Below are positions 1-64,000 of a DNA stretch of 64,000 bases, one piece after another. The DNA comes from Gracilinanus agilis. Lineage: Eukaryota. A program made the position numbers and the translations under genes. The notes beneath the pieces were generated by a model that did no database searches, was not told where the DNA came from, and was given only the letters and a program-made list of their open reading frames with translations. How positions within the stretch are numbered: the first letter of the stretch is position 1; the number at the start of each line of letters is the position of its first letter. Location of the stretch: assembly GCF_016433145.1 (NCBI RefSeq), contig NC_058131.1, forward strand, positions 610,622,645 through 610,686,644, read 5' to 3'.

Positions 1-149
1 GCCCCAGGGAGAGCAAAGAGCCACCAGTTTGCTTATGGAAGGGTAAAAATTGGCTCAAATTCAAAGGTCAAAGAATACAAAACTTTGTACTAAGTCGTAT
101 CTTAGTGGCTTAAGAGCTATCCGTGCATTTCTTGATTGGATGAGACAAA

Positions 150-290
150 AAGATTATAAAATAAAATATTTATTTTATGAAATAAAAATATACTTAATTA
201 TATTTGTATATTTTATTATATATTATATTACATAATATATTAGTATATATTATTCTCTCTTATATTACATATTTATATACATATATATTT
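150..290. repeat. TA-rich low-complexity tract
   Basis: Read directly. Confidence 0.8.
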
Positions 291-784
291 ATCCAGGTTA
301 AAGACCTACAGTGAGAGACTTATTTTGCTTCTATTCAATTAACAAACATTTGGTAAGTACTATATACTATCTCTAAAGGCAACTCATTCCTTTTTCACAT
401 AGCTCTGAACTACACAAACACCAACAAACAGAAAAATTTCCTTGTACAAAGAAATACAGAAAAAGATTTGTCCATGAAACTGCAAATTACTATTACATAT
501 GGCTTTTTAAAAAGTTTTTATTTTAGAAAGTATTGATAAATTCATATTAGTTTCAAAGCTGTCCTGTATGTCTCTGAACTATTTTTTTCTGTTTTTCTAT
601 TATTTTAAAATGATTCACTGATACTCTCTTCATTATTTTGTTTTAGCAACATTACCTTTTTGTAAAAGCCTACTTCCATCTCCCATTGCCGAGTTCTTCC
701 TGGAGCTTTTATTTTGGGGAGTGGCCTAGGCTAGCTTCTGTGTCCTCTTGGCCCTGTTCCTGGCTTCTGGACTTCAAAATCAAT

Positions 785-868
785 TCCTTTTCTTTTCTTT
801 TTCCTTTCCCCTCTCCTTCCCTTCTTTTTCCTTCCCTTCCTTTCCCTTTCCTTCCTTCCTTCCTCCAT
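785..868. repeat. Polypyrimidine (CCTTC/CCTTT-type) low-complexity tract
   Basis: Read directly. Confidence 0.85.
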
Positions 869-1971
869 TTCTACTCAAGATTAAAAAGAAGACAATCTTG
901 TATCAAATAAACATAGGCAAAACAAATCCAGATGTTGGCTTTGATCTGAGTTCCTACTGTTGGGCATATGCCCCAAGAAGGATAAAGGCAGATACCAACA
1001 TATTAATAGCAGTACCCTCACCTGGTTCGTATTGATGACTAATATATTGAAAAGTACTTGGGTTTTTGCTCCCCTAGACTGGCCTATGAGAAAAGCTTGT
1101 CTAAGCAGCTTGATCATTCTCAAATATGGAGGGGACCTTGGGTTGAAGTTTTTCAAAACAATCTTTAGTCCTGGGGTAGGGCTATCTGGCTGTTGGTAAT
1201 ACAGAAGTCCTACTTCTCTCCCCACCCTTCTGCTTTCCAAAATCCTACCTGTCACATAGGAGATAAGACATAAGACAAAGCCAGAGAAGACTGCCATTTG
1301 TCACTTTTACTATCTGCCTAACCATGGGCAAGTGATTTTAATTGTCTAAGTTTTGGTTTCTTTGCTTATAAAATGGAATGGCGTAATACTTAGCTTAGTT
1401 ACCTCATAGCACAGCAGGGAAAAATGTTACAAAAGTTGGAGCCAACGTTGCGAAGGCCATTTCCAACCTGAAGCCTTATTGGATCCCCCTTGTGGATACC
1501 TGCCTGTGTCCAGGGGTTAGAGGAAGTCTATCTATCAGGAAGACTGAGCAGGATCTGAGCCTTTGGGGTATGGCTCTGAGGGAGGGACTTCTGGGGACTG
1601 CTCAGGACCCTGATGTGGGTCTCTCCTCAGGGACACAAGAATCCAGGAAAACTGGAATCCTTTGCCTTTGCAGCCTCCAATTTTCTTCTTGTGGGTGAAG
1701 AACCCACTAGGTGTAAGTATATTTCTCCCCCTTTCCCCCCAAATGAGTTTAGCCTTCTTGAGAAAGGCCCCTTGGGCTCCTACTGTCCCCACAGCCCTGA
1801 ATGTGTTCTGTGTGCACTACCTTGTGCCCATCCTGAAACCTTTGTATCACTAAGCTTAATGGACAGTAGAGACCATGTGGGGCCCATGGTAAGTATTCAG
1901 GAAGGGCTTTCTACTGGTAAGAAAAGGGACAAGGAAGGCTCTGACAAATGAGGGGATACAATCAAAGCAGC

Positions 1972-1977
1972 TTTATT
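1972..1977 (-). terminator. SEC31B: Likely SEC31B polyadenylation signal AATAAA (3'UTR about 1.1 kb)
   Basis: Plus-strand TTTATT; first canonical hexamer I found downstream of the stop. Confidence 0.65.
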
Positions 1978-3061
1978 TTACCCTCCAGTATTTCAGTGCA
2001 TCAAACAGCAGAATCCAAAGGGTGAGCCAGAGAAGGAGGCTTGAGGCACATGGTGAGGAGCTTAGAGGAAGAAGAGCCGGAGGACCTTAAGAGCTCCCTA
2101 TCCCTGGGGACTAACCTGTAGAGGACAGAACAAGGGCAAGTCCTCTCTTCTCTTACTCACTCCCCACATCCCAGAGCCCCTGTGATCACAGAATGGAAGC
2201 TCTAACAGTCCCCTGGGCCCACAGGATGCACATCCTGATGATCACCTATGACTACATCACAAGCCATCAGCCCAGAGAGGGGAAAGGAGGCAGTGTGTGG
2301 ACTGAGACCTTGGATTCCTGGGCCCTCGCACAGGCACCCCTGCAGCCCAAGGAATCTGCTCTCTGGAGGAAGGAGGAAAAGGTAACCTGCCTAGCTCAAC
2401 TGCTGAGCGGACTTGATAGAAGAGGTCCTAGTCTCCATTATTCTCTATAGCCTGGTGCCTCCCCCATCCTCCCTCACTGACCAGGGATCTGGACCGAACA
2501 CTAACCAGCTCTTGTCTAACTCCAACAGAACTGGAGAGAGGCTTAAGGAGGAGTGAGGGTGAGAGCAGGGCCACAAAAGAGAGGAGAAAAGAACACTCGT
2601 GGGTGCCTAGAATGCTGGTGGAAAGAGGGTAGAGTAATGCAGAGTCCTTTCTCTTTCACCCTCTTTGAAGGCTGCAGAGGGGATGAGGCTGGGAGACAAT
2701 GGAGTCTAAAGGAATCTAGGATGGGCTGAAGGAGGCAAGCCAAGTAGAAAAGGTAAAGGATGGGATGAGGATCTGCCTTTACAACACACAGCCAAGCCAA
2801 GTCAGCTCTCACACAGGCTGGGGAAGGGGCCTCAGTGCAAGCCCAGCTGGATGGACAGCCATCCAGATCTAGGGATCTAGGACTGGGGGGTCTAGAGACA
2901 CGGGAGAGGAAAAGAGACTATTTTTGGTGTCCCCTTAATTCTGAGGGGGTGGGAGAGGGAAGGTGGGACACATGCCATCTATCCATCCATCACCATCTAT
3001 CTGAGCACCCCATCAGTCCCCCAACCTCTGAAAGAGGGATGGGAGGACACAGTGGCCCATC

Positions 3062-3247
3062 TCATTGTCCCCCTTGAAGCTTGTGGGCAATGGTGAGGAT
3101 GGTCTTCAGGGCAGGCATGAAGCCAGACACCTCACTAAAGCTGCTGCTGCTCACCACCTGGGTGTGCACCACCAGGGCCTGCTCGTAACTACCAGTATCC
3201 ACACATCGGGAGACCTCATGGAGCCCAGCCAGAACGTTGGGAGACAG
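3062..3247 (-). CDS. SEC31B: SEC31B last exon, coding part
   Basis: 186 nt, [12 protein letters not shown]...[19 protein letters not shown]. Confidence 0.96.
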
Positions 3248-6200
3248 CTGTGAGGGGACAGAAGGCAACACTGGGTTAGGGTCAGTGGGTTTCAGGGGAG
3301 AATGCTGGCCTTCCCTGTGTGGCTAGGAGATGTAGCTCAAGAAGAAAAAAAGGGGAGGTACCCACCATTCCCTCCTGCAGCTTCTCATACAGGTATTCCA
3401 ATCTCAGGGCCACTTCCTCCAGCTTCCGTTTTGTTTTCTGAAAGTAAGGGAAGAAGATGTATGAGTGTGAGCCTGGCTGGGGGCCAGCATCAGACAGCTC
3501 TTTCATCCACCTTGCTATGGTCAGTCAGTCAGTCAGGGCAGGGCCTGAGCTGGATGTCATCCCTACTGCCCCTGAACAAAGGTGCCACTGTGAGCGACCT
3601 TCTCTCTCTTACCCTCAGGGATTAGCCTTTCCAGAGCATGAAAGGAAGTCAGGGGGCTGAGCAGGGCTCCCATGGCTGGAGGGGGTGATAAGTTGGAGCC
3701 CGTCCTTTGGGGAAGGGGCAGGGCAGGATCTCCCACCTCAAGGTCATACGCACAGGGTCAGAGGCTGACAGGGCACAGCGCTGGAGAAGGGCTTCAAAGC
3801 TGGTCTTGAGTGGCCGGTGCTCTGGGGGGATCTCCTTCTTCCTCACTGGTTCAGGTGGCAGCTGCTGTAGCTGCTGATAAATGAGACAGACAGAGAAGTC
3901 AGATGGTTAGGTCAGTCCAGACAGGACTACAAGACATAAGAGACCAGGCTGTATTAACAGACAAACTGTTTTTATCTCACATTCCCCAAGGACTGACTCC
4001 ATGGTCCCCACAGTGTCACTTTGATCCCTCTGGGAAAAAGGGGGCTCTGGACCAACAGAGAGGGAAGTTAAACTTAAGGTCTCTGTGCGCAGGGGGATTG
4101 GGGGAAGAACCCACCCCTCCCCCAGCCTCCTTCATTCCTCTTACTTGTAGACTAAGCTCTCCTGGAGCTCCTGGGGGAGCCTGACCCATGCCAGAAAGTG
4201 AAGGGCCGGGTGAGCAGGCTTCTCGAGGATTAGGGGGCAGATTCCCGATAGGAGCAGTGATGGGGGCTGGAGGTGTAAACATCTCAGGCAGCTAAAATGA
4301 AGCATACGAAAGGCTGCAGGTCCAGTTAGGAATCTCCTTGGGCTCTTACAGAAATTTGGAGAGTAAAAAGAGTGAGGGTGATTGAAGCAGTGGGTGGATA
4401 AATGAGTTTCTGGTGTGTGTGGGGAAACGAGTTGAACCAGGGTACTTGTGGAGGGGGTGGGCAGAGTGGTATGCATGAGGGGCTAACCTTTGTTCTTTGG
4501 AGGCCTCCCTTGGAAGCTGAGGTATCTCTGCAGGGTTCCCGGAGCCCTGTTGGGGCATGGAGGGATGGACAGGAAGAAAAATAAGGGACTATGGTCCATC
4601 AAGATGAACAGACCTTCCCCTCCCCTGCCAGCTGGAGCCAATACATACAGTTATTCATCTTCAACCATTTCCCCTATGTAACATTCTCTAACCCCACAAG
4701 GCTCCAGATAGTGATAGAAGGTAGACTGCTTCAGAAAGGAGCTTTCTAAAGAAGACCTGACTGATGGGGGAAGCCCTGTGGGAAGGAGACAGGAGGGACA
4801 AAGGAGGAAAAAGAAACTGACCTGTCTGGGGTTCCAGGATGCTGGTGGCTGGCAAAGTTCTAGAAACTGGAGCACCAGGCCCTCCAGAAGGACATGTCAT
4901 AGGGAAACTAATGGGAGGAACCGGAGGTTGGGAGCCAGTGGGGGGCGGTGGGCCAGGCCCAGGGGACCAGGCGGGAAGGGAAGTGGATGGGACCCCTGCT
5001 AGGAAAGTAGAGCCGGGAAATGACACTGTCTGAGAAGCCATTGGCGGAGGTGGCCCAGGGAAAGTCTGGGCACCTGGGAAGCCCACAGGACCGGGGGCCT
5101 GGGTCTGCTGCACTCCCAGCAGCTGTGGCTGAGGCAGAGCTGAAATGGAAATGGGAGAGAGGTCAGGTGACCCTTAGAGCCCTGACCCAGAGAAAGGAGA
5201 ATTAGGACATGAGCCCAGGGATTGTTCAGAGAGGGGAATGGGAGAATGGCACCTGCCATAAGCAGGTCGGAACTCAGCCAGCTTCTCCTAGTTCTTCTCT
5301 ACTCCTATCAACTCACTCACCTGTCCCTACTCTAGGACCTGGTGGGGGAGGTGGAACCAGCCGGGGGCCTGCTGCCCTAGAGTCCCTAGTGGTCTGGGTT
5401 CTGGGGTTCTGATAGGTGCTTGGGTGGGTGAGGGCCAACGGCATCGTTGCTGAGGGCTGAGACATGAAGACCCTTGGTCCTGGGGGTGGAGCTGAGACCT
5501 GTGGAGAGAGGGGGTCCACATATGAAATGGAAGCCAGGTGATTAGGGAGGAGATAGAGAAGAAAACAACTCCCCATTTTCCACTGCTAGAAATGATCTAT
5601 TGCCATTATAAGGCCAGCCAGGAGATGGCTATGTTTATTAATCCAATCTGGGCCTTGGGAGGGGAAGGGTATTCTCTCACTTAGGGGTTCTCAGCACGTC
5701 CCTGATACCCTCGACCTCAAGATCTGAGATCCACTGTTTGAAGGAGTTAGACCTAAAAGGGGCCTGCAGAATGATCCACTCCTTGGTTCACAAATGAGAA
5801 AATTGAGGTGTAGAGTTTAAAAGATTTTCCTAAGGTCATAGGAGGCAAGGAAGCAGAACTGGGATTCTAACCCTGCTCTTCTGTCCCTAAATGCAATGTC
5901 CTTTCCACATATGTGAACCCAGAAGACACACTTCCTCACCTTTCCTATCCCACTTCAAAGAAGGCCTCACCTGGTGAAGGGGCCGGAATCCTGCAGTGTG
6001 GAGCCGGACTCCAAGGCCTCTAGGCTGGGGAGAAGATCTCACAGGGATCCGAGGAAAGGGGAAAGGAGGAGGCTGCTGATTCAGGAGCCCAGGCCCCTGG
6101 GCATGGAAGAGGCGATCTCTCAACTGCTGGACAGGAGGCTGCAATATCAACAACATGGAGAGATAGAACAAAAGCCCAAGCTGACCTGACCTCCTAAGTT

Positions 6201-9200
6201 CATCCATCTTTTCCTCTATCCCTCCCTCAGCCCAACTCTGCAAGGGGATCACTCACTTGAGTACAGTGGCTGGGAAGATAGCTCATGGCAATGGCAAGGC
6301 TGCCCTGCGCTGCCAGTAAGCTGGCATACTGAGTAACTCTGTGGGCTGTGACAGGACCAGAGACTGCCCTTTCTGGGTGCTGGAGCAACTCTGGGCTCTT
6401 ACTAAGAACCATCACCTTCTCCATCAGGTCCTTTGGTGACAAGAAGAAGAAAAAAGATAAGGGTAAGAAGTCCTTCCCTCCTGACTAGCTTCCAGGGATT
6501 CAATATCACAGAGACTTCCCAGGGAGTATGATTGGGGCATGGCCTTCTGACTAAACCCTGATATCTGTGAGGAGGCTATTACCCACAGAAAAAAGTTTGT
6601 TATTCTCTGACTCTGACCACCATCTTCTTCTGTTCAACCTGCTCAGACCCAACCAAAGTCATCCTCTTCCTTCATTCCAACCCTGCCTTGCCCCAAGAAG
6701 GCTCCAAACCCTGAGGGCCTCACTAGTCCCCAAAGTCTATGGTCCTAGCTTTTCTGATCCTGTTGCAGCAGATCCCAGATCATGGCCATCAGTGCCTGTC
6801 TCGGTATCCAATATCCAGGTATCTCATACCTGCAAAGTCATGGGTAAAGAAGTCTGGTGGATTTTCATCCAGCACTCCACCAGCCGCTCCACATTTCCTG
6901 AGCAGATGTAACAGAGGCAGGCTTCAGCAGATAATGTTCCCCCACCTTCCTGCTCTAGGCGGATTCCCAGCATATCTGTAGGGAGAAGGAAGTTTCACTA
7001 ATACTGGAAATCCTAGCTACCTCATCTTGCCTCTCTTCCAGAAGGAAACCTGTTAACCAGATGGCATAGGCTTTATGGCTGGATAGGGAAGCATGGCACA
7101 CCTCAGATATGGAACGGCAGTTAGATAATGATAATAGCCTGCCTCGTTTGACCAGGGAGATGTAGTGAGAAGAAAGGAGGCTCAAGGCAGAAGGGAGAAG
7201 GCTGGGCATACCTACCACAGAGCTCAGGGAAGTCTTGGCGGCCACAATGTGTCAGCAGCAGGGCCAGAGTCTCTTTCCAGTTCTTCAGACTGCATGAACA
7301 TACTACGTTCTTCCACTTCTGCTCCACCATGCAGGCCAGAAACTATTGAAAAGTAGAGAAAAGTTTTCAGCACTGAGGCTTAAGGGCACAGAGGAGTGGG
7401 TGTTGGGAGGAAGGGGTTCCCCACCAGCCCAGTGGCTGGAAAAGACCACGTGCAGGGTACACTGCCCATGCTATACTATTATCACACATGTCCCAAGTCT
7501 GTGTCTCTCCTCCCTGGTGACTGATACATACTGAGGCAATGCTGGACTTCTTCTGGGCAAAGTAGCGCTGCTGAGTTTTCCGCAACAACTTATCCCCACC
7601 AATTCCAGCCAGGATGATGGCATCCGCAAACCTTTCCTCCTTCAGACAGAGTTCCACAGCATGACCCAGTTCTCCCAGCAGCAGAGCCTGGCTTAGCAGC
7701 CCATCAGTGTCTGAAAGGACCAACCTCTTTCAGTCAAATCACAGATCCAGGGCTTTGTTTCACCCCCAACATTCTCTTCATAAACATAGGACCTTGTTCC
7801 CTTTCCCACCAGAACCTTTAACTCGCACCAACCACCACTACATAGAAGACCCCTCACAATGCCCACCAGATCCAAGCCTCCCATTATTCTCCCCTAATAT
7901 ATAAGACCCATAGCTCTCATCCCCTTACCCAGCTACAGAACCTGCAACCTTGATAATTCCCCTTACTTGACTCTCTGCCCAGGTCTCACCCCCCACCCCG
8001 GGGGTGGGCCCAGGAATATTCCAGCTTGGGGAGGGGCCTGTACTTCACTAAAACTGTATATTTCGTGGAAGAGATTATTCAGTTGGTATTAGAACCTCTT
8101 TGTCCCTCTGACAGGAAGGCAGGAGGACTGGGAGAGGACACTACATGCACTAACCAAGCCAGTATCTTCTATTAAGCCCTTCCCACCAGGCAATGGGATG
8201 GACCCACCCTGGAAAATCATCTCAAAGGAAAAGCTCAGACAGTGAGACAAAGCAGGAGAAAAAGTGAAGTTGATGGGAAGTGGAAAGATACTCTTTGTAC
8301 CCAGGAAATGTCTCGCACATGACCTCTGTTCAGAGGTGGCCCCTCCTCTCCCATGCTCCATATGGGAGCATGGGGCTTATTGCCTGGGTTTGCACAAGCC
8401 TGGACACAGTTCTCCCCCAGATGGGGGCACCTTCTGTGACAGGGATCTCCAACGGGGTCATGTTCTGAGGGACAAGCTCATCAAAGAAGGCAGAGGACGC
8501 AGCAGATTCCTCCGAAGAGCGTCTCGAGCCCTGTACCAGGAGGGGGAGGATGGAGAGAGGTGACAACCCAGGGTCTTCGCTCTAGGTCACAGCCTCTTGG
8601 CTAGCTAGGGGAGCCCCTCTGTGAGTCCATTCCCTCATCTATGCCCTCAGAGGAGAGAGTGGGAAGGGAAAGGATGAACAAGCTAAGGCCCAACCCCACC
8701 TTGGGTTCTATAGGCACCTGAGGAGCCAAGTACTGCAGGGAAGGTAGCCCAAAGCCCCAAGACTGCCCTCCCATGTGCCTTGAGAATGTCCCACCACACC
8801 TGCCTGCAGAAGGCTTGTCTGTTCCAGTGGAGGTCACCTCCTTTGGGGTGAAGACTCTCACCTACTTCTGAACCACTCCTCAAACATGTGGCCATCTGCA
8901 GGAAGAGAGCTTTGAGCATCCTCTCAGACTAAGCCCTCTGCCCTCTACTGCACACAAGGACATGGGATAAGAACTGTGGTGAGTGCTGGGGGAAACAATG
9001 GGGCTGCAGGTTATATTCTCAGATGGGCTCACACCCCACTGCCTTGAGGCCTTGCTCCCTCTGTTTGCTCATCAAGACTCCATGAATCTTTTGAGGGACC
9101 TGTCTGGGAACCTTTGGCCATCGTCCTCCAGAGTCTAAGAAAGGAAAAAGGCCCAAGCCCAGGGGACTAGGAAGGAGCCCAGTTTCTGTGTCTCTTCTGA

Positions 9201-12200
9201 CAGATTTTCTTGCTCCCTGAAACTGTCACAGGTCTCTGAATTGGAAAGCAGCTCACCTTCTCGTATAGCTCCTCCTTACTATATCCTAACAGCTTGAGGA
9301 ATTTGATCCTGGATTCCTTTTCCAAAGTGGCCTAGGGAACAGAAGTAAAGTCAGTCAATTAATGATTGGACCTTTCCTGAATCACATTTAACAGGGGATA
9401 TTCCAAAAATTCAAGGTTCTCTGTATTCCTGAAATGGCTTGGGCTGAGGTCTCAAACGACTTATGTGAGCAAAGGCAAAGGCCATCTCTCCTTCAATTTG
9501 GTGTCCTGCCCTGAATGCATAAGAACAGACTTCCCTTTAACTGCCCAGAAACTGAACTCTTTCTGTGCTCTGTTTGACTCCCAAAGGCACTGAGTCCCGT
9601 TTTGTACCTCTCTGTTTCTCAGACCTTGTGTTCTCCACACAGTGCAGGGGGGACTAACCCACTTTCTGCTGCCCTCTGATAGAAGCCGAGCTTCCTTGGT
9701 CTCTTTCCAATCTAGGCTTGCTACAACCTTTCCCTATTTTTCTAACTTGGCTCTTTGCACTTCATTTGATGGTTCTGCTCAGCATGACTCTAACAAGAGC
9801 TCCTCCTGTGGCCCCTTTCTCTTGAGACGCTAACCTACCTAGCTTCAGTTACAACTTAGACTGATGCCTAGTGATCAGTTGTCACCCAAACCAACCTCTG
9901 ATGTCTCGGGAAGACCCAGCTTTTGCTGAAAAAAATCAAGGCCATTCACCATGAGCTCCTTCTTGTTGCCTCTTCCTCATCTCCTATCACTTGGGTGCCT
10001 TCTTTTATTTTTGTCTCCTTCACTTACACTTCACATGATAAGGTAGCCTTGCTCCTTTCCAAGGTTAATCCCTTTACATGTTCAAACAGTCCTATCCCAT
10101 CCTGACTCCTCTGCTAGACCATCCCATGTGTTATTCCCACTCTTTTACTTATTTTCAATCTCTCTCTGTCTCCTGGCTCCTTCCCTACTGTCTACAAACA
10201 TGCCCATGTCTCCCTCATCCTCTCTTGAGCCTTCCATGAACACTTACTAGCATCCTATATCTCTTCTGGCCTTTATAATAACTAAACTCCTCTAAAAGAG
10301 ATGCTTCCATTTTCTCTCCTCACTTTTTTCTTAACCTCTCAAAATCAATCTTTGGATCTTATTCTACCAAAACTGCTCTCTCCAAAGTTACTAATTGTCT
10401 CATAGCTGCCAAATCCAATGGTCTGTCTTCTATTCTCTTCTCTTTGACCTTCTTGCAGCCTTTGATGACATTGATGACTCTTTCCTCTTTGAGCCTCCCT
10501 TCTCTCTAGGTTTTCAGGATACCACTATCTCCTGGTTCTCATCCTACCTATTTGTTATGAGTAATTTATATACTATATGACTGTTCCTTCTCTGTCTCCT
10601 TTGCAGGATCTTCTCCCAGATCATGCTCTCTAACCATAGATGTTCCTCAATGTACTGTCTTTGGGCTCTCGTCTCTTTTCTCTTGATAATGTTATTTGGT
10701 TATCTCATCAGCTTCCATGGATTTAATTACAATCTGTCTCTATGCTGATGATTCTCAACCTACCTAGTCTGACCCAATCTCTTTTCTGATTTTTAATCTT
10801 ACATCTCCAATTACCTGTCAGATATCTCAACAGGGATGTCTAAGTAGACCTCTTAAATTTAAAATGTCCAAAACAGAACTCATTATCTTTCTACCTAAAC
10901 CTTCCCTACCTCTTATCTTTCCTATTATTGTAAAGGGTAGCACTATTCTTAGTTCAGCGATTCCCAAAGTGGGCGCCACCACCCCCTGGTGGGTGCTGCA
11001 GTGATGCAGGGGAGTGGTGATGGCCACAGGTACATTTGGAGGCAGTGAATAACTGTAAAAGGGGGCGGTGATAGTATGTGACAGGGGGCGCTAAGTAATA
11101 TTTTTTCTGGAAAGGGGGCAGTAGGCCAAAAAAGTTTGGGAACCACTGTACTTAGTTCCTCAGGCACAAAACAGAGGAGGAATCCCAAATTCCTATCTTT
11201 CATCTCCCACATCCAATCTATTGCCAAGGCCTACTGATTCCATCTTCACAACATTTCTTAAATGCCTCTCCTCACCTCTGCCATTGTCCTTGCCCTGGTG
11301 CAGGCCCTCCTCAATTCCTGCCTGGACTATTGCATCAGCCTGCTGGTCCTTCCCAACCCCAGTCATTTCTCCATCCCACTGTGATTCAGTCACATCACCC
11401 CACTACTCAATAAACTCCATAGACTGCCCAATGCCTCTAGGAGCAAATGTAAAATGCTATTTGGCATTCCAAGTCCTTCCTAACCTCATTCCCTCCTGCC
11501 TTTCCAGTCTTCTCACATCTTATTCCTCATCATACCCTTTTCAGTCTAGTGACACTGGCCTCTTGGCTATTCTATAAACAAGATCCTCCATCTCTTGGCT
11601 TGGGTTTTGTTTTTTTTTCCTGGCTGTCCCCCATACCTGCAATAGTCTCCCTCTTCTGCTGTGATCATTGACCCCTCTGGATTCCTTTAATTCCCAACTA
11701 AAATCCCTTCTTTTATTGGAAACCTTCCCCAACCCCTCTTAATTCTAGAAACATTCTTTAGTTAATTATTTCCTGTAGCTTGTTTGTACATATTTGTTTG
11801 CTTGTTGTCTCCTTCATTCAATTGTGAGCTCTTTGAGAGCAGGTGTCTTTTGTGTCTTATTGTATCCCAAAACTAATAAATATTTGCTGATTGATTGATT
11901 TCTAGCTCTTGTGCTTTCTCTCCAGAATCCATCCCTATTGGTCTCTAGTTAACATTATTCATCTTGTATAGCCATTTATCTCTGGCCTCTCCACCACTAC
12001 CTTTTCATTCTTTCAGTCATCAAAGTATTGTGTAAAAATATTCTGCATCTGAAGGAAAGACCTGGAATCCTTTTCTCCTGGAATCTTCTGCCTTGCTGTT
12101 CACCTTTCCAGACTCTCCCTGACCCTCCGTCTCTCCTAGCATCTCACCCTCAGTCAATGTGGCAGCTTCTCATTCCCAGATACCAGTCTATGCCTAGTTC

Positions 12201-14678
12201 ATGACTAGGGAGCTAGCCTGGGGTTGCAGCCTCTAAACAGACATGGGCATCCAATGAGCCTCATACCTTTAGGAATTGCCAGATGTCCTTCTCAGAGGGC
12301 AATGAAGCTCGCTGGATCTGACTTTGACAGTAATTCAGGAGACTACCTGACCCTAAAGCCTCGTGAAGTTCCATGGACCGTGCCAACAGCTCAGACTCTG
12401 TGGTAACTTGACTGATGAAGATGAGGTGAGAGATAGGCTGTGGTAATTGCTGGGTTGGGGGGCTGGGCAGACCAAAGGTGACCAGTTTTCCCCCAAACTG
12501 TAAAAAAAGAAGAAAGATCACACGTAGTCTACTCACATACTAAAGACCAGAACATGGTCTGTGCTTTGTTCTCCCCTCTTTCAATCACCACCAAAGAATG
12601 CTGCAACTCAGCGAGGGGAGTCACTGTTAATCCTGCATCTGAATTCCAGTTCTGCCACTTACGTGACGCTGGAAAAGTTACTTCACCTCTTAGGCCTGCG
12701 TTTCTACACTTTAAAATAAAGAGGTTGGACTGGATAGTCTTTATGTGTGCTTCCATCTCTGAACTCCAATCACCTGATGAGTAAGAGGAGCTTGGAACCA
12801 CTAGAGAAGGAATGGGGAGCCAGCCACAGAGATAGGCTGCTTAATGCATTTGGACAGACTGACCTGAAGAGAACTCCTCAGGCTTCAGGCCACTGCTAGA
12901 TCCCTAGGGAACATGCCTTCTACAACCAGGAGTCCCAGCCAGGACTGAGAAGAGTGAGTCCTTCTAAGCTGTGCTACTCAGTGTTCCAGACTTCACTACA
13001 GACATTTGTTCTCTAAAAATATCACCATCCACATTATCCCAGTTGGAAATCCTTGCTGTCACCTTTAACTCTTCTCTTTCCTCTCCCTACTTCTCCAGGC
13101 TGTCATTTCTTCCTTCAGATCTTGGATACTTCTCACCTCTTGCTCCCCAATGCCACCATTAGTTTTGGTTCTCATCACCTTGTTCCTGGTCACTGCAATG
13201 GTTTCCCAATTGGCTCCTCTGCCTCCAGGATCTCCCTAGGCCAAGCTGTCTTTAACATCAGTGTCAAATTAACATCCCTACAGCACACAGAGTCCTGCCA
13301 CTACTCTACTCACAAATCGTCCTCATTGGCCATAGAAAGAAAGCCAAACTCCTCTGACCACCAATCGAAGTCTTTCTTTGCAGTGTTGTCTGCTCTCCTA
13401 TGGGCACCCTTGGCTTCCTGGCCCCAGAACTCACAAGGTTTACTCATGTATCTGGGTCTGCCTCCCCACAAAGAGTGTTCTTTGCTTTTCTCCTTGCCCT
13501 TCTAAACCCTTTCCATCTTTTAAGCCCCAGAGGAAGGGCCATCTTTTTCATGTTTTCTTTGATTCACTAGCCTATATCAACCCCCCCTCTGAATTCCTAT
13601 GGGTTCTTAGTTTGAATCAAAGTTTGGATACTTAACTATTACATTTGTCTTCCAGAAAAGGCTAGAAAGGAATACATCTGCATTGCTCTTTATAGTTTAC
13701 GAATGTTTTTTTTTTTAAACCGTTAACTTCTTTGTATTGGCTCCTTGGTGGAAGAGTGGTAAGGGTGGGCAATGGGGGTCAAGTGACTTGCCCAGGGTCA
13801 CACAGCTAGGAAGTGTCTGAGGCCAGATTTGAACCTAGGACCTCCCATCTCTAGGCCTGGCTCTCAATCCACTGAGCTACCCAGCTGCCCCCAAATGTTT
13901 ATTTTTTTAAAAACCCTTACTTTCTGTCTTAGAATCAATACTGAGTATCACTTCCAAGGCAGAAGAAGAACAAGGGCTAGGAAACAGGGCTTAAATGACT
14001 TGGCTAGGGGTCACAGAGCTAGGAAGTGTTGGAGGTCACATTTGAACCCAGGACCTCCTGCTTCCAGATCTGGCTCTCAATCCACTGGGCCACCCACCTG
14101 CTGCTACAAAGTGTTTTACAAGTCATTATCTCATTTTATCTTCATAGGTCACCATATAGCACAATAGAAAGGGTGCTAAATCTGAAGTGAGAGGATCTGG
14201 GGTTCAAGTACTAGATCTGCCATGTACTTCCTGCGGGTCACAAAGCAAGTTGCTTAACACCTTTAGATCCCCATTTCCTTATCTGCAAAATATAGACATT
14301 GAACTAGAAGACCTCTACAATCCCTTCTGGCTTGAAATCTATGATCCTGTGACCTTCTGAAATAAGTAGAACAGGTATGGCTACTTCTATTTTACAGATT
14401 CAGAAACTGGTTTATCAAGGCTGCTCCATCCATCAGACCATGTTGTCTTCAATGAAAGGTCTTTGGGGGAAAGAACCACGTAAGACTGTTTCCTCCAAAG
14501 CCCCCAGGAGGGATTTCATAGGAACTAAGACTGAAGGGAAAGTGAACTAAGCCTATTCATTTTGCCAATGAGGACAATGAAGCCTAAAGAAGTGATTCAT
14601 ACAAGATAGCATGTAAGAGACATCACTTTATTCCTGCTCATTGACCCTATATATGCATGCGTGCACACACACACTCAC

Positions 14679-14743
<65 letters not shown>

Positions 14744-17700
14744 GACAAGAGAAGAACAGAACTTACTGCAAATGAGGCACCTGTTGGCCGACGAACCCAT
14801 TTTGGGGGCTTCTTCAGTGGAGGAATTAAGTTGGTGTGGGCCACCTGCTCCGGTACCTCCAGTGGAGGAAGAGGATGGCCAGTGCCAAATGGATCAAGGC
14901 TACTGAAAGAAGATGAGATCTGAAGGCAGAAGCATGGATGAGTCAGTAGTATGAAGCAGAAGACCCAGCCAAGGCCTCAGGTCACATAAATGCCAACCCA
15001 CAGCAGCCTGGGCTGCCCTCAAGAGTGCTAGTTTCTAAAATCTGTAGCTGAGAGAAGGAAACAGAGCCCGCCGCAAGTCAGGGTCCACCCTGGGATTTGA
15101 CTCCAATGATATTCCCTGCAGGGCATGAGAGCAGGGGTGCTAGGGTATAGCCTTCACCTTTCTAATATGCCTCATGAAAGGGAGGATTAGAAGCTGCCAG
15201 GCTCTCTTTGAACATAATAACAGCAGCAGCTCACATTCACTGAGTGCTTTAAGGTTATAAAAACACCTGTACAAAATAGTCCTTAAGGTAAGGAATATTA
15301 ATATCTATCACAAGGATGGGTATTAGAAGTGTTATTCTTTTCCCTTTTTTATAGATGAGAAAAGGAAGGTCCTGTGAGTCCCCCAAGGAATAACAAAGTC
15401 AGAGCCTAAACCCCAGGTTCTTGACTCCTGGGCCCAAGCCGTTCTCATGGTGCCAACTTGCAAAGCCTGACCCTCAAAGTGCTGGCCACGTCCAACCTAA
15501 GCCACAGATTTCAGAACAACTGGCACTGCCTGTCTCCTTGAGTGAGAGACCTCAGAGGAGTTTGGTTCCAAACTCATTGCTGTGCCCTGTGCCCTGGCTG
15601 CCTGCTCCAGTCACAGTTTCCCCTAGAGCCTACCATCCCCACCCTTTGCCTTCACCTTGTCGGCTTGGGTCTTCTGCTGGGCTTCCCAGTTTCCTCCCAT
15701 GACTGAGTACAAACTGATCCAGCCATTGAAGGAGGCAGCTGAGAATACTGGAGGGTTCCTTGGACACCACTGGACATCAAAGCACCATCGGTTCTGTGTG
15801 GGCAGCTTATATACCACCTGATGTAGGGAGATAAAATCATCACGGCCCAGCCCCCAACAAGGCAGACCTGAGCACATGCCTCAAAGAAGAGCTATCCCTC
15901 CTGCCCCTGCATTGCCAAAGTCAAACTCTTGTGGCTCTCCAAAGGTCTAGCCCCCAGAGCATCACCTTCTGCCTCCTCCAACTTCCCTCTCGTCCTCTAC
16001 TACCTGCTCCTGGGGCAGCCCCTGCCCACCTCTCCGCTTCCCAGGTTCCAGCACAGGATCTGGTTATCTTTGGCGCTACTGAGCAGCAGCTCTGGGTCAG
16101 CCTGGCTCCACGACACTGACAGCACTCCCCTAAAAAGTCCAGAAGTCAGAAGTCACTCCATTATGGCATCTGTTTCTCTCCTGAAGGATATGCTAGTGCG
16201 AAAAGTACCAATTAAGACCACCTAAGCAGATGGCATCTATTTAGAATGAGGTGTTGGGCTACTGTCTATCCCTAGGAAGGCAATGAGAACTTGACCTTTG
16301 TCTTGTGAAGGAAGGTTCAACAGCCAAATATGAGAGATTTGGCTATGTGTGGGCTACAGGGCGGCAGCAACAGTTCTTGGGGCACAGCTTGCAGGGAGGT
16401 GCCAGCCGTTGTAGGGGGTCGAGGTTTTGGAATCTCAATTTTAGCTGTTGTTAAATGTCTTGGTGAAGGTAATCTTGATATCTAGAGGGCTAACATAGAT
16501 GAAAGCCTGAGGGAATCTCCCAAAGAGGGTAACTGCTGACCTAAATAATCTCAATGACCCCTGGCTACCCTTGGAGGCCCTGCCAGGCTAATGGCTGGCT
16601 AAGGCCTTCAGTGCCAGCAATAGCCATGCACTATGAGGCTCACAAAACCCATGAGGCCTGAAGTGGATGGCTAGAATCTCAGACTGTTTTCCATGATCCA
16701 GAGGTCCGCAGCAATCCCTCAGGGACCTATGGTCTCAGAGCTGTAGGAGCAGGGCCAAGAACCCAGGTCAGCTACCTCCCAACAACGATGGAAAGTCTGG
16801 CACTACCTGCTATGGCTGTCCAGCACTTTGAGTGGGGATGAGGCAAACCGTAGGTCCCACATTTGGATCACTGGAAGGCGATCGTCCTCAGAGCACAGCA
16901 CCAGCTGTGTAGCCACTTCTGGATGCCAAGCCAGGCCAGAGCAGTGCATCTGAGGGTCAAACAGGTCCCACCTTACACTGTGTCTGACCATTCTATGTTT
17001 AACTCCAGCCAGGCTGTGAGCTCCCTAAAGTGAGGGCATTGCTTCTTTGGTCTCCTCCATGGAGACATGCCTGATGCCAGCCATATGCTAGGCATTAGTA
17101 AAGCGCTGCTGGCTCATGATGAAGGAAGGTAGAGGCTGAGTACCAAGCAGGGAGGTGGGCCACCTAGGAGACACCCATACACAAGTGTTTGGCTCAGCCT
17201 TATTCAGCCTTGTGCTCTCATTAGGCAAACTAAAGATATTGACAGGCCCACAATCCCAGCAAATGCAATAGGAGGATGTGATGGGGATAAGAGAGGCTAG
17301 GGCAGAAATACAGGATGGAAAAGGAGCTGTAAGTACCAAGACATCCAATTCAAATATTTATGAAGCAAGTGTGAACTTAGGGGCCTGTCCCTAGGACAAC
17401 TGCATGCAGCAAGTCCTTTGGGGCTGTGCTGGGAATGGGAAGGGGGTATGTTGGGCTTTGTCACTGCAGCCCTGGCTTCATCTCAATGTGCCATTAATTA
17501 ATCCTGCAATTACAATCAGTCAGGGGAAGCCAAGGGCCTCTGACAGAGAAGAGCTCCATGAACAGCGGTGTCTCCTTTGACCATGAGGGGCAGAGGGGAG
17601 ACAGCAGAAGGGGATAGGAGGTGGAGCAGGAAGAAAATAAGGGATACAGAAAATAGGAAGAAAAACCAGGGGGGTACAAAGGGGGATACCTACTCCTAAG

Positions 17701-20700
17701 AGCTTAAAATGTAATGGTGAGGGACAGCTGGGTAGCTCAGTGGAGTGAGAGTTGGGCCTAGAGACAGGAGGTCCTAGGTTCAAACACGGCCTCAGCCACT
17801 TCCCAGCTGTGTGACCCTGGGCAAGTCACTTGACCCCCATTGCCCACCCTTACCAATCATCCACCTATGGGACAATACACCGAAGTACAGGGGTTTAAAA
17901 ACAAACAAACAAACAAACAAACAAAAATGTAATGGTGAGGGGACAGCTAGGTGGCTCAGTGGATAGACAACCAGGTCTGGAGACAGGAGGTCCTGGGTTC
18001 AAATCTGGATATAGACACTTCTTAGCTGTGAGACCCTGGGCAAGTCACTTAACCGTCATTGCCTTGCCCTTACCACTCTTCTACCTTGGGGAACAAATGC
18101 TTAGTATTGTTTCTAAGACAGAAGGTAAGAGGGGTTTTGTTTGTTTGTTTGTTTGTTTGTTTGTTTGTTTGTTTGTTTGTTTTAAGTGCTGAGGGTATTC
18201 AGAAGGAGATATCCAGTAGGCAGAAAGTGAGAGGGTCAGAGGTCTCCTGCCAAGTCCTGTATATGAGCAATCATGTAACCTCTTTGTGGCTCAGTTTCCT
18301 AATCTATGACAACTGAAGTCTTGAAAGTGAAAAGCAAAGGTATAGATATAAAATAGAACCAAGGGCAGAACCTCAGGTGGGTCCAGTTTACATTTAAGTT
18401 ACATTTAAGTAAAAGGAGGAGCCAGTGAGAGGGACAGAGACAGGGCATTCAGAGGGGTTGAAGGAGAGTGTGAGGCACTTCCATCACTCACCCTATTGCT
18501 GTGGTCGCTGACCTTGATGATGGGCTCATTCTTCCTGAGGTCCCACACCACAGCCTTACCACTGGGATGAGCAGAGGAAAGGATGTGCTGGACTTGCTGA
18601 TTCCAAGACAGAGCACTAACATCCTCTGGAGGCTGCTGAGGCAGAGATGTGCCACTGTAGGGCCCGGCACCCTTCTTTTCAGATCATGGGGTGCCTATTG
18701 CTCTGGTTAACCAGATAGAGGCCAAGAGCAGGTGTAGACTGGGACACCATCCCAGAAGAATCCCAGGGAGCAAGAGCAAAACTTTTAGGAGAAGCCCTTT
18801 GAGCTGTGAAGTTGCTGGGAAGGGGGATTTTTAAGCTTTTGTCACTTGGACCATCCTGATTCCATCTTAATGTGCCACTGACCATTAGTTAACTTAGCAA
18901 TGATAATAGGTCAGGGAAAAGCCAAGGGCCCCAGACAAAAAGGCTTTTTCGGCAGTTATGGTGCTTCTGACCATGCTCAAGGTGGGTTAGGGGGTGTATA
19001 AGGGCCAGAGAGCCTTCGCACCACAGGGAGAATGAAAGAGAGATAACCATGAGAAATATTCAAGGAGAAACTCAAGCTAGAAAATACCTAGCTGACAATG
19101 CCAATAAATTCAAACACAACTTACCTCACGATACTGCAAGCACAAGGGAGGGAGGGGACAGGAAGTAAAGAGAAGACAATTACAGAGTGACAGGCAGACA
19201 CAAACAGACACAGGCAGGCAGGCAAAAGTATACTTCTGAATGGAAAGTCTGAATTTCCCCCTTCCCAGAGAAGTTAGAAACTCATGCCAGGAATATTGAT
19301 GCTCCCTCCCTGCCTGATATAGGGTTGGGTGCCTCCCTCCCTTTCCAAAGGACCCTTGAAAGAAGTCCTGGGTAAGAAGGACAGATGACAGCCTTGCTTT
19401 TGCCTTGCTTCCTAACCCTATCCTTCTCCCTCCAAAAGACTCTTTTCCCAGCTCTCTACCTACTCTACCTAGAAGATTAAGAAAGGTCCTTGAGAAAGAA
19501 GGTTTGCTGCTCCCTTATAGGGAGTACCATCTGGCAAGCAGTTTCACCCCTTCCCTTTAACCCTTCACCTCTGAGTTATCATCATTTTACTACCATTGCC
19601 TTTTTTTTTTTTGGTTATGGAGCCTCAGTGCCCCCCAGTGGCATAATCAGGAGCAACCTGGCTCCCAGCTTCCCCCAAGGACAATTTTATACATTGGCCA
19701 TACTGCAGCCTCACCTGAGACTTGGATCCTGGCATCATTGGCACGTTAAAATTATTCAAATCCCAAATGAAGATTTCTGAATCATTTGCTCCTGAGGCCA
19801 GGAGGTTGCTCTGTATGAAAAACAGAAACATAGTGGCCTCCCCATTCCCAGGGAAAAAGAAAAGACAAATCTAGGCCCCTAGCACGGAAGGTATTTAAAC
19901 TGAGGGGGACCAAGGCCTGTCCAGGAACACCCATGAGAAAATGCCCTTCTCAGTAATATATTAGAGCATGAATTGAAAGCTAATGGGGTTTCAACAGCAA
20001 ATGACTTGCAGGCATACCTGGAAAGGATTAAAGTCAAGGGCTCTGACAGCACCTGTGTGCTTCTCCTTCTGAGCAATGAGAGGTTCCTTCCCGGAAGTCA
20101 GGATTTGGGATACACTGAACAGGGTGAGCACACCATTGTCCCCTCCACCTGCAATGACCCCAGAGCCTTCAGGAGATCCACTGCTAAAATTCCCCCAGAT
20201 CAGCTTGTGAAACCTGTAAAGAGAGGATCTGGTCACACCGGCATAAATTCAGAGCTACAGCGTCCTGTAGTAACTAGAACAAAGCATCAATCTCTCACCA
20301 TTCATGGACATCTTTATATCCTTATACTCATCACAAACTCACACTCCAACACAGTGACTCTACTTCCTGCCCAGTCCTGACAATCCAGTCAGTCCTTTCT
20401 CAGGCACTAAACAGATGTTTAGCCCACTTCCTTAACCAGTGGAGGAAGTAGAGGGCCATGGCCTCAGGGCCAGAAAAAGAGTCTACCTTTTCTCCAATGC
20501 TTAGCAGATTGCCTGGAATGTAGCAAGGGCATAATAAATGCTTTTTATTCACTCAAAGGGATAGGCTACTTCCCCACAAAGACAAACAAAATTTTCTTTC
20601 TCCTGTTCTGAGGCATCATCACCATCTTCAATGTCCATATTTATATATTGCTTTCTGATTTGTAAAACATTCTCTACGACAACCCTCTAAGGGAGGGAGA

Positions 20701-23700
20701 ACAAGTATTAAACATATTTTATAAAGAAATTGAGTCCCTGAGAAGTTACCTGAGTGGCTCAGGGACACACAGGTAAATACTAGCTGTAAGATCTGGATAC
20801 ATAGCTCTAACCCTACGGGCCTGTTTCCTCCTCTGTAAACAGGAGATAATCTTTAAGGTCTCTCCCAATTCCCAGACATATGATCCTAGGACGTATCAGG
20901 GCTAAATTTCAAACTCTAATCTTCTAGATCCAAAATCAGAACTCTTCCTGGTACTCTGGATCCAGTAACAAATCCCAGTCTGATTGAAAATATTTCTTTT
21001 GACAAAGTAAAGTCTCATCTTTGGGAGAGAAGCAGCTACAACATTTGTTCAAAGTCTCTGCCAGTTGCTGTGTGCCCCCAAAGGTTACTTTCTCTGGGAA
21101 AGCCTCAGAGAAAGAGTCACATGAGAATATACAGCCCATTCTGAAAAGAAACCAGACTTCTGGGGAGACCATTTTAATCAAGTTCCCAGAATCTGTACAA
21201 GGAAAAAAGAATGTTCAACCCTATTGAGTGAAAAGGCATTGTAGTACATTGTTACCCTTTTTCTAAAAGATCAGAGCAAAATTCAGGCAGCATGTTGTAA
21301 GATGTGGGTTCTACTCCCAGCTCTGCCAACATCTCACTCATCATGTATATGACCTTCAGAAAAATACTTCGCACTGCAAGGCCTCAGTATCCTCATCTGT
21401 AAAATGAGTAGCCTGGACTAGCTAGATTTCTGTTAAGGTCTTTTTCAGGTCTAACAAACTATCTCCTATCTGGAAGTACAATGGGTTAGATTAAGCACCA
21501 ATGATAACAGTTAAGAATTCATGAGATTCACTTATAAGCCTCTTTATCTTCTGGTTCCTTTCTAACTGCCTAAGAACATTTTTTTATTCTTAAGAAGCCT
21601 TCACTTAACCCTGTCATGCTCTAAAGCTACAATTTTTTGTATCTTTCGGCAAACTTTGGAAAAAACTATTTACATTCAATGCCTACATTTCCTCACTTTC
21701 ACTCACATTTCAACTTAATAATAATAGCTAGCAATTATATAGCATCTATTATGTGCCATGCACTATGCTAACTATTTGCAAAAAGATGATCTCATTTGAT
21801 TCTCACAACTCTGGGAGGTACATACATTCCTATCCCATTTTACAGTTGAAGAAACTAAGGCAAATAGGACTTGCCCAAGGTCACACAGCTAATAAGTGGA
21901 TGAGACTGAATTTGAACTCAGGTTTTCTTGACTACAGGCACAGTGACCTCTCTATTGTACCACTTTTCAATCTGGCTTCTTACCCCAGCTCTTTACTAAA
22001 ACGGTTCTTTCCCAAGTTACCAATGGTTTCTTAACTGCCAAATATAATGATCTTTTCTCAAGATCCAAAAAATTTGTAGTAGCTCTTTTTGTGCTGGCAG
22101 AGAATTGGCTGAACAAGTTATGATATATGGATGTGATGTGGATGGAATATTATTGTGCTATAAGAAATGATGAAGGACATGGTTTCAGAGAAATAAGGGA
22201 AGACATGTATGATCTGATGCAGAGAAATGAGCAGAACCAACATTAACGATGTTTTAAATCAAAAAACTTTGAAAGACTTAAGAACTCTGATCACCACAAT
22301 GAATAGCTATAATTCCAGAGTACTCAAAATGAAACATGTTAATACAGATGTGATGAACACAAGAGTGCAGACTGAGACATATTTTTCTGAATATAACCAA
22401 TGTGGGAATTTGTTTTGCTTGACTATACATGTTTATAACATGAGGTTTTGTTTTTCTTGCTCTTGCAATTGGAAAGGGGTGGGGATGGGAGGGTGGAGAT
22501 TGAATGGGAGGGAGAGAAGGCAGATATTTATTTGAAAATAAAAGGTAATTAAAAAATTAAAAATAACATCTCCCTCAATGGTTTTTTCTCAGTACTCTTT
22601 CCTTACTGACTTTCCTGTAGCTTTTGATAATACTGACCACATTTCTTCCCCCCACAACCTCTTCCTCTATTTACATGACACTGCTTTCATTCTTCTCTTG
22701 CTCAAATAGATCAAACATCTTTTGCTAAGTAGTCTGTTCCCTCTTTGAAGGGGGAAGCTATTTTTTCATTTTGTCTTTACATGCCAAAGGCTGGCACAAT
22801 GCCTGACACAGAGTGTCTAATTAATGTTTATTGAATTGAAGCTTGTTTCCTCATTGGTGGAAACATATTAGAGTACCTACCTCGCAGTGGGCTGTGAGGC
22901 TCAGATTAACTACTTTGACTATATAAAGCTCTTAGTAAATCTTAAGTGCTATATAAGTAATAAGGCATCTAGATGTTGTAGCAGAAAGAACACCGAATCA
23001 GATGTCAGGAAGACCTGAGTTCAAATTCCACCTTAGACAATTACTAGCTGTGTGACCCTGGTTAACCCAGGTCAGCTTCAATTTCTTTAATCTGTAAAAT
23101 GAGATTAATGATAGTGCCTACCTCCCAGAGCATTTATGAGGAAAAAATAAGATAACCTATTTACAGCCCTTTATAAATGTTATCTATTTATATTACCAAA
23201 AGGGTGTTTATTTCTTTAAAATGTTCCTCCACGTGATTACTTATTTTAGTATGTAACATTAGCTGTTTGCCTATTTTATTGAAGTTAAATTTAAGTTTGT
23301 TTATTTAAAAAGTAGAAGCAATGGAAAAGTCACGCTTGTTCTCCAGACTCAGGTAAAGTAGTTGGTGGAGGCATTAAAAAACATAAATCAAAGTTTTTGT
23401 TACCACAATGCCCTATGAAAAATACTAAACTTAAAGCAAAACTCACAATGACAAATAAGAAGAGATAATACTTTTCCTAGGAGAAAACAAAATTTTAAAA
23501 CATTATCTGAAGAGGTGGTATAATTGACAGTGAGGTAAATTCTCATTAGAACAATGGTCAAAATCAATTCTAAATTAGAAGAAAGAATAAAAATGAGAAG
23601 AGACAGGCATGAAGTTGAGGCAACTCCATCCAACCTTACCTATTTAAATAAGTTGTGACTAAAAGTTAAAAATGGATAAAAGATCAGACAATGACACAAA

Positions 23701-26700
23701 CTCACCATCTCCCAAGTTCATTGATAAAAACTTGGGAATCACCCCAGCCAGCAAACATCTGATGTCCTTGTCAAACAGAAAGGTATGGTAGTTAAGGGTA
23801 ATACTGGTTTAGAATATAAGCACACTGATAAAACCTTACCAATAAGGCCAGAGGAAAGTAATAAAGTAACACCACAGAAAACAGTGAGAAAGAGTATAGG
23901 GAAAAACAAACTTGAAGAAAGCTCAATGAGAGACCCAATTAAGCCCTGCCATCCCTAGTGCATTTAAGACCGAAAAAAGAGACAACAAATGGAAAAGATA
24001 TTTAAAGATTTCTATAAGTTCTCTGATCTATCAATGACAGTGGGTCTACCAAATTTAGATTCTTAATGTCACAATCTCTTCTGTTCTGCATAAGGAAGTA
24101 GGAAAAAAAAAAGGTGGGAAGAACAGCTGGAAAAGACCAAGTATGTATGGGATTTTCAGAATGAAACACTTTTGAGGGCACTGATGGATCAATTCAAGAT
24201 ATGTGAAAGAGGAAAAGATACCAGAAACTTTGGGGGGTAAATTCAGACTTTATTATTACCAAAAAAAGAAGACTGAGAAAATATCATTAACTACCATTCC
24301 ATATGCCTACTTTCTTATCTCTACAAAATCTTTATGAGAATAACATACACATAGCAAGGATATTCTTGACAAAGGTTTGAAAAAAGTACAGGCAGGCTTT
24401 CAGAAATGAAATTCTATAGCAGATCACATCCCTATCATGATACAACAAATGGTGAAGATCACCATGCTTACTGTTTGCTGATTAGATAAAGGCATTTGAT
24501 TTTATAGAACAAAATATCACCTTAAGACCTCTCCTACAGCAAGATGTCTTCTATACGTCATGTCAAAATCATATTCAATTCCTTCAAAGATGTAAAGATA
24601 GAAGTAACTTTGTTCAGGATCCTGTATTGTTTATATTAATTAAGGAAAATCAGAGACAAAAACTCACCAAAGGTATTTGCCATGGTAGCTGGACCCAATC
24701 AAAAGAGAAGAAAAATTCCCTACAGAAGATAAAGACTTCCAGATGTTCTTATTTACAAATGATATTGTACTGACTGCATGAAACCCAGGCACAGCATACA
24801 GCCCTCTAAATGAGATCAGAATGTTACAAGAATGTGCATTGCCCAGACTATGCTATACATAGGATAGATAAATAATAGAGCAGGCCCCTAGGTATATATA
24901 TCTTTGACAGACATTGTGGATAGATAGATACTGAGTGAAGCAAAAACTGAACAAGAAGAGAAGGGTAAGCAACTTATGAGAACTGTACTGTACTTTTTAT
25001 TAATTAATCAACATGTCATTTATCAAGTGTCTACTAGCATATGCAAGGCCCCATGTTAAGCACTGGAAATACAAAGACAAAAGTGAAACTATTCCTGCTT
25101 TCAAGAAGCTCATAATCTTTTTAAGTAGATACAAAATGTGACACATAAGATACAAAATGAATATAAAATAGAAACAATATAATCTCGAGGGGAAGACCAC
25201 CTCCGAGAGGATCAGCCTTCACACTCCACTAGAATCCTCACTAAGAAAAGAAATCTGGAGGAAGCCTCTTAAAACACTGGGTGGAACACCAATGAGGGAT
25301 TAAAGGGGGGAAATGGTCAAAGACTATAAAGTGAGGCAGAGATGGGCTGCCGGATGATCTACATCACTGGAGGGAGTCCTTACGTTAATGAGATTCAGGA
25401 TCCAAAGGCACCCAAGTTTCCTAAAGAGAAGGCATACTAGTGTTTAGGGTGGGAAATTCATGGTGCAAAAAATGTCTTAAGTCATTAAAAAACAGTGATG
25501 TCATCAGAAAAATGTCTCATCCCTTCTAAGTTCTATGAGAGAGAATAACAACACTTTCCCCCAAACACCATGAGACAGAATAGGCTGGGTGCATTTCTAT
25601 CCATTGTGCCACTTATATTTTCAGGTTTCCATGAAGAAGAGCCACAGAGAAGTTCTGGATAAAGAATGACTTTTAGGAAGCAGAAACCAAACCGAGAAGG
25701 GTTCCAGTTGCCTTCTGAGACACCAAAGAGTCAGGACTGATCACAACAGAGATCAGGGAATCAAACAGTCATGATCAGATCTGTGATATTCCAAAAACAT
25801 TATTCTAATAAAAAATCTTCAAGAGTTCCCCATTGCCAAAGGATAAACAAAATACAGCCAGCCTGGTTTTTAACCCTCTAAAAGCTGACTCACACCAACC
25901 TTTCCAGTTTGATCTCATTGTTATACTCACTATTTTGGGCAAACTGGCTTCCTCATTGTTCCCACACACTATATTCCATCTCCCACCTTCACATCTTTAA
26001 ATAAGTGGTTCCTTACTTATGTAATGGCCTCTTATGGAATGGGCTCTCTTCTCACCTCTCTACCCCTCAGAATCCTTCAAAGCACAACTCAAGCCCTAAA
26101 CCCAGCAACAAAACCTTCCCTTACCCCCGCAGCTATGAGCTTTCTCTCCCTTTTGAAATGTGTTTGGATTATATTTTACAGACATTTTACAGATTTACTT
26201 GTGTATTTGCCATATCCCTTCAATAGGGAGTATTCTCCTTGAGGACAAGAATGTTAATTTTCCTTTTTGTATCCTCAATACTTAGCACAGTACCCTGTCT
26301 ATAACAGATACTTAATAAATGTTCAGTAAATTAAATTAAATTGTACCTAAACTTCATAAGGAACCAGCAGAGTACAGCTCTCCCAGTCATGGAGAGAGAG
26401 GTCCAGAAGTCTTAGCCAGCCAGGAGGCCAAGAATCACAGAAGCCTTTAAGAAAGATTCATCAGGCACACAAGTGAGTCAGATTTCATTCATAACCAGGA
26501 TGAGAAATGAGCCCAGCACCCACAAAAGGGTACAATCAGTATGGAGTCTATAACTACAATGAAAAGTTAGAAATAATGAAACAACCTGCTGAATCAAGGA
26601 TTAGTGAGAAGGAAATACAAGACTAAGTCCAGTTTGCCAATAATATAATATATTATTATATTAAGGCAGATTTCTATGTTTTACTTAGTATCTATTATGT

Positions 26701-29700
26701 GCCAGATGCCAGGAGCTGGGAATACAAATTTTTTAAAAGCATTTAAGTGGGGCAGATAGGTGGCTTAGTGGATAGAGAGCCAGGTCTATACAACTGTTAA
26801 GCCTTGGGGACTGCAGTGCCTTCAGCATAGGTTGCAGTGGTGAAAAGAGAAACACTCCTTGCAGAGTGTCCTCTCATAAATTCAGATCAAGGGAATCCAG
26901 TCAGTATGCTGAGAGGCCTTCCTCACTTTGTCCTTACATCATGAGGGAGGAGTCCATTAGCACACTTTGGCTGTCTATTATTCCTAATTATTGCCATGGA
27001 ACAAGCCCATCTTCTTTTATGGTGATGCATTTCTCTGATCGTATCCTTTATTTATAATTCTTTGAATTTTTTTATTTATGTTACAGCCTGCTCACATTTA
27101 CCATGTATCTTTCTAAACCCTCTGTGATACTTATTTTAAATTCTTCAGACTATAAGTTTCTAAAGTCATTTGAAAACACGAGAATATAGATGTTAAAAAG
27201 GATGGATGTTTGTTTCTGAGAGAAATATGAAATCATTAAAGGAACTCTGCAGTTTCCTGAAGACAATTAATCAATCAACCAACAAAAACTTATTAAGTGC
27301 CTATTATGTGCCTGGCAATCAAGGCTACTCTTCGCCTCCTCCTGTTTAATTCTGGGTCCAATTCATCATCCATTTGTACTGTCTGTTCCAGACAGACAAG
27401 CTATATAGGCTATAAATCTAAGTGCATGTCACAATCTGAGCAGTAGACATTATTCATCCACTTGGTTTTTCCTATGTATATGGTTAGGGCAGATGCTTGA
27501 GTGGTTACAGATCTCTTCTACAATGCTCTATAACTGCAGTGTCAGACTCAAATAGAAATGGGGTCTCTAAATCATATCTATAATAATCCCTATGGGCCAC
27601 ATATTGACTTAGAAAAACTACATATTAACATTTTCTGTTTTATTGCATTTTTATTTATTTTCTTAACTATTTCCCAGTTATGTTTTAATCTGACTCCAGT
27701 TGTACTCAGGAGTATGGTGGACTTACATGAATTTGACACCTCTATAATACAGAGTTCTTGGGCTTGATGCAGGAATATGCTGGCAAATGTTAACAACCAG
27801 CTCTCTGAGAAAAAAAATGTAATACGCTCTTAAGCTTAATTGGTACTACTTGTGTTTTCTCCACTATTTTAAGTCTAGACAATCAACAAAGCAATAAGTC
27901 AAGTGTGATTTGTAGCATTTGTTCATCTCTGAAGTGTAAATGTTCATCCTGAAAATTTAACAGTTTGCTCCTTTAAGTCTGTACAAGCTAGCTCTAGTAT
28001 CTATCTGGAGTGTGTGAATGCTGGATGCAACCAGGACCATGTAATTTGTGCATTGAATCAAAAATCTATAGGATCTCACTTAAATCCTCTTCAAGACATT
28101 ATTCTGGATCACCTCAGATACTTACTGGCTGTGCAGATAAAAATCACTTAATCTGTTTTCATTAACTTCCTGAGCTATAAAATGGAGATGATAACAATAA
28201 GCACCTATTTCCCAGGATTCTTGTAAGGATCAAATGAGATAACCTTTGTAAAGCACAGTACCTGGAACACAGTAGGCTCTATATAAATAAATGCTTCTTC
28301 TCTTCCCTTTCCTTCCCCAAGATGGTGGCAAGCATCAGTTTCCTTGTTTTATGTCTCACCTGGTAACCTGGTATTTGCAATCAGAGGATTATAGAACAAG
28401 GTTATTTTTCTAATGTTCTATTTCAGGGAATTTTGAATAATTTTAATAAATGGATGGAAGACACTTTGATTGAAAACGGTCTTTAAGGTAGCATTTTACT
28501 TGGTCAAATCAAATATTTCAGAAATAATCAACAGACAATATACACAGTGGGAGCTCATTCACTGCATCTTTCAGTCAATTGTGTCATGGTAAGGATAAAC
28601 TTCATTATAAAATATCACTTGCAAAAGACTAACTGATTTCATATTAATGTTCTCATTGAGGATGCCCTTAATACATCCTTATAAAAATTTTCTATAGATG
28701 GGAAATTGGGTAGATGTTTTTGTGACACCTTCCTCTCTGTCTCTCTGTCTCTGTCTTTCACTCTATCTCTCTGTTTTTCTTTCTCCTGGTTTTCCTTCTC
28801 CTATCTTCCCAACCCCTCATTCTCAGACTTCTTTGCCAACTCTTCCTCCATGGCATGCCCTCTAACCAAGGCTCTCTGATAGGTTGTTTTCTCTTTTTGC
28901 TCTAAGCTATCTTTTTCGTTACCTCATCAGCTCCCATGAATTTGATCACCATCTCTGGGCAGACAATTCTCAGATCTTTATAACTACCTCCGGTTTTCCT
29001 CTTGAATTAGTCTCATATCATTAATTGTTTTTTGGATATCTTTAATTACATGTCACACTGACATCTCAATTCCAATATAACCAAAATAGAACTTATCTTC
29101 ACCCCCCAAACCTTTCCTTCTTCTTCTTGTCAAGGACACTATCATTTTTCCATTCAGGCTCACACAAAATATATCATTCTCAATTCTTAATTCATGCTCA
29201 TCCAATATATTCAACCCATTGCCAAATCTTGTCTTTTTTGCCTTTACAATGTGTCTCTATATTCATCTTCTTTTCTCTACTCCCTTATCATCTCACACCT
29301 GGGCTCCGGTAACAGTCTTATGATTGGTTTCCTTGCTTCTAATCCTTTCCCATTCCACTGAGCCTTACTCAGTTAGCTGTAAAGGTGATTTTTCTAAAGT
29401 ATGACTATTTCACTTTTCACTGCCTCTCCTACTCAGTAAGCTCCAGTAGGTCCCTATTACCTCTAGGATCAAATCTCAAATCTTTAGTCTGGCATTTAAA
29501 GTTCTTCATAACTTGGTTCCTTCCTGCATTTTCAATCTTTAAACATTTTACTCCCACACTCCATGGACCAGGGACATTGGATTACTTGCATTTCCTCAAA
29601 CAAGACACTTCATCTCCATACCTGACTGTTCCCCATGCCTGAAATGTTCTGTACCCTCACCTCCACTTCTTAGGTTTCTCTAGTTTTGTTCTAAATTTAG

Positions 29701-32424
29701 CTCAAATCTGACCTTCTACAGGAGCTCTTTACTTGTTTGCCCAACCCCTCCAGCTAGTTCTTTCTTCTCTAATATTATCTTCTATCTACTACGTATATAT
29801 CTTCTAAGGTACCTGGTTTTTATGTTGTTTCCCCCATTAGAATATAAACTTCTTAAAACAGTTATAATCTTTTTGCTTTTCTTTGTATCCCCAGTATTTG
29901 GAACACTGTTTAGGACATAGGAAATGCTTCATATGCTTGTTGTCTGACTGCGTGGATGAGCTCTAGATTTGTTGTTTTAGTGCAATTCTGACATTTATTA
30001 AGCACCTACTATTTGCCAAGTATTGTGCTACGCCCTGAGAATACAAAAAAAAAAAAAAAAACAAACCCAAAAGCCTCTGTCCTTAAGGAGCTTACATTCT
30101 CCTGGCAAGATACTTCAGGTACAGAAGATCCACATATAAGGGAATACAAAGATCATCTGAGGAAAGAAAGAGTACTAAGACTGGGAAGGAATAGGAGAGA
30201 GGAGGTAAGGGAGTGACAGGTAGAGGAGAGGCTTGCTAGAGGAAGTGGACCCTGAGCTAAATCTTGAAGTTAAGGATTCTAATGAGTAGAGGCAAATAAA
30301 GGGGCACAAAGGTACACAGATGGTGTAGAGCAGTATAGTTTAAGTACTCTTTGAAAGTATAGACAAAAAAGCAGTGCAGAAACTAGGGGGAGGAATAATC
30401 ACTACTGGGCTAACATGTCAATTCAGGGTAAGTACATCCATTTATGGGGTGCCCCTAGATTTGTATTTCATAGACTTGCTTAAAGATCTGAAGATGCAGT
30501 TACAAAATTCATTACAAAATGTGGGTGAAGAAGCTTTCTGCTGCTTCTGGGTTACTCTGTTTTGTTTCGAGGGGACCACTGTTTAGTACAGTCAGAAATA
30601 TTTCCTTCCTTTTTCCTCTAAATTATATCCTGGGTTCCTCCAACCCAGGGCATTAAGGAGTCAGTCACCTTTGATGCATCTCCATCAGAGATACTTTCTG
30701 AAGAAAAAAAAAACCAGAAACAAAAAACTAAAGTTGAACAGAACAATGGATTTGAAGTCAGAAGACCCTGATTTTGAATCCCAGTTCTGTCCCCTGAACA
30801 GAAGAATGATACTAAAGAAGTGACTGGGTCACAGAATTTAGAGCTGCAAGGGATCTTGAGGATCATCTAGTTGAATCTCTTCATTTTACAAAAGGAAACT
30901 AAGGCTCAGTAAGGGGAAATGATTGCCCAGAGTAAGGTAAGTTGTAACTAGCAGACCTCTAACTACAAACCCATTGCCCTTTCTTTCCTCTGCTATTTTC
31001 CTACTTCCCCAACCTGAGCCTCAGTTTCCTCAGCCATGACATGGATAATGAGGCTTGTGATACCTACCTCATAAGACTTAGGAGAAAATGCTTTGCAAGC
31101 TTTGTGCAGTGGCAGTATCAAGGCCAAATGAGGTTTATCTGAGGCGTAATTATCGCTAATGGAAAGTGTTTTTTTATAAACCTTAAAACACCATATAAAT
31201 GCCAGTGATTCTTGCTATCTACCTTCACACATCATGAGGATTTTAAAAAGCATTTTGACAGGAAGTTTTGCTTTAGACTCTACATTCCTTGGAGCATATA
31301 CCTCACTTGGGAAAAACAAAACAAAAGAAAAAACAACTCATTTCAGAATCCAGGTAAGAATGAGGAAATCTGTGGATGTCCCAATCAGTATCCAACAGAA
31401 ATAAGGAGGGGATCATATTGTTATCTACTAGGAAATGATTTTGCAAGACTGAGAAATGTCAGAGGAAGATATTATGTAGAGCTATTATTTCTGTAAGGCT
31501 TGGAACTAAGAGGTTTGAGGATTCAAGGCCCCAGTGGGGCTCAGAAACACATTTTTGACACAGAATTTGTTAGTCTATCTATCTCTACTCTAACCAAACT
31601 GCCAGTAATTCACAACATCTCAGCTGGGTGCCTTCTTTCTTCTCATCCCATCCCATCCCACCCCACTACAAGATCCCTAAGACACAACACACTGGCTTCC
31701 AGGACTGTTCCTTTCTGCACAGGGCCTCTCTGTTAACACAGCAACCAACTGGCTAGTGTACCTGCTAGAAGCAGAAAGGACTCCTTTGCACTTCAGATCC
31801 AGGGAAGGGTCCCTGAAGTCAACCTCAAAGATTTCCAAGGTAGCATTTGTGCTGAAGGATGCATCCAGCTGCTGGGCAGATGTTCCTAAGCACCAAGCAC
31901 AGGGAGAAGTAGAAGAAAATAAGGAAGGAGGGCAGCTTAACAGCAAGCTAAGGGCAAATCTTTACAGAGAAACACTGATATAACTGTAAGGGAAGAAAAA
32001 GAGAAGCACATCATTGAAAAGTTATTCCTCAGTGCAATGTATCCATAGTTTAAGAGTTTGAGATGCTGAGGAATCCTTTAAAAAACACAAAACGGGGGCA
32101 GCTAGGTAGCCCAGTGGATTGAGAGCCAGGCCTAGAGACAGGAGGTCCTAGGTTCAAATCCGGCCTCAGACACTTCCCAGCTGTGTGACCCTGGGCCTTG
32201 TGTCACTTGACCCCCATTGCCTACCCTTACCACTATTCTGCCTTGGAGTCAATCCAAGACTGAAGGTAAGGGTTTAAAAACAAACAAACAAACAAAAAAG
32301 CACACAAAACAAAACCACCAAGCTGCCTGCTCCTGAGGGAATCACCTGTTGCCAGATAGATCGGGTGCTGGCTGGCTGGACTCCACACCTGGACAGCAGG
32401 CCTCTCAAGTTCCTTTAGCTTCAT
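3062..32424 (-). CDS. SEC31B: SEC31 homolog B, COPII outer-coat component (complete spliced CDS, 25 coding exons, 1190 aa)
   Basis: join(-): 32346-32424, 31762-31885, 20018-20213, 19715-19810, 18492-18635, 16807-16949, 16030-16129, 15656-15817, 14767-14919, 12267-12497, 9257-9331, 8800-8895, 8431-8530, 7532-7710, 7216-7342, 6830-6975, 6257-6430, 5971-6138, 5321-5498, 4822-5139, 4488-4546, 4145-4291, 3754-3873, 3366-3437, 3062-3247. Total 3573 nt, all GT-AG, phases consistent. Starts [18 protein letters not shown]; WD40 domain, ACE1 helical region, Pro-rich region, C-terminal domain; position next to NDUFB8. Confidence 0.97.
3366..3437 (-). CDS. SEC31B: SEC31B exon 25
   Basis: 72 nt, [24 protein letters not shown]. 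Confidence 0.96.
3754..3873 (-). CDS. SEC31B: SEC31B exon 24
   Basis: 120 nt (117 with distal AG), [40 protein letters not shown]. Confidence 0.94.
4145..4291 (-). CDS. SEC31B: SEC31B exon 23
   Basis: 147 nt, [15 protein letters not shown]...[12 protein letters not shown]. Confidence 0.94.
4488..4546 (-). CDS. SEC31B: SEC31B exon 22
   Basis: 59 nt, phase 1 to 0, [20 protein letters not shown]; CCCCAACAG|G ... AAG|GTTAGC. Confidence 0.88.
4822..5139 (-). CDS. SEC31B: SEC31B exon 21 (Pro-rich region)
   Basis: 318 nt, [22 protein letters not shown]...ATSILEPQT. Confidence 0.92.
5321..5498 (-). CDS. SEC31B: SEC31B exon 20 (Pro-rich region)
   Basis: 178 nt, [11 protein letters not shown]...[11 protein letters not shown]. 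Confidence 0.92.
5971..6138 (-). CDS. SEC31B: SEC31B exon 19
   Basis: 168 nt, [30 protein letters not shown]...PLHQ. Confidence 0.94.
6257..6430 (-). CDS. SEC31B: SEC31B exon 18
   Basis: 174 nt, [12 protein letters not shown]...[21 protein letters not shown]; AAG-type acceptor. Confidence 0.95.
6830..6975 (-). CDS. SEC31B: SEC31B exon 17
   Basis: 146 nt, [48 protein letters not shown]. Confidence 0.95.
7216..7342 (-). CDS. SEC31B: SEC31B exon 16
   Basis: 127 nt, [42 protein letters not shown]. Confidence 0.96.
7532..7710 (-). CDS. SEC31B: SEC31B exon 15
   Basis: 179 nt, [35 protein letters not shown]...KSSIAS. Confidence 0.96.
8431..8530 (-). CDS. SEC31B: SEC31B exon 14
   Basis: 100 nt, [33 protein letters not shown]; weak donor AAG|GTGCCC. 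Confidence 0.92.
8800..8895 (-). CDS. SEC31B: SEC31B exon 13
   Basis: 96 nt, [32 protein letters not shown]; CTGCAG|A ... CAG|GTGTGG. Confidence 0.88.
9257..9331 (-). CDS. SEC31B: SEC31B exon 12
   Basis: 75 nt, [25 protein letters not shown] (absent from ORF track, read by hand). Confidence 0.94.
9830..11900 (+). mobile_element. L2 LINE fragment (SEC31B intron 11)
   Basis: CT-rich L2 RT remnants (CTATGCTGATGATTCTCAA, TCCAAAACAGAACTC) and L2 3' end AATAAATATTTGCTGATTGATTGA. Confidence 0.82.
10955..11148. mobile_element. Non-autonomous hAT-Charlie MITE (OposCharlie-type) inserted in L2
   Basis: TIRs CAGCGATTCCCAAA / TTTGGGAACCACTG; near-perfect TSD TCTTAGTT / T(A)CTTAGTT. Confidence 0.85.
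12267..12497 (-). CDS. SEC31B: SEC31B exon 11
   Basis: 231 nt, [11 protein letters not shown]...[10 protein letters not shown]. Confidence 0.96.
13706..13892 (-). mobile_element. Young SINE1_Mdo-like CORE-SINE (SEC31B intron 10)
   Basis: Reverse complement GGGGGCAGCTGGGTAGCTCAGTGG...GGTTCAAATC...GGTTTAAAAAAA. Confidence 0.92.
13900..14104 (-). mobile_element. Older SINE1-family copy, tandem with the previous one
   Basis: A/B boxes, CORE region, long tail AAGACAGAAAGTAAGGG. Confidence 0.88.
14683..14740. repeat. (CT)29 microsatellite preceded by a short (CA)n
   Basis: Read directly; begins 26 nt into SEC31B intron 10. Confidence 0.95.
14767..14919 (-). CDS. SEC31B: SEC31B exon 10
   Basis: 153 nt, [51 protein letters not shown]. 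Confidence 0.95.
15656..15817 (-). CDS. SEC31B: SEC31B exon 9
   Basis: 162 nt, [40 protein letters not shown]...QADK. Confidence 0.96.
16030..16129 (-). CDS. SEC31B: SEC31B exon 8
   Basis: 100 nt, [33 protein letters not shown]. Confidence 0.96.
16807..16949 (-). CDS. SEC31B: SEC31B exon 7
   Basis: 143 nt, [48 protein letters not shown]. Confidence 0.96.
17721..17923 (+). mobile_element. Young SINE1_Mdo-like SINE with (CAAA)n tail and 15-bp TSD (SEC31B intron 6)
   Basis: TSD AAAATGTAATGGTGA at 17706-20 and 17924-38; TT|AAAA L1-endonuclease site. Confidence 0.93.
17939..18183 (+). mobile_element. Older SINE1-family copy followed by (GTTT)n
   Basis: A/B boxes, CORE region, long tail. Confidence 0.88.
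18492..18635 (-). CDS. SEC31B: SEC31B exon 6
   Basis: 144 nt, [48 protein letters not shown]; CAGCAG tandem acceptor. Confidence 0.95.
19715..19810 (-). CDS. SEC31B: SEC31B exon 5
   Basis: 96 nt, [32 protein letters not shown]. Confidence 0.96.
20018..20213 (-). CDS. SEC31B: SEC31B exon 4
   Basis: 196 nt, FHKLIWG...[14 protein letters not shown] (WD repeat). Confidence 0.96.
22063..22565 (+). mobile_element. L1 3' end (marsupial L1), inserted in an L2
   Basis: GGAATATTATTGTGCTATAAGAAATGATGAA, G-rich 3'UTR, AATAAA and A tail. Confidence 0.85.
23640..24990 (+). mobile_element. Degenerate RTE-clade LINE fragment
   Basis: RT-region remnants (CAGGCAGGCTTTCAGAAA, CTCTACAAAATCTTTATGAGAATA). Confidence 0.7.
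26800..27250 (-). mobile_element. Degenerate RTE 3' fragment
   Basis: Minus strand reads IREM..KRRWA-like RTE C-terminal motif. Confidence 0.55.
27538..27745. mobile_element. Old marsupial non-autonomous DNA element (related copies at about 45938-46140 and 48456-48645)
   Basis: Shared GTGTCA(AACTC)AAATAGAAA...GGCCACATATTGA...TTTTAATCTG motif across three loci. Confidence 0.6.
27770..28010. mobile_element. Degenerate hAT (Tip100-like) DNA element
   Basis: Termini resembling CAGGAGTGTGCTGGTAAATG...GAGCTGGCTCCAGCAC, recognised from memory. Confidence 0.45.
28800..29950 (+). mobile_element. L2 LINE fragment
   Basis: Typical L2 3' half and tail. Confidence 0.78.
31762..31885 (-). CDS. SEC31B: SEC31B exon 3
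   Basis: 124 nt, [41 protein letters not shown]; TTAG|G ... CAG|GTAC. Confidence 0.96.
32094..32300 (+). mobile_element. SINE1_Mdo-like SINE in SEC31B intron 2
   Basis: GGGGGCAGCTAGGTAGCCCAGTGG...GGTAAGGGTTTAAAAA(CAAA)n. Confidence 0.92.
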
Positions 32425-32469
32425 GCTTTGTCCTATTCAGGATGAATAACAAGACTGTGTTCAAGATTC
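32346..32469 (-). CDS. SEC31B: SEC31B exon 2 (45 nt 5'UTR, then 79 nt CDS from ATG at 32424)
   Basis: Acceptor TTTCTCAG|[28 protein letters not shown], donor CAG|GTGAT. Confidence 0.95.
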
Positions 32470-33349
32470 CTGAGAAACCACACAAAAGTGCCTGGGGAAC
32501 AGACTTGACATGCACTTAAGGCCTTTTCTCTTCTTACACATCAGTATAGCAAAAACATAATGGTGATCAGGAAGTGTTCCTAAACCTTCAAGTGTGGCTC
32601 GTGTGGCTCAGCCTGCATCACTGAAAACTGCCCAAATCCACAGTTATCCTGAGGGTCACAGACCCCATGTCCTGGTTCAGCAGGCCCAGTGGAGCTCCCA
32701 TTCCCTTTCAGAAGACCAGAGGCAAGACTAAGCAAAGCCCAGGGACTATGCTGAGCAAAATCCAGACGACTAGAAAGAACCAAGGCTCTCGGGGCAGAAG
32801 GGAGAGATGTGGGATGGGGCAGACTCTGGGTCGGAAGAGAAAGGGCTTGGAATTGGACAGGACTAAAGACAACATGAGTCAGGGCAGGAGCTAGACACCA
32901 GGGGAGGCTTCTTAGGTGGGGAATCTTATGGTGAAGGGACGGGGAGGTGTCGCAGCTCATGGACAGGACAGGATAGGAGGAGAGGGAACTCCTTGGTTGT
33001 GGGGCTCTGGGTAATGGAGGTGCTCAGGTCCGAGGTTGGGCAATAAAGGAGGGGAGACTGGGGGTGGCACTAAGGGGCTCAGGTAGTGCATAGGATGTGG
33101 TGGGGAGTTTCTGGGAGGTGAGTGTATCAGACAAGGAAGCTCAGGGTCAGAGCAGTTTGAAGGGGAGGCTGTCGAGGAAGGGGCTCAGGGGTGTAGAAGG
33201 CGGTGCTCGGGGTTGGGGCTGGACAAGAGTGGGGGAGGCACCTAAGGGGTCAGAGTGACACAAGGTGGTGCACAGGGCGGGGGCTGGCCTAGATAGGGGG
33301 AAGGGAGGTCAGGGAAAGGGAGGGAAGGCTGGAGGACAGGCTCAGAGCG

Positions 33350-33960
33350 CCTCAGCCCCCTAACCCACCTGTGCCCGACAGTACCGGGTCATAGGTCAGG
33401 TCGTGGCAGAACTGGGTCAGAGGTCAAGTGAGGACTGTGAGCTCGACCACCACGGTTTCCTTTGGGGTCAGCAAGGCCCGAGCGATGGAAGCCGCTGGGA
33501 GCCAAAAACATTCCCAGAGCGAAGAGCCGGCCCTGCCCCTCGCGCATGCGTAGAGAACACTGGTGCGAGCGCCTTTAACCCTTCGGTGCCCAGCGTCCCT
33601 TCTATTTACCGTCATTTCCCAGGCAGAAGAGAACACTGAGAGTTGGACTTCTTGGGTCCCTGCGGGATTCCTGAGAGGGGCACTCATCCATGGGCCGGGG
33701 CGTTGATGTCAAGCTGGGACAGAGACAGATGAGACCTGGGCGAGGAGCCAGGAGGAGGGGGGCCAGGGACAAGGGGGCTAGGCCAGGCCAGGGCCCCGAG
33801 ATTGGGGTGGGCACATTCTGCTCCCCGGGCAGACAATGCCGAGGAGCACGGGGACCGTGAGCTTTGATGCCGGGCTGCTGTCGAGTCCGAGCTTGTAGGC
33901 AGTTGGTGGAGGCTCCGGGGTGTCTAGGGGGACTGAGATGGGGAGTTGAGACCCATTTGG
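33350..33960 (-). promoter_or_regulatory. SEC31B CpG-rich promoter with NRF1-type motif (GCGCATGCGT 33542-33551) and two DR1 elements (33386-33398, 33414-33426)
   Basis: High CpG density; motifs read directly from sequence. Confidence 0.7.
33369..33500 (-). other. SEC31B: Probable non-coding exon 1 of SEC31B (5' end approximate)
   Basis: Donor CAG|GTGGGT at 33368 inside a CpG-rich region, downstream of an NRF1-type motif and upstream of the exon 2 acceptor. Confidence 0.65.
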
Positions 33961-34989
33961 AGGCTGCTGCACAAAGGTGGGATCTCCTGGGGTCTTGAAC
34001 TGATTGGGTCGGGGCTCAGGGCCCCGGGGAGGAACAAAGCTGATGCTGGGATTCTAAGCTGGTGAGTGGGTGACTTCCATTTTTTTATGTATTGAGTTTG
34101 AGGTGACATCCAAGCAGAAAAGGCCAGTAGGCAGCTCCTTTCCAATGCTAGAATAATTCTCTTTAAAAAGTTCCATTTTATGGAAACCTGGAGATACAGG
34201 CTTGAGATATTCACACCAATAAGTAAAGCCATGGGCCTGAATGAGTGACACTCAGGAGATCTTCTTTCAGTAGGGGAGCAGGGGACAGAAAGTTGATTTG
34301 ACTATTCCCGGGCCTAGGTTACAGCTCAGAAAGGCACATATTCTGTCCATATGATAGAAGGAGCCATTTGAAAGGATAGGCAGTATACATCTTTATCTTA
34401 TATTGCTTATAATGTTAGATGAGGCTGGAGGGAAGGGACATGGAGAGAACCATGAGGTAACATGCTCACAAGCCTTAGATCTGCCAGCCCTGTTGCACAG
34501 AAACAGACTTGGATTTTCTCAGCCCATCTCTTAACCTGCATATCTCCCTTCTGGCACCCCAAATCTTACAGTCTTTCCAGGTTCACAGTCACTGTTCCAA
34601 ACTATTAGCTGCTCTCTATACACCACATTTCATTTCCCACTACACCTCACAAGAGGTATGACTGGAAGGCATACCTTCCCCACTTGTACCTTGACCAGCA
34701 TCCTTCTGAGCACAGGCCACTGCCACAGCCCAAAGGCTGATCCCTGAAGTTAGCACTTTCTTTTGTGAGATTAAATTTATTAATTTGAGTGCTAGTCTCC
34801 AGACAAGACTAAAGTTCCTTCCTTCCATTGAGGGGGGCTGACATTTTAAAGGGGAGTTGTTTATGTGTGCCTATTTATGTGTAGATGCAGAATATATTTT
34901 TAGAAATGAAAATTAATTTTTTGGGAGGAAAAGCACTAGCAACTGTTAAATTTAAAATTGAATTCATTTTTCTATAAATGACTTTGGAT

Positions 34990-36640
34990 AAGGTCAACAT
35001 CACCCTTAAGTGAACTAGATTCATTACCTCTTTATCATCCAAGCACACTGCCTGGCACAAAGTGGGCACTTAATGCTTCCTGATTTGAAATGAGGTCAGA
35101 AAAGGCTTCCTGGCACTTGAGCTGAGTCATGAAGGAAACAAGGGATTCTAGGAGGTAGAGATGAAGAAGGGGCACAAGCCAGTTGTGATCAGTTGCAGGA
35201 CTAATGCAAAGGCAAAGAAATAGAAGATGGAGAGCCTTGTGTAAGAAAGACAAAAAAATTCTATTTTGCTAGTCCAGATTGTTGGAAAAATAAGTGGGGA
35301 CCAGATTTCCAAGAGCTTCAAATGACAATCTTTGGACTTGAGGGGTAATTGAGAGCCACTGGAGTTGAATGCTGATTTTTTAGGAGAACCAATTTGGTAG
35401 CTTTGTGGAGGATGGATTAGATTGGGGAGAAATTGGAGGCAGGGCAAATCAATGGGGGTTTTGATAACAAAGACCTGAACTAGGGTGGTAGCCATAAGAG
35501 CAAAGGATTATGGATAGAAGTTCTGATGGGGAAAAAAATTGACATAAAATGTGTGTGGCAGCTGATTATGCAGCATAAGAAAATAAGAATTTGAACATTT
35601 AATTCTACAAATATTTATTAAATGGTTTTATGTGCCCGGCACTGTGTTTAAATGACACTAATGTGGAGAACCTAGGTAGCTAGAAGGATGGTGGTGCCTT
35701 AGACAAAAATATAGGTATGGTAAGGATCAAATTTGTTTTTAAAAAAAGATAAATTCAGTTTTGAGCAAGCTGGGTTTGAGATGCCAAGAGGCAGTCGATA
35801 ATCTAGGAATAAAGAGCAGGAGAGACTAAGACTGAATATTATATAGATAGATCTGGAGTCATCTGCAGAAAGATATTTGAACTCAGGGGAGTTGAAGAGG
35901 TCACCAAGTAGTGAATGCAGAGGTCACAGAAGAGAATTTTGGAGTACATCCAGTTAGGCAGCATATGTATGACAAACTACCCAAGGAGACTTGAGTGGTC
36001 AGATATCTAGGAGGAGAACCAAGAGGGAAGAGTTACAAAAACGTAGAGAAGAGACTATCCAGATAATTGACAGCCAAATACTGCAAAAGCCATCAAGGAT
36101 GATTGAGAAAAGAAAATTATTTTGGAAATTAAGTAATCACTGCTAACTTTGGAAAGAGTGGTTTCAGTCTAGCAGTGAGGCTATACAGTGGGTTGCAGAG
36201 TGAGAGGAAGAACTGGCTAACTACAGGATCAAGATTGGAAAGGAAGCTGAAGTCAGAGTTGGGGTGATGGCTCAAGAAGACCTGAAAGACAGAGATTAGA
36301 AGTGATAATGAAGACGAACACATTTAGAATTAAAGCATGGAAGAAGATGATATCATAGGTTATGACTGGATAAAGGAATGCCAAAGCTAATGGTGGTGAG
36401 GTCAAGGGTATAATCCTGTGGGTGGCGGTGTTTTGGGGTAGATAGGTCATAGGAGATGAACTGGAAAGTTAGGGGTCATGTGAGAGCACCCACAAAGATG
36501 CCAATATCCTAGAATAATGGCTGTCAGTGTGAGGAAAGCCTATAAGTGAGGTATTGAGTTCATGAGAAAGGAAAGGGTGGTGGTGATAGACCTGAGGAGG
36601 GCAATAGGTGATGGTCATTGAGAACTGGATGTGGTGGTTT
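34990..36640 (-). mobile_element. L2 LINE fragments between SEC31B and NDUFB8
   Basis: GA-rich antisense L2 signatures. Confidence 0.72.
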
Positions 36641-36988
36641 GTTGATTTGTATTAAACGACCAGTTGAAGGCTTTGAGGAACATCCAGAAGAATATGTGAA
36701 ATGTGTGTACTAAAAGGCCTAGGCTCTTGTTATCTATTGTTTTCTCAGTGTCCTGCCAGGCACAAAGGGCCTGTGCTCACTAAATACTCATGAACTAAAT
36801 CACTCTGCCTCTGGGTCAAGCACATTGTTCAGTAAGAACAGGACCTGAACTCTAGGAAGAGCCCAGAAAGAGGAAGGAAATCCTCAGGCAGAGAGGCCCA
36901 TGCAAGACAAGGCTTGGTCCAGGAGCAATGAAATCCTATGTAAGAGAAATGAGGCACAGACAGCAAGCCATGGAGTCTCATTAGGTAT

Positions 36989-36994
36989 TTCATT
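36989..36994 (-). terminator. NDUFB8: Candidate non-canonical NDUFB8 poly(A) signal AATGAA
   Basis: About 70 nt after the stop, followed by a GU-rich tract; no AATAAA/ATTAAA on the minus strand until about 35600. Confidence 0.5.
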
Positions 36995-37062
36995 AAGGTT
37001 AAATCTTCATGATCCAGTAGGCTTGTGCAGAAGAAAGCAAGTGGTCCTGCAGGCTGGGTCCT

Positions 37063-44381
<7,319 letters not shown>

Positions 44382-45254
44382 CTTAACCTTCTGCTTGATT
44401 CGCCTGCGCAGGCGCAGGCTGATTCTACGGCGGCCGAACAGAGCCCAAAAGTATCGCGCGGAGAGGTGTCTGGGTTCACTAAAGGGGAGCGCCAATGGGC
44501 GGAGCTGGGAGTTATATTCCTCTCTCCTTGGTCCCTGAAGTCTGTGGTTCTTGGTGCTGGGGATATATGTTGAGAGACGTCATCAGTAAAGGGGTGACGC
44601 CAGCTGGAGACAAGCACGGTCCCGGGACAACTGCTGGCTCCTGTAGGCAGGGGACTTGTGGGGGAAAACGGGGCAGTGTGGAAGGTGACTGGCTAGGAGG
44701 AGGGAGCGATTAAAGGGCGTGAAGTGGGATGCCCCCAAGGTCTCGATGGGAACACGGCCCCAGGGCTTCCCTTCTGGCTGCTCCAGGGTCTCCACAACAG
44801 TGCTGCCTCTAAACTCCGAGGGCAATGATTGTCTCGGCTCCTCTCTCAGCCATCTCATCCCTTCTTCCTGCTTCTGTTTCCTCTGCAGGGAAGCGTCAGA
44901 GCTGTCTGTCCAATTCTGACTTCTTTCTCGAGCTGGATCAGAAACGCATTTCCAGTTGTCTTTTTCTCCTGGGGGTGCAAACTCAGAAGACAACTAAACC
45001 TGCACAAGAAAAAGCTCATCATACTCCTTTCTTCCCTTTCCTGCCTCTCTTTCAGGGGCACTTACATCTTCCCAGTTGCTCAGATTTGATACGTTGCAAT
45101 CAATTGCATATTCTGTTCCCTCACCCTTCATAGATTATCTCCTCATATTTGCGGTGAATCTTTCCCAACCATACTGTAAGTTCTTAAGAATAAGCCTGCC
45201 TCATCTATTGTTCCATCTCTTCCTAGTGTTGTGGGGTACAGGTTGGGCGTCAAA

Positions 45255-45811
45255 TGTTGTAGGTTGAAATGGTGAACCCTGGGTTCGGGAAGGATACCTT
45301 TTGCAAGAATGCAAGACTCCGAAATTTAGCTTAAAAGTAGAGAGATTTATTAGTAATGTAGAATTTTGGCCAGCAAAGACAGCATGAATGGAACAACCCT
45401 GGGGGGTTACTCCCAGAATGCTTCAGTTCAGGGGTTTTTATATTCTTTACAACAGTAAGGATGTGATGTTGTGCCATCCTGTGGACATGACTCTAGAGTG
45501 GTAAACACTCAGGCATTCCATGGGGTATTTGGTCATCTGATCAGGGTCTGCCTGAAGACCCTCATAGTTTAGGGAACAGATGGATGCCTGAGACACAACC
45601 TGATGGAATCAAGGTGTTAGCCTGGAAGTGCATCTCTCTATCCATCTCAACCTAAAGGACCATTCAAAGATGATAATAAAATCAGTCTTATAGGAGTTAT
45701 CAGATGTTCTTGGGTTAGGAGTCACAAGGACAGAAAGGAGCAAGGGAATTTCACTGTTTACAGTTTGCCTGGGTTAGGGGGTACAATGCCCATGCCATTA
45801 GGAGGCAGCAA
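45255..45811 (-). mobile_element. Solo LTR, intergenic family, copy 1
   Basis: TATA (plus TTTTATA about 45436-45442), AATAAA (plus TTTATT 45346-51); possible CAAA TSD; interrupts an L2 3' end. Confidence 0.78.
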
Positions 45812-46264
45812 GTGTGCTTAGCAAACATCTTTTATTGATTCCTTTTCCTAGCCGTTGCTGTGGCATACTGAAAGAGAAAATGACACCTCATTTTTACAAT
45901 GTCTAAGAGACCAAGGAGAAGCAGCATGGTATTGTCCAGTGGTGTCAAATAGAAACAGGGCCACTAACCCAATCCCTGCCTGCTGGCCACATATTGATTT
46001 ACAAAACAACATATTAACATTATCAATATTCTATTGTATTATTTTTTAGTTTGTTAAATAATTCCAATTTACCCTTTAATCTGGTTTAAGCCATCGTTGA
46101 GAGTGTTGCATCTGCAAGGAGGCTTGCCATATATGACAAATATGAAGATTCTTGGACTGAGCTCAGGTTCTGTTTCCTTATCCATATGTAACTAGTACTA
46201 AGTGGGGGGTATTTTGGTCAACTAGATGTCTAGAGTCTGGAAGATTTCTCTTCCTGAGTTAAAA

Positions 46265-48390
46265 TCTCTGAAATAAAAACCCTAGAAAATAAACCAAAAA
46301 GACAGTGGAACAATGAACAACTTTAGCAGAATTGTAGGAAATTAAACTCACATAAATCATTAACATTTTTATATATCAACAACAAAATCCTTCCAAAGAA
46401 CTGTTGGAGTTATTGTGGGGGGCTTGAGGTGAACCCCCAGGGTTCAGAGTACCTTTTGCAAGGATGCAAGACTCTGAAACTTAGCTTAAAAATAAAAAGA
46501 AAAATTTATTAATTTACAAGGTAATGTTAAATCTGGCCTGGAAGACTGCCTCCTAGGGGGAACAGCATGGATGGAAAGCTGTTCCCAAATGACATGTCAT
46601 ATGCACTGAGGCATGGGTAGGAGGGGTTGGTCATCTGACTGGGGTCTGCCTGAAGACACAGGGGGTGACCTTCAGAGTTTAAGGGACATGACAGGTAGAT
46701 GTCTTAGATACAACCCGATGGTATCAAAGCATAGCCTGGAGGTGTATCTCTCTGTCCATCTCTAATATAACTGATGATCTCAGGGTCTTATCTGAGTTAT
46801 CAGACGTTTTGGGTTAGAAGTCACAAGGATAGAACGGAGCAAAGGAATTTCCCTGCTTATAGTTTGCCTATAACACTTCTATGGTTTGGGGGGGGGGGTA
46901 CAATGCCCATGCCAGAGTCAGATGCAGATCATAGCAGATAATCTTTCACAATTTTCTATCACTGGTTTTATTTTGGTGTTTTGGTCCTATATGAGTATTT
47001 TCTTACAACAATGACCAATATAGAAGTATGTTTTACATGATAACACAAGTATAATACGGATCAAATTGCTTGCCTTTCTGAGAGGAAGGAGGGAAGAAAA
47101 GAAGACAATTTGGATCTTAAAATTTTGGGAAATGTATGTTGAAAATTATTATATATAATTGAGAAAATAAAATATATTTGAATTTGTAAAATTAACAACA
47201 AGACCCAGCAGGAAAAGATAGAGAAATTCTATTTAAAATAACTGTATACAGTATAAAATTAAACAAAATAAATAACCTGCCAAGATACACCCAGGAACTA
47301 TATGACTATAAATACTTTATACATATTGTAATACAATATGAATTGCAAAATACTTTTCAAACAAAGAGTTCAAAACAGAGCAATAATAAAAATGACAATT
47401 CTACCTAAAATAATTATTGAGTAATATCCCTGAAAAACTATCAAAGAATTATTTTATAGAGCTAGAAAAAAAATGACAATTCATCTAGAAGAACAAAAGG
47501 TGAAGAATATTGAAAGAATCGGTGAAAAAAAAATGCTCAGCAGTACTCGATATCAAACATAATAGTAGTCATCAAAACAATCTGGCACTAGCGGTATGGT
47601 GGATAAAGCAGTAGGCGTGGAGTCAGGAAGTCCTGAGTTCAAATCTAGCTTCAGACACTTACTATCTATATGACCCTGGGCTGGCCACTAAACCTAGCTT
47701 GCCTCTATTTCCTCATCTATAAAATGAGCTGGAAAAGGAAATGGTAGACCCCTCTAGTATCTTTGCTGAGAAAATCTCAAATGGAGTCAGGAAGAACTGG
47801 ACATAACTGAACAACAAGGAAATAGAGTGGTGGGTCAGTGAATAGATTAGGTATACAATATGTGGCAGTAAATGACCATAGTAATTTAGTGTTTGATAAA
47901 TCCAAAGATCTAACCTTTGGGGGACAAAAACTTGCTATTTGACAATAACTGTTGAGAAAACTGGAAAGCAGACTGACAGAAACTAGGCAGAGATCAGCAT
48001 TTCATACCATATGCCACAATAATGTCAAAATGGGTATATGATTTAGACCATAATATCATAAGCAAATCAAGGGAACATGGAAAAAACAACATGTCAGACC
48101 AATGAATAAGGTAAGATAGAAAGGATCTGGGGAAGTAAATAATTCTGATTCCATGCAATTAAAAAAGATTTTTCAGAAACAAATCCAATGCAGCCAAAAT
48201 CAGAAAGCAGAAAACTGGTGTTTGGGGGGGGGGAGAATTTTTTACAGCAAATTTCTCTGATAAAGGTCTCATCTCTCAAATATGTAGGGAACTAAGCCAA
48301 ATTTATAAACATAAGAACCGTTACCTAATTGACAAAATCAAAGGATATGAACAGGCAGTTTTCGGAAGGAGAAATCAAAGTTATAAATAG
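46265..48390 (+). mobile_element. Fragmented L1 ORF2 region, interrupted by an LTR, a second L1 3' end and a MIR
   Basis: Degenerate ORF2 motifs (ATGACAATTCTACCTAAA, TTTGATAAATCCAAAG, AACTGGAAAGCAG). Confidence 0.78.
46402..46950 (-). mobile_element. Solo LTR, intergenic family, copy 2 (boundaries approximate; within an L1 fragment)
   Basis: Colinear similarity to 45255-45811 and 51517-51995. Confidence 0.75.
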
Positions 48391-49639
48391 TCATACAAAG
48401 TAATTTGGTGGAGAGGGCTCCAGCAAGAGAGATAAGGAAAGGATTTATGTAGAATAATGATGTCAAACTCAAATACAAAAAGGGCCACAAAACTCATATA
48501 AAAGGATGATTGCTTTTAGAAAACCATCTATTAATATTATTTGTGATATATTGTATTTTTATTTATTTCGTCAAATATGTCCCAATTATATTTTAATCTG
48601 GTTCCCATTTTACTCAGGAGTATTTCAATAGTCTTTGACAGTGTCTTATGTATAAGATGATGCTTCAGCTGAATATTGAAGAGAGGGATTCTACAAGATG
48701 GAAGTGAGAAGGGAGTACATTATGGGCATGCGGGATAGCCAGGGGAAAGGCAGAGGGATGGAAATGTAATATCTTGAGTGAGGATCAGAGTAAGGTCAGT
48801 GTGGCTAGTCTGAAGGGCATAAGATGTGTACATTGAGCCTGGAAAAATAAATTAAGGCGAAGTTTTGAAAGGCTTTAAAAGTGAAACAGAGGACTTTATA
48901 TTTTATCCTAGAGGCAATGGGGAACCACTGTAATTTATTGAATAGGGGAGTGACATGCTAATCAGATAAATTAATTGGCAGCAATATATAGCATCTACTA
49001 GAGCAAGAAGAAACTTGAGGCCTAGAGAAAGAACACTTAGCAGGTCTTTGCAGTAATTTAGGAGAGAGGCACGCATTTCCTGTTCTCCTTTCTCTAATCA
49101 GTGCCTGTCTTTTCATAACCCAGCAATATGGGATTGCCCAAATAAATTCAGGAACAGTTGAATTTGGCTCATTTTTCATACTTTTCTGGGAGTATTCCAT
49201 TTTACCTGCAAGAAACAAGCTCTTAAATATTCCATTGTACATTTTATTATATAAACATCTGTGTGTGTGTCCTTTTATAGGACTTGTGATTTTATCAATA
49301 TAGAGAACTCCTTTTGAAAGAACTCAGACATGAACCTGCTTTGCCATTAGCCTTAGAGGGTTGCCTGGATCAACTAAGAACATCATGAGTGATCTGTAGG
49401 AGCCCATAGAGCCAGTATGTATCAGAAACAGAATTTGAACCCAATCCTTCCTGACTCTGAGGCCAGCTATCACATAAAGCCTTCAAAGTCTAAAAATGGG
49501 ACCCATCCCTAATCTTGAGGATTAGGCAAAGGAATGGAGTTTTTCCTCAGCCCCAAAAAAGGTCAATCTCTGACATAAAAGAATTTACATCAATAGGAGA
49601 AATCTACCCTCATTATACTTTCCTCCTTTCTTTATTTTG

Positions 49640-51250
49640 ACTCTTTAGTGAACCAGTTCAACTACACTGTTCTTTTCTCTCAAATTCCTTACTCCCTTGT
49701 CCTATCAAAGATCTTTCCTTGGCCTTGGATTATTCCCACCATCCGCTGAAATTGTTCCTATTCTTATGCTAATGAAGTTGGAGAAAATCTTGAAACAGTG
49801 CTGGCTGGATCTTCTATATGCTACTTTCCTCTTTCCAGGTTTTCCAGACACTACTCTCTCCTGGTTTTATTCTTGGCCATCTGGCTTCTTGTCAGTCTTG
49901 GGTGGATGGTCTTCCTTGAGGGTATCCCCTAAGGCAGTGATGGGCAGCCTTTTGAGTTTGGTGTGTCAAAATTCGCCAAAAAACTGAGCATAACTCGGGT
50001 GGTGTGTCACTTCAAGAAAAAAACCATAATTTCATGATATTTATAGTTTAAATAACAAAAATATATAATTGTAATATATAACTGTATTTAATAAACCAAA
50101 ATAGGTAAATTAATATATATAGAATTGTCATCTATAGTACACAGAGTGTCTACACTACACTACAGCTAATGTCTCATCCTCGGCATGTGGCCCCATACTT
50201 CTCTGTGTGTGGCCAAATGTAGCCACGTGTGTCAGTGCTGACACCAGTGTCATAAGTTTGCCATCACCACCCTAAGGCCTTATTCTGGGCCACCTTCTCC
50301 TTTTTTAAAAACTCTTTTACTTGGTGAATTTATCAGCTCCCAAGGATATAATTATCATCTCTATTCAGATGATTCTCAGATATTCTCAAATCTAGCCCTA
50401 ACCTCTCTTCAGATCTCTAGTTTTGCATCCCCAGCTGCCTATTAGACATCCTGAATTCAATATGAGCAAAACTGAATTCTTTTGGCTCAGACCCACCCCT
50501 TTTCTAAATGTCCCTATTTACTTTCAAGGATACCAACATCTTCCCAGCTACCCAGCATCACAATGCTGGTATCATCCTTGACCCTTTACTCTTATCCCCC
50601 GGATCCAATCAGTTGCCAAGACCTACCTATTTGATTCTACATTCTCTTCCACTTTGCTACAGATCCTTATTACCTCATACCAGAACTACTGCATGTTCGA
50701 ATAAAGATTCCCTACTCCAGACTATTCTCCACTCATCTGTCAAATCGATCTTTTTAAAATTAGGTCTGACCATGTCAGACCCCAACAAAACTCCTCATCA
50801 CCTCCAGGATCAAATACAAATCCTCTCACATTCAAAGCCCTTCAAAGCCCCTTCCTGCCTTCCCAGATCCTTACACCTTACTTCCACCCTCTTTGTCCTC
50901 TGGGATCCAAGGTTCACTGGCCTACTAGTTGTTCCTCACACAAGACACTTTATCATCTGTGCATTTTCATTGGTCATTCCCAATATCTGGAATGGTCTCC
51001 TTCATTTCTACCTTCAGAGTGTCTTTAGGAATCAGTTAAAATTTCATTTTCTGTCAGAATCCTTTCCTGGTACCACTTTAATGCTAGTGCCTTCCCTCTG
51101 AGACTATCTCCAGTTTATTCTGCATATATCTTGTATGTACACTGCTGTTTACATGTTGTCCCCGTCTAAGACTGTTTTTGCTTTTCTTTTTATCCCCAAT
51201 GCATAGCATATTGCCTGGCACATAGTAGGTGCTTAAAGAATACTTAAAAA
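49640..51250 (+). mobile_element. L2 LINE fragment (source of the 197-aa spurious ORF)
   Basis: L2 RT remnant and 3' end CCTGGCACATAGTAGGTGCTTAA. Confidence 0.8.
49935..50269. mobile_element. Non-autonomous hAT MITE (OposCharlie-type), 335 bp, inserted in L2
   Basis: TIRs CAGTGATGG... / ...GCCATCACCA; perfect 8-bp TSD CCCTAAGG. Confidence 0.92.
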
Positions 51251-51516
51251 TGACTTGGTAAATCTTAGTCAAATTGGGAACTTTGTTGAAAATAGCTCCC
51301 ATTGTTGAAATAAGGCTTAAGAGCTAAAAGCAGACTGTTGAGAAATGACACAGATAACTCCATTTTGTTCAATATTTGACTTTTGGCTAGTTAATGTCTC
51401 AGCATGTACTGCAGGGAAATAGAATGTCTCTCCTTCAATATCTCCCTTCCTCCTAAGTACTATACAAAAGAGGAACTCAATCGAAGTATTCACCTTTTTA
51501 TCTTACCTGATAGTAC

Positions 51517-51995
51517 TGTTATGGGGGTACAGATGGTGAACCCCTGGGTTAGGGAAGGATACCTGCCTCATGAATGAGAGGACTCTGAAACTTAGCTTAA
51601 AAGTAAAGAGAAGGATTTATTAGTAAGATAGGATTAGTGGCCAGCAAGACAGCATGAGAGGAGTTGCTCTCCAAGACAGGGCAGGGCAGCATGAGTGAAG
51701 CAACTATAGGAGTAGCTCCCTGAAAGCCTCAGTTCAGGGGTTTTTATATTCTTTACAACAGTGAGCATGTGAGGTTGATGTCATGGTGTGGACCTGACTT
51801 AGCATTCAGGCATTTGGTGGGGTGAGGGGTCTACCCCAGATCCTCAGGGCTTTTGCTATCGAGGTGTGGTCTGGAGGTGTATCTCATTGTCTATCTCAAC
51901 CTAAAGAATGATCCAAGGATCTTTGGCTTGGGAGTCACAAAGACAGAAAGGGGGAAGGGAATTTCCCTGTCTAATACAGCTCCCATGCCATCTCT
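51517..51995 (-). mobile_element. Solo LTR, intergenic family, copy 3
   Basis: Same family; 4-bp TSD GTAC (51513-16 / 51996-99). Confidence 0.82.
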
Positions 51996-52599
51996 GTACT
52001 AGGCCCATGTCAATACCACTTAGCAAGTACTTATTGACTGACAAATAAGGGTTCCGTTTTCTTTGGGCTAATGTAAATGGGCAGGTAGATGATGCAGTGC
52101 GTGGAGTGCTGGGCCAGGCCTGGAGTCAGGACCTGAGTTCAAATGCAGCTTACTGAACTAGAGAAGGAAATGGCAAATCACTCCAATATCTATCAAGAAA
52201 ACCTCGGATGGGCTCGACTCTCCTAGGTAACAATATAGCATCTTCTTTTGTTATGCTAAATGCCTGCTCCCAGCTCTTGGCAGCTCATCTCTCTTTCCAG
52301 CCTCCACTAGCTTTGGAGGGGAAGAACTCGGATTTGCCCTCTGCCGAATCACTGGACGCATGTTTCCAGGGGCTGCCGGTGAGGAGTGTGACTGTACGTA
52401 TGTGCACCCTGAATGTAGGAATAAACTGTGGTTTAACTCTGTCTCCTATACGGGTTTATATATTGGAGCAATAGCTAGACGTAACGCCGCAGTCTCAAGG
52501 TTCTCCCTTTGGAGTCTCGCCTCCCTCCAAACTAAGGTTCCCGTAAGGGGCCTTATACCCATTCGTCTCAACTCGAGCCTCTAAAACCCCGGATTCTTT

Positions 52600-63915
<11,316 letters not shown>

Positions 63916-64000
63916 TAAGGGTGATGGGAGGAGGTCAGACTATGGTGTACTTGTCCTAGGGCTTAGCTTCCCTGGTGAATGAAGGGTTTCCACTAGAGAA

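Follow-up and report, generated by a model that had tools for sequence, protein, structure and literature searches.

Cysteine in place of the GTPase-stimulating tryptophan in the active fragment of marsupial SEC31B

The SEC31B protein of the marsupial Gracilinanus agilis carries Cys at the position of the Trp with which the active fragment of Sec31 stimulates GTP hydrolysis. This Trp-to-Cys substitution in SEC31B is real, ancient and common to all marsupials examined. A first-pass annotation of the DNA had described the change as a feature of this one marsupial; the change is indeed present, but the description is too narrow, as the Cys is fixed in ten marsupial species and the Trp has also been lost in placental lineages. 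Judged from the aligned sequences, the marsupial Cys is one instance of a pattern seen across therians and a property of therian SEC31B, not of Gracilinanus alone. On balance we regard it as probable that docking on Sec23 is kept and that GAP stimulation is weak, which would result in coats with a slower turnover.

The active fragment of Sec31 proteins

The prototype of the active fragment is found in yeast Sec31 (2QTV, Bi et al. 2007, cited in PMC7594496), where a short disordered segment runs across Sec23-Sar1 and inserts a Trp-Asn pair at the GTPase site. The two residues, W922 and N923, are the GTPase-stimulating residues of yeast Sec31. Full-length yeast Sec31 bearing W922A/N923A is viable, and mutation of the pair weakens shortened or chimeric proteins (PMC7594496). 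In human SEC31A the pair corresponds to W1008/N1009, in a numbering that includes exon 24c, and the W-N-D motif can be superposed on the residues of yeast Sec31 that stimulate hydrolysis in 2QTV, where it orients SAR1 His79 and shields this residue from solvent (PMC12265942). The equivalence between the vertebrate segment and the yeast fragment rests on this published superposition.

Chimeras of yeast Sec31 provide a precedent for coat assembly without the stimulatory pair and for a coat that is more stable in GTP. Assembly is still supported by Sec16 DR1, or by Las17, which is devoid of any active fragment, and a disordered region that is unable to stimulate hydrolysis, as in the case of Sec16 DR1, stabilises the coat in GTP (PMC7594496). 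However, these chimeras are engineered yeast proteins and not a natural vertebrate paralog. The disordered region of human Sec31A can replace that of yeast Sec31, whereas the human Sec31B region fails to do so (PMC7594496). Because the failing Sec31B region bears the Trp, SEC31B differs from SEC31A beyond the Trp column. According to recent reviews, SEC31B is enriched in cerebellum and testis, its role is poorly defined and data on its overlap with SEC31A are lacking.

SEC31B in the Gracilinanus agilis window

The window analysed here is a stretch of 64,000 nucleotides from contig NC_058131.1 of Gracilinanus agilis. It contains no N, and its positions 4188-4846 have an exact match in the G. 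agilis assembly GCA_016433145.1. The gene occupies the minus strand:

3065 to 32424, minus strand: SEC31B coding region of Gracilinanus agilis, with 25 coding exons, the Met codon at 32424 and the last codon ending at 3065

Residues 1-1189 of the RefSeq SEC31B model XP_044521426.1 are all encoded exactly by these 25 exons, including the stretches 4544-4488 and 4291-4145 that are central to this work. When the 77-residue exon at 12497-12267 was compared with a representative protein library, SEC31 proteins were retrieved, among them echidna and rabbit SEC31B. Word-based protein searches seeded with echidna and subsequently Antechinus SEC31B yielded about 230 named SEC31B proteins, a set that spans birds, reptiles, monotremes, marsupials and placentals and to which more marsupials were added via clusters. 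The gene is orthologous to SEC31B rather than SEC31A, as the closest named proteins are all SEC31B and SEC31A differs in the motif region.

The encoded protein has the expected domain order. Many Pfam models for the N-terminal WD40 beta-propeller match residues of about 85-350 of XP_044521426.1, and the central alpha-solenoid that is shared with Sec16 is recognized at residues 573-702 (PF12931 TPR_Sec16, scoring 28.3 bits where the curated cut-off is 22 bits). The proline-rich disordered region of Gracilinanus SEC31B contains 10 PPP, PPAP or PAPP motifs, and each marsupial SEC31B has 3-12 of these PPP-type motifs. The C-terminal domain is conserved among marsupial SEC31B proteins, with 0.92-0.98 identity over residues 1081-1180. 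Furthermore, spliced contigs from three small RNA-like runs of the same organism contain the joints 6975/7216, 7342/7532 and 8529/8799, all of which are CT..AC on the plus strand and correspond to RefSeq exon boundaries of SEC31B. Since the joints coincide with these boundaries, SEC31B is transcribed and spliced. The contigs fall elsewhere in the gene and none covers 4488-4546; support for the TGC codon discussed below thus comes from cross-species agreement and not from reads.

The exon encoding the core of the active fragment

The core of the active fragment is encoded by a short exon that is flanked by a proline-rich exon and by the exon for the conserved downstream part. Exons 21, 22 and 23 are numbered here as in the first-pass annotation:

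4822 to 5140, minus strand: proline-rich upstream exon (exon 21), ending in I-L-E-P-Q-T plus one base, phase 1
4547 to 4548, minus strand: acceptor AG of the 59-nt exon, with cag/GG kept in six marsupial genomes
4488 to 4546, minus strand: 59-nt exon (exon 22, 21st among the coding exons), which encodes the core of the active fragment
4530 to 4532, minus strand: TGC, the Cys codon that aligns with the GAP-stimulating Trp, reading gca on the plus strand
4486 to 4487, minus strand: donor GT of the 59-nt exon, with AAG/gtta kept in six marsupial genomes
4145 to 4291, minus strand: next exon (exon 23), conserved downstream part of the active fragment, starting in phase 0

The donor of exon 21 was read directly as G/GT at 4822/4821-4820, and the codon at its junction with the 59-nt exon is composed of G and GG, encoding Gly. 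After this split Gly the exon continues with CTC CGG GAA CCC TGC AGA GAT (L-R-E-P-C-R-D), in which AGA, directly 3' of TGC, places Arg in the Asn column. Neither of the remaining two frames gives an in-frame join to both exons 21 and 23. The 59-nt exon with its phase of 1 to 0, as originally proposed, is borne out by the splice sites, the reading frame and the exact match to the RefSeq protein.

The C-terminal 300 residues from 66 SEC31 proteins were aligned with MAFFT, and a second alignment was made in which the two window exons were entered as separate rows. In these SEC31A/SEC31B alignments, Cys aligns with the Trp and Arg with the Asn, and no gap occurs from the Trp column up to the PPAPITAP block; the motif region of marsupial SEC31B is gap-free against SEC31A in both. 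Direct reading and alignment therefore agree with the first-pass assignment of TGC to the Trp position and Arg to the Asn position, and the PPAPITAP part encoded by exon 23 is kept, as was claimed. Lemur SEC31A reads P-Q-N-G-W-N-D-P-P, followed by 10 residues and M-P-E-N-Y-T-P-P-V-P-I-T, and opossum SEC31B reads L-R-E-P-C-R-D-T-S, followed by 10 residues and the block starting with L-P-E. The downstream stretch, a basic run and then the L-P-E block, is located at a fixed spacing and has 0.90-0.97 identity among marsupials. The motifs given in the first-pass annotation for SEC31A and for human SEC31B were recovered in other species, PQNGWNDPP in lemur and fish SEC31A and GPQDSWKEAP in gibbon and langur SEC31B. 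When marsupials, monotremes, placentals, sauropsids and SEC31A were aligned, a check suggested at the outset, the Cys stayed in the Trp column.

The segment resembles the active fragment of SEC31A in its position within the proline-rich disordered region, in a similar Gly-Pro/Leu-(Gln/Arg)-(Asp/Glu) lead-in and in the same 15-residue spacing to an L/M-P-E-x-F/Y-x-P-P-x-P-I-T-x-P block. It differs in that marsupial SEC31B has Cys for Trp, Arg for Asn and Asp-Thr-Ser for Asp-Pro-Pro, whereas SEC31A has retained W-N-D-P-P in animals as distant as centipede and lemur; G-W-N-D-P-P is present both in centipede Sec31 and in fish Sec31A. Compared with yeast Sec31, the Trp-Asn pair is absent in marsupial SEC31B. 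Exon 23, the lemur SEC31A segment and a profile of the motif alignment gave no match to a PDB chain by sequence; the active-fragment queries are too short and divergent for such a match.

Age of the Cys in marsupials

The same codon of the 59-nt exon is TGC in the genomes of Gracilinanus, Monodelphis, Antechinus, Vombatus, Dromiciops and Trichosurus. At the protein level, C-R is present in each of the 47 marsupial models in which the segment occurs, and these models represent ten species from American and Australasian orders. The American and Australasian marsupials diverged some 70-80 million years ago.

An artefact, in which an assembly error, a misplaced exon or frame, or an exon that is not used in mRNA would account for the Cys, is very improbable. 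In its favour are the lack of reads and RNA-like contigs of Gracilinanus agilis over the exon and the predicted isoforms of koala and bilby that skip it. However, skipping of the 59-nt exon leads to a frameshift and a truncated protein, and the annotation models of 10 marsupial species use the exon. Assembly error is ruled out by the TGC, the 59-nt length and the splice sites, which are identical in six independently assembled marsupial genomes; because the five genomes other than that of Gracilinanus and all of the protein models agree, an error at this codon is excluded for practical purposes. A wrong frame is likewise ruled out, as the RefSeq model matches the window exons exactly and the other frames fail to connect exons 21 and 23. 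A pseudogene was also considered and rejected, since the segment is conserved and the RefSeq protein is encoded exactly.

The disordered region of marsupial SEC31B contains a single Trp, which is located upstream of the Cys:

4967 to 4969, minus strand: TGG, encoding a marsupial-specific Trp (S-L-P-A-W-S-P-G-P) that lies 53 residues N-terminal to the Cys

This Trp is found in 10/10 marsupials and its placental counterpart is Arg. It might conceivably serve as a stand-in for the lost Trp.

The Trp and Asn columns across vertebrates

The residues found in the Trp column are as follows:

SEC31A-like and shark sequences: W in 9/9
Sauropsid SEC31B: W in 114/114
Monotreme SEC31B models: W in 4/4
Marsupial SEC31B: C in all
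Laurasiatherian SEC31B: L in 27/27 species (bats, moles, hedgehog, carnivores, horse, rhino, camelid, pig, ruminants, hippo and whale)
Myotis daubentonii: F, a secondary change from L
Euarchontoglires: W in 11/16 species
Callithrix (marmoset) and Dipodomys (kangaroo rat): R
Jaculus (jerboa): S
Rabbit and hare: Q
Aardvark: S

Those in the Asn column are:

SEC31A, crocodile and turtle: N
Bird SEC31B: mostly T
Monotreme SEC31B: S
Marsupial SEC31B: R
Placental SEC31B: mostly K, with Q, R or E in a few

By parsimony, the Trp was replaced at least seven times independently in therians and not once in sauropsids. None of the mammalian SEC31B proteins compared has the Asn, and none has the full Trp-Asn pair; primate SEC31B consequently has only half of the pair. 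The SEC31B orthologs of monotremes and sauropsids share the architecture and the downstream block with marsupial SEC31B, but keep the Trp in the context Q-E-S-W, and those of crocodile and turtle also keep the Asn. A parallel to the marsupial change is found in Laurasiatheria, where in the same exon of the same paralog the Trp was lost and a single residue then became clade-wide, a basic residue (Lys) took the place of the Asn and PPAPIT was kept. The laurasiatherian replacement differs from that in marsupials in that it is Leu, one step from TGG, and represents an independent placental event. In the full-text literature that was searched, no mention was found of the loss of Trp in any SEC31B.

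Selection on the segment

Among ten aligned marsupial SEC31B proteins, the mean pairwise identity is 0.97 for the 20 residues from the Cys onwards (residues 1001-1020), compared to 0.61-0.84 for residues 821-1000 of the disordered region and mostly 0.9-1.0 for the folded propeller. Within the disordered region of marsupial SEC31B, conservation is thus highest in the segment around the Cys. For the 59-nt exon and the next exon, pN/pS between the six marsupial genomes is 0.08-0.57 (Nei-Gojobori counts, made per exon and then summed), and pS (0.07-0.32) is about equal to the divergence of the flanking introns (0.05-0.30). The high identity and the low pN/pS, with pS near intron divergence, indicate purifying selection on the segment and a gene that is not in decay, which speaks against a simple relaxation within marsupials for the segment. 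Relaxed selection on the paralog, offered earlier as an explanation of the Cys, accordingly fits the Trp column across therians but not the marsupial segment. For the single Cys codon the case is weaker, as by estimate, not by computation, invariance over a tree of this depth could be due to chance.

Predicted effect on coat turnover

In sequence, marsupial SEC31B has kept the part of the fragment used for docking as well as the PPP-type motifs, and has lost both stimulatory residues. A change of TGG to TGC in the marsupial stem replaced the Trp of the active-fragment pair, the Asn having been lost earlier in mammalian SEC31B, before the marsupial Trp-to-Cys change. After the loss of the Trp the active fragment has not decayed, its core being kept by purifying selection. 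Marsupial SEC31B would still dock on Sec23-Sar1 via the fragment and the PPP-type motifs, but would be missing the indole that in Sec31/SEC31A packs at the Sec23-Sar1 active site, where it positions the catalytic Sar1 His and keeps solvent away from it. Stimulation of GTP hydrolysis by marsupial SEC31B may therefore be weak or absent, coats may turn over more slowly wherever SEC31B is incorporated, and canonical stimulation would come from SEC31A. Several placental lineages have reached the same Trp-less state independently. The interpretation given in the first-pass annotation, that the Cys form binds Sec23, stimulates poorly and gives longer-lived coats, is plausible from the work on yeast (PMC7594496). 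Its phenotype could be subtle, because yeast with full-length W922A/N923A Sec31 is viable.

Two other explanations accept the substitution and differ in the effect that they assign to it. Under neutral drift, SEC31B ceased to stimulate GAP activity, or no longer needed to, once the Asn had disappeared in the mammalian stem; the Cys would be one outcome without further effect, and the segment would be conserved only for Sec23 binding. We consider this rather unlikely, although it is the stronger of the two. The unlike residues that replaced the Trp in therians (C, L, R, S and Q, with F secondarily), against no replacement among the 114 sauropsids, speak for it, as do the absence of the Asn from all mammalian SEC31B and the inability of the human Sec31B region to replace the yeast one in spite of its Trp. 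The column tolerates almost anything, including Arg, Ser and Gln, and the residue may simply not matter in SEC31B; if so, the change from Trp to Cys would be without further effect because the Asn was already gone. On the other hand, the new residue stayed fixed in 10/10 marsupial and 27/27 laurasiatherian species, which exceeds free drift but is weak evidence for one codon. Furthermore, birds also lack the Asn but keep the Trp in 111/111 sequences, from which it follows that loss of the Asn alone does not free the Trp. Functional substitution, in which Cys, or Leu in Laurasiatheria, stands in for the Trp so that stimulation is largely kept and the coat resembles that of SEC31A, is improbable. 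Cys and Leu are both hydrophobic, and part of the packing role of the Trp might persist; the strong purifying selection on the segment is also in line with such a role. However, Cys is far smaller than the indole and the paired Asn is missing too, mutation of the W/N pair lowers function in yeast and in a human SEC31A chimera, and the Arg, Ser and Gln of other mammals are incapable of hydrophobic packing.

Significance

Considered from the window alone, the finding is a modest one: an annotated ortholog with a lineage-wide variant of a known motif. The comparison across vertebrates provides a clade-by-clade map of the SEC31B proteins that have kept or lost the GAP-stimulating Trp, with a docking segment that stays under selection. 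Results obtained with the SEC31B of primates or mouse, in which the Trp is kept, may not transfer to dog, cow, pig, rabbit or marsupial models, in which it is lost. The comparative pattern also offers a cheap biochemical test of whether SEC31B forms a slow-hydrolysis outer coat. It is possible, although we put this forward only tentatively and as something that we doubt more than we believe, that therian SEC31B is a naturally GAP-attenuated outer-coat paralog, in which the Trp was discarded at least seven times, Cys and Leu were then fixed in the two largest clades and the Sec23-docking part was held under strong selection. If this were true, slow-hydrolysis COPII coats would be a selected function of SEC31B in the tissues in which it is enriched.

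Tryptophan residues in and upstream of the active fragment

The column of the active-fragment Trp, occupied by Cys in the marsupials, also varies in other mammals. In rabbit and hare SEC31B (P0005 and P0144) the motif reads Q-E-F-Q-R-D, with a Gln in the Trp column that lies two nucleotide steps away from the Trp codon TGG, and Myotis daubentonii SEC31B (P0379) carries a Phe in this column, whereas other bats have Leu. The disordered region of marsupial SEC31B has a separate Trp, the sole one in that region:

4967-4969, minus strand: marsupial-specific Trp codon in the context S-L-P-A-W-S-P-G-P, kept in 10 of 10 marsupials

This residue is located 53 residues upstream of the active-fragment Cys, and its column is occupied by Arg in placentals. 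Placental SEC31B has a different conserved Trp (F-P-G-T-W-P-L-P-G), positioned farther upstream than the marsupial-specific column.

Predicted isoforms, RNA-like contigs and an overlapping gene model

Two predicted isoforms, koala X3 (P0411) and bilby X4 (P0427), omit the counterpart of the 59-nt exon (window 4488-4546), with exon 21 being spliced straight to exon 23. The resulting frameshift leads to a stop about 20 residues on in koala and about 7 in bilby, yielding proteins that have neither the core of the active fragment nor the C-terminal domain. From X2, one of three small RNA-like sequencing runs of Gracilinanus agilis, a 166-nt contig maps to 4609-4774, entirely within the intron that precedes the 59-nt exon; its possible sources are pre-mRNA not yet spliced, a retained intron or carried-over DNA. 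Within 8529-8803, one exon pair is joined by two RNA-like contigs at sites 4 nt apart:

8529/8799: RNA-like contig junction, ends CT..AC
8529/8803: RNA-like contig junction, ends CC..TG

Either an error in a contig of low depth or an alternative site that shifts the frame could account for the 8529/8803 junction. A SEC31B intron further contains a repeat whose translation gives runs of S-L-S-L-S-L in two reading frames that overlap:

14657-14760: CT/GA dinucleotide microsatellite

At the Trichosurus locus (L006), a 211-residue Tim17-family product is annotated with a gene range covering the entire SEC31B locus on the same strand; the model probably belongs to an adjacent gene or results from read-through.

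An insert preceding the Trp motif in birds

Many bird SEC31B models (e.g. P0220 and P0245) contain a 13-residue insert, G-F-F-P-W-L-D-P-H-x-D-x-A, directly preceding the Trp motif Q-E-S-W and absent from other bird isoforms. SEC31A has an alternative 13-residue exon, 24c, at the same position (PMC12265942). The constitutive therian SEC31B stretch G-I-L-D-P-H-S-G looks related to the bird insert.
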